From: an uncultured Gammaproteobacteria bacterium
GTDB taxonomy: Bacteria; Patescibacteriota; Patescibacteriia; Patescibacteriales; UBA12465
Assembly (NCBI GenBank): GCA_964540285.1
Contig: CAZILW010000004.1
Location: 1-47,566, forward strand
Length of the DNA: 47,566 nt
Reading direction: 5' to 3'
In this document: positions 1 through 47,566 of the stretch, one piece after another
How the letters are laid out: each line of letters starts with the position of its first letter
Numbering within the stretch: the first letter of the stretch is position 1
Made by a program: the position numbers and the translations under genes
The notes under the pieces: generated by a model
The model's database searches: none
The model's input: the letters and a program-made list of their open reading frames with translations, nothing else
What the model was told of the DNA's origin: nothing

Positions 1-1
1 G

Positions 2-610
2 CTCGTTTTCGCCGAAGGCGAGAGCGAATTAAAAAATATAGATGAAGGTCCTTCTTTGATCCCGGAGGAGGATCTTTTTCTTTTTCTGAAAGAAAGGGTT
101 GGCAAATTAGATGGTCTGGTTATTTCTGGGGGAGAGCCAACATTACAGACTGATTTAAAAGATTTTATAATTAAAGCTAAAAAACTTGGTTATAAGATTA
201 AATTAGATACTAACGGAACAAATCCTGATAAAGTTTTGGATTTAATAAAGAATAATTTATTAGATTATGTGGCTATGGATTTAAAAGCTCCTCTTGATAA
301 ATATGAGTCAGTAATTGGGGTTAAGACTGATATTGAAAAAATAAAAAAAAGCATAAAAATGCTTATAGAAGGAAATACGCCTTATGAGTTTAGAAGCACC
401 CTGGTTCCTGGTCTGGTTAATGAAGAGGACATTTTGAAAATGTCTAAAGATATTGTCGGAGCTAAGCTTTGGTATTTGCAAAAATTTAAATCAGACGTTA
501 ATTTGGTAAATCAAGATTTTAAAAATAAATCTTCTTTTACTGATATAGAAATGGAGGATTTTTCTAAAATTGCCTCTGGCTTCGTAGAAAAATGTATTTT
601 TAGAAATTAG
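2..610 (+). CDS. nrdG: Anaerobic ribonucleoside-triphosphate reductase activating protein (radical SAM), 5'-truncated by the window edge
   Basis: Motifs VISGGEPTLQ, KIKLDTNGTNP, YVAMDLKAP and YEFRSTLVP are typical of this family. The frame is open from position 2 (LVFAEGESELK...), so the CxxxCxxC motif and true start lie upstream of the window. Confidence 0.88.
   Translation, partial: LVFAEGESELKNIDEGPSLIPEEDLFLFLKERVGKLDGLVISGGEPTLQTDLKDFIIKAKKLGYKIKLDTNGTNPDKVLDLIKNNLLDYVAMDLKAPLDKYESVIGVKTDIEKIKKSIKMLIEGNTPYEFRSTLVPGLVNEEDILKMSKDIVGAKLWYLQKFKSDVNLVNQDFKNKSSFTDIEMEDFSKIASGFVEKCIFRN
3..27 (+). repeat. GC-rich hairpin with C-GAA-G loop inside the activase reading frame
   Basis: TCGTTTTCGCC-GAA-GGCGAGAGCGA forms an 11-bp stem with two G-T pairs. 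Confidence 0.5.
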
Positions 611-620
611 ATTGAACTAT

Positions 621-651
621 AAAAAACACTAAATTATTTTAGTGTTTTTTT
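621..651. terminator. Intrinsic terminator-like hairpin, probably bidirectional
   Basis: AAAAAACACTAAA-TTAT-TTTAGTGTTTTTT just after the nrdG stop. Confidence 0.75.
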
Positions 652-653
652 GT

Positions 654-682
654 TTGATTTTCAAAGTCTATTTTGCTATAAT
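654..682 (+). promoter_or_regulatory. Sigma70-type promoter
   Basis: TTGATT-17nt-TATAAT with an extended -10 (TGCTATAAT), upstream of ORF 750. Confidence 0.55.
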
Positions 683-749
683 CTTACTAGAGATATTGCT
701 GTCTCGGATAATTTTAATTTTATCTCTTTAATTATTATTAATTTAAAGA

Positions 750-1097
750 ATGATGGAAAATAAAGAATACAATAATAATGAAATAAGTGATCTTTTCAAT
801 GAAGAGGATTTTAAGAATAAAAGAAAGGAAGAGGTTGATTTATTTGATTTATTAGAACAGAACATGGAATTGAGTAAAGAAATTTTAGAAATAAGCAGGT
901 ATATAAAAAAATATGTTGTTTTTCAGAGAATAATGACCTTTGTTAAAATTTTTATAATTTTAATTCCAATTTTATTAGCTTTTATTTATTTACCGCCTCT
1001 TTTGCAGGGTCTTGTTGAGCCGTTTAAGTCTGTTATAGGTATTTATACTGGAGCTGAGAGTGGTAATTTGGATGTTTTGCAGAATTTGAATAAATAA
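750..1097 (+). CDS. Hypothetical single-TM membrane protein
   Basis: 115 aa; acidic/coiled-coil N-terminus, then hydrophobic IFIILIPILLAFIYLPPLL. Confidence 0.8.
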   Translation: MMENKEYNNNEISDLFNEEDFKNKRKEEVDLFDLLEQNMELSKEILEISRYIKKYVVFQRIMTFVKIFIILIPILLAFIYLPPLLQGLVEPFKSVIGIYTGAESGNLDVLQNLNK

Positions 1098-1109
1098 TCT
1101 TATAAACAT

Positions 1110-2891
1110 ATGTCTAATAGTGAGGTAATTTTTTTTGGTCAGACAAATTTTAGAAATCAGATGAGAAAGTTTGGTATTAAAACTGACGATCGTCGCCGTC
1201 ATATGTATTTGATTGGAAAAACTGGAATGGGCAAGTCAACTGTTTTAGAAAATATGATTGTTGAAGATATTAGAGCTGGTAGGGGTGTGGCTGTTGTTGA
1301 TCCTCATGGTGATTTAGCTGAAAAGATTATTAAATATATACCATCAGATAGAATCGACGATGTTGTTTATTTTAATCCAGCTGACATGGACTATCCGATA
1401 GCCTTTAACTTGGTTGAACAAGTTGATCCCCATCTTAGACATTTGGTAGCTTCTGGACTTATAGGAGTTTTTCAGAAATTATGGGCTGATTCATGGGGAC
1501 CTCGATTAGAATATATATTAAGAAATGCGATTTTGGCTATTTTAGATTATCCTGGCTCAACGCTTTTAGGTGTTGTTAGAATGTTGTCAGATAAAGTTTA
1601 TAGAAAAAAGGTTGTGGCCAACATTAAAGATCCGGTTGTTAAGTCTTTTTGGGAAAAAGAGTTTGCTGGTTATGCTGACAAATTTGCATCTGAAGCAGTT
1701 TCTCCGATTCAAAATAAGGTTGGACAGTTTTTATCAAGCTCTTTTATGAGAAATATTGTTGGACAAGTTAAATCTTCAATTGACATGAGAAAAATAATGG
1801 ACGAAAAGAAGATTTTAATTATGAACTTAAGTAAGGGAAGAATAGGAGAGGATAACTCTGCCTTGCTTGGTGCCATGATGATTACCAAGATTCAATTAGC
1901 AGCTATGAGTAGGGTTGACATAGATGAAAAAGATAGAAAAGATTTTTATTTATATATTGATGAATTTCAAAATTTTTCTACTGAAAGTTTTGCTAATATT
2001 TTATCGGAGGCTAGGAAGTATAGACTTAATTTAATAATGGCTCATCAATATATTGAGCAGCTCGATGAAAGGGTTAAACCGGCCGTTTTTGGTAACGTTG
2101 GAACAATTATCGTTTTTAGAGTTGGAGCTGCTGATGCGGAGGAATTAGTTAAGGAATTTACTCCTGTTTTTACCGAAGAAGATATTGTTAATTTGCCAAA
2201 ATACGAAATGTATTTAAAATTAATGATTGATGGAGTAGCCTCAGACCCTTTTTCAGCTAAAGGTTTAGCGCCTCTTTTAGAAGAGGAAAAGACTAATAAT
2301 ATAGAAAAAGTAATTTCCAGCTCTAGAGAAAAGTATGCCACTCAAAGGGATATTGTGGAGGAAAGAATTATGCGTTGGCATATGGAAGACGAAGATGAGG
2401 ATCAGGGCAAAGCAAAAAAAGAAAATGAAAGTCAAGAAAGGGTTTTAAATTTTGATAATTCTAAAAATTTTAAAAACAATAAGTTGGAAAATAAAAAAAA
2501 TATTTTTTCTGCTCACTGTTCGGCTTGCGCTAAGGCAGTAGATCTTTCTTTTAAACCTGATGGAGTTCGTCCTGTCTATTGTAAAGATTGTTTGCAAAAA
2601 ATTAAAAATAATAAAAATAAAAAAATTGAGAGCCAAGCCCAACCTCCAAGGACGAAAGAATATTCTAAAAAAGTAGAAGTGGGTGTAAAAAAAAGCATAG
2701 AAAAATCAGAACCAATAGTTAAAGATCTTAGTATAGCGGAAATAAGTTTAGCTGCTTTAAGAGAGGTTAGCCCTGTTAATTTTAAAGGGAAAGAAATAAA
2801 GAATAATAAACAAGAATCTTCAACTACTGATATAACATCCAGCTCTCAAGAGGTTGATTTGGAAGAAGGTAAAGACGTTTCTTTTGATTAA
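1110..2891 (+). CDS. VirD4/TraD-like (HerA-FtsK superfamily) ATPase with C-terminal CxxC-x17-CxxC zinc ribbon
   Basis: Walker A GKTGMGKS, DPHGD, Walker B LYIDEFQNF, SEARKYRL and AHQY. The C-terminal CSAC-AKAVDLSFKPDGVRPVY-CKDC has exactly 17 residues between the pairs. Confidence 0.88.
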   Translation: MSNSEVIFFGQTNFRNQMRKFGIKTDDRRRHMYLIGKTGMGKSTVLENMIVEDIRAGRGVAVVDPHGDLAEKIIKYIPSDRIDDVVYFNPADMDYPIAFNLVEQVDPHLRHLVASGLIGVFQKLWADSWGPRLEYILRNAILAILDYPGSTLLGVVRMLSDKVYRKKVVANIKDPVVKSFWEKEFAGYADKFASEAVSPIQNKVGQFLSSSFMRNIVGQVKSSIDMRKIMDEKKILIMNLSKGRIGEDNSALLGAMMITKIQLAAMSRVDIDEKDRKDFYLYIDEFQNFSTESFANILSEARKYRLNLIMAHQYIEQLDERVKPAVFGNVGTIIVFRVGAADAEELVKEFTPVFTEEDIVNLPKYEMYLKLMIDGVASDPFSAKGLAPLLEEEKTNNIEKVISSSREKYATQRDIVEERIMRWHMEDEDEDQGKAKKENESQERVLNFDNSKNFKNNKLENKKNIFSAHCSACAKAVDLSFKPDGVRPVYCKDCLQKIKNNKNKKIESQAQPPRTKEYSKKVEVGVKKSIEKSEPIVKDLSIAEISLAALREVSPVNFKGKEIKNNKQESSTTDITSSSQEVDLEEGKDVSFD

Positions 2892-2899
2892 TTGTATTT

Positions 2900-4474
2900 A
2901 TGAATTACTTAAAAGTAGCTAAAGCCACAGAACTTTATGGTCGTGACAAAAAGATTTATAGACTATTGGAGATTTTACCAGGAGCATTGTCGGTTGGTAG
3001 TTTATTAATTTTGATCATATTTTCTTTTGTTAAGCCAGTTTGGGTGGCTTATTTTTTAATTGCCTTTAATGTTTATTGGCTTTTACAGGTTATTTTTTTG
3101 GGAGTTTATTTGCTGGCCTCTTATAGTAAATTAAAAAATAATAGAAAAATAGATTGGCAAAAAAAATGTGAGGAAATAGATAGCGATGTTGAGTTTCTGC
3201 CAAATAATTCTCTAGCTAAGAAGGGAATGCGATTAGAAGATATTATTCATTTAATAATTCTTCCAACATATAATGAAGACATTGAAATTATTAGAACCTG
3301 TTTTTTGGGATTGGTTAACAATAATTATCCAACAGAAAAAATGATTGTAGTTTTGGCTATTGAGGAAAGGGCTGGAGAAGAGGCTTTGTTTAGAGCTAAA
3401 AGTATTGAAAAGGAGTTTTCAGAAAAATTTAGAAATTTCGCTTTTTTTGTTCATCCTGACAATATTGAAGGGGAGTTAAAAGGAAAGGGGGCTAATCAAT
3501 CTTATGCCGGAAAAATGGCTAAAAAAGAGATAATTGACAGAGAAGGGCTTGATTATGAGAAGATAGTTGTTAGCGTTTTTGACATCGACACAATTGCTTC
3601 TCCTGGTTATTTTCACTGTTTAAGTTATAAATTTTTGACCGTTGAAAAACCTTATAACGCTAGCTATCAACCAATTCCTGTTTATCATAATAATATTTGG
3701 CAAACACCTTTCTTTGCTAGAGTTTCCTCAGCCTCTAATACTTTTTGGCAAATGATGCAACAGATTAGACCAGAAAAATTAGCCACTTATTCTTCTCATT
3801 CCATGACTTTTAAGGCTTTAGTGGATATTGGTTTTTGGGCGCCGAATATGGTCAGTGAAGATTCTAGAATTTTTTGGCATTGTTTTTTGCATTATAATGG
3901 AGATTATAGAGTAGAGCCCTTATATTTTCCAGTTTCAATGGATGCTACTTGTGATAAAAATTTTTGGCAAACAATTAAAAGTTTATATAAACAACAAAGA
4001 AGATGGGCCTGGGGCAGTGAAAACGTTCCTTATTTAATCTTTAATGTTATTAAAAGATGGTCTCAACTTAAAATTAAAAAAGGCCAAACATTAAGGCATA
4101 TTTGGATTCAAATTTATGGATTTCATTCTTGGGCTACAAGCGCTTTAATTTTAGGGGTGATTGGTTGGTTTCCTATAATTTTTGGAGGTAGTAAATTTAA
4201 CGATAGTGTTGTTTTTTTAAATCTTCCAACAACTACTCAAAGATTAATGACTTTGGCGATGAGCGGTTTGGTTTTAACATCTATCTTGTCTTCAATAATG
4301 CTACCTAAAAGACCAAAGAATTTTGGTTTTATAAATAATTTAAAATTAGTTGTTGAGTGGATATTTGTTCCAATATCTGTTATTGTGTTTGGGGCAATCC
4401 CTTGTCTTGATGCTCAAATAAGGTTGATGATGGGTAAATATATGGGGTTTTGGGTAACTCCTAAAAATCGTTAG
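2900..4474 (+). CDS. Membrane-embedded family 2 glycosyltransferase
   Basis: LPTYNE, KGKGAN, DID (DxD), SED and QQRRW processive GT2 motifs, with TM helices at both ends. Confidence 0.88.
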   Translation: MNYLKVAKATELYGRDKKIYRLLEILPGALSVGSLLILIIFSFVKPVWVAYFLIAFNVYWLLQVIFLGVYLLASYSKLKNNRKIDWQKKCEEIDSDVEFLPNNSLAKKGMRLEDIIHLIILPTYNEDIEIIRTCFLGLVNNNYPTEKMIVVLAIEERAGEEALFRAKSIEKEFSEKFRNFAFFVHPDNIEGELKGKGANQSYAGKMAKKEIIDREGLDYEKIVVSVFDIDTIASPGYFHCLSYKFLTVEKPYNASYQPIPVYHNNIWQTPFFARVSSASNTFWQMMQQIRPEKLATYSSHSMTFKALVDIGFWAPNMVSEDSRIFWHCFLHYNGDYRVEPLYFPVSMDATCDKNFWQTIKSLYKQQRRWAWGSENVPYLIFNVIKRWSQLKIKKGQTLRHIWIQIYGFHSWATSALILGVIGWFPIIFGGSKFNDSVVFLNLPTTTQRLMTLAMSGLVLTSILSSIMLPKRPKNFGFINNLKLVVEWIFVPISVIVFGAIPCLDAQIRLMMGKYMGFWVTPKNR

Positions 4475-4487
4475 AATTGAAAAATTT

Positions 4488-4934
4488 ATGTCAAAAAAAT
4501 ATAACCTTAGTCCAACTGATAGACTTAATTATGTACATAAGGGCAAAGTTGCCCCAGTCAGTCGTTTTAGTTTTGTCAAAAAATTTTTATCAACATTTTT
4601 TCTTTTGTTTATTTTGTTTTTAATTTTAATTCCTTATTACAATCGTTTAAATAGAAAAAAATTAATAGATGAGGAAATTAGAAAAGAAAAAGAAAATATT
4701 AGTCGTTATGAAAAAAATAACGAAGATTTGCAAGTTTTAATTTCTTATTTAAATTCTGATCAGGCAGCAGAAGAGAATGCTCGAATTAATTTTGGTTTAC
4801 AAAAGGAGGGCGAAACTGTTGTGGTTGTTAAAATTCCCTCAAAGAATGAGTCAGAAATTTTAAATAATGAAAAAAAAGCTGAAACAACGAACTCTTGCTT
4901 TAAGAAGTGGTATGATTATTTTTTTAAAAAATAG
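4488..4934 (+). CDS. Septum formation initiator family protein (FtsB/DivIC-like)
   Basis: One TM segment, a coiled coil, then EENARINFGLQKEGETVVVV resembling the DivIC signature. Confidence 0.75.
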   Translation: MSKKYNLSPTDRLNYVHKGKVAPVSRFSFVKKFLSTFFLLFILFLILIPYYNRLNRKKLIDEEIRKEKENISRYEKNNEDLQVLISYLNSDQAAEENARINFGLQKEGETVVVVKIPSKNESEILNNEKKAETTNSCFKKWYDYFFKK

Positions 4935-4936
4935 AA

Positions 4937-5009
4937 GCCTCTTTAGCTCAGCTGGTCAGAGTAGTGGTATCGTAAACCATTGACGCCAGTTCAAATCTGG
5001 CAAGAGGCT
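4937..5009 (+). tRNA. tRNA-Thr(CGT)
   Basis: Acceptor GCCTCTT/AAGAGGC, D arm GCTC/GAGT, anticodon arm GTGGT-ATCGTAA-ACCAT, T arm GCCAG-TTCAAAT-CTGGC. CCA is not encoded. Confidence 0.9.
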
Positions 5010-5028
5010 CATAATTAATTTATTGTTT

Positions 5029-6723
5029 ATGTTTAATAAGTTTAAAAATTTTTTTTATTTTTTATTAATTATTTTTTTTGTACCATTATTGCTTAAAGCT
5101 GAAAATTTAAGTGAGAATGTTGCTTTCGATGACCAGATAACTGAAGCGTCAACAGAGATTATTGTTGTTGAAGATAATCAAGAAAATACAAAAGAAATAA
5201 TTACAGAGAAAAAGCAATTTAGTATTTATTTAGATCATAAGACAATTTTAAGAGGCTATACTGTAAGCGCCTTTGATGATTATATTAAACTCTCTTTAGT
5301 TCCGGGTATATTAGATGATAGTACTGGAGTTTTAATTGAAGAGATTTTAGAAAATGAAATGACGTTTCCCTGGAGTTTAAAAAAAATAAGTTCTGTTGTT
5401 CAGTTTGAGTTTGTTAATAAAAAAGCTTACGACAATCATAAGCCCTTTTATATTCAGCTTGATTATGACGAAGAGAATCAAGATTATAAACAAGTATTTT
5501 TTTATGATAAAGGCCAAAATTTATGGAGACCTCTTCCTACAAAGGATTATCCAGATGAGAGGTTCGTTAGGTCATTGATTCATCTACCTTATGCTCGCTT
5601 AGCCGTCTTTTCTTATCCTGGTGTTGAAATTTCCGGAAAGGCCAGTTGGTATAAGTTTAAGGGCGGAAATTTTACAGCCTCAACTGTTTATCCTAAGGGC
5701 TCGGTTTTAAGGGTTTATAATAAAGAAAATAAGAAATATGTAGATGTTGTTGTTAATGATTTCGGACCAGAGAGAGATAAGTTTCCAGACAGAGTTCTTG
5801 ACTTGGACTACGAAGCTTTTAAAAAAATTGCTAGCAAAGGAGCTGGTGTTATAGATGTTTTTATTGAACCTATTAATATTCCCAAAGATTCTTTTGGAAG
5901 AATTTTGGGTGTTGGTTCTGGTGTTAATGATTATCCAGAAATAAATTCTGTCTCAGCTTTTTTGATCGACGAAGAAAATGAAAGAGTTGTTTTTGAAAAA
6001 AATGCCGATAAAGTAATGCCAGTGGCCAGCTTAAGCAAATTACTATCAGTTTTAACTTTTCTTTCAATCGGCAATAATGAGAATCGATTTGAGGAAATAG
6101 TAAAATATAGCATTCAAGACGAGGAATATAATCATCAATATTTTAATAAATGGCAAGTAGCTAGAATAAATTTAAGCGGAGGCGATGAACTGTCGATTAA
6201 AGATATTATTTATTCATCTTTGGTTAGGTCGGCCAACAATGTAGTTGAAACAATGGCAAGAATTAGTGGTTTAAAAAGAGATGATTTTATTAAAAAAATG
6301 AATAGCATAATAGAGGATTTAGATTTAAAGTCTTCAAAATTTTTTGAGCCTACTGGTTTAGATAAAAAAAATGTTAGTACTGCTAGAGAATTTTCTGTTA
6401 TAGCTAGGTCAGCTTTTGAGAAAAAAATAATTTCTGAAGCTAGTGTGGCAAAAAATTATAGATTTTTTACTAGAAATGACAATAGTTTAAAATTACGTTA
6501 TAATAGTAGTGATTTGGTTTTAAATAATAATTATTCAGGGTTTAAAATTATTGGTTCTAAAACTGGTTATATTGATAGTTCTTCTGGTTATTGCCTGGTT
6601 ACTAGAATAGATGTTGAGGGAAAAAAATATACAGCCGTAATCTTAAATTCTTTATCTCGTGAGCAAAGCTTTAAAGAAATGCTAGATCTCTTAAACTTCG
6701 CTGTTTTTGATTCTAAAAAATAA
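5029..6723 (+). CDS. Exported fusion: RlpA-like double-psi beta-barrel plus S11 D-Ala-D-Ala carboxypeptidase domain
   Basis: Signal/TM N-terminus. GKASWY...VVVNDFGP...RVLDLDYEAFKKIA is RlpA-like. ASLSK (SxxK), SAN (SxN) and KTG are PBP motifs. An in-frame TTG at 5023 is an alternative start. Confidence 0.85.
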   Translation: MFNKFKNFFYFLLIIFFVPLLLKAENLSENVAFDDQITEASTEIIVVEDNQENTKEIITEKKQFSIYLDHKTILRGYTVSAFDDYIKLSLVPGILDDSTGVLIEEILENEMTFPWSLKKISSVVQFEFVNKKAYDNHKPFYIQLDYDEENQDYKQVFFYDKGQNLWRPLPTKDYPDERFVRSLIHLPYARLAVFSYPGVEISGKASWYKFKGGNFTASTVYPKGSVLRVYNKENKKYVDVVVNDFGPERDKFPDRVLDLDYEAFKKIASKGAGVIDVFIEPINIPKDSFGRILGVGSGVNDYPEINSVSAFLIDEENERVVFEKNADKVMPVASLSKLLSVLTFLSIGNNENRFEEIVKYSIQDEEYNHQYFNKWQVARINLSGGDELSIKDIIYSSLVRSANNVVETMARISGLKRDDFIKKMNSIIEDLDLKSSKFFEPTGLDKKNVSTAREFSVIARSAFEKKIISEASVAKNYRFFTRNDNSLKLRYNSSDLVLNNNYSGFKIIGSKTGYIDSSSGYCLVTRIDVEGKKYTAVILNSLSREQSFKEMLDLLNFAVFDSKK

Positions 6724-6726
6724 TTT

Positions 6727-7407
6727 ATGATTAAATTAATAGACGTAAGTAAAGTTTATAAAAACAAATTTAAAGTTTTAGATGGAATAAATTTATCTAT
6801 TAAGGCTGGAGAATTTGTTTCTTTGGTTGGTCAGTCAGGAACAGGAAAAACCACCTTGGTAAAAATTTTAACAGGAGAAGAGAGGGCAAGCTCTGGAAAG
6901 GTTTGGATTGGAGATTGGGATATTACTAAGATTGGTAAATCTGAAATTCCTTATTTACGTCGTCAAATCGGAGTTATTTTTCAAGATTTTAAATTATTAA
7001 AGAAGAAAACTTTAGGAGAGAATATTTCTTTTGCTTTGCAGGTATGTGGTAAAAGTTCCAGTAAAATAAAAAAAATAGTTCCAAGTGTTATGAAAATTGT
7101 TGGTTTGGCTGGTAAAGAAAATAGATATCCCAACGAAGTTTCTGGCGGGGAACAACAAAGAGCGGCTATCGCCAGGGCACTAGTTCATCAACCAAAAATA
7201 CTTTTAGCCGATGAGCCTACTGGAAACTTAGACGCTATTAATACTAAGGAAATAATTGATCTTCTTTTAAAAATTAATAATTTCGGAACCACAGTTATTT
7301 TAGTTAGTCATAACAGAGAGGTCGTTAATAATTTAAATCGTCGAGTTATAACTATTGATGAGGGAAGAATAGTCAGTGACAGATCTCGAGGAAAATATAT
7401 AATTTAA
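6727..7407 (+). CDS. ftsE: Cell division ATP-binding protein FtsE
   Basis: GQSGTGKT, IPYLRRQIGVIFQDFKLL, SGGEQQR and ADEPTGNLD; adjacent to ftsX. Confidence 0.92.
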   Translation: MIKLIDVSKVYKNKFKVLDGINLSIKAGEFVSLVGQSGTGKTTLVKILTGEERASSGKVWIGDWDITKIGKSEIPYLRRQIGVIFQDFKLLKKKTLGENISFALQVCGKSSSKIKKIVPSVMKIVGLAGKENRYPNEVSGGEQQRAAIARALVHQPKILLADEPTGNLDAINTKEIIDLLLKINNFGTTVILVSHNREVVNNLNRRVITIDEGRIVSDRSRGKYII

Positions 7408-7412
7408 AAAAT

Positions 7413-8324
7413 ATGTTGTTATCTTTTTTAAGAATATTAAAATTTAGTTTGCAGGATATAAGTAGAAATATTTGGTTGTCGGTGGTCACTGTTACAATCT
7501 TAATTTTATCAATGCTATCTATTAATACTTTGATTTTGCTTAGAGCAATTAGCGATAATGCTGTAGTGGCTATAAAAGAAAAAATAGATTTAAGTCTTTA
7601 TTTAAAGCCAGACTCGCCAGAATCAGAAATTTTAGAACTGAAAAATAGAATAAATTCAATGGAGAGGGTTAGGCTGGTAAAATACACATCAAAACAAGAA
7701 GCCTTGAACTTTTTTAGAGATAAAAATAAAAACAACCCAGAAATATTGCAGGCTATTTTAGAATTAGGTAAAAACCCTCTATCCCCTAGCTTGGTTATTG
7801 TTCCAGAGGACGTTGAAATGATCCCCGATTTAATAGAGGAGCTTAGAGCAATTGATAGTAATATCATAGAATCTAGAGATTTTTCTGACAATAGAATTTT
7901 ACTGGAAAAGATTAATACAATCACCGACAGAATTAGTGATGTTGGTTTTTTTATTATTTTGGTTTTTATTATAACCAGTTTATTGGTTGTTTATAATTCA
8001 ATTAAAGTTGCTGTTTATACTCAAAAAAGAGAAATTGAAATAATGCGTTTGGTGGGAGCTTCAAATTCCTTTATTTATTTGCCGTTTTTATTTTCAGCTG
8101 TAATTTATACTTTAATGGCAACTCTAATAATGATTTCGGTTTCCTTTCCTTTGTTAGGGATTTTGCAACCGTATTTAGAATTGTTTTTTGTTGATTATAA
8201 TATTAATGTTGTTAGTTATTTTGTAGAAAATGTTTGGTTTATTTTTGGCTGGCAGTTTATAGGAATTTCTGTGGTTAATGTTTTAGCCAGTTATTTGGCC
8301 GTCAGTAAATATGCTAAGGTTTAA
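7413..8324 (+). CDS. ftsX: Cell division permease FtsX
   Basis: Four-TM layout with NPL and EIEIMRLVGAS motifs; follows ftsE. Confidence 0.92.
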   Translation: MLLSFLRILKFSLQDISRNIWLSVVTVTILILSMLSINTLILLRAISDNAVVAIKEKIDLSLYLKPDSPESEILELKNRINSMERVRLVKYTSKQEALNFFRDKNKNNPEILQAILELGKNPLSPSLVIVPEDVEMIPDLIEELRAIDSNIIESRDFSDNRILLEKINTITDRISDVGFFIILVFIITSLLVVYNSIKVAVYTQKREIEIMRLVGASNSFIYLPFLFSAVIYTLMATLIMISVSFPLLGILQPYLELFFVDYNINVVSYFVENVWFIFGWQFIGISVVNVLASYLAVSKYAKV

Positions 8325-8380
8325 TTTTGCTTGACTTGTTTTTAATTATTATTTATTATAATTTTGTTAATATAATACAT

Positions 8381-8451
8381 TCGGGGATCGTCTAATGGTA
8401 GGACTCCAGGTTTTGGTCCTGGCTATCGGGGTTCGAATCCCTGTCCCCGAG
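8381..8451 (+). tRNA. tRNA-Gln(TTG)
   Basis: Acceptor TCGGGGA/TCCCCGA, anticodon arm CCAGG-TTTTGGT-CCTGG, T arm CGGGG-TTCGAAT-CCCTG. CCA is not encoded. Confidence 0.95.
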
Positions 8452-8656
8452 CGAAGAAAAAAATACAGCTTATGCTGTATTTTTTGATGAGCGAAGGGGA
8501 AGCGAAGTGCCTGCGCACTTCGCGTCAGGGATGAGAAAGCCGGAGCCATGTGCACGAAGTGCACGGGCGAGGCCAGGCCAGAGCGCTTAGTGAGCGACGA
8601 GCGTTAGCGAGGAAGCGAGACTTAGCGACGCGTGGCCGAATCCCTGTCCCCGAGCA
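8445..8656 (+). repeat. tRNA-linked GC-rich multi-hairpin element, copy 1
   Basis: 8445-8602 is identical to 10206-10363, and 8612-8656 to 10406-10450. It ends with an exact 19-nt copy of the tRNA-Gln 3' end (8637-8655 = 8434-8452). Confidence 0.92.
8458..8485. terminator. Terminator hairpin after tRNA-Gln (repeated at 10219-10246)
   Basis: AAAAAATACAGC-TTAT-GCTGTATTTTTT. Confidence 0.8.
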
Positions 8657-8661
8657 AATCT

Positions 8662-8691
8662 CAAAAACACCTTATTTTACAGGTGTTTTTG
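8662..8691. terminator. Terminator hairpin after the second tRNA 3'-end copy
   Basis: CAAAAACACCT-8nt-AGGTGTTTTTG. Confidence 0.7.
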
Positions 8692-8729
8692 TATATATTT
8701 TGGTTCGAATCCTTGTTTAGTAATATAAT

Positions 8730-9284
8730 ATGTATATGGAAAATAATAAGATTTATACAATTAATGAAATTTTGCAAAAAGCCCAAGATTCTTTTATCTC
8801 AGATTCTGTCAGTTTTTTAAAAAACAGGGATTTTAAAAAAATTAGAGAAGAGGCTATTTATGTTGCTCTTTTTCTAAAAGGACAGCAAAAATATTATTCA
8901 AAAAAATATAAAATAAAATTAAGCGAGAACCCGGACTGCATTGCTATAGATAAAAACAATGAAAAGAATAATATAGGATTTGAGGTGATGGTTATTAATG
9001 AGTATAATTTAGATAATAATGAAATTGGGTTTAGTGTAGCTGATTTTATTTTTAAGAAAAAAGGGCTAAATAATTATGGTAATAATTGTTATTTATTAAT
9101 TCCAATTCTTAAAGAAGGGCAAATTGATATTGACTTAACTGATTTGAAACAAAGTATAATAAAACATAAAATGAAAGGCAGTTTTAATTATAAAGATATA
9201 TTTATTATTTTTTGGAGATCTAAAGGACAACTTCAATGTATTAGTTTATTCAAGGACTTTAATGATTTAAATTATAAAATTTAA
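8730..9284 (+). CDS. Hypothetical protein, possible PD-(D/E)xK-like nuclease fold
   Basis: 184-aa ORF; REE...ENPDCIA...IGFEVM resembles an E...PD...ExK-type active-site arrangement (inference). Confidence 0.7.
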   Translation: MYMENNKIYTINEILQKAQDSFISDSVSFLKNRDFKKIREEAIYVALFLKGQQKYYSKKYKIKLSENPDCIAIDKNNEKNNIGFEVMVINEYNLDNNEIGFSVADFIFKKKGLNNYGNNCYLLIPILKEGQIDIDLTDLKQSIIKHKMKGSFNYKDIFIIFWRSKGQLQCISLFKDFNDLNYKI

Positions 9285-9290
9285 TTGTTT

Positions 9291-9323
9291 TAGTTAGAAC
9301 ATTGTCCACTAACGACCCTGAGC
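9291..9323 (+). repeat. Degenerate att-like junction related to the tRNA-Gln 3' end
   Basis: TAGTTAGAACATTGTCCACTAACGACCCTGAGC aligns with TAGTTCGAACATCGTCCGCGACCCCGAGC at 10185-10213. Confidence 0.7.
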
Positions 9324-9325
9324 AC

Positions 9326-9360
9326 TTGACAAAAAAGTATACTTATAGTATACTTTTTTG
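9326..9360 (+). promoter_or_regulatory. Near-consensus sigma70 promoter overlapped by a perfect 14-bp inverted repeat
   Basis: TTGACA (9326-9331), 17 nt, TATACT (9349-9354); inverted repeat CAAAAAAGTATACT-TAT-AGTATACTTTTTTG (9330-9360). Confidence 0.75.
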
Positions 9361-9401
9361 ATAGTTAAAATTATTGTCGAACCTTAAAAACCTGATATAT
9401 T

Positions 9402-10109
9402 ATGAATAATTTGGACGAAATATTGTATAATTTGGGTCTAGAACAAAAACGGGCAGATGAATTAACCCTCTCGGAAAAGAAAAATATTTTTCAAATGGCA
9501 ATAGATTTTTGTTATGCTTGCCACTTAGAAGATATTGTCGATTTAGTTCCTTTAATAATTCGTAACAACGAACTAAAAAAAGGATTAAAAAGAGCAAGGG
9601 AAAAAGCACCGCATTGCCTTGATTGGCACTTTACAATTGCAAAATTATTCACTGAGCCGCAACGTAGCAAAGAGATGATGTGCATATATAAAAATTCAGT
9701 TCCATATGGGGACCAAGTTGGCTATAGCGCTCTTTATTACAAATTGAAATTTATTGATGAGGTCTCGGAGCCTAATCGCACCGATGAATTAGAAAAATTG
9801 TTGACCGATTTAATAAGAGATTATTGCTCAAAGGTTGACTATTGGGAGGCTGATCCTGAGTGGGATGGAATTTTTCCGCAAAATGGTTGTGAAAAGATTA
9901 TTAACGCTATAGATGCCGAAAAAAGATTAGAAAGTATTAAAAGAATTACTGATAATTTTTTTATCAACGATCTTTTAGATGAGGCGGATAAAGCGGCAAA
10001 TTTTCTTCCTGATTCGGAAAAAAAATGCATGGCGCTAAAGATAAGAGTCAGGAGACCTTTTGTGAAAAGATTTAGATTGCACTACGTAGCAAGAATGATT
10101 GGTTGTTAA
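9402..10109 (+). CDS. Hypothetical (orphan-like) protein
   Basis: 235-aa ORF with its own promoter and downstream hairpin; no recognisable motif. Confidence 0.75.
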   Translation: MNNLDEILYNLGLEQKRADELTLSEKKNIFQMAIDFCYACHLEDIVDLVPLIIRNNELKKGLKRAREKAPHCLDWHFTIAKLFTEPQRSKEMMCIYKNSVPYGDQVGYSALYYKLKFIDEVSEPNRTDELEKLLTDLIRDYCSKVDYWEADPEWDGIFPQNGCEKIINAIDAEKRLESIKRITDNFFINDLLDEADKAANFLPDSEKKCMALKIRVRRPFVKRFRLHYVARMIGC

Positions 10110-10130
10110 AATCATTTTCCAATGTATTTT

Positions 10131-10170
10131 AAAGGCACGCCCGATTAATCGGAAGCGGCCTTTTTTATTT
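10131..10170 (+). terminator. Probable intrinsic terminator
   Basis: AAAGGC-ACGC-CCGAT-TA-ATCGG-AAGCG-GCCTTT followed by a T tract. Confidence 0.55.
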
Positions 10171-10184
10171 ACTTAAAATAATTC

Positions 10185-10213
10185 TAGTTCGAACATCGTC
10201 CGCGACCCCGAGC
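10185..10213 (+). repeat. att-like junction sharing GTTCGAA and CCCCGAGC with the tRNA-Gln 3' end
   Basis: GTTCGAA-12nt-CCCCGAGC here versus GTTCGAA-7nt-CCCCGAGC in the tRNA. Confidence 0.7.
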
Positions 10214-10450
10214 GAAGAAAAAAATACAGCTTATGCTGTATTTTTTGATGAGCGAAGGGGAAGCGAAGTGCCTGCGCACTTCGCGTCAGGGATGAGAAAG
10301 CCGGAGCCATGTGCACGAAGTGCACGGGCGAGGCCAGGCCAGAGCGCTTAGTGAGCGACGAGCAAAGCCACGTGCGAACAAAGTGAGCTATACGTGGCGT
10401 AGTGAGAAGCGAGACTTAGCGACGCGTGGCCGAATCCCTGTCCCCGAGCA
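10206..10450 (+). repeat. tRNA-linked GC-rich multi-hairpin element, copy 2, with a nested 32-nt hairpin
   Basis: Matches copy 1 except at 10364-10405, which carries GCCACGTGCGAACAAAGTGAGCTATACGTGGC. Ends with the tRNA 3'-end copy at 10431-10449. Confidence 0.92.
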
Positions 10451-10451
10451 G

Positions 10452-10493
10452 TGATCTGTACCCCAAAAAGTAGACAAACTTTGTCTACTTTTT
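10452..10493 (+). mobile_element. Possible solitary IS3-family terminal inverted repeat remnant merged with a terminator hairpin
   Basis: TGATCTGTACCCCAAAAAGTAGACA resembles IS3/IS150-group ends (from memory). Hairpin AAAAAGTAGACAAA-C-TTTGTCTACTTTTT. No transposase present. Confidence 0.4.
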
Positions 10494-10613
10494 TTTGTAT
10501 TTAAAATAAAGCATAATAAAATAGACAAAACACCATTTTTTATGTTATTTTTATATATAAACAATTAATATAGTCTATTAAAACATTTATTTAAAACTAT
10601 TTATTTTAAAAAT

Positions 10614-10913
10614 ATGAAAAATAAAATTAAAAATATTACAATTTTGTTTGATGATTACTCAAGCTCTAATTTCTTGTTTGAAGAAACAAAAAAAGCAGTA
10701 AAAGAGCTTAAGCTTTCATTTCCAATTGAACAAGTTAATGATAGGAAAAAAATGAGCAAACTAGGGTTAAACTCAGGGCCAGCCCTGCTTATTAATGAAA
10801 TCCCAGTTCTAGTTGGTGATTTTTATAAAAAAGAAGATATTAAAAGCGCTTTAGGTTTTTTTATGAAAGAAAAATCATGTGGCGGATCTTGTCATTCTTG
10901 TAGCCATTGCTAA
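10614..10913 (+). CDS. MTH895-like thioredoxin-fold protein lacking the canonical CxxC, with a Cys/His-rich tail
   Basis: EETKKAVKEL...IEQVND...GPALLINE matches the small redox-disulfide family pattern; ends in SCGGSCHSCSHC. Confidence 0.7.
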   Translation: MKNKIKNITILFDDYSSSNFLFEETKKAVKELKLSFPIEQVNDRKKMSKLGLNSGPALLINEIPVLVGDFYKKEDIKSALGFFMKEKSCGGSCHSCSHC

Positions 10914-10929
10914 TTGATCTTATTTTCTG

Positions 10930-10958
10930 TTGACATAAAGCTTAACTTTATTTATAAT
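10930..10958 (+). promoter_or_regulatory. Perfect sigma70 consensus promoter
   Basis: TTGACA-17nt-TATAAT, followed by AAAGGAG (SD) at 10981-10987. Confidence 0.8.
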
Positions 10959-10995
10959 TATTAGTTGTTTAACAATTTAAAAAGGAGATTTTGTT

Positions 10996-11442
10996 ATGAA
11001 AATACTAGAGTGGTCCCGTCGTTATAATGGCTTGGGAGCCGATGAATACCCGGAGTTATTTGAAGTTAAAGCCGACTGTTTATCTTCGGCCATTGAAATT
11101 GCCTCTGATTTTCCGATTGGAAGAAAAAAGAGTTTAAGCGAAAATTATAGTGCAGCTTTTGAAAAAGGAAAAACTTTTAAGCCAGAAAATGGTGTTATCT
11201 CAAACACGTCTACTCAAACAGCTGCTTTCATTTTAATTTCTGAGAAGGAAACAGTTGGCGGTAGAAAAAGAAGGGAGGCTATTTTTCTTTTAAGAAAAAA
11301 AGAAAATGAGACGTGGATTGTTCAATGCATTAAAACCGTCTCCAACAATTCTTTAGGATCTTTTCAGTTATCCCTTAAAACTATTGGAAAAAACAGTATT
11401 TTCTATGTCTACTCTAATAATTTAACAGAGTTTTCATTTTAA
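10996..11442 (+). CDS. Hypothetical (orphan-like) protein
   Basis: 148-aa ORF with its own promoter, SD and downstream hairpin (AATCCCGC...GTGGGATT plus T tract, 11449-11479). Confidence 0.75.
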   Translation: MKILEWSRRYNGLGADEYPELFEVKADCLSSAIEIASDFPIGRKKSLSENYSAAFEKGKTFKPENGVISNTSTQTAAFILISEKETVGGRKRREAIFLLRKKENETWIVQCIKTVSNNSLGSFQLSLKTIGKNSIFYVYSNNLTEFSF

Positions 11443-11575
11443 ATTATTAATCCCGCTTAAAATGTGGGATTTTTATTTTGGTTTTCTTTTTATTTTTAAA
11501 TATACTACAATAATATTGAAAATACTTTTAGAATAATTCTTATTACTTCATTTCTAGAAATTAGATGTAGTTTTT

Positions 11576-13336
11576 ATGTCAATATTGTTACAAATTAAAG
11601 GTCTAAAAAAAGAATATAGCGGACAAACAATTTTTTCCGACCTGTCTTTTACAGTTTCAGAGAAGCAAAAATTAGGGCTTGTTGGTATAAATGGCGCTGG
11701 CAAATCCACTCTTTTTCGTATTATTGTTGGCGAAGAGTTGGCTGATGGTGGTAGTATTATAATAAATGATAAGGCTAATATTTCTTATTTAAAACAATCA
11801 AGTGATTATTTGCAATCTGAGTCTGGTCTGGAGTATCTTATGAGGCAATCATCTTGTTATGATTGGCAGGCTAAAAAAATAGCCAGCAAATTTGAAATAG
11901 ATGATAAGAAGCTTTCTGACTTAGCCAGTAGCTTGTCTGGTGGTTGGAGTATTCGCTTGCGTCTTTGTGCAATATTATTAAAAGACCCAAACCTTCTTTT
12001 GCTTGATGAGCCAAGTAATTATCTTGATTTAAACACTTTAATTCTTTTAGAAAATTATTTAAATTCTTATAAAGGAAGTTTTTTAATTATTTCTCATGAT
12101 AAACAATTTTTAAAAAATGTTTGCAAGGAAACAATAGAAATTTCTAAAAATTATTGTTATCATTATCCTGGGGACATAGAAAATTATCTTGTTTTTAAAA
12201 AACAGAAATTAGCCACTCTTATTAAAGAAAATAAGAATTTAGAAAAACAACAAGAGCATTGGCAAAAGTTTGTTGATAGATTTCGTTATAAAGACTCAAA
12301 AGCCAGGCAAGCTCAATCTCTTATTAAAAAAATTGCCAAAACCGAAGAAAAGAAAAATAAGATTAATGAAACAGTTGTTATAAATAAAATAAGAATAAAG
12401 CCAATTACTGGGAAAAGAAGTTTCTCGTTAAGGGCTGATAATCTTGCTATTGGTTATGGCGATAAAGTGGTAGTTTCTGATATAGACTTTATTTCCCGTT
12501 TTGGAGAAAAATTAGCTGTTTTGGGTTTAAATGGTCAAGGAAAAACCACTCTGCTAAAAACTTTAGCTGGAAAACTTAAAGTGGTCAGCGGAAATTATTC
12601 TTTTGCCAAAGATGTTTCCATAGCTTATCATGGACAAGAAGAGATAGATTTGATGAACGGAGAAGAGCAAGCTGGTGATTTTTTACGTCGTTTAGCATCG
12701 CCCGATGTTAGTACTGAAAATATTTTAAAAATGGCCGGAGATTTTTTGTTTAGGGATGAAGAGTTAAAAAAACCAATTTCTGTTTTATCTGGAGGAGAAA
12801 AATCTAGACTGCTTTTGGCTGGGTTGCTTTTATCAAGTCCTAATGTTTTAATTTTAGATGAACCAACTTGCCATCTAGACTTTGATACCAGTGAAGCTTT
12901 GGCTCAAGCTTTGAGAGATTGGAATGGATTTGTTTTATTTGCTAGTCATGATAGATTTTTTTCTAGCTCGGTTTCAACTGGAATAATAGAAATACAAAAT
13001 GGTAAAGCTAAGCGCCTTCATGAAGATTACGATGATTACGTTAAAAGATTGGAAAAATATTTATCTAACAAAGTTAAAGAAGAAAAAAATATTGATTTTG
13101 TATCTGATAAGAAAAAAGAGTATTTAGATGCTAAAATTAGAAAAAAAGAAATTGTTTCTTTGGAGAAAAAAATATTAAAAATGGAAAAAGAAAAAAAAGA
13201 TTTATTAGATTATTTTTTAATAAATCACAATAATTATGATTTTGATAAAATCAAAAAATTAGAAGAATTAGAAATTAATCTTAAAAAAAGCGAGGATCTT
13301 TGGTTTTTATTGCAGAAAGAACAAGAAAAACTTTAA
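11576..13336 (+). CDS. ABC-F family ATP-binding protein
   Basis: Two nucleotide-binding domains (GINGAGKS/LSGG/LDEPSN and GLNGQGKT/LSGGE/LDEPT), no TM segments, C-terminal coiled coil. Confidence 0.92.
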   Translation: MSILLQIKGLKKEYSGQTIFSDLSFTVSEKQKLGLVGINGAGKSTLFRIIVGEELADGGSIIINDKANISYLKQSSDYLQSESGLEYLMRQSSCYDWQAKKIASKFEIDDKKLSDLASSLSGGWSIRLRLCAILLKDPNLLLLDEPSNYLDLNTLILLENYLNSYKGSFLIISHDKQFLKNVCKETIEISKNYCYHYPGDIENYLVFKKQKLATLIKENKNLEKQQEHWQKFVDRFRYKDSKARQAQSLIKKIAKTEEKKNKINETVVINKIRIKPITGKRSFSLRADNLAIGYGDKVVVSDIDFISRFGEKLAVLGLNGQGKTTLLKTLAGKLKVVSGNYSFAKDVSIAYHGQEEIDLMNGEEQAGDFLRRLASPDVSTENILKMAGDFLFRDEELKKPISVLSGGEKSRLLLAGLLLSSPNVLILDEPTCHLDFDTSEALAQALRDWNGFVLFASHDRFFSSSVSTGIIEIQNGKAKRLHEDYDDYVKRLEKYLSNKVKEEKNIDFVSDKKKEYLDAKIRKKEIVSLEKKILKMEKEKKDLLDYFLINHNNYDFDKIKKLEELEINLKKSEDLWFLLQKEQEKL

Positions 13337-13365
13337 TAAATTTAATGCTGTAATTGTTTAAAAAT

Positions 13366-15129
13366 ATGAATAACAATGAAAAAAAAGAAAAAAATAAAGT
13401 GTTTATAAAATTTTTTAATTTAATAAAGCCATATAAAAAACAGGTGCTTTATTTATTTTTTTTAATAATTTTTTTAGAAATTTTTCGTTTGCTTGGGCCC
13501 TATATATTAAAATTAATTATTGATGAACTTTTAATTTTTTCTTTAGACAAGCTTAATTATTTTTTTCTGCTAATTCTTGCTTTTTTTCTTTCTTTGGTAA
13601 TTATTTCAATAGTAGATTATTTTAAGGACAAAAAAATATTTAATGTTATTTTAAGAGCGGAATATGATTTGCCAATAAAATGTCAGAAAAAATTATTAGA
13701 ACTAGACTTGTCTTATCATCAAGCAGAAGGAACTGGTGACAAGGTAACTAAAATAGAAAGGGGTGTTTGGAAGTTTTTAGATTTACTTGGAACTATATTT
13801 TGGGAGCTACTCCCAGTGGCTTTTCAATTAATTTCAACTTCTGTTATTTTATTATTTGTTGACTATCGTTTCTTTTTTCCTTTGTTGTTTTTTTCTGTAG
13901 TTTTAACCATTCTCAATGTTAAGGTTAACAAAAAGGTCTATCCTAACAGAAAAAAACGTTATAAAAATTATGAAAAAGCTTCTGGGAAGATGGTGCAATC
14001 AATAATAAACATTGGAACCGTTCAGTCTTTTGGTCAACAAAAAAGAGAGCTTAATGATTTCAGCTCTCTAAAAAAGGATATTTTAGATGATGAATCTAGG
14101 GAGTGGTCATATATTTTAAAGTTTTCTAGCCTGAGGGAGATTATTGTTGGTTTGGGTAGAATTACTTTTTTAACTCTAGGTATTGTTTTGGTGGCTAAAA
14201 ATCAGATTAGTATTGGTACTTTAGTTTTTGTTATAACCTTATCAGAGAAAGTTTTTTCATCTATTTCCCGAGCTTATCGACTTTATGATCGTTTTGCCGA
14301 AGGGTCTGAGGGTATAAATCGCCTATCCAACCTTTTAAAGACAAAAAGTACTATTGAAAATAAAGGAAGGATTAGATTAAAGAAAACAGAAGGAGAAATT
14401 AAATTTGAAAATGTTAATTTTGTCTATGAAAATGGTGATAAGGTTTTAAATGATTTTAATTTACACATTCCTTCTGGTGCTATGACGGCTTTAATTGGGC
14501 CTTCTGGTGGAGGAAAGACTACCATTGTTAGGCTTGTTTTTAGACATTTTGACCCAGCCTCAGGAAGGGTTCTTTTAGATGGCTATAATTTAAAAGATTT
14601 GGAATTGTTTAGCTTTAGAAAATTTTTTTCTATAGTTCCACAAGAAGTTGATATTTTTAATTCAACAATTGCTGAAAATATTTCCTATGCTAAAAGAGAT
14701 GCTAGTTTTAAAGAAATTGAGGCAGCAGCTAAAATAGCTAATGCGTCTGAATTTATAGAGAAGCTTCCTAAAAAATATGAAACCATTGTTGGGGAAAGAG
14801 GTGTCAAGCTTTCCGGCGGTCAAAGACAGAGAATTGGCATAGCTCGGGCAATTTTGGCTGACCCCAAGGTTTTGGTTTTTGATGAGGCTACCAGCAATCT
14901 TGATGTTGAGAGTGAAAAATTAATACAAGAAGCAATCTCTAAAATTGCTAAAGATAAAACAATCGTGGTAATTGCTCATCGTTTAAGTACTATTAAAATG
15001 GCTGATAAAATAGTTGTTGTTGAGGGTGGAAAGGTGGTTGAAGAGGGAATGCATCTACAATTAGTTAATAAAAAAGATGGATTATACCGAAAATTAATAA
15101 ATTTACAATCTTTAGGTGAGATTTCTTAA
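13366..15129 (+). CDS. ABC exporter, fused permease/ATPase (MsbA/Sav1866-like)
   Basis: N-terminal TM domain, GPSGGGKT, LSGGQRQR, DEATSNLD and IAHRLST. Alternative TTG start at 13354. Confidence 0.92.
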   Translation: MNNNEKKEKNKVFIKFFNLIKPYKKQVLYLFFLIIFLEIFRLLGPYILKLIIDELLIFSLDKLNYFFLLILAFFLSLVIISIVDYFKDKKIFNVILRAEYDLPIKCQKKLLELDLSYHQAEGTGDKVTKIERGVWKFLDLLGTIFWELLPVAFQLISTSVILLFVDYRFFFPLLFFSVVLTILNVKVNKKVYPNRKKRYKNYEKASGKMVQSIINIGTVQSFGQQKRELNDFSSLKKDILDDESREWSYILKFSSLREIIVGLGRITFLTLGIVLVAKNQISIGTLVFVITLSEKVFSSISRAYRLYDRFAEGSEGINRLSNLLKTKSTIENKGRIRLKKTEGEIKFENVNFVYENGDKVLNDFNLHIPSGAMTALIGPSGGGKTTIVRLVFRHFDPASGRVLLDGYNLKDLELFSFRKFFSIVPQEVDIFNSTIAENISYAKRDASFKEIEAAAKIANASEFIEKLPKKYETIVGERGVKLSGGQRQRIGIARAILADPKVLVFDEATSNLDVESEKLIQEAISKIAKDKTIVVIAHRLSTIKMADKIVVVEGGKVVEEGMHLQLVNKKDGLYRKLINLQSLGEIS

Positions 15130-15141
15130 ACTTTAAAATAT

Positions 15142-15585
15142 ATGAAAAATTTAAATCCTTATAAAATTAGACAATTAAAATTAAGTGATTTAAGCGGTGA
15201 GTCTTTTTTTGAAACTCTTTCTAGTTTAAAGCCAGTTAAAAATTTATCAAAATCTTTGGCTAAAAAAATATTTCTTGATTGTCAAAAAAGAGGAACAAAA
15301 ACTTTTGTGGCTGAGGTTGATGGATTAATTGCTGGAACTGTCAGGGTTTTATATGAATCTAAGTTTTACCATCAAGGAAAATTAGCGGCTCATATTGAGG
15401 ATGTCGCCACTCATAAAAATTATATGGGAAAGGGTGTGGCTGGATTTTTGATTAAAAATATTATTGAAGATTGTAAAAAAAATAATTGCTATAAAATTAT
15501 ATTAGATTGTTCAGACGACTTGCTTAATTTTTATGCTAAATTTGGTTTTGAAAAAAAAGAAAATTGCATGAGAATTGACTTGTAA
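15142..15585 (+). CDS. GNAT acetyltransferase, glucosamine-6-phosphate N-acetyltransferase (GNA1)-like
   Basis: KFYH-x-G...HIEDVAT...GKGVA...CYKIILDCS...FYAKFGF. Confidence 0.8.
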   Translation: MKNLNPYKIRQLKLSDLSGESFFETLSSLKPVKNLSKSLAKKIFLDCQKRGTKTFVAEVDGLIAGTVRVLYESKFYHQGKLAAHIEDVATHKNYMGKGVAGFLIKNIIEDCKKNNCYKIILDCSDDLLNFYAKFGFEKKENCMRIDL

Positions 15586-15661
15586 TTTATTTTAAAACTG
15601 GAAAAAATAAATTATTATTGCTATACTTATTAGACATTAAAGTTTAAATTATTTAAAACAT

Positions 15662-16882
15662 ATGGAAGACAAAATAATAATAGATGATCAAAAAAGAAAA
15701 ATAATTGATGAGCTGTTGGAAAGAAGTGTGGCCGAGATATTGCCATCAAAAGAAGCCTTTAAAGAACTCTTACTTTCTGGTAAAAAAATTAGGTTTTATA
15801 TCGGAACAGATGCAACCGGCTCATCTCTTCATTTGGGGCACGCTACTAACTATATTATTTTTGAAAAATTGAGAAAACTCGGTCATGAAGCTGTGCTTTT
15901 AATTGGCGATTTTACAGCTAGAATTGGTGATCCATCTGATAAAACTTCAGCTAGACAGCAATTAAGTCGAGAAGATGTTCAAAATAATATAAAAACCTGG
16001 ATGAAACAATTAGAGCCATTAATTAACTTTAAGGATGAAGTTAATCCTCCGATTGTTAAATATAATCATGATTGGTTGGCTAAATTAAATTTTGAAGATT
16101 TAATAGGCATTGCCTCTAATTTTACAGTACAAAGAATGTTAGAAAGAGATATGTTTGAAAAGAGATTAAGAGAAGAAAAGCCTATTTATGTTCATGAATT
16201 TTTTTATCCATTAATGCAGGGCTATGACAGTGTGGCTATGGATGTTGATATGGAGCTTTGTGGTAATGATCAAAAATTTAATGCTCTAGCGGGAAGGACT
16301 TTACAAAAAAAATATAATAATAAAGAAAAGTTTGTTTTTATAACCACTCTGTTGGTAAACCCAGTAACAGGCGAAAAGATGATGTCTAAAAGTTTGGGTA
16401 CAGGAATATTTTTAGATTGTTCAGCCAATGATATGTTTGGCAAGGTGATGTCTCAAGCTGATGAAAATATTTATCAACTTTTTGTTGATTGTACTTTTGT
16501 TTCAATGGAGGAAATTAAAATTATTAAATCTAAATTAGACAAAGGAGAGGTTAATCCACGTGACTTAAAAGTTGATTTAGCTTATGAAATAGTTAAAATT
16601 TATCATGGTGAAGAAAAAGCCAAGGAGGCTAAAAATTATTTTATCTCTACTTTTTCTAAAAAAGAGATGCCCGATGAAATGCCGGAAATGAAACCAGAAA
16701 ATTATGATTTGCTCTCAATTTTAATTGAAGCGAAACTCTCAATCTCCAAAAGTGAGGCCAGAAGGGTGATTGATCAAGGTGGGGTCAAAGTTAATCAAGA
16801 AGTTATTAAAGATTATAACTTTGTAGTTTTAAGCGGGTCAATTGTTCAAAAGGGTAAAATTAATTTTATTAAAATTATTTAA
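15662..16882 (+). CDS. tyrS: Tyrosine--tRNA ligase
   Basis: HLGH, YPLMQGYDS, GNDQKFN, KMMSKS and a C-terminal S4-like domain. Confidence 0.96.
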   Translation: MEDKIIIDDQKRKIIDELLERSVAEILPSKEAFKELLLSGKKIRFYIGTDATGSSLHLGHATNYIIFEKLRKLGHEAVLLIGDFTARIGDPSDKTSARQQLSREDVQNNIKTWMKQLEPLINFKDEVNPPIVKYNHDWLAKLNFEDLIGIASNFTVQRMLERDMFEKRLREEKPIYVHEFFYPLMQGYDSVAMDVDMELCGNDQKFNALAGRTLQKKYNNKEKFVFITTLLVNPVTGEKMMSKSLGTGIFLDCSANDMFGKVMSQADENIYQLFVDCTFVSMEEIKIIKSKLDKGEVNPRDLKVDLAYEIVKIYHGEEKAKEAKNYFISTFSKKEMPDEMPEMKPENYDLLSILIEAKLSISKSEARRVIDQGGVKVNQEVIKDYNFVVLSGSIVQKGKINFIKII

Positions 16883-16899
16883 AATTAAAAAATAACAAG

Positions 16900-16926
16900 A
16901 AAAAGCCACTGTTTAGTGGCTTTTTT
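16900..16926. terminator. Bidirectional terminator between convergent genes
   Basis: AAAAAGCCACT-GTTT-AGTGGCTTTTTT. Confidence 0.8.
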
Positions 16927-16975
16927 GTTTGGTTGGCATTTTATAGGCACGCTTTTAAATTATAGCATACTTTTA

Positions 16976-17776
16976 TTAATTTGTCAAGTAGATTTCTGCT
17001 TCTTCAGAAGTCTCACTTGGTCTTTTGCCTGTATTTATAAACTCAACAATATCCTCCAAATTGGTCGGAGGGATTATTCTTTTCAGGAGAAACCATTCAC
17101 TGTTGCTTAGGTTTTTTCCTCCAATAGCCAGAGCGGTTTTGATTGAATTATCCAAATCTTTGATATTAATAAAAATTTTTAACAATCTTCCCAACTCTTC
17201 TCTGCCCAGATTTCCAGCTTTTCGAGCTGAAATTATAGCTAGGTCAAAATTTTTGTCCCGAAAGTAACCTTTAGACATCTTAATGTATTCAACGTCTTTA
17301 ATCATTTTTCCGGAAATTCTAGAACTACTTTCAGCTGATTTTAAATCAGTTTTTTCAATGTAAAAAGTTTGTAGCTGATAAGCTTCTTTAGGAGAAATGT
17401 CTTTTAGGTATTTTCTTACAGTGTCAAAAGGTTCTTGGTTTATTAAAATAATCGCATAAACCTCTTTAAAGTTTAAACTTCTTTTGGCTAGCAAAGCTGC
17501 TTGATGGGCTATTCTTAGCCTTCCGGTTTTAACATTGACCTTAACTATTTTCTCTAAATCTTTAGCTAATAAGCTTTGATTTAGTGTTTTGGCTGAGCTT
17601 AGCGCACCCTCTAGGTTTCCCTCCTTTATTTGATCTTTTAGGTGTTTTGACACTCTTTTAAGATCTTTTTGGTCAATTATTCCTGATTCAATTATGACAG
17701 AATCTTTTTGAGCTCTAATTTCCTTAGAAATAAATATGCTCAAAACAATAAGGGTTAGTAAAATTCTTGTTTTCAT
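16976..17776 (-). CDS. Hypothetical exported protein, probably alpha-helical repeat
   Basis: 266 aa with a signal-peptide-like N-terminus and recurring G-x-L-x-x-A-x-x-A-A-like helices. Confidence 0.75.
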   Translation of the reverse strand: MKTRILLTLIVLSIFISKEIRAQKDSVIIESGIIDQKDLKRVSKHLKDQIKEGNLEGALSSAKTLNQSLLAKDLEKIVKVNVKTGRLRIAHQAALLAKRSLNFKEVYAIILINQEPFDTVRKYLKDISPKEAYQLQTFYIEKTDLKSAESSSRISGKMIKDVEYIKMSKGYFRDKNFDLAIISARKAGNLGREELGRLLKIFINIKDLDNSIKTALAIGGKNLSNSEWFLLKRIIPPTNLEDIVEFINTGKRPSETSEEAEIYLTN

Positions 17777-17917
17777 TATATTTGAGTTTTTGGTTTGGTC
17801 TGTTTTAAAAGAACTAGTTAACTACTTATTCTAACAAGATTATAATAAAAATTCAATACTTTTATGGTTTTATTGGAATTTTAAACTTAGATATGTCATA
17901 ATATATAAAAGGTTTTT

Positions 17918-19336
17918 ATGAATAATCAAAAATTTAAAATTTATTTGAATATTTTTTTGTTGTTTATTTTCTTTGTTTTGTTTTTTCTTTATTTTTCTCC
18001 CTTCGGTTATATTTCTTATCAGAAAAATTTCACTAAAAAACAAAATACTTTTTTAGGTGGCAAGGGTTCAATATATAAACTGGGGCCAAATGACAGACTG
18101 CTTGATAATAACAAAATTATCGGAGAGCCAGTTTATTTTTATTTAAAAACAAACAGGCTGTTTGACCTAGCTAAGATGGAAATTGAATACGAAATAAGTG
18201 ATCAGGTTTTTGAAAATAATCAATATGTTAATTTAGAGGCTGGTATTCTTTTAAATAAAGATAATTGGAATTATAAGCTGTATCCAGTTTATAATAATAT
18301 TTTAAATTTTTTGTATAACAGCTGGCACAAAGAAATGAAACAGGATGGTCTTGTTTTTTTACAAAAAGAAGATAGATTTTCTAATTTAGATGAATATCTT
18401 GATCAAAAAGATTTTTCTTCTCTTCTGACTTATAATTATAAACTGAATAATGATTTTGTTTTGGCTGACTATGAGTTTGGAGAAAATAATATTTATAAGA
18501 TTCCAAAAATTCGGGGCTCTCACGTTTTTTATACTTATGTGAAAAATGAAAATTTAAAATTTGATTTTTCCCTTAGAAATTTAAATTTAGAAAATGAAGA
18601 AAAAGCTGATGTTTTTGTTTATCTAAATCAGGATGTTATTTTTTCCAAAAATTTTTCAAACGAGGAGCTGAAATTCAATCCCACCCTTTCTTTAAATATC
18701 GCTGACCTGCCAGAAAGTGTTTATAAAGTAGAAATTAGAATTAGTGATAATGTGGTGGTCGAGGATTTTATTTCTTATATGAATAAGTTGGTTTTTTTGC
18801 ATAAGCTTAATTTATATGAGACGAAAGACGGTTTTCACTTTTTTTCCAGTAAAGCTAATTTAAGAGTAAAGTCTTTAGACGCCAAATGTTTAGCTGGTAT
18901 TGATGTTAATAATAAATCCTTTGAGATTAATCAAATTTATAAGCAATTTAATGTTCAATCTTTTGAGCAAAACATAAACACTATCAGCTCTAAATCCTGT
19001 GGAATGTTAATTGAATCAAGTGGTTTGTTTTCTTTCTCTAAAGAATCATTTTTTAACCCCTTAAGCACAGCCCTGTCATCAGATGTTTTTTTTGATAATT
19101 ATGACTTTGTAATAGCTAATTACGATTTGCCCAAGGAAAAAGGCAATTTTTACGTGTCCACTTTAGATATTGATTTAAAAGGTGCTTACAGAGAAAAAAA
19201 TGAATATCGTTTTATAATTTCCGCTCCATTTTTAAGGGGAGACAAGCCCGATGAATATTTATTAATTAAAAATATTAAAATAGAACTTCGAGGAAAAAGT
19301 ATTTTTGAAAAAATAAAAAGTCATTTTAATTTATGA
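17918..19336 (+). CDS. Hypothetical membrane-anchored protein
   Basis: 472 aa with an N-terminal TM segment; its stop overlaps the next start (ATGA). Confidence 0.82.
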   Translation: MNNQKFKIYLNIFLLFIFFVLFFLYFSPFGYISYQKNFTKKQNTFLGGKGSIYKLGPNDRLLDNNKIIGEPVYFYLKTNRLFDLAKMEIEYEISDQVFENNQYVNLEAGILLNKDNWNYKLYPVYNNILNFLYNSWHKEMKQDGLVFLQKEDRFSNLDEYLDQKDFSSLLTYNYKLNNDFVLADYEFGENNIYKIPKIRGSHVFYTYVKNENLKFDFSLRNLNLENEEKADVFVYLNQDVIFSKNFSNEELKFNPTLSLNIADLPESVYKVEIRISDNVVVEDFISYMNKLVFLHKLNLYETKDGFHFFSSKANLRVKSLDAKCLAGIDVNNKSFEINQIYKQFNVQSFEQNINTISSKSCGMLIESSGLFSFSKESFFNPLSTALSSDVFFDNYDFVIANYDLPKEKGNFYVSTLDIDLKGAYREKNEYRFIISAPFLRGDKPDEYLLIKNIKIELRGKSIFEKIKSHFNL

Positions 19337-19524
19337 GAGGTATCTTTCAAAAAAACAGTTTAAATTTTATACAAGAATTTTTTTATTTTTTAGGAAAGTT
19401 TTTATTGTTATCTTTTGTTTTAGAAATCTTTTTACCAGGAATTGTCTTAACTTATGTTAATTTAAATGTATTTTTATTTTTGTTTTTATTAACCTTTTTT
19501 TTGTTAATTTTTTTAAAAAAATAA
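19333..19524 (+). CDS. Small two-TM membrane protein
   Basis: 63 aa, LEIFLPGIV between two hydrophobic helices; ATGA coupling to the upstream gene. Confidence 0.65.
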   Translation: MRGIFQKNSLNFIQEFFYFLGKFLLLSFVLEIFLPGIVLTYVNLNVFLFLFLLTFFLLIFLKK

Positions 19525-19546
19525 ATAATAAGATTAATTAATTTAT

Positions 19547-21610
19547 ATGAAATTAGAAAATTTTTTAAAGCCCAAACAAATTGCTATTTTAGGTGCTTCT
19601 AGTGATAAAAAAAAGATAGGTAGGATTATATTAGATAATGTTTCTCTGAATAAAAAAGTAAAGATTTTTCCAATAAATCTTAAAGAAAAAAGTATAGCTG
19701 GTTTTAAGGCCTATTCCGATTTGTCTTTATTGCCATTAAAAAATTTTTCTCAATTACTTTTAGTTATTGCCATTCCGGCTAGATTTGTTTTAGAAGAAAT
19801 AATTAAGGCCTCTAGATTGGGAATAAAAAATGTGGTTATTATTAGCGCTGGCTTTAAAGAGGCTGGACCCGAGGGCTTAGAAATGGAAAAAAAGATAATA
19901 GAAATAGCTAAGAAGAAAAAAATTAATATTTTAGGTCCAAATTGTCTAGGGTTTATAAATATTAATAACAACCTTAATGTCAGTTTTAGTAATTACTTGC
20001 CAGATCAAAAAATCAAACGTCAAAATAATGTGGCTTTTTTGTCACAGTCGGGTGCTATTGGTAGCGCTGTTTTAGATTGGTTGGAAAATAAAAATATCGG
20101 CTTGTCTTGTTTTGTTAGTTTGGGTAATAAGTCGGGATTAAATGAGAATGATTTTTTCGAATTTTTTTATAAAGACAAAAAAACTGACTTGATTATTGCT
20201 TATTTGGAAGAAATTTCTGAAGGAGGTCGTTTTTTAGAAGTTATTTCAAAAATATCTAAGGTAAAGCCAGTGGCAATTCTTAAAGCGGGTCGAACTTTAG
20301 CCGGCAGTCAAATGGCCATGTCTCATACTGGTAGTTTGGCTGGATCAAATCAGGCCATAATGACCGCCCTGGAAAGATCGGGTGCAATTATTTTAGAAAA
20401 TATTAGTCAAATTTATAATTTAATGAGATTAATTAAAGGGTCTTTAAATATTAAAAATGGTGACTTAGCTATAATCTCTAATGCCGGAGGACCAACTGTT
20501 TTAGCTAGTGACGAGGCTTTTGAAAATAAAATAATTTTAAAAAATTTTTCTCAGAAAACAATTAAAGAATTAAAAAATATTTTACCAAAATTTGCTCATG
20601 TTAAAAATCCTTTGGATATTTTAGGTGATGCTGATTCTTTGCGCTATAAAAAAAGCTTAGAGTTTGTTTTAGATGATCCAAAAATATCTAGTGTTTTGGT
20701 TCTTTTAACTTTACAAAGCATGACTGATGTTGAAAATATTGCCAAGATAATATCAGATTTAAAAAGTAAATATAAAAATAAATTTATTTGTACCTGTTTT
20801 TTGGGTGGTCGAGGTTTATCGGCTGCTAAAAAAATATTAGCTGACAATTTGGTTTCTAATTTTGATTCAGTGGAGGAGGCCATTTCGGTTTTGTCTAAGA
20901 CTTTAAATTATTACAATAAAAGAGAAAAAATAAAGACTTACAAGAAATCATTTAAAACAAATAGAAATGTTTTTGTTAAAAACGAAGTTATTGATTATTT
21001 AAGTTCTTTTGATTTGTTTGAAAGACAAAATTTAAATATTATTAAAACTGATAAAATCGATTATAGTAATTTTAAAAAAATAAAATATCCAATTGTTATT
21101 AAATTTGTTGGACCTGATTTTATTCATAAAAGTGATCGGGGTGGTATTTTTTTAAATATTAAAAATTACTTAGAAGCTCAATCCGTTTTAGATATACTGG
21201 AGGGCGACATTAAAAAGAAAAAAATATCAGATAAAAATTATGCAGTTTATCAAGCAATGACTAATTATGATTTTGAGCTTATTTTAGGGGTTAAGAGAGA
21301 TCCTGTTTTTGGCCCTTTATTGATGTTCGGCTTGGGTGGAATATATGCTGAAATTTATAAAGATGTTTCTTTTGAATTAAGTGATTTAAATAAGCAGAGG
21401 GCAATGGAAATGATTAAAAGTGTAAAAGCCTTTGAAATTTTAAATGGAGCTAGGGGTCGCCAAGCGATAAATTTTGATAAATTAGTTGAAGTTATTTTAA
21501 AATTAGCTAAAATAGTTAATCAAAATCCTAATTTTCATGAAATTGACCTTAATCCACTTTTGGTAAGCGGCAAAGATATTAAAATTGCTGATATCAGAAT
21601 TGTAATTTAA
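19547..21610 (+). CDS. Acetate--CoA ligase (ADP-forming), fused alpha/beta subunits
   Basis: GAS...IG, ISAGFKE, GPNCLG, SQSGA, SHTGSLAG, NAGGP, NPLDILGDA, HKSDRGG and EIDLNP. Confidence 0.92.
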   Translation: MKLENFLKPKQIAILGASSDKKKIGRIILDNVSLNKKVKIFPINLKEKSIAGFKAYSDLSLLPLKNFSQLLLVIAIPARFVLEEIIKASRLGIKNVVIISAGFKEAGPEGLEMEKKIIEIAKKKKINILGPNCLGFININNNLNVSFSNYLPDQKIKRQNNVAFLSQSGAIGSAVLDWLENKNIGLSCFVSLGNKSGLNENDFFEFFYKDKKTDLIIAYLEEISEGGRFLEVISKISKVKPVAILKAGRTLAGSQMAMSHTGSLAGSNQAIMTALERSGAIILENISQIYNLMRLIKGSLNIKNGDLAIISNAGGPTVLASDEAFENKIILKNFSQKTIKELKNILPKFAHVKNPLDILGDADSLRYKKSLEFVLDDPKISSVLVLLTLQSMTDVENIAKIISDLKSKYKNKFICTCFLGGRGLSAAKKILADNLVSNFDSVEEAISVLSKTLNYYNKREKIKTYKKSFKTNRNVFVKNEVIDYLSSFDLFERQNLNIIKTDKIDYSNFKKIKYPIVIKFVGPDFIHKSDRGGIFLNIKNYLEAQSVLDILEGDIKKKKISDKNYAVYQAMTNYDFELILGVKRDPVFGPLLMFGLGGIYAEIYKDVSFELSDLNKQRAMEMIKSVKAFEILNGARGRQAINFDKLVEVILKLAKIVNQNPNFHEIDLNPLLVSGKDIKIADIRIVI

Positions 21611-21628
21611 ATATTAATTTTTTTTAAA

Positions 21629-23299
21629 ATGATTATAGCTTTAAAAAATTTTTTTAAAAAAAGAACCAAGGGAATAGCTGCTGCCGCTATTTTAGTTGGC
21701 GCTTTTTCTTTGTTTTCCAGGATATTGGGAATTTTTCGTGATCGAATTTTGGCTGGCCAGTTTGGTGCTGGTGATATTTTAGATGCTTATTATTCTGCTT
21801 TCCGTATTCCAGATTTAATTTATAATTTAATTGTCCTAGGAGCTTTGTCGGCTGGGTTTATTCCGATTTTTTCTAGTTTGATTAAAAAAATGAATTGTGA
21901 TGAAAATTATTATTTTTGTTTTTCTAAAAATGAAAATAAAGAAGCTTGGAATCTGGTCAGTAATATTTTAAATATATTAACTTTTTGTCTTTTGGGCTTG
22001 TCTTTGCTTGGTGCAATTTTAGCCCCTTCTTTAGTCTCTTTAATCGCTCCTGGTTTTTCAGATGAATTAAAAGAGATTACAGTTACTATGACTAGAATTA
22101 TGTTTTTTTCTCCAGTTTTTTTGGGTATTTCTAGTATTTTGGGTGGAGTATTGCAGTCTTTTAAAAATTTTTTAGTTTTTTCTTTAGCTCCTATTTTTTA
22201 TAATTTAGGTATTATTTGTGGTGCAATTTTTTTTGTTCCAGTTTTGGGTATTTCCGGATTGGCCTGGGGGGTTGTTTTGGGAGCTTTTATGCATATGCTT
22301 ATTCAAGCTCCTTCAGTTAGGTCTTTGGGTTTTTCTTGGAGATTTATTGTAAATATTTATGATAAAAATTTGAGAAAGATTTTAATAATGATGGTTCCTA
22401 GAACTTTAAGTCTAGCTATAGCTCAAATTAACTTATTGGTTATCACTATTATAGCTTCAACCCTGGCTAGCGGCTCCTTAGCTGTTTTTAATTTCGCTAA
22501 CAACTTACAAAGCTTTCCTATTGGAGTTTTTGGAATATCTTTTGCAGTAGCAGCTTTCCCTACTTTAGCTGCCACAGCTTTTGATCATAAAAAACTAATT
22601 AGTCATTTTTCTTATGCCTTGAGACAAATACTATTTTTTATAATACCCTCTACGGTTCTTTTAATAACCTTAAGAGCTCAAATAATTCGTGTTATTTTGG
22701 GAACAGGAGAGTTTTCTTGGAGAGATACTATATTAACTATAGATTCTTTGGGTTTTTTTGCTTTAAGTTTATTTGCCCAGGCCACAATTCCTCTTTTAGT
22801 AAGAGTTTTTTATGCTCGAGAAAATTCTAAAACACCATTTTATATTGGTTTAATTGTTGTGGTGGTAAATATTTTTCTTTCATTATTTTTGGGAAAAAGA
22901 ATGGGCGTTTCTGGTTTGGCTTTAGCTTTTTCGCTTTCTAGTATTTTAAATTTTATGATTTTATGGATGTGGCTTTATTTTGAAATTGGAGATTTAGATC
23001 AGAAAAAAATAATGACCTCTGTTGTTAAATTTTCCATTGCAGCTTTGGTTTCTGGAATTTTTATTCAAATTGGAAAAGTTTTTATTTGGCCCTTTATTGA
23101 TATGACTAAGTTTTGGGGAGTTTTAATACAGGGTTTTGTTGCTGGTCTTATTGGTCTTTCTGTTTATTTTTTCTTGTGTTATTTAATGAAAACAGAAGAA
23201 ATGTTAGAGTTAATAGAGGTTGTTAAAAAGAAAATGCCTTTTGGTAAAAAGATTAAAAGAGAGGAAATTAGTGATCAAAGTGAGGCTAGAGGTTTATAG
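21629..23299 (+). CDS. murJ: Lipid II flippase MurJ (MviN)
   Basis: SRILGIFRD, FGAG, AFRIPD, LSAGFIP and many TM helices. Confidence 0.95.
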   Translation: MIIALKNFFKKRTKGIAAAAILVGAFSLFSRILGIFRDRILAGQFGAGDILDAYYSAFRIPDLIYNLIVLGALSAGFIPIFSSLIKKMNCDENYYFCFSKNENKEAWNLVSNILNILTFCLLGLSLLGAILAPSLVSLIAPGFSDELKEITVTMTRIMFFSPVFLGISSILGGVLQSFKNFLVFSLAPIFYNLGIICGAIFFVPVLGISGLAWGVVLGAFMHMLIQAPSVRSLGFSWRFIVNIYDKNLRKILIMMVPRTLSLAIAQINLLVITIIASTLASGSLAVFNFANNLQSFPIGVFGISFAVAAFPTLAATAFDHKKLISHFSYALRQILFFIIPSTVLLITLRAQIIRVILGTGEFSWRDTILTIDSLGFFALSLFAQATIPLLVRVFYARENSKTPFYIGLIVVVVNIFLSLFLGKRMGVSGLALAFSLSSILNFMILWMWLYFEIGDLDQKKIMTSVVKFSIAALVSGIFIQIGKVFIWPFIDMTKFWGVLIQGFVAGLIGLSVYFFLCYLMKTEEMLELIEVVKKKMPFGKKIKREEISDQSEARGL

Positions 23300-23387
23300 T
23301 TTTTATAGCAAGTTGTTTTAAAAGGGAGAGTGGTAAAAATTCTCTCTTTTTTAATTTAATTTTTTTTTTGCTATAATAATTATAGAA

Positions 23388-23619
23388 TAGGATTATTAAG
23401 ACTATTAGGATTTTTAGGATTCCACTTTTTCCCTTTGTCACCCCAGCGAGTCGCGTGCGAGCGAAGTGAGCTATACGCGACGAAAGCTGGGGTCCAGGGT
23501 AGACGCCTAAATACTTTATTAACTAAAATAAACATTATAAATATGATTTAAAAAAATTAATTTAATGTTTTTTTATCCTAATTATCTTAAATCTCTTAAT
23601 TATCCTAAATATCTTTAAA
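23388..23619. repeat. Two inverted arrays of degenerate 9-nt tandem units
   Basis: TAGGATTAT/TAAGACTAT/TAGGATTTT/TAGGATTCC (23388-23423) and ATCCTAATT/ATCTTAAAT/CTCTTAATT/ATCCTAAAT/ATCTTTAAA (23575-23619). Confidence 0.6.
23436..23497 (+). repeat. REP-like palindrome with a nested 32-nt hairpin in its loop
   Basis: TGTC-ACCCCAGC-GA[GTCGCGTGCGAGCGAAGTGAGCTATACGCGAC]GAAA-GCTGGGGT-CCAG. Confidence 0.8.
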
Positions 23620-23651
23620 AAAATATTAACATAATTAATACAAAAAATTAT

Positions 23652-23692
23652 GTCGCGTAAAGACACTCGTTCTTGGCTCGTATCCACGCGAC
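23652..23692 (-). repeat. 41-nt hairpin related to the 32-nt element, opposite strand
   Basis: The reverse complement GTCGCGTG-GATACGAGCCAAGAACGAGTGTCTT-TACGCGAC shares both 8-nt arms with 23450-23481. Confidence 0.7.
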
Positions 23693-23707
23693 TAGATTAT
23701 TAAAGCT

Positions 23708-24937
23708 ATGTTCAATCAAAAAACTGTAAGAATACAAAATCTTGCGTTCAAAAAAGCTTTCACCCTTATCGAATTACTAGTGGTAATAGCCATTATTGGA
23801 ATACTTGCCACATTAGCGGTTGTTGCTTTACAGCAAGCCAGATCTCGAGCTAGAGATTCCAAGAGAATAGCCGATATGAGGCAAATTCAAACTTCTTTAG
23901 AATTATTTTTTAATGAAAATGGAAGATATCCTACTGTCCAAGAATGGAATAGCGGAACCATAACATCTTCTTTGTCTCAAGAAATTTTTATGTACAATAT
24001 CCCCTCTGCCCCTACTCCAGCAGACGGAGACTGCCAACCAGCATCTAATACTTATGTTTACATTCCTCAAAACAATGGTGCCAGTTATACCATAGATTTC
24101 TGTACTGGCAAACAAGTATCAGATCTACCTGAGGGAGTCAAGCAAATGACCCCGGGAGGAATAATTTTTGATAATATTATTTCAGGAGGGGAAGGGGCTG
24201 TCATTTATATTTTAAATTTTGATGCTCAGGGAGGAGATGTTAGTCCAGAAAATAAAACGGTTACTTATACTCAGGAAGTAGGAGTTTTGCCCGTACCAAC
24301 TAGGAGTGGATATATTTTTCAAGGATGGAATTCTCAAGTAGATGGTAGTGGAGAAACTTATACATCAAGCACTGTTTATAGTTTGAATAATAATTTTACT
24401 ATATATGCAATTTGGGAGGGTCCAGTTGGACTGTCTATTGGTGATTATTTTCAAGGTGGTAAGGTAGCTTATATATTGCAAAGTGGAGATGTTGGTTATA
24501 TAAATGACGGTATTCAGAGGGGTTTAATAGTTGAGTTGGGAGAAGACTATGTACAAAAAACTAACATTCCCTGGGGTTGTTCAGGAACTTTAATTGGGAC
24601 TAGCATTGGTTTTGGTTCGGGTCCTTCTAACACAAGCGCTATCGTATCTGCTTGTTCTACGTCTAATATACCAGCTAAAATTTGTAATAACTATGTTAAT
24701 GTCGATACTGGCACAGGTGTTTATAGTGATTGGTATTTGCCTAGCATGAATGAAATCTATAAATTTAGAGATTATAGAGAGGTTTTAAATATTTGGAGTG
24801 GACCAGCTGATCAAAGATATATACACAGCTCTTCGGAGGCTAGTGCTACTGAAATTTGGAGATTTCAAATGAATGGTATTGGTGAAAAAAGGAATAAAAC
24901 TGCCAACTACGAAGTTTGGTGTGTTAGATCGTTTTAA
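23708..24937 (+). CDS. Type IV pilin/pseudopilin-like protein with InlB B-repeat-like and C-terminal DUF1566-like (C-type lectin fold) domains
   Basis: KKA|[17 protein letters not shown] and [20 protein letters not shown]; LNFDAQGG...[15 protein letters not shown]...IYAIW; IGDYFQGG...WYLPSMNE...SSSE...VWCVRSF. Confidence 0.88.
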
Positions 24938-25020
24938 TTTTCTTGCTTAAACCTTTTCAATATATTACAATATAAAAAAGGGCCTAAAGACCCCTAATAT
25001 TTGTTTTATTTAATTAATTT

Positions 25021-26820
25021 ATGACTGATAAAATAAGAAATTTTTGTATTATTGCTCACATTGACCATGGAAAATCAACCTTGGCTGATAGAATGTTGGA
25101 ATTAACTAATACGGTCGATAAAAGAAAGATGAAGGATCAAATTCTTGATGGCATGGATATTGAGCGCGAAAGGGGCATAACTATTAAGCTTCAGCCGGTT
25201 ACTATGGATTATAATGGTTATCAACTGAATTTAATAGATACTCCTGGTCATGTGGACTTTTCTTATGAAGTTTCCAGGTCTTTGGCTGCGGTTGAAACCG
25301 CAATTTTATTGGTTGATTGCACTCAGGGCATTCAAGCTCAAACATTGGCTAATCTTTATTTGGCTTTAGAGCAAAATTTAACTATTATTCCTGTAATTAA
25401 TAAAATAGATTTACCAGCCGCCAATCCTGAAAAGACAAAAAGAGAAATTGTTAAGCTTTTGGGATGTTCAGAGGAAGAAATTTTAGCAGCTTCTGGTAAA
25501 ACTGGAGTTGGTGTTTTGGATATTTTAAATAAAGTGGTTGAAGTTGGTGGCTTTCCAAAAGATTCTGATCAAAAATCTCCAAAGGCTTTAATTTTTGATT
25601 CTAAATATGATGAGTATAAGGGCGTGGTAGCTTATGTTCGGGTCTTTGAAGGACAAATTAAAAAGGGTGATAAAATAAAGTTAGTAGCCACTAAGGCTGA
25701 GAGCGAAGTTTTAGATATTGGTATTTTTAAGCCTAATTATTTTTCTACAGGAACCTTAAATACAGGGTCTATTGGTTATATTATAACTGGCTTTAAGGAG
25801 GTTGGTGAGTGTCGAGTTGGAGATACTTTAACCTCTCCCTCGGCTTTTAATAGCGGAATAGAAGCTCTTCCTGGTTATAAAGAGGTTAAGCCAATGGTTT
25901 TTGCTGGAATATTTCCTAGAGAGGGAAGTGATCTTGAAGATTTGCGTGAAGCAATGGATAAATTGAAATTAAATGATAGTGCCTTAGTTTATGAGCCAGA
26001 AAGATCAGATGCCTTGGGTTTTGGTTTTCGTTGTGGTTTTTTGGGCTTGCTTCATCTAGAAATTTTTCAAGAAAGATTAAGACGAGAATATAATTTAGAT
26101 TTAATAGTAACAATTCCTAGTGTTGCTTATAAGGTTTATAAAAAAAATGGAGAAGAGGTAATTGTAAGAACTCCTCAAAGATTGCCAGATCCAACAGAAA
26201 CTTCAAAGATAGAAGAGCCTTGGGTTTCCTTGGATATTATTACTCCTAAAGAATATATGGGGGGTATTATGCAGCTGTCTCAAGAAAAAAGAGGTATATA
26301 TAAAAATACAGAATATATTTCTTCTGGCACCGACGAACAAAGAGTTATTTTGCATTATGATATGCCCATGTCAGCTATTTTGACCGATTTTTATGATAAA
26401 ATAAAAAGCTTAAGTGCTGGCTATGCTTCTATTAATTACGAATACTTGAATTATCAGGAAGCTGACGTGGTTAAAATGGATATTTTGGTGGCTGAAGAGC
26501 CAGTCGAGGCTTTATCAACTATTGTTTATCGCGATGATGCTTTCAGGAGGGGGAAAGAGGTGGTTAATGTTTTGAAAGAATCATTATCTAAACAAATGTT
26601 TGTTTTAAAAATTCAAGCAGCTATTGGAGGTAAAGTTATAGCAGCTGAAAGAATATCGGCCATGAGAAAAGATGTAACAGCTAAACTTTATGGTGGTGAT
26701 GTTTCTCGAAAAAGAAAATTATTAGAGAAACAAAAAAAAGGTAAAAAGAAAATGATGGCTGCTGGAAAAGGAAGTGTTGAAATTCCACCAGATACTTTTG
26801 TTAAAATTTTAAAAAAATAA
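25021..26820 (+). CDS. lepA: Translation elongation factor 4
   Basis: IRNFCIIAHIDHGKSTLADR, CGFLGLLH and KLYGGDVSRKRKLLEKQKKGKK. Confidence 0.98.
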   Translation: MTDKIRNFCIIAHIDHGKSTLADRMLELTNTVDKRKMKDQILDGMDIERERGITIKLQPVTMDYNGYQLNLIDTPGHVDFSYEVSRSLAAVETAILLVDCTQGIQAQTLANLYLALEQNLTIIPVINKIDLPAANPEKTKREIVKLLGCSEEEILAASGKTGVGVLDILNKVVEVGGFPKDSDQKSPKALIFDSKYDEYKGVVAYVRVFEGQIKKGDKIKLVATKAESEVLDIGIFKPNYFSTGTLNTGSIGYIITGFKEVGECRVGDTLTSPSAFNSGIEALPGYKEVKPMVFAGIFPREGSDLEDLREAMDKLKLNDSALVYEPERSDALGFGFRCGFLGLLHLEIFQERLRREYNLDLIVTIPSVAYKVYKKNGEEVIVRTPQRLPDPTETSKIEEPWVSLDIITPKEYMGGIMQLSQEKRGIYKNTEYISSGTDEQRVILHYDMPMSAILTDFYDKIKSLSAGYASINYEYLNYQEADVVKMDILVAEEPVEALSTIVYRDDAFRRGKEVVNVLKESLSKQMFVLKIQAAIGGKVIAAERISAMRKDVTAKLYGGDVSRKRKLLEKQKKGKKKMMAAGKGSVEIPPDTFVKILKK

Positions 26821-26827
26821 TTAAAAT

Positions 26828-26935
26828 ATGCGTAAAAAAAAGAAAGAAAAAATAATTAAAATTGTTTGGACTATTTTGTCGGCTATTATAATTTTTTCAA
26901 TGATTGCCTGGACAATGTCTTTTACTTTTTTCTAA
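26828..26935 (+). CDS. Small single-TM protein (35 aa), not in the ORF track
   Basis: MRKKKKEKIIKIVWTILSAIIIFSMIAWTMSFTFF; starts 7 nt after the lepA stop; basic N-terminus plus a hydrophobic helix. Confidence 0.6.
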   Translation: MRKKKKEKIIKIVWTILSAIIIFSMIAWTMSFTFF

Positions 26936-27011
26936 GTGTTTTATTTTGTTGTTAGATTCTATTATTAAGTTTTAAATTTAATAATAGGCTTTTAATAATA
27001 AATAATTTTTT

Positions 27012-28766
27012 ATGGAAAAAATATGGCAGTTTTATCCAAAACTTACAGATAAAATTTTAGAAGAGAATTTCGATAAAAATCACTTTATACTACAACTTCT
27101 TTATAATCGAGGGCTTAAAACAAAAGAAGATTTTTCTTGGTTTTTTGATTTGGATAGTTTGGATTTTTTTAATCCTTTTTTGTTCGCTGACATGGAGAAG
27201 GCTATTGATTTGATTATTTATCATGTTAAGCAGGGTAACAAAATAATGATTTACGGTGACTATGATGCTGACGGTGTGACTTCTTCAGCCCTGCTTTATG
27301 ACATTTTTTCTGTTTTTAAAGCTAAGGTAGATTTTTATTTACCAGATAGAGTTAGCGAGGGTTATGGTTTAAACAAAAAGGCTATTGAAGAAATAAAAAA
27401 AGATAATTTTAAACTGATAATTACGGTTGATAATGGAATTAGAAATAAGGAAGAAGTTGATTATGCTAAGAGTCTTGGTTTGGATATAATCATTACAGAT
27501 CATCATACTTTGCCAGAAAAAAGAGAGGATTTGCCCAATTGTTTAATCATAAATCCAGCTGATGAAGAGTCTAGCTATCCTTTTAAATTTTTGGCTGGTG
27601 TCGGCGTTGCCTTTAAATTAGCATCAGCTTTAATTATTAAATCTAAATTAAAGGAGGATGATAAACAAAAGCTAATTTATCGTAGTCTAGATTTAGTAGC
27701 TCTTGGAACTGTGGCTGATATGGTTTCTTTGTTGGGGGAAAATAGACTTTTGGTCAAAAGGGGTTTAGATATTTTAAATCAAACTAGAAGGCTTGGCTTG
27801 CAAGAGCTTATAGGTATTTCTGGTTTAAGCGGGGAGCTAAGTTCTTATAATATTGGTTTTCAGTTGGGCCCTCGACTTAACGCAGCTAGTCGAATTAAGC
27901 ACGCTAATTCAGCTTTAAACCTTTTAATAACTAAAGACGAACAAGAGGCCAAAAGATTAGCCGAAGATTTAAATAATAAAAATTTTGAAAGACAAAAAAT
28001 AACCGAAGAATTAATGTCTTCGGCTGAAAGCCAAATAAATCCAGAAAATTTACCTAAAATTATTATAGTCAAAAACTCTAAAGAAGATGCTTGGAATGAG
28101 GGGGTCATTGGTTTGGTGGCTGGCAAGTTGTCAGAAAAATACTATAGACCAACACTAGTTATTGCTAAAACTAGCGAGATTTTTGAAGACGAAAATGGAC
28201 AGAAAAAAGAAATGTATAAGGGGAGCGGCCGCAGTATAGAGGGTTTTAATTTAGTGGAGGCTTTAGAGGATAATAAAGAAATTTTACACAAATATGGTGG
28301 ACACCCGATGGCCGGTGGTTTTTCAATTATAGGTGACCATAATACGTTTTTATTTATTGATAAAATGAAAGAGCGAGCCGAACAATTTTTAGATATTAAT
28401 GTTTTAACTCCTAAAATTAAAATAGATTTAGAATTGGAGTTTGATGATGTTAATGATTTATTAGTTGAAGGTTTGGAGGAAATGGCTCCCTTCGGACAAT
28501 CTAATCCTGCCCCTAAAATGGCTTCTTTTGATTTAAAAATTGTTGATGTTGTTAAAATGGGTAACGAAGGACAACATATTAAATTTAGATTTTTAGATGA
28601 CAAAAAAACAAGTTTGAAAAATTTTTGGGGAATTTCTTTTGGGGGTACAAAAAAATATTCAGAATTAAGTGTTGGAGATAGGGTTAGTGTTGTTTATAAT
28701 TTGGAGTTTAATAATTTTAATGGTAATCGTGATATTCAGCTAAAAATTATTGATATTAAAAAATAA
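27012..28766 (+). CDS. recJ: ssDNA-specific exonuclease RecJ
   Basis: GDYDADG, TVDNG, TDHH, GTVADMV, GPRLNAASR, GSGRS and GGHPMAGG. Confidence 0.96.
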   Translation: MEKIWQFYPKLTDKILEENFDKNHFILQLLYNRGLKTKEDFSWFFDLDSLDFFNPFLFADMEKAIDLIIYHVKQGNKIMIYGDYDADGVTSSALLYDIFSVFKAKVDFYLPDRVSEGYGLNKKAIEEIKKDNFKLIITVDNGIRNKEEVDYAKSLGLDIIITDHHTLPEKREDLPNCLIINPADEESSYPFKFLAGVGVAFKLASALIIKSKLKEDDKQKLIYRSLDLVALGTVADMVSLLGENRLLVKRGLDILNQTRRLGLQELIGISGLSGELSSYNIGFQLGPRLNAASRIKHANSALNLLITKDEQEAKRLAEDLNNKNFERQKITEELMSSAESQINPENLPKIIIVKNSKEDAWNEGVIGLVAGKLSEKYYRPTLVIAKTSEIFEDENGQKKEMYKGSGRSIEGFNLVEALEDNKEILHKYGGHPMAGGFSIIGDHNTFLFIDKMKERAEQFLDINVLTPKIKIDLELEFDDVNDLLVEGLEEMAPFGQSNPAPKMASFDLKIVDVVKMGNEGQHIKFRFLDDKKTSLKNFWGISFGGTKKYSELSVGDRVSVVYNLEFNNFNGNRDIQLKIIDIKK

Positions 28767-28784
28767 ATTTTTTAAAATTAATTT

Positions 28785-29192
28785 ATGAATAAAAAAGTAA
28801 TAATTTTTTCTGATGGTGGAGCTCGAGGCAATCCTGGGCCAGCTGGGATTGGTGCTGTTTTGTATGACCAAGAAAAAAATAGGTTAGCTGAAATTTCTAA
28901 ATATTTAGGAAAAACAACCAACAATCAAGCCGAATATAAAGCTTTAATAGAAGGCCTTAAACGGGCTCAAGAGTTGAAGGCAAAAGATGTTGAGTGTTTT
29001 TTAGATAGTGAGTTGGTGGTTAAGCAATTAAAAAAAGAATATAAGGTAAAAAATAAAGAATTAGCCCCTTTATTTTTAGAAGTATATAACTTATCTCAGA
29101 GCTTTGATAATATTAAATTTATTCACATACCTAGAGAAAAAAATAAAGAAGCTGATCATTTAGCTAATTTGGCCATGGATAAAGCTTGTTAG
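28785..29192 (+). CDS. rnhA: Ribonuclease HI family protein
   Basis: DGGARGNPGPAG, TNNQAEY, DSELVVKQ and REKNKEADHLAN. Confidence 0.92.
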   Translation: MNKKVIIFSDGGARGNPGPAGIGAVLYDQEKNRLAEISKYLGKTTNNQAEYKALIEGLKRAQELKAKDVECFLDSELVVKQLKKEYKVKNKELAPLFLEVYNLSQSFDNIKFIHIPREKNKEADHLANLAMDKAC

Positions 29193-29202
29193 TTCTGAAA
29201 AT

Positions 29203-29241
29203 AAAATTAAAAAACACCACTTAGTGGTGTTTTTTAATTTT
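29203..29241. terminator. Perfect 19-bp inverted repeat between convergent genes
   Basis: AAAATTAAAAAACACCACT-T-AGTGGTGTTTTTTAATTTT. Confidence 0.85.
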
Positions 29242-29258
29242 TTGAGTGTAAAAATGAC

Positions 29259-30101
29259 CTATTTAAAACGACCTTGTTTTTTAGTATATTCTTCTTTATA
29301 TTTTTCGGCTGAATCTTCTGAATTTAATCCTCCAGAAACTAATTCTCCGTTTAAATATTCCAGCAGTGGATAGAGGTTGCTTTGATTGGCTAATCTGCCG
29401 ATTTCTAAAGCTTCGTCAGTTTTAATTCCCCAGCCAGGAATGCAAGGTGATAATATTTGAATATAAGCTGGACCTTTTATTTCTAGGGCTTTTTTTACTT
29501 TATTGTAAATGTCATTTGGGTAGCCAGCTGTTGTTTGAGCTACATAAGGCACTTCATGGGCCAGGGCAATTTTAATCATGTCTTTTTTTTGAAGATGATT
29601 TCCAATTTTATTTATTGAATCACAGGTTTTTTTGATTTGACATTTTTCTTGATTACCCTTAGGTGATGTGCTGGTTGAAGCCCCATAAGGCGTTGCCCCT
29701 GAAGCTTGAAATCCAGTATTTGAATATGATTCAGTGTCATAACAAATATATAAAATATTTTCTTTTCTTTCCCACATACCACTAATAACTCCCATGCCGA
29801 TATCAAAAGTTCCCCCGTCTCCAGCCATTACCACCACCTTGGTTTTAGTTTTCTTCTGTTTTTTTAAGGAGGCTAGTATTCCAGTGGCTACTGCTGCTGG
29901 GTTTTCAAAAAGGGAATGTATCCATGGCAAGCCCCAAGCGCTTTGTGGGTATGGCGTGGTTGTCACCTCTAGGCAGCCAGTAGCATTAGCAATTATGGTG
30001 TTTTTATCTAAAGCTCGCATAACTGATTGAACGGCTGAAAGTTGCCCACAACCAGCGCAAGCGTTATGTCCAGATGATATATTTTTTATTTTTTCTTTCA
30101 T
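29259..30101 (-). CDS. porB: Pyruvate/2-oxoacid:ferredoxin oxidoreductase beta subunit (TPP-binding)
   Basis: GHNACAGCG, ATGCLEV, GDGGTFDIG, YSNTGFQ and SPCIPGW. Confidence 0.92.
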   Translation of the reverse strand: MKEKIKNISSGHNACAGCGQLSAVQSVMRALDKNTIIANATGCLEVTTTPYPQSAWGLPWIHSLFENPAAVATGILASLKKQKKTKTKVVVMAGDGGTFDIGMGVISGMWERKENILYICYDTESYSNTGFQASGATPYGASTSTSPKGNQEKCQIKKTCDSINKIGNHLQKKDMIKIALAHEVPYVAQTTAGYPNDIYNKVKKALEIKGPAYIQILSPCIPGWGIKTDEALEIGRLANQSNLYPLLEYLNGELVSGGLNSEDSAEKYKEEYTKKQGRFK

Positions 30102-30105
30102 ATTT

Positions 30106-31302
30106 TTATAGACCCATTAATTGTTTGTACATTAAGTGAATGTAATTTGGACGACAACAATTTAGATTGCTTCCACAACTTCTACCTCCTCTATCCCTTT
30201 TTACTCCTCCATACCAGGTTTGTTCGCAATAATAATCATTGCCATTTTCATCTTTCAGTCCTCCCGGATATTGACCAGTTGGTACACAAATTCCACCATC
30301 ATTTCCACAAGGTTCAGTAGCTATTCCTCTGCCTAAAAATGCTGTGCCATTTATACAATAACAGTAAGTTGATGAAGAATCATTACAGCTAGAACCCTCT
30401 CTTCCAGCACATGTTTGTGATAATAGTGATTTTAAGGCTGGATCTTCGTCAACCTGCTCTCTTGATAATATTCTAGCTTCATTACCATTGCCATGCTCCT
30501 GGCATATTTCAGGTGTTGTTTCTAGCAATATATTAGTCGTAACCACTGTGGTACATCCATACTCATTACAATCCTGCCTTGTTTTAAATATGCGACAATA
30601 ATACATTTCTTCACATTGTCTAGTTTTATAATTTGGTTTTTTTTCTTTATTAAAGCGCTCAGTATTAGCATTGCTGTTTAAATAGGATATTAAACTACCG
30701 TCATGAGCTCTTTTTATATATTGACTTAATGTCTCTCGCCCTTCATTAACCGAACTTGGTATCGGCATCTTTTCTTTAACGGTGTCACTGGTGTGTATTT
30801 TATAGCATTCTATGTCAGAAGTTAATCTAGCATTCGGAATACTTAGTGAATTTTCAAACGAGCAACAACCATAAATAGCTGGTTTTATTTCAGGAACTTC
30901 AGTGGGGGCAAAACTAACCAATTGAGGGTTTATAGTTTGCATTATTAAGTAAGATGTTAAAGCTAAAACCAGACCAGTTATGCTTCCGCTAATCCAGCTT
31001 TTAGCCTGCCCAACTCTTTCACTACTACCACCAGCAGTTAACCACATTATACCGCCAACCATTAAAACAACAGCGGCAGTTATTCCAACTATAGATAATA
31101 AATAATCATATATAGCTTTAATATATTTGGCTATGCTCGTTGTAGAATCTTCTATTTTATGTTCCACTCCTTTAGTAAATTCAGACCCAGGGATAGTAAC
31201 CTGAGGATAAAAAATAATTGGGTCACTGGCGTTTGCTAAAGATAGCGAAGAATTAAAAAGAAATAAAGACAGGATAAATATTTTTAAATATTTTTTAATC
31301 AT
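30106..31302 (-). CDS. CPR-type TrbC/VirB2-like pilin with a large Cys-rich C-terminal extension
   Basis: Signal peptide, then YIKAIYDYLLSIVGITAAVVLMVGGIMWLTAGGSSERVGQAKSWISGSITGLVLALTSYLIMQTINPQL, then many Cys. Confidence 0.85.
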   Translation of the reverse strand: MIKKYLKIFILSLFLFNSSLSLANASDPIIFYPQVTIPGSEFTKGVEHKIEDSTTSIAKYIKAIYDYLLSIVGITAAVVLMVGGIMWLTAGGSSERVGQAKSWISGSITGLVLALTSYLIMQTINPQLVSFAPTEVPEIKPAIYGCCSFENSLSIPNARLTSDIECYKIHTSDTVKEKMPIPSSVNEGRETLSQYIKRAHDGSLISYLNSNANTERFNKEKKPNYKTRQCEEMYYCRIFKTRQDCNEYGCTTVVTTNILLETTPEICQEHGNGNEARILSREQVDEDPALKSLLSQTCAGREGSSCNDSSSTYCYCINGTAFLGRGIATEPCGNDGGICVPTGQYPGGLKDENGNDYYCEQTWYGGVKRDRGGRSCGSNLNCCRPNYIHLMYKQLMGL

Positions 31303-31306
31303 ATTT

Positions 31307-31444
31307 TTATTGTTTAAGTAAAATAATTAACATTATAAGCTGCATCATAAAAATTAACAGAAACATCATTACAAAAAAATATGGCCAGCCAGTGATTTTA
31401 TGTTCGTGCCCTTTTTTAATAACTTTTTTAAATAAATTAATCAT
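31307..31444 (-). CDS. Small single-TM protein (45 aa), not in the ORF track
   Basis: MINLFKKVIKKGHEHKITGWPYFFVMMFLLIFMMQLIMLIILLKQ; fills the porA-pilin gap with a 4-nt spacer on each side. Confidence 0.65.
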   Translation of the reverse strand: MINLFKKVIKKGHEHKITGWPYFFVMMFLLIFMMQLIMLIILLKQ

Positions 31445-31448
31445 ATTT

Positions 31449-32606
31449 TTAGATAAAGCTTAATTCTTTATATTTTTTAAAATTTTTTATTATTTTCTTT
31501 ATATCATCCTCCTTGATATCTTTTCCTCCTAGTCCGCCGATAAAATTTTTAATCATTTGTTTTTCTTTGCAAATATTAATATCTAAATAGAGTGAGCCAA
31601 AAGTTCCAAAACTAAGTGCTTTTTCAATTACAGCGATGTTTTGAGAGTTTTTTATTATTTTTTTAATTTCTTGATGGGGAAAGGGGCGATAGGTTTTTAT
31701 TTTTAAAACAGCCACATCATTTTCTTTTTTAATCGCAGATTTAACTGTACCAACTATTGAACCCATGGCTATTATTATTGTTTTGGCATTTTTGGGACCA
31801 TAATATTCAAACCAAGAATTGTTGTTTTTTTCAATTTTGTTTCCTAGAATTTTATGCATTAAAAAATATTCTTTGTCTATTTCTTTGATCGATTTTTGAA
31901 AGTCGTTGTATAAATCTTCTCTTGATTTTTGATAATATTGAGGGTTCATAAAAGCTCCCATGGTAATTGGGTTTTTAGGATCTAAAAACTCCCCAGCTTT
32001 AGCTTTATATTTTGGTAAAAATTTGTTGATGATTTTTTTGTCATAAATTTTTACTTCTTCATAACAGTGGGTTAATATAAATCCATCAATATTGACCATA
32101 ACCGGAATTTTCATTTTTTCGGCTATTTTGTAGGCTAAAATATGTTGTTCAACTGATTCTTGGTTGTTTTCCGCAAAAAACATTATCCAGCCAGCGTCCT
32201 TAATGGCCATAGCATCCTGCTGGTCGTTCCAAATATTAATTGGGGCTGAAATAGCTCTGTTGGCCAAGGTCATTACTATGGGTAGTCTCATTCCAGAAAT
32301 ATTGTATATAACCTCAGTCATTAAAAGCAGTCCTTGAGAGCTAGTGGCACTGTAGGTTCTTGATCCGCTAGCTGAAGCGCCTAGTATTATTGAGGCGGCT
32401 GCAAATTCGCTCTCGGCCCTAACATATTCATATTGGCCCTCGCCGTTAGCTTTGATTTTGGCTAAATCTTCAACTATATGAGTTTGGGGGGTGATTGGGT
32501 AAGCAGAAATTACATCGGGATTAATATTGTTAATTGTTAGAGCAATCGCTCTTGAACCTTCTAATATTTGAGTTTTTTCTTTTTTAATATTTTTTATTTT
32601 TTTCAT
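31449..32606 (-). CDS. porA: Pyruvate/2-oxoacid:ferredoxin oxidoreductase alpha subunit
   Basis: AYPITPQT, ESEFAA, ATSSQGL, NRAISAPINIW, DGFILTH and GLGGKD. Confidence 0.93.
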   Translation of the reverse strand: MKKIKNIKKEKTQILEGSRAIALTINNINPDVISAYPITPQTHIVEDLAKIKANGEGQYEYVRAESEFAAASIILGASASGSRTYSATSSQGLLLMTEVIYNISGMRLPIVMTLANRAISAPINIWNDQQDAMAIKDAGWIMFFAENNQESVEQHILAYKIAEKMKIPVMVNIDGFILTHCYEEVKIYDKKIINKFLPKYKAKAGEFLDPKNPITMGAFMNPQYYQKSREDLYNDFQKSIKEIDKEYFLMHKILGNKIEKNNNSWFEYYGPKNAKTIIIAMGSIVGTVKSAIKKENDVAVLKIKTYRPFPHQEIKKIIKNSQNIAVIEKALSFGTFGSLYLDINICKEKQMIKNFIGGLGGKDIKEDDIKKIIKNFKKYKELSFI

Positions 32607-32610
32607 ATTT

Positions 32611-33375
32611 TTATTTTAAATCTAGTCCAATTGGTGCATGATCAGATCCTAGAACCTGGTCAAGAATATAAGCTCTTTTTATTTTTTTAATTATTTTTTT
32701 GGAGTTGATAAAATAATCTATTCTCCAGCCAATATTTTTTTTTCGAGCTCCGGCTCGATAACTCCACCATGAATATTGTATTTTTTGAGGATTTAGTTCT
32801 CTGAATGAATCAATAAAATCGTTTTGTAATAATTTTGACATCCAATCCCTTTCTTCTTTAGTAAACCCAGCCTTGCCTTCATTTGGTTTGGCCCTGGCTA
32901 TATCAATTTCTTGATGAGCTACATTAAAATCCCCAGTAATTATAAGGGGCTTTTTTTTATTTAATTTTTTTAAATATTTTAAAACTTCCTCGTTAAATTT
33001 AAGCTTATAGGGGAGTCGACTTAGTAAATCGTTAGAATTTGGAAAATAAGCATTTAATAAATAAAAATCTTTAGTTTCAATGGTTTGAATTCTACCTTCT
33101 TGATCAAATTCTTCCAGGCCTAGACCGTTTTTTTTATTCAATATTTTTAAATTTTTTTTATATAAAATTAATGTTCCACTGTAGCCTGGTCTTTTGGCCG
33201 GGTTCCAAAATTCTTGATATCCTGGAAAATTAAAATTTTCTAATTTTTTTTTGTCTTCTGATATTTTTATTTCCTGAAGAGCTAGTATGTCTGGTTTTTC
33301 TTGATTTAAAAATTCAATAAAGTTTTTTTTGAGTATAGCTCTTAATCCATTAACGTTCCAGGAAATTAATTTCAT
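32611..33375 (-). CDS. xth: Exodeoxyribonuclease III (AP endonuclease)
   Basis: SWNVNGLRA, LQEIK, GDFNVAH, GWRIDY and GSDHAP. Confidence 0.96.
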   Translation of the reverse strand: MKLISWNVNGLRAILKKNFIEFLNQEKPDILALQEIKISEDKKKLENFNFPGYQEFWNPAKRPGYSGTLILYKKNLKILNKKNGLGLEEFDQEGRIQTIETKDFYLLNAYFPNSNDLLSRLPYKLKFNEEVLKYLKKLNKKKPLIITGDFNVAHQEIDIARAKPNEGKAGFTKEERDWMSKLLQNDFIDSFRELNPQKIQYSWWSYRAGARKKNIGWRIDYFINSKKIIKKIKRAYILDQVLGSDHAPIGLDLK

Positions 33376-33457
33376 ATTTTTTTCTAAATTTAAATTTACA
33401 GTACTTATTTTTTGTGATATTATACTATTATCTTACACTATATTTAATAAATAATCA

Positions 33458-34246
33458 ATGAATTTAGAAGAGAAGATTGAATATTTAAGAGCGCGCGGAG
33501 AGTTTAGAAGGTCTAATCGCCGTTGGTATAAGAAATGGTGGGGTATTTTGATTTTAATTTTTGTTTATATTATTATTATTTTTTCTGTAGCTTCCTTGTT
33601 TTTGATTTTCAGAGTGTTGACTAATCAGGAGTTTAGAGATTCTTATCTTTTTTCTCAGAAATCTTTAGAGCTCGGTCAAGAAAAACAACTACAAGATGAA
33701 AAAACTAGAGAGATGATGTTATCAATAGTTGAGGGTAATGACACTCCCTATATCGGCAACAAGGACGCAGAAATCAGTATAGTTGTTTTTTCTGATTTTA
33801 ATTGTCCATACTGTAAAAAAGCTTCGGAGGTAATTGCCTCCCTGTCTGTCAAATATGGCCAAAAGATTAAAATAATTTCTCGAGACTTTGCTGTTTTAAA
33901 TGATAATTCTCTCGTTTTAGCTACAGCAGCTTTGTGTGCTGGCGAGCAGGGAAAGTATTGGCCGATGTATTATAAATTATTTGAATTACAGGGACAGTTT
34001 GATTTAGACAATCTGGCTTCTTTAGCTCGAATGGCAGGAATAAATGATTTAAAATCATTTTCTGATTGTTTAAATGGTGATAAATATTATAATTTTATTG
34101 TTCAGGCAGTGGTTGATGGTCAATTTTTGGAGATAAAGGGAACCCCGGCCTGGTTTATTAATGGTGAAAAAATTCACGAGGGTTTAATTCCTTTTGAAAT
34201 GTTTTCTGGCTTTTTAGATGAAGTTATTTTAAATAAAAATTTATAA
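33458..34246 (+). CDS. Membrane-anchored DsbA-family oxidoreductase
   Basis: N-terminal TM, FSDFNCPYC, CAGEQGKYW and GTPAWFING. Confidence 0.9.
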   Translation: MNLEEKIEYLRARGEFRRSNRRWYKKWWGILILIFVYIIIIFSVASLFLIFRVLTNQEFRDSYLFSQKSLELGQEKQLQDEKTREMMLSIVEGNDTPYIGNKDAEISIVVFSDFNCPYCKKASEVIASLSVKYGQKIKIISRDFAVLNDNSLVLATAALCAGEQGKYWPMYYKLFELQGQFDLDNLASLARMAGINDLKSFSDCLNGDKYYNFIVQAVVDGQFLEIKGTPAWFINGEKIHEGLIPFEMFSGFLDEVILNKNL

Positions 34247-34258
34247 TTATAAAAAAAT

Positions 34259-34834
34259 ATGTTGGAAATAAGAATTCATGGTCGAGGGGGTCAGGGCGTG
34301 GTAGCTGCCTCCGAGATATTGGCAATCGCCTTTTTTAAAGATGGTAAGAAATCACAGGCTTTTCCTAATTTTGGTGTAGAAAGAAGTGGTGCACCGATTC
34401 AATCTTTTGTTAGAGTTTCTCAACAAGAAATTTTAAGTAGAGAACATATTTATAATCCAGATATTTTAATAATTCAAGACGACAGTTTGATTGGAAAAAC
34501 TAATGTTTTTTTAGGAATAAAAAAAGAAAGCAAAATTGTTATTAATTCTAAAGAAAAAATAGACAGTTTGTTTTTAAAAATAGAAAAAGAAAAGGTTTTA
34601 CCAATTGGATTTAAAAAAGACAATATATTAATTGTTGACGCCAGCCAAGTTGCTTTAGAAATTTTTAATAAAAATATTGTTAATACATCTATTTTGGGGG
34701 CGCTAGCTAAAATTCCAAATTTAATAAGTTTAGACTCTCTTGTTTTAGCTATTAAAGAAAAATTTTCTGAAAAAAGCAGTGATTTGATTGAGAAAAATAT
34801 TTTGGCAATTAAAAAAGTTTATAATTTAAAATAA
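34259..34834 (+). CDS. porC: Pyruvate/2-oxoacid:ferredoxin oxidoreductase gamma subunit
   Basis: EIRIHGRGGQG, FPNFGVERSGAP and NTSILGA. Confidence 0.93.
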   Translation: MLEIRIHGRGGQGVVAASEILAIAFFKDGKKSQAFPNFGVERSGAPIQSFVRVSQQEILSREHIYNPDILIIQDDSLIGKTNVFLGIKKESKIVINSKEKIDSLFLKIEKEKVLPIGFKKDNILIVDASQVALEIFNKNIVNTSILGALAKIPNLISLDSLVLAIKEKFSEKSSDLIEKNILAIKKVYNLK

Positions 34835-34839
34835 AATTT

Positions 34840-35091
34840 ATGATAGTTAAACCAAATTCTTCCTTAGAAAATAAAACTGGCTCTTGGCGATCTTATTGTC
34901 CAGAGGTTGATATTGATAAGTGTATTGCTTGTGGAATTTGTTCTAAGATTTGTCCAGACAGTGCGGCTGAACTGGTAAAAATAAAAGGACAAATAAAAGC
35001 TAAAATTAATTATGATTATTGTAAGGGCTGTGGTTTGTGTGCTAAAGAATGTCCGGTAAAAGCTATTTCCATGAAAGAAGAAAAAAAATAA
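34840..35091 (+). CDS. porD: Pyruvate/2-oxoacid:ferredoxin oxidoreductase delta subunit (2x[4Fe-4S])
   Basis: KTGSWR, CIACGICSKICP and YCKGCGLCAKECP. Confidence 0.93.
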   Translation: MIVKPNSSLENKTGSWRSYCPEVDIDKCIACGICSKICPDSAAELVKIKGQIKAKINYDYCKGCGLCAKECPVKAISMKEEKK

Positions 35092-35114
35092 TTTAGATAT
35101 TTTAATTATAAAAT

Positions 35115-37520
35115 ATGTACGACTATAAAAATGTAGAAAAAAAATGGCAAAAGTATTGGGAAGAAAATAAAATATATAAAACTGAAATTGACCAAAGTAG
35201 GGATAAATTTTATAGCTTGGTTGAGTTTCCCTATCCGTCTGGGGCTGGCGTTCACGTTGGTCACGTTAAGGGCCAGACAGCGGTAGATATTTTTTCTCGT
35301 TTTAAGAGAATGAATGGTTTTAATGTTTTAAATGCTATGGGTTGGGATGCTTTTGGTTTACCAGCCGAAAACTTTGCTATTAAAAACAAAAAACATCCAG
35401 GTGATTTTACTAGAAAAAATATTGAAAATTTTCGTAGACAAATTAAAAGCTGTGGCTCTTCTTTTGATTGGGATAGAGAAATTGATACAACCGATCCAAA
35501 ATATTATAAATGGACTCAGTGGATATTTTTAAAACTATTTGAAATGGGTTTGGCTTATGAAAAAGACGCCCCTATAAATTGGTGTCCTTCTTGCAAAACT
35601 GGCTTGGCTAACGAAGAGGTTGTTGACGGGAAATGCGAGAGGTGTGAAAATTCTGTTGAGCAAAAAAACATGAAACAGTGGTTTTTAAAAATCACTGATT
35701 ATGCTGAAAAATTACTAGATGATTTGCGTGATTTAAATTGGCCTGAGTATATCAAAACTAGTCAAAAAAATTGGATTGGAAAATCTGAGGGGGCAGAAAT
35801 CGATTTTAATATTGAAGACTTTTCAGAAAAAATAAAAGTTTTCACAACCAGAATAGATACAATTTTTGGCTGTACTTACGTAGTTTTGGCTCCAGAAAAT
35901 AGTTTGGTTTTAAAGCTAAAAGAAAAAATTAAAAACTGGGCCGAGGTTCAAGATTATATAGCTAAGATAAAAAACAAATCAGATTTAGAGAGAACAGATT
36001 TAAACAAAGAAAAAAGTGGTATTAAGTTGGAGGGAGTTAAAGCTATCAATCCTTTTAATAATGAAAAAGTTGATATTTTTATAGCTGATTATGTTTTGTC
36101 TTCTTATGGAACTGGGGCTGTTATGGCTGTTCCCGCTCATGATGAACGTGATTTTGAATTTGCTCAAAAGTATAATTTAGAAATAAAACGAGTTATTGTA
36201 AGCAGTAATAGTATTGAGGAGTGCTATACTGAAGACGGACGTCTAATAAGCTCGGGTGATTTTACAAACCTATCTTCAGCTGAAGCTCGAGTTAAAATGA
36301 TTGCTTGGGGGGAGAAAAATGCCTTTGCTGAAAAAAGAATAAATTATAAATTGAGAGATTGGCTTTTTTCCAGACAAAGATATTGGGGTGAGCCAATTCC
36401 AATAATTAAATGTTCTGACTGTGGCAATGTTCCGGTTCCAGAAGACGAACTTCCACTTCTTTTACCTGAAATTGAAAATTATGAACCTAGCGGTACTGGA
36501 GAATCGCCTTTGGCTAAAATTGATTCTTGGGTTAATGTTAAGTGTCCAAAATGCGGTCAAGATGCTAAAAGAGAAACCAACACCATGCCTCAATGGGCCG
36601 GCTCTTCCTGGTATTTTTTGAGATATATAGATCCACACAATGACAAACAAATGGCCTCTGAAGAAAATTTAAAATATTTTATGCCAGTTGATATTTATTT
36701 TGGTGGGGCGGAGCATACCACTGTTCATCTTTTGTATTCTAGATTTTGGAACAAAGCTTTATTTGATAAAGGGATTGTTCCTGTGTCTGAGCCTTACAAG
36801 AGGAGGGTTCAACATGGTTTAATATTGGCTGAAGATGGAAGAAAAATGAGTAAAAGGTGGGGTAATGTAATTAATCCAGATGATGTAATAGAGTCTTACG
36901 GAGCTGACGTTATGAGAGTTTATATTATGTTTATGGGGCCTTATGAAGATACTTCAGCTTGGTCTACCTCAGCTATTAATGGTATTAGTCGTTTTGTAAA
37001 TAAGGTTTGGTCTTTGTCAGAAAAAAATATTGGCAGTGAACCATCAGACAAAGAAACATTAAATATTTTACATAAAACTATTAAAAAAATTAGCGAAGAC
37101 ATTGAAAATATTTCTTTTCACACCGCCATTTCTCAATTGATGATTCTATTGAACCATTTGTCGTCTAAAGATAGAATAAATAAAGAAGTTTTTGAAACTT
37201 ATCTTAAATTGTTAGCTCCCTTTACTCCGCATCTTTCAGAAGAGCTTTATCAATTGATAAAATCAGATGAAAAGCAAAGCATATTTAATCTTTCTTGGCC
37301 CGAATATGACCTTGAATTGATTAAAGATGAAAAAGTTAAGATAGCTATTCAGATTAATGGAAAGCTTCGAGATAGTGTTGAGTTTGATTTTGACAGTGAA
37401 GAAGATTTTGTTTTGTCTGTAGTTAAAGAGAGAGATTTGGTCAAGAGATGGTTAGAAGGAAAAGATATTGTAAAGATTATTTTTGTTAAAAACAGATTAA
37501 TGAATATAGTTGTTAAATAG
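35115..37520 (+). CDS. leuS: Leucine--tRNA ligase
   Basis: FPYPSGAGVHVGH, GWDAFGLPAEN, DWLFSRQRYWGEP and KMSKR. Confidence 0.98.
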   Translation: MYDYKNVEKKWQKYWEENKIYKTEIDQSRDKFYSLVEFPYPSGAGVHVGHVKGQTAVDIFSRFKRMNGFNVLNAMGWDAFGLPAENFAIKNKKHPGDFTRKNIENFRRQIKSCGSSFDWDREIDTTDPKYYKWTQWIFLKLFEMGLAYEKDAPINWCPSCKTGLANEEVVDGKCERCENSVEQKNMKQWFLKITDYAEKLLDDLRDLNWPEYIKTSQKNWIGKSEGAEIDFNIEDFSEKIKVFTTRIDTIFGCTYVVLAPENSLVLKLKEKIKNWAEVQDYIAKIKNKSDLERTDLNKEKSGIKLEGVKAINPFNNEKVDIFIADYVLSSYGTGAVMAVPAHDERDFEFAQKYNLEIKRVIVSSNSIEECYTEDGRLISSGDFTNLSSAEARVKMIAWGEKNAFAEKRINYKLRDWLFSRQRYWGEPIPIIKCSDCGNVPVPEDELPLLLPEIENYEPSGTGESPLAKIDSWVNVKCPKCGQDAKRETNTMPQWAGSSWYFLRYIDPHNDKQMASEENLKYFMPVDIYFGGAEHTTVHLLYSRFWNKALFDKGIVPVSEPYKRRVQHGLILAEDGRKMSKRWGNVINPDDVIESYGADVMRVYIMFMGPYEDTSAWSTSAINGISRFVNKVWSLSEKNIGSEPSDKETLNILHKTIKKISEDIENISFHTAISQLMILLNHLSSKDRINKEVFETYLKLLAPFTPHLSEELYQLIKSDEKQSIFNLSWPEYDLELIKDEKVKIAIQINGKLRDSVEFDFDSEEDFVLSVVKERDLVKRWLEGKDIVKIIFVKNRLMNIVVK

Positions 37521-37522
37521 AT

Positions 37523-38356
37523 ATGAATCTTCTTAAACAAACTTTAGATTTATGTAAAATGTATGATATCAGGCCTTCTAAATCAAAGGGGCAAAATTTT
37601 TTAGTTAATAAAGACATTTATGATCTAATAATCTCTACAGCCGACTTAAAGCCAGATGATGTGGTTTTGGAAGTTGGCCCTGGGCTAGGCATTATGACCT
37701 TTAAAATGTCTGAAAAAGTTAAAAAGGTCTTAGCTGTTGAATTGGATGATAAGCTGGCTAATCTTTTAAAAACCTCTATAATTTCTCAGAAGAGAGAGAA
37801 TATAAAAATTTTTAACAATGATGTTTTAAAGATAAGAGGAGAAAATATTTCTAAAATAGGTAAGTATAAAATAGTTGCTAATTTACCTTATAATATCACT
37901 TCTATTTTTTTAAGAAAATTCTTAAGCCTAAATAATAAACCAGAATCTATTGTTTTGTTGCTACAAAAAGAAGTGGTTGATAGAATTATAGCCACTCCTC
38001 CAGACATGAGTCTTTTATCTATTTCGGTGCAGTTTTACGCCGAAGTTTTTAAAATTGCTGAAGTTTCTAAAGAAAATTTTTATCCAGCACCTAAAATTGA
38101 TAGTGCTATTATTAAAATTGTTCCTAAAAAAGAAAAAATATTCAGTGACTATCAAATAGAAAAAAAATTTTTTAAATTACTAAGACAGGGATTTTCAGCT
38201 AAAAGAAAAATGCTTAAAAATAATTTGTCTTTAGCTTTAAGCGTTAAACAAGAAAGAATTAATGAGATTTTTTTATCTTTAAATATTAGTCCTAAATGTC
38301 GAGCAGAGGATTTATCTTTAAATGATTGGTTAAAAATTTTTGAAAAATTAAAATAA
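37523..38356 (+). CDS. rsmA: 16S rRNA m6,2A dimethyltransferase RsmA/KsgA
   Basis: GQNFL, LEVGPGLG, VANLPYNI, QKEV and RAEDLS. Confidence 0.96.
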   Translation: MNLLKQTLDLCKMYDIRPSKSKGQNFLVNKDIYDLIISTADLKPDDVVLEVGPGLGIMTFKMSEKVKKVLAVELDDKLANLLKTSIISQKRENIKIFNNDVLKIRGENISKIGKYKIVANLPYNITSIFLRKFLSLNNKPESIVLLLQKEVVDRIIATPPDMSLLSISVQFYAEVFKIAEVSKENFYPAPKIDSAIIKIVPKKEKIFSDYQIEKKFFKLLRQGFSAKRKMLKNNLSLALSVKQERINEIFLSLNISPKCRAEDLSLNDWLKIFEKLK

Positions 38357-38456
38357 TTTTTTATACTAAAATAATTTTATTTTTTTTCTTGCTTTTTTGG
38401 TAAAAATATTATAATATTTATTATGAACTATAATAGATTTAATTCTTTTAATTAAT

Positions 38457-39077
38457 ATGGATAAAGAGCGAAAAATAGCTTTAGGTGTTTTAGGTGTTTT
38501 TTCTTTGTTGGTGATTGTTATTTTTTTTATTAATTTAAGAAATAATATTAAAAAACCCTTTGTTATACCAAGAACAGAAAATGCTAACAAACAAGACTCC
38601 TCTTGTGCTGATGGAAGTTGTTTGTCGGGAAATAATTTAAACTCTAACAATTTGGACTTAAAATTAGTGGATACTGATGGCGATACCATTTCTGACTGGG
38701 ATGAACTTTTTATTCATGGCACATCTCCCTATTTGGAAGATACTGATGGTGATGGATTAAGTGATTATGAGGAAATATTTATCTATAAAACCGACCCTCT
38801 TTGTCCTCAAGGTCAAAGCTGTTCTTCTTCTGTAAATACAGATCAGTCGACTAGTCAGGTTATCGGAAATAGTGGAGGCCTAAACAATAACACCTCTTTA
38901 AATCAGACTTTAAATTCGGACGTTTTAAATCAGATTTATAATATATCTCCAGCCGAACTTAGGCAACAATTAATAGATGCTGGTTTTGATAAATCTGAAA
39001 TAGATTTAATTAGTGATGAGGAGTTGTTAAATATTTATCAGCAATCTCTTTATCAGACCATCCAATCAGGTCAATAA
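38457..39077 (+). CDS. Membrane-anchored protein with DxDxDG (thrombospondin type-3-like) Ca-binding repeats
   Basis: TM segment, then DTDGDTISDWDE...GTSPYLEDTDGDGLSDYEE...TDPLCP. Confidence 0.85.
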   Translation: MDKERKIALGVLGVFSLLVIVIFFINLRNNIKKPFVIPRTENANKQDSSCADGSCLSGNNLNSNNLDLKLVDTDGDTISDWDELFIHGTSPYLEDTDGDGLSDYEEIFIYKTDPLCPQGQSCSSSVNTDQSTSQVIGNSGGLNNNTSLNQTLNSDVLNQIYNISPAELRQQLIDAGFDKSEIDLISDEELLNIYQQSLYQTIQSGQ

Positions 39078-39102
39078 TAAATTAAAAGTTTATAAATATA
39101 TT

Positions 39103-42100
39103 ATGACTAACAATAAACCTGCTCAGTCAAAATTCAAAAAGGGCATTTTGCTTTTTTTATTGTTCTCATTCATTTTTAGTTTTTCTTTGTTTCCTCAAAA
39201 GGCCTATGCCTTTTCTGATATAATTGGAGGTCCGGTGGCCGTTATCAGAAAGGTGACTGATTGGGTGGAAAAAAATAAAGATAAGTTTTTAGTTAAGATG
39301 GGTGCTAACATGTTTCAATCTGCTTTAAGATCATCTTTGTTTACATTGGCTTATGATGGAGCTGTTTATTTAGGAACTGGAATAGGCGGTCAAAAGCCAA
39401 CTTGGGAAACTGATTATTGGACAAAATATGGTGATAATATTAGAGATGCTGCTATTGGTGAGGCCCTTGATCTTCTTGGTCAGGAGTGGGATTTTAATTT
39501 TTGCGAACCCAATATAGATATAAAAACAAAAATTGGTTTAGGGTTAACTCATAATTATAGAGAGACTACACCTAGTTGTGGATGGCAACAAATGAAAGCT
39601 GGCTGGAAAAGTGAATTTGACAGATGGGAGTCTTATGCTGAGGATCCTAAAAAGTTTTTAGACCAGGTTGTTGCTTCAATTGATCCAGCTGGTAGCGATA
39701 TTGGAATAACTATGAGTTTATTGGATAAAGTTTTGGAAACAGGAAATAAAGAAAAAGAAAAAGTAGAGACTCAGTTAAAATTTAGTCAGGGTTGGTTAGA
39801 TGTTAGAAGTATAGGTGACAAGCAAAAATCTGTTCCGGGCGCTATTGAAGGAGAGGTTCAGCAAACTAGAGATTTAGCAACCAAAACTTTTGGACAAACA
39901 ACTGGGGATATTTTTGTTGACGCTGTTAACATTTTTTCCAATCAACTTTTGCTATCAACTATAAATTCTCTTTTAAAATCTTATTCTGAAGGTTCTTATA
40001 GTTGGTTTGGCAGGGATTGGGACAGAAACCCTCTTGCGGCACCAGAATTTGATTCTGGAGAGACCGACCCCTCTACTTTTTATACTAAAGCTGGATTATC
40101 AGAAACCTTGAAAAAAGTTTTAACTCCGAAATTTACAGAAAAAACTGATTATAGTATTTTGGCCGAATTAATGATTTGTAATAGTCAAAGTACTTATAGT
40201 GGTCCTAATAATTGTGTTATTAATCAATCATTTGGTAGGGCTATTGAAAATAAAAACACATTAATAGACGCTATTGAAAATGGGTCAATTTCGGCTGGTA
40301 TGTTGTTTTCAGAAAAGGGTAGTTATCAAAACACTTTGAATAGAAGATCTTTAATGATTTTAAGAAAGTTTCGTATAGTTCCTATTGCCTGGGAAGAGGC
40401 TTTAAATAGAATTATTCCTTTACAAGAATCTAACTCTGGTCAGTACACTATTATGGATATGGTTTCTTGTTTTAGTGGGGATGATGAGTATAATCAATTT
40501 AGTAAAAATTTTCCTCATGATCCTAGTAATAATAGTGAAATGGAGTGGTGTCGTGGCTTGGTTGATCCTCACTGGGTTTTAAAAGCCCCTATGAATTATT
40601 GTGCTCGACAGGGTTATGGAGGTCATGTTTTATCAACTCAAACTATCTCTATCCCAGATACAAAAGATTCTGAGGGTAATATTATAAATGCAGGAACTGA
40701 AAATATTTTAATTGTTCGAAGCGATACCTATTGTGCTGATGAAAGGTCTTGTATAAGAGAGGCTGGGGATGGTTCCTGTCAATTTTATGGTTATTGTACA
40801 GAGGAAAAAAGAACTTGGAATTTTAATAGTGATTCTTGTTCCTCTATTTTTAATACTTGCCAATCGTTTACTAGTTCTTCTGGAAAAAAATTAGCTTTAC
40901 TTAAAAACACCATTCAGTATAGTCCTTGTGATGCCAGTAATGCTGGTTGTACGGTTTATTCCACTAACGGTGTTTACAACGAAAACACTTCTAAGGTTTC
41001 TTGGGTAAATAATACTTTTGAGCCAGGCGATAGTTTGATTAATTTGAATAGAAAAGTAGAATCTTGTTCTGCAGCTTCTGAGGGTTGTGACGAGTTTATT
41101 AGAACTAAATCTGGTTTTGGCCATAATTTTATTATTAATGGTAGTTTTGAATCCGATGAAGGTTGGCAGTCTTATTTTAATGATGGTAAAATTCAGAGCA
41201 ATATTGGTTATAATGGAAGTAGGGGGATATTTTTGACTAGTGGAGATACATTGAATGGCTTGACTTCTGTTGGTCCTGATAATAACTTTTTAAAAGGTGA
41301 GACATTTACTTTTTCTTTTTATTCTAAGTGTACTGCCACTTCGACTGCCTTTATAGCTGATATGCCAACAGCCGATCATAGAATAATAGCCCCTTCTACT
41401 GATTTTTCTTATCAAAGTGTTTCTTATACTTATCCTAATAACCATTCAGGGTCAGACGTTGTTTTTAGAATAAACGTTGGTTCAAATTCTCAATGTTATT
41501 TTGATCAATTAAAACTAGAGAAGGGTGCCGTTGGAACTTTTTATTCTGATTATAGAGGTAATGGATTAGTTTATATTAAAACAATCCCAGATTATTTAAA
41601 AAAACAATGCTATGTTGACCCATATTCTAGCACTCCTAATTTCAGTTTAAAATCAAATGCTCCAGCTGCATGTTACCGTTATGCTAGACTTTGTAATTTT
41701 AATGAATTAGGATGTGATTTATTTAAAATGGCTGATGGTAGAAATATTCCAGCCAAAGCTATGGACAAAGATTATTGTCCAGCTGAGTGTGATGGTTATA
41801 ATGTTTATGTTCAAAAATCTACCATATTTGAAAGTGATTCGCCGCACAGACTTATACCAACTACAGCTAAAAAATGTTCAGCAAACAGTGCTGGTTGTAC
41901 AGAGTTTACAAACTTAGAAGACTTATCTAGTGGAGGAGAGAGGGTCGAATATTATTCTTATCTAAGACAATGTATAAAACCAAATGAAGGAACTTGTTCT
42001 AGTTTTTATTCTTGGGAGGGAAATGATGAAAGCGGATATCAATTAAGATCGTTTAATTTGTCGATTAAGAACTCCCAACCCTCTTTAACTGAAGGAAATT

Positions 42101-45100
42101 TATTTTCTGATGGTAATTCTTATAAGCATATAATTGGCGGAGTCGATGTTTGTAGTAGTGAAATAATAAAATTAAACCCCTCTAATCCTAGATACAGTTC
42201 AGATTGTAGAGAAATGTATAATCAGGCAGGTGATATTTTTTATGTTTTGTATTCAAAAACTATAACTTGTTCTGACAAATGTACGCTTTATAGAATGACT
42301 GAAAGAAATATAAACAGAAATATCTCAGGTGTTAATGGCTCTACAGATTGCAACAATTTAAATGCGGGAGGAAAAACGGTAGCTAAGTGGGCAACTGCCA
42401 CAACAGACGATTATACAAATAATGAATCTGTTAGCGGTTTTGTTTGTTTCCATTGTTTAAATGGTGGTGTCTGGGACGAAGGACAGCAAGCTTGTGTTTA
42501 TAAAGCTATTCCTGGCGAGGGAAAATCCTGTTCCTCTTCTGAAAATTATTGTCGTGAATATGGAGGAAATACAGCCAGCAATGTTAGGATTGTTACTTCA
42601 TATGATTTTGAACAAGATGTCTCCGGCTGGCAAGGCGGAGTAAGCTCTGAAACCTCTCTAAGCAACAATGGAAGATCAATGAGAATAAATCCATCATCTG
42701 AATCTAATAGGTCTATTTCCGGATTAGTAAAAGGAAAATCTTATCTGTTAAGTTTCTTGGCTAGAAATCATGGCGAGAATACTGACAGTAGCTCTGATTT
42801 GGAAATTTATTTTATAAATTCAAAAGGTGATATATCTAATTTTAAAACTATAAGTCCTGTAAATGGAGAGAGTATTAATAATATTTCTATAAAAGGCTCT
42901 GCTTGGCAGGTTTACAGAATTTCCTTAGATGAATTAAATCATGATATTGATTCTGGTGAAAAAATTGTTATCAAAAATACTAGCACTAACATTGTTTATG
43001 TTGATGATTTAATTTTATCTGAGTCAGCCAACAGGTATTATTTAATTAAAAACTCTTGGAAAACTCCTAATATTTGTTACTACGATCAAACCTCTAAATA
43101 TCAAGGTTCAAATTATAACTTGGGCTGTTTGGCTTATTTAGATCGAGCTAATAATAAGCATTATTTAAGACAATTTACTAAATTGTGTGACGAATCAGCT
43201 GTGGGTTGTGAATTGATGATTGATACTCACAATTATACCCCAAAAGAAGAGGCGGTTTTCTTATCAGGAGAATTAAATACAGGATTGAATTCATGCTCTT
43301 CTAATCTTGGAGACTGTGTTAAAGTTCCTAAAGATAATTTTTCTTTAGTTGTTTATGATAGTACTAAAATTTGTAATTCAGCTGACAAGGGTTGTTCTCT
43401 TTTAGGAAAGGCAATATCTAATATTTACTCCACCAATATGAATTATACTTATCAGGATATTTATGTTAAAAATAATCCAGATAAATATAATCAAGGAATA
43501 CTTTGTTCCAGAGAGGCGGTGGGTTGTGACGCTTGGTCATCTTCTGCTGGCGACAATTATTTTAAAGATCCAATGGACAATGTCTGTCAGCTCGTAGATA
43601 ATAAATGGTACGCTAAAAAGGTAAAAAGATGCTTGCCTTCAAATATGACTTTTGCAGCTGATAGTGCTCCTATTAGCAGTTTACCTAAAGCTTGTAATAC
43701 CGATTCTGATTGTCCACTTGAGACTGTTTGTAAACTAGATGAAACTAATTATCTTTGCCCAGTTGATTCTGATTTTGAAATAATAAAAACAATTGGTAGT
43801 GACGGCGCTTTGGTTAGCCAACCAAGACCAGAAGCTAACGGGGTTAATTGGACAGGTCTTTGTCCCTTAAAAGAGTCTAGCTGTACGGAATATATAGACC
43901 CAGAAAGTTCTTTTAATCCTAATCTAGTCTCTAATCCTAATTTTGCTGATATTGATGATGATAATCTTTATTTTGATGGTTGGTCTCCAGTTGATTCAAA
44001 TGGTGAAACAGCTTTATCTGGACAACAATGTTCTGTTAATTCTAATGATCAAATATCATGTACTCAAACAGCATCTTCCTACTATTTTAAGCAATCAAAT
44101 TATTTCCTAGAGGCTTACAAACTTTATACTATAAAATATAAAAATTTAAAAAGTTTAAGAATAAAATGTCAAAATCATTTTTATGAGTTAAATTCAGCTA
44201 ATATTTTAAATTTAATTCCTAACTCTTCCTTTTATAGTGTACAGCCACTACCCCAATATCCAGCAATTAATACTTCAAAGTTTGTTTTCTATTCCGCTAA
44301 TAATAATTCCAATGCTTGCGAGCTAGTTATTGAAATAGCTCCTAGTACCAAAATTAATGATATTTCTTTGGAATGGAGAGAACTGATTGTTGATTATAAG
44401 ATAAAAGATAATTTAGATTTTAAATCTTGCAATTTTCCTGAATTTAATCGAGGTTGTATTTTGTTTAACGAAAGGTCAGTCAGGTCAAGTGGATATCCTA
44501 ATTTTGAAACATTAATTTATGATTCAAGTAATTACAGTCAGTATAACCCTTCAAATCAAAACAATTATAAAGATGCTAATAAACTTGTAAAGGTTAGCCC
44601 GGACAGAGTTTGTGGTAAATGGTTGTCTTGTTATTCTTACACTACTGAAAAAGATGAAAAAGGAAATGATAAAAATGTTTGCTTGCAAATTGGACAATGT
44701 ACATCTATGGATGCTAGCGGTAATTGTTTGAATTTTTCTAAGTCAACTCCTGGGAATAGAAGCTTTAATTCAGCCAAAGATGCTAATGTTAGTGGTTATT
44801 CATTGCTTAATCATTATTATTTAGATGCTATGATTCAAAGAGGTAATTCTTCTTTGTTTGATAGTGACTTTGAGGGTCCTGGAGATTTAAATAAATGGAC
44901 AAGAGTGGATGGTGGCAATATTCCGAATGATTGTATTATTTCTAAAAGTTCTGACACTAAAGGAAGTTCTTTTCCTTCAAACACTGATGTTTATCCATCT
45001 CCTTCTAATTTGGGCTTTGTTAGAATAGGCGGTAGCGATAATTGTAATTGGGATTGGAAAACATCTGAGAGTTTAAACACCTCCGTTCAAACAGATTATT

Positions 45101-47475
45101 TTATCAATTTTTTAATAAACACCGCTAATATAACTTACTCTCAGGCAGCCTTTAGCGGGGTAGTTTTAGCCAGAATCATAGGTGTAGATATTAATGGAAA
45201 TGAAATTGAATCAGATGCTAAAAATATTTTGGTAAATGTTAACAATAAAAATTGGCAAAGAGTTAATTTTAAATTTAGAACAGAGTCAACCTGGACTAAA
45301 GGTTCTAAAATAGTTTTTGGACCACCTGCTGGAGAAACTGGATTTGGGGGTTGGATGTATGTTGATGATATTAATGTAGGGCCAGTTTTGGAGGTAGCTG
45401 ATGATAAATATATATCGTCAATTTGTAGGCTCTATCCTAGGCAAGACAGTATTTCTTGTTCAAGTGACACTAGAGGTTATTCTTTTGTGGAGCAAGGCTG
45501 GGAGGGCTATTGTCTAGAAAAAGACCCTCTTAATGAAAATGTTTGTTTATTGTGGTATCCGATAGATGCTATTGTTGGAAGCAGTGCTGATAATTTATCT
45601 TCCAACTTTTCTGGCTTTCCTTTAACTGGAAGTACCCCGCTTTATTGCGCTCAAATGAATGCTAATTTTGACTTGGTAGAATATCGAGACGTGTTTATGG
45701 TTGGTATGGGAATTGGAAAGGAAAAAGGAACTTCTGATAATTATTCTTACAGATATATAGCTACTGGAAGCACTTGTATTAGCTCGGATTATTATTTGGT
45801 TAGAAATAAGAGGACTGATATGGACAATGGTCCTTGTCAAGATACATTTGGCACGGATGTTGGGGCTTATTTGCTTGATGATTATTATTATCATGATATG
45901 TCTTTTTGTATTCCGAAGAAAAATTCTGACACACACCTGCCAATAATTTCTATTAGCAATGGTTTAATGATTTTAGGAAAAGATGTTAAGATTCAGGATC
46001 TTAAGGGAGGGGATAATACTAGGACTATTACTTGTGGCTCTTCCAATAACCCAACTGGTTGTGATGATTGTAATAACCTTTCTTATTATAGTAGTGGTAC
46101 GACAGTAAGAGAGGAGTGGAGATTTTATGCTAAAGCAAATTTTCAATCAGGATATAACTCTGGCGCTGGATGGTATAAATATAATGGAATATTAAGTAAC
46201 AGTAACGCTAAAACAGTTAACAAAGAACATGAAATCGGTCTTAGATTATTAGCCTATGGCATGACTCAAGTAGAGTGTGAAACTAGTGGTATCTATGATT
46301 ATAGCGAAGGCAGTACAAGTATCCCCGCTAAATATTTTCATCCAGGGAATGGAAATGATCAGTGCCCATTAGATAAATGTAATGACGGAAAAGGTGCTTG
46401 TTTAATGCACCCCGATAAATACGTCCCAAAATGTAATTTTATCGTTAAAGGAGATGTTCCTTGGGTGTCTAGGTTGAAATCATCCCCATATTCTTTTAAG
46501 GAATATCAATCTTCTTTACCAAACTATTTGAATTATTATAGTCTATCTTCAAAAAATACTCCTTTTGGTGCCATAAACTCACCGACAATGCCGGCGTATG
46601 ATGTTTATGTTAATCAAGTAAATACAAACCCACAAAGTCCATACTATTATCATGGACTACCCTTGTCTTGTACTGGTACAGGAACTGTTTATATGAATGG
46701 TAGCTGGCGAAATCCTTGCGAAGCATTGAGGTATGATAGTGATGGTAAAATTAAACTTACTCTAAACACTTCTGATTCTAATAGATTTTCCAGTTCTGCT
46801 AATCTTAATATTGCTAGAGACTCTTTAAAATATGTATTCGCAAAAATTTCCTCAAACTCTGGTTTTAACTATGACCACACTCTTAAAGGCTCAACCCCAG
46901 CTTCTGTTTGTAATACGGCCGGTTGCCCTCCAAGGGAGAGTGATATAAATATCTGTTCTGTTTATCCTCAAATTGAAAATGTTAAAATGAGTGGTCCAAG
47001 TGGTCAAATAAATCAAATGGTTCGTGAAGATGGAATTCCTTCCAATATTTATAATATAGTTTCTGGAGGTTTTTATACTTTATCTTTCAATACTTTTGTA
47101 GATAGTGAGCAAGCGCCGATAAAGAAATTATTCATTAAGATTAAAAGAGTTGATGATTCCTGGGAACAAGTTCCTAATATAGTATTAAGCAATATTGACC
47201 ATCGTCCAGACTCATTAAACCCACATCGTCTGGTTAAATTTTTATCACCAGGTCAATATATAGTATTAATTAAAGTAATTGATAATTGGGACTTCTTTAA
47301 ATGTTATGGTATGGGTGCTTTTGCGAATACTAATAGTAGTTGTTATAGATATTGCTGTGGAGCTCTTATTGATGGCAACCCTGCTTATCTCGAAAACCCT
47401 TTTTCAGAAGCTTGCGGGGTAGATGATCGCTGTACAGAGAATAATATAAGGGGTGTTTTGCCGGTCTGTAATTAA
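39103..47475 (+). CDS. Giant (2790 aa) Cys-rich exported protein with about four carbohydrate-binding-module-like domains
   Basis: Signal peptide ending AYA; about 98 Cys by manual count; repeated C-x6-C motifs; CBM-like segments NFIINGSFE...FDQLKL, YDFE...VDDLIL, NLVSNPNF and DFEG...VDDINV. Confidence 0.9.
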   Translation: MTNNKPAQSKFKKGILLFLLFSFIFSFSLFPQKAYAFSDIIGGPVAVIRKVTDWVEKNKDKFLVKMGANMFQSALRSSLFTLAYDGAVYLGTGIGGQKPTWETDYWTKYGDNIRDAAIGEALDLLGQEWDFNFCEPNIDIKTKIGLGLTHNYRETTPSCGWQQMKAGWKSEFDRWESYAEDPKKFLDQVVASIDPAGSDIGITMSLLDKVLETGNKEKEKVETQLKFSQGWLDVRSIGDKQKSVPGAIEGEVQQTRDLATKTFGQTTGDIFVDAVNIFSNQLLLSTINSLLKSYSEGSYSWFGRDWDRNPLAAPEFDSGETDPSTFYTKAGLSETLKKVLTPKFTEKTDYSILAELMICNSQSTYSGPNNCVINQSFGRAIENKNTLIDAIENGSISAGMLFSEKGSYQNTLNRRSLMILRKFRIVPIAWEEALNRIIPLQESNSGQYTIMDMVSCFSGDDEYNQFSKNFPHDPSNNSEMEWCRGLVDPHWVLKAPMNYCARQGYGGHVLSTQTISIPDTKDSEGNIINAGTENILIVRSDTYCADERSCIREAGDGSCQFYGYCTEEKRTWNFNSDSCSSIFNTCQSFTSSSGKKLALLKNTIQYSPCDASNAGCTVYSTNGVYNENTSKVSWVNNTFEPGDSLINLNRKVESCSAASEGCDEFIRTKSGFGHNFIINGSFESDEGWQSYFNDGKIQSNIGYNGSRGIFLTSGDTLNGLTSVGPDNNFLKGETFTFSFYSKCTATSTAFIADMPTADHRIIAPSTDFSYQSVSYTYPNNHSGSDVVFRINVGSNSQCYFDQLKLEKGAVGTFYSDYRGNGLVYIKTIPDYLKKQCYVDPYSSTPNFSLKSNAPAACYRYARLCNFNELGCDLFKMADGRNIPAKAMDKDYCPAECDGYNVYVQKSTIFESDSPHRLIPTTAKKCSANSAGCTEFTNLEDLSSGGERVEYYSYLRQCIKPNEGTCSSFYSWEGNDESGYQLRSFNLSIKNSQPSLTEGNLFSDGNSYKHIIGGVDVCSSEIIKLNPSNPRYSSDCREMYNQAGDIFYVLYSKTITCSDKCTLYRMTERNINRNISGVNGSTDCNNLNAGGKTVAKWATATTDDYTNNESVSGFVCFHCLNGGVWDEGQQACVYKAIPGEGKSCSSSENYCREYGGNTASNVRIVTSYDFEQDVSGWQGGVSSETSLSNNGRSMRINPSSESNRSISGLVKGKSYLLSFLARNHGENTDSSSDLEIYFINSKGDISNFKTISPVNGESINNISIKGSAWQVYRISLDELNHDIDSGEKIVIKNTSTNIVYVDDLILSESANRYYLIKNSWKTPNICYYDQTSKYQGSNYNLGCLAYLDRANNKHYLRQFTKLCDESAVGCELMIDTHNYTPKEEAVFLSGELNTGLNSCSSNLGDCVKVPKDNFSLVVYDSTKICNSADKGCSLLGKAISNIYSTNMNYTYQDIYVKNNPDKYNQGILCSREAVGCDAWSSSAGDNYFKDPMDNVCQLVDNKWYAKKVKRCLPSNMTFAADSAPISSLPKACNTDSDCPLETVCKLDETNYLCPVDSDFEIIKTIGSDGALVSQPRPEANGVNWTGLCPLKESSCTEYIDPESSFNPNLVSNPNFADIDDDNLYFDGWSPVDSNGETALSGQQCSVNSNDQISCTQTASSYYFKQSNYFLEAYKLYTIKYKNLKSLRIKCQNHFYELNSANILNLIPNSSFYSVQPLPQYPAINTSKFVFYSANNNSNACELVIEIAPSTKINDISLEWRELIVDYKIKDNLDFKSCNFPEFNRGCILFNERSVRSSGYPNFETLIYDSSNYSQYNPSNQNNYKDANKLVKVSPDRVCGKWLSCYSYTTEKDEKGNDKNVCLQIGQCTSMDASGNCLNFSKSTPGNRSFNSAKDANVSGYSLLNHYYLDAMIQRGNSSLFDSDFEGPGDLNKWTRVDGGNIPNDCIISKSSDTKGSSFPSNTDVYPSPSNLGFVRIGGSDNCNWDWKTSESLNTSVQTDYFINFLINTANITYSQAAFSGVVLARIIGVDINGNEIESDAKNILVNVNNKNWQRVNFKFRTESTWTKGSKIVFGPPAGETGFGGWMYVDDINVGPVLEVADDKYISSICRLYPRQDSISCSSDTRGYSFVEQGWEGYCLEKDPLNENVCLLWYPIDAIVGSSADNLSSNFSGFPLTGSTPLYCAQMNANFDLVEYRDVFMVGMGIGKEKGTSDNYSYRYIATGSTCISSDYYLVRNKRTDMDNGPCQDTFGTDVGAYLLDDYYYHDMSFCIPKKNSDTHLPIISISNGLMILGKDVKIQDLKGGDNTRTITCGSSNNPTGCDDCNNLSYYSSGTTVREEWRFYAKANFQSGYNSGAGWYKYNGILSNSNAKTVNKEHEIGLRLLAYGMTQVECETSGIYDYSEGSTSIPAKYFHPGNGNDQCPLDKCNDGKGACLMHPDKYVPKCNFIVKGDVPWVSRLKSSPYSFKEYQSSLPNYLNYYSLSSKNTPFGAINSPTMPAYDVYVNQVNTNPQSPYYYHGLPLSCTGTGTVYMNGSWRNPCEALRYDSDGKIKLTLNTSDSNRFSSSANLNIARDSLKYVFAKISSNSGFNYDHTLKGSTPASVCNTAGCPPRESDINICSVYPQIENVKMSGPSGQINQMVREDGIPSNIYNIVSGGFYTLSFNTFVDSEQAPIKKLFIKIKRVDDSWEQVPNIVLSNIDHRPDSLNPHRLVKFLSPGQYIVLIKVIDNWDFFKCYGMGAFANTNSSCYRYCCGALIDGNPAYLENPFSEACGVDDRCTENNIRGVLPVCN

Positions 47476-47508
47476 ATTAATTTTTAATATTCACAATAGT
47501 TATTGACA

Positions 47509-47565
47509 TTATATGTTCCAATTGCAGCAATTAGGGTTACATTCTGGGTTTAGATCTAATATAAT
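47509..47565 (-). CDS. Possible 3' end of a convergent Cys-rich protein starting outside the window
   Basis: Open frame reading ...IILDLNPECNPNCCNWNI*; too short to be sure. Confidence 0.3.
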   Translation of the reverse strand: MILDLNPECNPNCCNWNI

Positions 47566-47566
47566 A

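Follow-up and report, generated by a model that had tools for sequence, protein, structure and literature searches.

In the cassette chromosomes of staphylococci and enterococci (SCC) and in pseudo-SCC composite islands, short direct repeats delimit tandem units located where one conserved gene (rlmH/orfX) has its 3' end, and many of these units carry no recombinase and depend on a Ccr serine recombinase of the LSR type acting in trans. Integrons are built from the recombinase IntI, the attI site and cassettes with attC sites, and they have a fixed platform from whose promoter the mostly promoterless cassettes are read. Few mobile elements are recognised in ultra-small bacteria, although these vary in gene content.

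Related arrangements are described in the available excerpts of several publications. In Dehalococcoides, ssrA islands (DsiB) stand in tandem downstream of a tRNA-like gene and are individually delimited by a repeat of its 3' end, ~20 bp in length; a CcrB-like LSR gene on the reverse strand adjoins attL, and units that lack a recombinase are read as cis-mobilizable (PMC3146451). CIMEs keep their att sites, have no integrase and grow by accretion at att sites (PMC5704250). In the tycheposon arrays at tRNA genes of Prochlorococcus, older elements are displaced outward as new ones arrive, and the joints are marked by partial copies of the tRNA (bioRxiv 10.1101/2020.12.28.424599). For LSR attachment sites the rule is given that the zinc-ribbon motif of attB is located 5 bp inward of its position in attP (PMC3783163).

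The window analysed here is the whole stretch of 47,566 nt of contig CAZILW010000004.1 (GCA_964540285.1; forward strand), and the locus under study occupies 8381-10493. Relatives were drawn from a comparison set of 148 family genomes in 16 genera; G numbers denote genomes and C numbers contigs. A first-pass annotation, prepared from the sequence, had singled out the locus as a candidate for an undescribed system. As to its general kind this was not upheld, tandem accretion of recombinase-less units being already in print in the excerpts cited above (PMC3146451, PMC5704250, bioRxiv 10.1101/2020.12.28.424599). The literature search, which covered main texts, returned no description of LSR cassette arrays in Patescibacteria and no printed description of the structured element, E, that accompanies the cassettes here.

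Organisation and boundaries of the tRNA-Gln insertion

The features of the locus are listed in Table 1. The 19-nt block that ends the tRNA-Gln gene, CGAATCCCTGTCCCCGAGC, is present in exactly three copies (8434-8452, 8637-8655 and 10431-10449), with 0 expected from 100 shuffles. The window contains six occurrences of the motif CCCYGAGC (0.51 expected); five are on the + strand, at 8445, 8648, 9316, 10206 and 10442, and each of these cores is followed by a hairpin, for which four distinct sequences were observed. Hairpin tc overlaps a promoter-like TTGACA-17-TATACT (11/12, a consensus match only), and the cassette start at tc is conserved in G024, G146, G054 and G072. Four modules make up 8453-10449 (E1, the ORF184 cassette, the ORF235 cassette and E2), and a tRNA-end-like block closes each. 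The two E modules and their surroundings form a duplication, in which 8438-8602 and 10199-10363 are 98% alike and 8612-8656 and 10406-10450 are identical; E2 has an extra hairpin of ~33 nt (about 10364-10400). The truncated T-loop/T-stem copy is probably what is left of an earlier site. The tRNA, the exact copies of its end, the cores with their hairpins, the T-loop remnant and the repeated structured element had been reported in the first-pass annotation, and they were borne out by ARAGORN and Rfam (tRNA-Gln), by copy and core counts (three exact ends, five cores), by the 14/15 match (T-loop remnant), by repeat and terminator scans (a hairpin after every core, in four different sequences) and, for the structured element present twice, by the 98% repeat, fold z scores and covariance-model matches.

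Table 1. Coordinates of the features at the tRNA-Gln locus (positions in the window)
Feature	Position	Strand	Evidence or remark
tRNA-Gln(UUG)	8381-8452	+	ARAGORN; Rfam tRNA 57.9 bits
Block B0, last 19 nt of tRNA-Gln (tRNA positions 56-74)	8434-8452	+	putative attachment-site left arm
Hairpin ta copy 1, start of module 1	8458-8485	+	12-nt perfect arms, A and T tails
E1, GC-rich folded element, ends in exact copy B1 (8637-8655)	8483-8658	+	fold z = -5.2; covariance-model match 158 bits
Hairpin/terminator tb, start of module 2	8662-8691	+	terminator scan
Truncated T-loop/T-stem copy of the tRNA	8702-8716	+	14/15 identical to 8430-8444
ORF184, orphan cargo gene	8730-9284	+	open frame
J1, decayed J-type site, end of module 2	9294-9323	+	B-like block scan; antisense reading LRVVSGQCSN*
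Hairpin tc, start of the ORF235 cassette	9326-9360 (hairpin 9330-9360)	+	inverted-repeat scan and terminator/promoter scan
ORF235, orphan all-helical cargo gene	9402-10109	+	open frame
Recombinase-tail fossil (last 15 codons and stop of an LSR gene)	10162-10213	-	antisense translation LGVADDVRTRIILSK*
J2 site, end of module 3, putative attP left arm, within the fossil	10188-10213		J pattern scan
Hairpin ta copy 2, start of module 4	10219-10246	+	sequence identical to 8458-8485
E2, ends in exact copy B2 (10431-10449)	10244-10452	+	fold z = -6.0; covariance-model match 149 bits
te, original tRNA-Gln right flank (putative attB right arm; tRNA terminator)	10450-10493 (hairpin 10465-10493)	+	relatives; terminator scan

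The closest relative (G008, FtsX 94% identical) has an empty site, in which tRNA-Gln runs straight into the terminator that is located after B2 in the window, and 8453-10449 is therefore an insertion bounded exactly by tRNA-end copies. In G016, a single E is located between tRNA-Gln and the same right-flank terminator. In four of five genomes the ORF235 cassette begins right after ...GAGC; in G072 its start is a base sooner, after ...GAG. The blocks upstream of it differ across the five (J1, J, E'+B and K). Through its terminal block the cassette is common to G024 and G146, which diverge beyond it. One and the same module is located downstream of a Gln-type block in G010 and G020 and downstream of an Asn-type block on contig C6 of the genome studied here. 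The first-pass annotation had inferred that cassettes stack at the tRNA end and had proposed a comparison of the tRNA-Gln locus across genomes for gain and loss exactly at the CCCCGAGC cores. When this was performed, gene content was found to vary and the breakpoints to fall at the cores, in agreement with the claim (empty in G008, one module in G016, and the boundary of the ORF235 cassette).

J sites and serine recombinase genes

The junctions that close the two gene cassettes had been listed in the first-pass annotation as a degenerate junction (9291-9323) and a junction (10185-10213). They are indeed similar to tRNA ends, but they proved to be not decayed tRNA ends but instances of a conserved site, J, from the tail of LSR genes. 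This 26-nt site has ~100 occurrences, spread over 10 of the 16 genera and 56 of the 148 genomes of the family, and a control with the reversed pattern gave 0 in every genome. Same-strand J arrays are located behind tRNA-Gln in G006 and G069 and occur also in G064 and G162. Wherever J adjoins an LSR gene (3/3 adjacencies, all in relatives), it lies antisense within the last ~15-16 codons of an LSR ORF of 508-544 aa, starting 23 nt from the end of the ORF, with the GAGC boundary inside the ORF; the window itself has only the 15-codon fossil. The antisense tail at J2, LGVADDVRTRIILSK, is identical at 13 of 15 positions to LGVTDDVRTKIILSK, which stands at the C-terminus of a G064 recombinase of 544 aa. 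At the sequence level this J-LSR link demonstrates that J derives from the 3' coding tail of LSR genes, and the antisense translation of J1 reads as a degraded recombinase tail. In metagenome contigs, a long antisense frame follows J at only 1 of the 46 sites with enough flank, and nearly all J units are without the enzyme, most J sites being orphaned.

J resembles the tRNA end in having a T-loop TTCGAA and, downstream, CCCCGAGC. The distance from TTCGAA to GAGC is 16 nt in J versus 11 nt in the tRNA, a comparison of left arms only, the right arms being diverse. The same +5 spacing was obtained for the tRNA-Ala island of G010, and the tRNA-Ser island on contig C7 has +0 and no +5 shift. The crossover can be placed only within or just after the common CCCCGAGC, and a repeat scan found no partner arm for the J sites. 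The +5 T-loop offset of J matches the geometry that separates LSR attP arms from attB arms: as in the excerpts on A118/LI, phiC31 and Bxb1, there is a 5-bp shift, here between an attP-type J and an attB-type tRNA end, and a short block of identity around the crossover (PMC3783163). Arrays built from enzyme-less units, and a hybrid site that is used more than once, depart from the canonical pattern.

Whole-genome scans placed all PF00589 and PF00239 matches on other contigs and gave no recombinase match in the window, as the first-pass annotation had stated. PF00589 has one match genome-wide, an Xer-like gene on another contig beside a partial Xer-like neighbour. The genome's single LSR is located mid-island on contig C7 and is 33-38% identical to the J-linked LSRs; its best NCBIfam model is CcrB (4e-32; 111.5 bits against a cut-off of 900). 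The search for serine and tyrosine recombinases that had been recommended yielded this LSR and the Xer-like pair, and it detected no LSR of the J type in the genome, which is 94.5% complete. At all six loci examined in the genus, the LSR gene is located directly 3' of a tRNA gene, the targets at other loci being tRNA-Ser, Ala or His, and in G010 and G016 the LSR ORF runs antisense through tRNA-Ala. On reconstruction, the islands on C7 and in G010 are both insertions whose position is precisely the tRNA end, ahead of a resident E. No genome-level association of LSR with J or E was found: PF07508 is present in 33 of the 56 genomes with J and in 60 of the 92 without it (hand tally), and G017 has five E and no serine recombinase, G020 one such recombinase and no E.

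The structured element E

E is ~170 nt in length, with a GC content of ~65% versus ~30% in its surroundings. The 5' arms of E1 pair with B1 in the manner of an acceptor/T minihelix, as obtained from the fold, from covariation and from a swap test, in which E arms gave -19.3 kcal/mol against their own block and -14.1 against swapped blocks. In the covariation analysis, 94.7% of cells were paired and compensatory change was present in 32 of 39 pairs; none of 500 shuffles reached the same, and slid controls gave 31-37%. A tRNA gene lies ≤80 nt upstream of 41 E copies, 32 of which carry a 19/19 copy of the end of that tRNA. These 32 span 15 anticodon species. In Patescibacteria, at least 15 tRNA species are followed by E; a scan of the genome's tRNAs for the architecture seen at tRNA-Gln had been suggested in the first-pass annotation. 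A genome-wide scan with the E pattern gave 41 stretches, of which ~34 are possible by chance (own estimate); 26 loci were confirmed by nhmmer, and the remainder was discarded. E constitutes a genuine family of structured, widespread non-coding elements whose arms covary with the local tRNA end.

A search of Rfam at an E-value ≤10 left E unmatched, the sole matches overlapping the real tRNA, and no viral contig matched the E pattern or the J pattern. Identification of E as a tmRNA or as a split or permuted tRNA was rejected: ARAGORN reports just two tRNAs for the window, neither of them E, the tmRNA of the genome is elsewhere, and the multiple E copies have different acceptor ends. IS110 bridge RNA, TnpB right-end RNA and a casposon-like duplication were rejected on the finding of no IS110, TnpB, Cas1 or rve family in the genome. 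A retro-element was likewise rejected, the single reverse transcriptase being group-II-like, located beside a PLD nuclease on another contig and without a link to E. The terminal arm of E itself has attB-type spacing, and movement of E does not fit canonical LSR rules.

Probable module accretion and competing explanations

The interval 8453-10449 is probably a tandem stack of four small recombinase-less modules that grew by LSR-type accretion at the end of tRNA-Gln. The anatomy of the stack and its insertion boundaries are established by the observations given above, and we infer that LSRs of complete elements, acting in trans, catalysed these particular insertions and so integrated the gene cassettes or their ancestors. 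All four modules would share a single entry point immediately behind position 74 of tRNA-Gln(UUG), with the most recent one probably closest to the tRNA. The hairpin that opens each module would terminate the tRNA transcript and, in gene cassettes, would also carry a promoter-like site, and the module would close with a block like the last 19-26 nt of the tRNA. The attP of this family of LSR elements would sit inside the last ~16 codons of its own recombinase gene, with J as the attP left arm. The E modules are copies of a separate element that bears a perfect copy of the local tRNA end together with pairing arms; E2 was probably resident by the tRNA before the cassettes, and E1 would have arrived or been copied later. 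Accretion of this kind would resemble that of SCC/pseudo-SCC elements or CIMEs, with an outcome that behaves like an integron array. To our knowledge, canonical LSRs recombine attP with attB only, and repeated insertion at a replaced right arm is not textbook behaviour.

As in SCC, the tandem units have no recombinase, and the LSR of this genome is matched best by the CcrB model, although with a score far below the cut-off of that model. In contrast to SCC, the target is a tRNA 3' end (tRNA-Gln) rather than rlmH, the units are mostly single-gene units of 0.5-1.2 kb, and the far-end site is the coding tail of the recombinase gene itself. The Dehalococcoides islands, as excerpted, differ in being multi-gene islands inserted mid T-loop in tmRNA, whereas insertion here is after position 74, at many tRNAs, in tiny units accompanied by the structured element E (PMC3146451). 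The modules share with CIMEs, which are flanked by att sites and have no genes for integration or transfer, that they are bounded by attachment-type blocks (B or J) and that their ORFs are without a recombinase-family match; CIMEs and tycheposons, in the excerpts available, are mostly driven by tyrosine recombinases and leave decayed remnants, whereas J is conserved in 10 genera and is a serine-recombinase tail (PMC5704250, bioRxiv 10.1101/2020.12.28.424599).

The first-pass annotation had interpreted the locus as an integron-like platform using a recombinase in trans. Functionally this reading stood, in that single-gene cassettes stack in one orientation, each with its own site at the 3' end, and the enzyme is not in the window. 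The locus is not an integron, however: IntI is absent, as are imperfect hairpins of the attC type, the enzyme family implicated is serine and not tyrosine, and instead of promoterless cassettes read from a platform promoter there is a terminator-like hairpin at each joint and a promoter-like site in the ORF235 cassette. It is doubtful that the locus represents a functional integron analogue of Patescibacteria, anchored at tRNA genes and built by LSRs from one-gene cassettes, with E as an active partner that guards or regenerates the landing site. On that tentative proposal, the 3' site would be a captured fragment of a recombinase tail that mimics the tRNA end, and E would be a tRNA-end mimic acting as RNA or folded DNA rather than a passive occupant.

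Maintenance and exchange of the array mainly by homologous recombination after DNA uptake, with the tRNA, E and J/terminator segments as homology anchors, the LSR sites as historical scars and no site-specific enzyme acting now, is improbable. The anchors are short (blocks of 19-26 nt and E of ~170 nt), near base-exact GAGC boundaries in five genomes with unrelated upstream partners are not predicted by such a process, and it gives no account of how E reached 15 tRNA species with arms matched to each. On its side are the E and J arrays that persist without a detected serine recombinase (G017, G001 and G006), the sub-hairpins that E copies within one genome share across tRNA types, which look like gene conversion, the occurrence of one downstream module after both Gln-type blocks (G010 and G020) and an Asn-type block (C6), and a ComEC-like gene in the genome. 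The arms of E pair with the tRNA-end copy so that the folded strand recreates the duplex in which the tRNA gene ends, which could suggest that E is a single-stranded DNA site (compare attC and the CTX phage site) on which the host Xer-like pair acts, with the cassettes riding along. This pair comprises the only tyrosine recombinases in the genome, E has Watson-Crick pairs where the T-stem of the tRNA has G-U, and in four types (Gln, Ser, Cys and Ala) a terminator hairpin is located upstream of E, which leaves its transcription there unassured. Such a system is nonetheless very unlikely, given that cassette arrays exist without E (G006), that J and not E bounds the gene cassettes, that no sequence feature was found tying the blocks to the Xer-like pair, and that the 153 G-U pairs versus 49 A-C mismatches on the tRNA-sense strand of E (counted in an alignment fitted to the model) fit RNA, or that strand only.

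There is also little likelihood that the array is in part an artefact of assembly, the chromosome carrying tRNA-E-terminator and a separate circular or displaced molecule carrying E-ORF184-ORF235. Independent contigs all break at the 165-nt E repeat and at the 9330-9360 palindrome, the repeat graph permits both resolutions, and several contigs of the same genome terminate in E copies. No module junction is bridged by ≥31 nt on both sides in any independent contig, and because the repeat breaks these contigs, the order E1...E2 rests on this assembly and on synteny in relatives. A joint 8452->10428 was seen in one contig of one run with a short side of 22 nt, too weak to use; one run is labelled RNA-Seq and is probably DNA. 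Against an artefact are the even depth of ~18-27 over flanks and cassettes (run X3), the 33-nt hairpin by which the E copies differ near their distinct exits, and the same unit boundaries and J/hairpin-E adjacency in independently assembled relatives and elsewhere in the genome (for example its own C6 and C7, and G010 and G162). Both cassettes are covered by contigs with 0 differences (runs X3 and X10), and no excised or circular forms were seen among the assembled contigs searched.

If LSR-type accretion is the correct reading, stacking of single accessory genes behind tRNAs by serine recombinases would explain part of the variable gene content of ultra-small bacteria. The locus would also offer a natural case of how LSR arms are made up, the attP arm being the coding tail of the enzyme itself and the attB arm a tRNA end. 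E is an undescribed structured element without an Rfam match, with arms that fit whichever tRNA precedes it. Accessory genes near such repeats are easily lost from metagenome bins because the repeats break assemblies at tRNA genes.

Neither cargo gene had a match in Pfam, NCBIfam or PADLOC, and PDB fold searches with the models of ORF184 (pLDDT 67) and ORF235 (pLDDT 64.5) gave none at an E-value ≤0.001; a few nuclease-like folds for ORF184 at an E-value of ~0.1 were not counted as evidence. ORF184 has four homologues among 5.8 billion proteins and was found in 0 of 147 family genomes. ORF235 has six homologues; it is absent from the 20 genomes of its own genus, copies with 81-83% identity are present in three other genera, and the gene has moved horizontally.

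Structure of the array at the tRNA-Gln gene

The window belongs to contig C4 of a Patescibacteria genome of 826 kb (~30% GC, 26 contigs), and the features of its array are collected in the table. The last 19 nt of the tRNA-Gln gene are present in three exact copies (0 expected by chance), and five instances of the 8-nt core CCCYGAGC lie on the forward strand between 8445 and 10449 (0.5 expected over the whole window), each followed by an A/T-tailed hairpin; there are four distinct hairpins, the first being the same as the fourth. The repeats, cores and hairpins described in the first-pass annotation were thus confirmed. E, a GC-rich folded element of ~170 nt, is duplicated, with positions 8438-8602 matching 10199-10363 at 98% and 8612-8656 identical to 10406-10450; copy 2 has an additional hairpin.

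Features of the array behind tRNA-Gln, in window coordinates
Feature	Position	Strand	Content
tRNA-Gln(UUG)	8381-8452	+	
Exact copies of the tRNA-Gln last 19 nt	starts 8434, 8637, 10431		
Module 1, nearest the tRNA			hairpin ta, E1, copy
Module 2			hairpin tb, (site remnant), ORF184, J1
Module 3			hairpin tc, ORF235, recombinase tail/J2
Module 4			hairpin ta, E2, copy; then original terminator
ORF184	8730-9284	+	cassette gene
J1	9294-9323		decayed member of site J
ORF235	9402-10109	+	cassette gene
J2	10188-10213		fits the 26-nt consensus of site J
Terminator	10450-10493		after the third 19-nt copy

Independent contigs confirmed the cassette sequences and broke at every repeat, and none extended 31 nt past a junction in both directions. 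The repeat graph would allow an alternative layout, with one E in the chromosome and another on a circle together with both genes, against which the even depth argues mildly.

Empty sites, filled sites and gene cassettes

The ftsX-tRNA-Gln pair is kept across the genus. In the closest relative, G008 (FtsX 94% identical), the terminator of the window lies directly after tRNA-Gln, and in G016 a single E separates the two. Because the site is empty in the former and holds one E in the latter, positions 8453-10449 are inserted material, the limits of which coincide with the 19-nt copies. At this locus, one E was also found in G015, G012, G019 and G004 and none in G010, G020 and G006, which have other content there. 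In many relatives tRNA-Gln is the end of a contig, as expected if repeats come after the tRNA. Past the array (10614-11442), the thioredoxin-like ORF99 is 52% identical to its G008 counterpart, compared with 73-94% for the flanking genes, and G008 has extra genes in the matching region; on these grounds the variable region may extend beyond 10493.

Searches of 5.8 billion proteins gave six homologues of ORF235. None of the other 20 genomes in its genus has the gene; 81-83% identical copies are present in three other genera, and G072 has a cut copy behind ftsX-tRNA-Gln. Its cassette starts directly after GAGC in four genomes and one base earlier, after GAG, in G072. The preceding blocks all differ: J1 in the window, J in G024, K (a second tRNA-end-like site, sharing the length and both ends of J) in G054, and another GC-rich element with a tRNA-end copy in G146 and G072. 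In G024 and G146, where K bounds the cassette, the common sequence runs up to and includes the terminal K block, and divergence begins right after GAGC. The comparison of relatives proposed in the first-pass annotation therefore placed the insertion limits at the 19-nt copies and the cassette boundaries at the cores, with the one-base exception of G072. By these conserved boundaries, the unit consists of a hairpin (with a promoter-like site), gene, terminator and tRNA-end-like block, in that order. ORF184 has four homologues and was found in none of 147 family genomes; searches and structure comparison gave no function for either gene.

Fold and distribution of element E

The two window copies fold more stably than shuffled sequences (z = -5.2 and -6.0). 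In an alignment of 74 distinct copies, which was fitted to the model and hence favours it, 94.7% of cells were paired and both sides had changed in 32 of 39 pairs; none of 500 shuffles scored as high, and slid partners gave 31-37%. An independent MAFFT/RNAalifold analysis of 25 copies recovered compensation in 24/39 pairs. The fold comprises an acceptor-like and a T-stem-like helix, with a GC-rich domain of ~110 nt at the T-loop position and one hairpin replacing the D and anticodon arms. On the tRNA-sense strand G-U pairs outnumber A-C (153 vs 49). No match to E was found among Rfam families, and E was not called as tRNA or tmRNA.

Of 62 distinct copies whose 3' end is complete, 41 had a same-strand tRNA ending at most 80 nt upstream, covering 15 anticodon species. 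The terminal 19 nt were identical to the upstream tRNA end in 32 of these 41, one base off in four and two to seven off in five; as the loci were picked for holding E, the counts describe the family and not a random sample. The 5' region pairs better with its own terminal block than with those of other tRNA types (-19.3 vs -14.1 kcal/mol), the own block being within the best tenth in 23 of 33 cases.

In the source genome, E-type copies are located behind tRNA-Gln(UUG) twice, behind Gln(CUG), Cys and Asp, behind Ser(UGA), where a contig end interrupts the copy, and at the distal end of an 18.5-kb island that follows Ser(GCU); on contig C6 the terminal block is identical to a tRNA-Asn end found in a relative. 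With a covariance model, 12 of the 21 genomes in the genus proved to hold E; copy numbers per genome ranged from 0 to 10, and the single-contig genome G020 had none, so E is dispensable and patchy. Scanning 185,579 species genomes with a pattern returned 41 stretches, and 26 loci were upheld by nhmmer. All 26 come from contigs of low to mid GC (0.30-0.56); their record titles are mostly of Patescibacteria type or simply 'bacterium', with 'uncultured Gammaproteobacteria' in six.

Two copies in direct tandem, each with an exact tRNA-end copy, lie behind tRNA-Cys in G019 (contig C2:76423-76775, L092). On contig C14:4504-4890 (L012) of the source genome, tRNA-Cys is followed by a full E with an exact tRNA-end copy and then by a remnant cut down to one E hairpin and a tRNA-end copy with one mismatch, an arrangement consistent with older insertions being displaced outward and decaying. 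A second GC-rich family, unrelated to E but likewise ending in a tRNA-Gln-end copy, lies between the tRNA (or a J site) and the ORF235 cassette (G072 L082:~1260-1420; G146 L078, reverse strand, ~nt 110-320 of the reverse-complemented locus).

Site J and large serine recombinases

The junctions of the first-pass annotation, one of which it had called degenerate, belong to a conserved site, J, of which J1 is a decayed member. J2 fits the 26-nt consensus, which starts with the T-loop motif TTCGAA and ends with CCCCGAGC. Allowing at most one mismatch, this consensus was found at ~100 sites in 56/148 family genomes and 10/16 genera; the reversed pattern had zero occurrences. The sites form same-strand arrays at 0.5-5 kb spacing: four behind tRNA-Gln in G006, four behind tRNA-Gln(CUG) in G069, three in G064 and five in G162. 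Neither E nor a serine recombinase was detected in the G006 genome. Another array, on contig C6:1-5110 of the source genome, holds a Gln-type J, E with a tRNA-Asn-type terminal block, four ORFs and a second J, after which the terminator sequence of the window follows.

A large serine recombinase (LSR) gene lies within 1 kb of J in three places (G064, G023, G162), and in all three J is antisense within the last 16 codons. These ORFs encode 508-544 aa, J starts 23 nt from the ORF end, and the GAGC boundary is inside the ORF. The reverse complement of window 10162-10212 reads LGVADDVRTRIILSK*, which shares 13 of 15 positions with the C-terminal end of the G064 recombinase; the 18 nt preceding J are identical between J2 and G064, and the antisense reading of J1 is a degraded version of the tail. 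J is the coding tail of an LSR gene. The T-loop motif and GAGC lie 16 nt apart in J and 11 nt apart in the tRNA, a 5-nt difference by which serine integrase attP and attB half-sites are told apart (PMC3783163). This +5 shift is present in the tRNA-Ala island of G010 and missing from the tRNA-Ser island on contig C7 of the source genome. LSR genes of the genus were examined at six loci, and at each one the gene sits immediately 3' to a tRNA gene (one tRNA-Ser, two tRNA-Ala and three tRNA-His); the C7 and G010 island ends reconstruct as insertion exactly at the tRNA end, before the resident hairpin-E-copy unit.

The gene cassettes carry attP-type arms of LSR elements without the enzyme. Among 46 J sites in metagenome contigs that have a flank of 1.6 kb or more (80 of 105 stretches examined), only one is followed by a long antisense frame, so enzyme-less units are the rule. 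An LSR would have acted on the cassette units, with the hybrid site presumably reused in stacking, and the same enzyme may have moved E; the attB-type spacing of the E terminal arm disfavours a canonical reaction for E. A J-type LSR was not found in the source genome (94.5% complete), and LSR presence across genomes did not correlate with J or with E, 33/56 J-positive and 60/92 J-negative genomes being LSR-positive by hand tally from tables.

The same logic is known from SCC/pseudo-SCC composites, Dehalococcoides ssrA islands (PMC3146451), CIME accretion (PMC5704250) and tycheposon arrays (bioRxiv 10.1101/2020.12.28.424599); the window shows a pared-down form of it, with single genes at tRNA ends. 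No printed account of E, or of LSR cassette arrays in Patescibacteria, was found in the literature searched, and the role of E is the more interesting part of the locus.

Serine recombinase ORFs of 525-526 aa in G010 (L125:9282-10859) and G016 (L127:6999-8579) extend in antisense across the full length of the tRNA-Ala gene, the complement of which encodes their last ~24 residues in the integrated state; in the circular form, the far-end arm would give a different tail. The 18.5-kb C7 island (C7:1-19000, L011), between tRNA-Ser(GCU) and E with an exact tRNA-end copy, encodes a type I restriction-modification system, a Shedu-like SduA, a 429-aa LSR, a terminase large subunit, a DNA methylase and an SF1 helicase. 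Contig C13:500-4600 (L084) of the source genome carries a 403-aa reverse transcriptase of group-II-like type, which scores under the family cut-off, beside an uncharacterized 567-aa protein and a PLD/NucT-like nuclease; the group may be a defence module. The only tyrosine recombinase of the source genome is an Xer-like gene on contig C1:14615-16879 (L085), followed by a 272-aa protein that matches Xer models in its N-terminal part only.

Follow-up and report, generated by a model that had tools for sequence, protein, structure and literature searches.

The 32-nt hairpin that occurs twice in the analysed window, a stretch of 47,566 nt, belongs to a family of structure-conserved bulged hairpins. 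Judged from sequence, the enzyme class linked to such hairpins in related genomes is that of the small GIY-YIG nucleases, not the HUH enzymes. On balance, we lean towards reading the unit as an orphan hairpin module from a repertoire of small single-domain GIY-YIG nucleases, made up of Ssn-like enzymes and a second mini clade. Small nucleases of this kind are common in Patescibacteria. The copies in the genome studied here, in which no nuclease gene of either kind is assembled, are probably inert relics, and they still mark sites where insertion and recombination are likely.

The window is contig C4 of an 826-kb Patescibacteria genome (G000; ~30% GC, 26 contigs, 94.5% complete); relatives are labelled G008, G010, and G019, and individual loci are given L numbers. 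By family assignment, the genes of the window include FtsX, MurJ, ABC ATPases, and a pilin-like protein, a set that helps to place the DNA among the Patescibacteria, and an ORF of 2790 aa lies at 39103-47475. A GC-island scan of this AT-rich genome placed both 32-nt hairpins within short GC-rich intergenic islands. These islands are members of repeat families, and contigs break inside such families at the starts of C1 and C3, at both ends of C6 and C18, and at the ends of C11 and C23. The end of C6, with tRNA-Gln(CUG) and an element start, and the start of C1, with an element end, are apparently one locus (compare the metagenome loci L143-L145). Twenty sequencing-run rows contained the 8-12 kb stretch, and no RNA data set was among those listed. 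The strain is present in many metagenomes from sludge, landfills, and digesters.

Structure and covariation of the hairpin family

The two copies lie at 10367-10398 and 23450-23481, both on the forward strand, and match at 26 of 32 positions, with differences at positions 2, 4, 12, 14, 29, and 31. The first has arms GCCACGT/ACGTGGC and an inner stem GCGAAC-AAA-GTGAGC, and the second has arms GTCGCGT/ACGCGAC and an inner stem GCGAGC-GAA-GTGAGC; the bulge is TAT in both. As the sequence-only reading of this DNA had pointed out, the differences at 2/31 (C-G versus T-A) and 4/29 (A-T versus G-C) are compensatory. The change at position 12 turns an inner-stem A-T pair into G.T and that at position 14 falls in the loop, and the fold is kept by all six differences. 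An 18-nt core pattern with up to 3 mismatches occurred twice in the window compared to a mean of 0.05 in shuffles, and none of 100 shuffles reached two matches. Folded as single-stranded DNA, the two units had energies of −6.7 and −8.3 kcal/mol (z −2.7 and −1.9), and the 62-nt composite at 23436-23497, which comprises the second unit and its host palindrome, had −17.6 kcal/mol (z −4.6) when folded as DNA.

To describe the family, we aligned 21 copies, 20 of them distinct, from G000, its relatives, and other phyla. Copies were collected with a filter for at least five outer-stem pairs, and the inner helix was not filtered for pairing; two filter matches (L063 and L089) were dropped as chance, and two copies (L021 and L031) were added by hand. 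In the shared design, the outer stem is GC-rich and 7 bp long, the inner stem has a tandem G.A between two 2-bp segments and ends in a GAA or AAA loop, and three unpaired nucleotides, T(A/T)T, stand just before the 3' arm. The outer stem follows the consensus G(Y)C(R)CGT/ACG(Y)G(R)C, and the inner stem-loop is variable. A K-turn was considered for the G.A motifs and dropped on inspection, as the order of stem, bulge, and G.A pairs is reversed.

The claim that the unit is conserved in structure was borne out, with arms that covary in many further copies. Stem cells were paired in 94.1% of cases compared to 85.6% in shuffles, a level that none of 500 shuffles reached, and 26 double-change cells were observed where 9.7 were expected; the outer-helix share of these statistics is inflated because the copy filter demanded at least five outer pairs. 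Alignment pair 2-32 was UA in 10 copies and CG in 8, pair 4-30 was GC in 14 and AU in 4, and the inner pair 13-19 was GC in 12, AU in 7, and GU in 1. Pairing was kept in all four combinations of stem positions 2 and 4.

The genome-wide search proposed along with the hairpin recovered more copies, in contigs C3, C10, C12, C14, C18, and C19. Under a strict census pattern (NNNNCGT ... T[AT]T ACGNNNN, all seven pairs required), G000 held 10 copies of the arm class, where 20 shuffles averaged 1.95 and never exceeded 5, and such copy numbers are lower bounds because several of the GC-rich repeat islands lie at contig ends. We used a working class, bulged hairpins of mini GIY-YIG cassettes, defined by an inner hairpin on a GC-rich stem of 6 bp or longer and by T(A/T)T directly before the 3' arm; both window copies and eight more copies in G000 have this shape.

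A degenerate-core scan of species-representative genomes gave 15 loci. They came from several Patescibacteria, one Opitutaceae MAG, a doubtful Nitrospirota site, two MAGs labelled Gammaproteobacteria, and seven Streptococcus records at one common locus; L051, one of the two MAGs with the Gammaproteobacteria label, has a Patescibacteria-type sequence of the tRNA-linked family A described below. The records of Streptococcus oralis and related organisms (L043, L044, L047, L048, L050, and L054) share one conserved intergenic locus, with the same inner 15-mer and a TTT bulge within different arms (ACTAGT/ACTAG), and no GIY-YIG gene was found within ~170 kb of the S. oralis copies, the distance at which the nearest match lies. 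No match to the core pattern was found among viral contigs.

Hosts of the nested unit

SsnA is a 94-aa GIY-YIG protein which, according to the accessible text of its description, cuts single-stranded DNA beside an NTS hairpin (Chenal et al., Nat Commun 2025, PMC11893778). By the same account, SsnA acts on neither the reverse strand nor duplex DNA nor RNA, and it still cleaves when the NTS loop, which is dispensable, has been taken out or lengthened. Ssn nucleases are assigned to CDD family cd10448. The Ssn-related motif (SRM) is given there as HGTCWYN(0-2)YYVSBRHN(0-5)WNVSBRGN(0-2)RNCYNB (PMC11893778).

The 23450 copy is nested in the loop of a palindrome, TGTCACCCCAGCGA and GAAAGCTGGGGTCCAG on either side of the 32 nt (23436-23497, forward strand). 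This host resembles the NTS consensus and matches the SRM pattern when loops of up to 60 nt are allowed, which by its sequence makes it a probable SRM or NTS-like motif (Chenal et al. 2025) with a filled loop. It is the sole match to the loop-extended pattern in the window, and no SRM match starts at 10367 or 23450, the first positions of the 32-nt units themselves. With the strict loop of 0-5 nt, three sites were found in G000, among them an empty copy at C23:8178, and the window copy needs the longer loop; the loop-extended pattern had 14 matches in G000, where 20 shuffles averaged 4.0 and never exceeded 9. In the genus, the palindrome had 15 matches in 3 of 21 genomes, and the reversed-pattern control had none.

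Tabulating filled and empty sites across the 21 same-genus genomes, as had been suggested, showed that SRM loops occur empty, half-filled, and filled: a plain GAAA, GA followed by GYCACGT-TTT-ACGTGGC (5 matches), or the full unit of ~32 nt (8 matches). The arms differ between half-filled loops (GCCACGT) and filled loops (GTCGCGT), and both kinds of arm occupy one and the same position in the loop. An empty orthologue of the 23450 site was also sought, and none was informative; G008, the only relative with the locus, is filled identically, and the 48-mer at 23443-23490 is identical in that genome. Pilin-like genes have, upstream of their SRM and promoter region, AT-rich arrays whose units resemble TAGGATTATTAAGACTAT (window 23385-23425), and inverse arrays (ATCCTAATTATCTTAA...) lie downstream of that region (23575-23615). 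Arrays of these types were also seen at C1:69480-69600, C12:10670-10730, C18, and C20:12100-12200 of G000, and they could be candidate binding or recombination sites.

The palindrome is part of a pilin island between murJ and lepA. The murJ-lepA locus was matched in 19 relatives, of which 18 were read (L104 was left out), and murJ is directly followed by lepA in 17 of these 18. Only G000 and G008 have the island (window 23300-24937 compared with G008:C43, L088). Its non-coding part is ~96% identical between the two genomes compared to 86% for murJ, suggesting that the island was recently transferred. The arm class has a third member here, GTCGCGT...TTT ACGCGAC on the reverse strand at 23652-23692, which differs in its inner part and is located after the promoter region and before the start codon of the pilin gene (23708). 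It is absent from that site in G008, which has a sister copy in a 59-nt indel upstream. The islands differ by two indels, of which G008 has the one of 59 nt and G000 the one of 64 nt (23652-23692 plus 25 nt). Both carry a hairpin armed with GTCGCGT/ACGCGAC, with different interiors, and both are larger than the bare hairpin, with edges that are not simple. Hairpin-bearing indels between near-identical islands indicate that units of this arm class were recently gained or lost.

The 10367 copy lies at the arm tip of a different kind of host, a tRNA-linked element. Family A elements are ~200 nt long and GC-rich, lie behind several different tRNAs of G000, each ending in that tRNA's own 3' end, and are present in 13 of 41 related genomes, G000 counted. 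In the window, tRNA-Gln(UUG) (8381-8452, forward strand) has its 3' end repeated at 8638-8655 and 10432-10449. Copy 1 of family A (8453-8656, forward strand) is directly behind this tRNA and its terminator, and its arm tip CGAGCGTTAGCGAGG (8598-8612) is without the 32-nt unit. Copy 2 (10199-10450, forward strand) is a GC-rich structured element that ends with an 18-nt copy of the tRNA-Gln 3' end, GAATCCCTGTCCCCGAGC. The two copies bracket the ORFs 8730-9284 and 9402-10109, for which no Pfam or NCBIfam family and no hint of a recombinase was found, and the layout of 8381-10450 looks like a cassette array at a tRNA 3' end. A further T-arm-like remnant, TTGGTTCGAATCCTTG, is located at 8696-8716.

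The 5' strand of the long stem of family A (8525-8531 and 10286-10292; loci L004-L016) is a perfect complement of the 3' strand of the tRNA T-stem, reading CAGGG for tRNA-Gln(UUG) and CTAGG for tRNA-Gln(CUG). The tRNA's own T-stem 5' strand differs and has a G.U pair (CGGGG and CTGGG, respectively), so the element mirrors the 3' end and is not a tRNA copy. On one metagenome contig, two family A copies (L143 and L144) are identical except that one has 19 nt inserted at another arm tip. The insert begins with five bases that complement the sequence just 3' of it, which creates a new stem. By its sequence, this insert has the signature expected of template switching.

The presence of the unit in copy 2 and its absence from copy 1 were confirmed, but the difference is not a clean indel because the following 10 nt differ too. 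Where copy 1 reads CGAGC-GTTA-GCGAGG, copy 2 has AAA, the 32 nt, and GTA; in the 10 nt 3' of the hairpin one T is missing, a C is replaced by T, and one G is missing. The arm tip thus amounts to a replacement of 10 nt by 43 nt with three further changes, between flanks that are 98% identical over 165 nt and 100% identical over 45 nt. The same filled arm, GAGC-(A/G)AA-[hairpin], was also found in family A of G008 (L045/L015) and of another MAG (L051) and is therefore an old allele, and that of copy 2 was probably moved by recombination between copies rather than by fresh insertion. When metagenomes were scanned for the 20 nt that lie left of the arm tip, four loci were recovered, all with the GTTA arm and none with the 32-nt unit.

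The sequence-only reading had seen two unrelated host hairpins and a mobile unit entering their loops. The first of these hosts stands as the palindrome around 23450, but at 10367 the host is only a weak tandem-G.A stem that is absent from the DNA fold. As for mobility, the unit is nested in at least three types of host, namely the SRM loop, the arm tip of the tRNA-linked element, and, in C10, a reverse-oriented hairpin of its own class, but no clean insertion of the 32-nt unit was found. An extended form of this idea appears to us unlikely: that the hairpin of ~32-34 nt (with a 5' GA) is itself mobile and would rank with the smallest mobile units known, is moved in trans by a mini GIY-YIG enzyme acting on single-stranded DNA, preferentially into the 5' edges of loops of other hairpins, and by repeated nesting in itself built the ~200-nt tRNA-mirroring elements of Patescibacteria, which follow tRNA genes and set variable gene cassettes apart.

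We regard it as equally doubtful that the nesting arose without any mobile unit, by template-switch (snap-back) copying in replication or repair, with patchy gene conversion spreading the arm variants. Such copying would fit the 10-nt versus 43-nt replacement with its three extra changes between flanks of 98-100% identity, the same filled arm in family A of other genomes (L045/G008 and L051), the L143/L144 insert, and a family A 5' strand (CAGGG, CTAGG) that complements the 3' strand of the tRNA instead of copying its 5' strand. However, local copying does not explain near-identical 32-nt units in unrelated hosts and phyla with different flanks, and the arm lineages GCCACGT and GTCGCGT at exactly one position of the SRM loop also argue against it.

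Somewhat less probable still is a functional RNA module, serving as the variable arm of a tRNA-like family A RNA and as a pilin leader and kept by selection on folding or protein binding. The RNA folds of the two family A copies (z −5.5 and −6.4), the covariation across relatives between the 5' part of family A and its tRNA-like 3' end, and the tandem G.A, the GAA/GAAA loops, and the A-U to G.U change of the hairpin would suit this role. Yet the Rfam 15 covariance models matched only two tRNAs in the window and nothing over the elements in 8300-10600 at E ≤ 10, the arm tip that houses the 32-nt unit is hypervariable among tRNA-Gln orthologues, the module is found in either orientation and in many unrelated settings, its sister hairpins surround terminators or sit upstream of promoters, and SsnA is reported, in the accessible text, to be inactive on RNA (PMC11893778).

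Nuclease genes in relatives and in G000

The reading that we prefer, an orphan module from a GIY-YIG nuclease repertoire, draws on the genes found beside such hairpins in other genomes. In the same-genus genomes G008 (L080), G010 (L076), and G019 (L078), a small GIY-YIG ORF lies between an SRM and an inverted SRM. These ORFs matched PF01541 with E-values from 4e-13 to 7e-16 and had no NCBIfam family or solved-structure match. Several of the SRM-like palindromes beside them hold nested hairpins of the GYCRCGT class. The Ssn-like gene of L076 (G010:C2:76922-77149) has a frameshift in a run of A's, which may mark a pseudogene or stem from an assembly error.

A second mini GIY-YIG clade, searched with an 86-aa query from L077, was found in 123 of 301 genomes of the order, often in multiple copies and sometimes with internal stop codons, and it matches TIGR01453 ("group I intron endonuclease") weakly. 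It had no copy in G000 and occurred in 11 of the 132 genomes of its own family. Among the best 12 of 30 homologue loci of this clade, a forward bulged hairpin lay upstream of the gene, wholly within 150 nt in 8 loci and within 300 nt in 10, compared with a background of 0.7 such hairpins per kb. Further upstream, 9 of the same 12 loci had a reverse-oriented hairpin, usually at a tRNA end and often enclosing its terminator. In that arrangement the outer stem cannot form in RNA, which points to a role at the DNA level. Two of the 18 more distant homologues passed the hairpin filter.

The hairpin type of the window itself was seen next to a GIY-YIG gene in only two loci. In L118 the order is tRNA-Gln, hairpin, TCACGT-G-GCGAACGAAGTGAGC-TTT-ACGTGG, promoter, and GIY-YIG ORF; the ORF ends inside AAGCGAGACTTAGCGAC, which also lies 3' of the hairpin in copy 2 of the window and is followed in L118 by a copy of the tRNA-Gln 3' end. 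In L146 the ORF is directly followed by ACCGCGT-GCGAGCGAAGCGAGT-TAT-ACGCGG, which abuts tRNA-Lys. Family A as a GIY-YIG cassette minus its gene was considered and kept as a hint only, with the right-end motif AAGCGAGACTTAGCGAC found directly 3' of the ORF in 2 of 30 cassette loci. In four of five other copy-bearing genomes, no GIY-YIG gene was found on the contig taken, by its number, to hold the copy.

Corresponding genes were sought in G000. A tblastn search for mini GIY-YIG genes with four in-frame queries gave a best E-value of 0.27, and PF01541 matched nothing beyond one frame of 390 aa and two small ORFs. These small GIY-YIG ORFs, at C7:4309 and C7:41201, were rejected as partners, being weak matches with AT-rich flanks that lack hairpins. 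Neither the layout of a small single-domain GIY-YIG gene between two SRMs nor a mini GIY-YIG gene with a bulged hairpin in its vicinity (up to a few hundred nt) was found in this genome, where one tyrosine recombinase was detected (C1:14989).

The HUH enzyme of the RAYT or IS200 type that had been proposed as the agent of spread did not turn up: PF01797 (Y1_Tnp) had no match in the 94.5% complete G000, and the same search was positive in 6 of 14 control genomes. TnpB had no match in G000 either, and neither component of an IS200/IS605 type, TnpA(Y1) or TnpB, was found. A REP-like unit moved on single-stranded DNA by such a tyrosine transposase shares with our hairpins a general REP/REPIN likeness, with short GC-rich bulged hairpins and, in relatives, inverted pairs upstream of a gene, but with these searches empty, the hairpin-adjoining genes of relatives being GIY-YIG, and copy number as low as the 10 strict copies in G000, this model is very improbable and, for G000, close to refuted.

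Proposed mechanism and known systems

If the hairpins are modules of GIY-YIG nucleases, they would be strand-specific at the DNA level and extrude in single-stranded DNA, where a cognate nuclease, perhaps supplied in trans, would bind the hairpin and cut nearby. We infer this binding and cutting by analogy, as both have been shown for SsnA and the NTS hairpin. Hairpins may have spread alongside nuclease cassettes or trailed behind them, by way of the repair or recombination that follows a cut. A host loop would accept an added hairpin without loss of recognition of the host stem, and such tolerance of additions would explain how modules came to pile up inside each other, a putative route of nesting.

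Should the pairing of nuclease and hairpin hold, these would be a second enzyme and repeat pair with a new specificity for single-stranded DNA, and a model for how GC-rich structured "junk" accretes in AT-rich, streamlined genomes. The window alone gives a more modest result, namely gene-less copies that are probably relics.

REP and REPIN sequences are GC-rich hairpins of small size that lie outside genes; some form inverted pairs, most are orphans, and the RAYT gene is flanked by the same repeats. The hairpins described here are alike in all these respects, including an enzyme gene flanked by repeats, but differ in having a GIY-YIG instead of an HUH/Y1 enzyme, far fewer copies, and regular nesting in each other's loops. 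The small dispersed repeats (SDR) of heterocystous cyanobacteria, which Elhai et al. 2008 are said to have described, are reportedly ~20-30 nt long, insert into one another, and have no transposase of their own. By that description, they share very small size and mutual insertion with our unit, but belong to another host phylum, and for our unit a candidate partner enzyme class is visible in relatives of G000.

SegB of phage T4 is, according to the accessible text of its description, a GIY-YIG homing endonuclease that is free-standing and is encoded within a cluster of tRNA genes (PMC2330249). The likeness is that in both cases a small GIY-YIG gene lies among tRNA genes and may spread by cutting cassette-free alleles. 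The accessible text also marks the difference, in that SegB has a DNA-binding part and cuts double-stranded DNA, and no hairpin repeats are described there for it.

The nearest known system is Ssn/SRM. Our literature search found the Ssn paper and no description of these Patescibacteria hairpins or cassettes, and in the accessible text of that paper neither Patescibacteria nor tRNA occurs (PMC11893778). Site-specific nucleases for single-stranded DNA with cognate hairpin repeats were first described in 2025. The relatives of G000 resemble that system in their hairpin-gene-hairpin layout around a single-domain GIY-YIG gene of ~100 aa, with hairpins that are oriented and asymmetric, and the host palindrome at 23436-23497 fits the SRM pattern when a longer loop is allowed. 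The 32-nt unit, in contrast, is off the SRM pattern, with a T-rich bulge and a second stem. It is linked to the other mini GIY-YIG clade, with its weak TIGR01453 match, and is nested in SRM loops and tRNA-linked elements, in a genome without such a gene. Ssn and its SRM were known, and what we did not find in the literature is the second hairpin design, its mini GIY-YIG clade, and its nesting in SRM loops and tRNA-linked modules.
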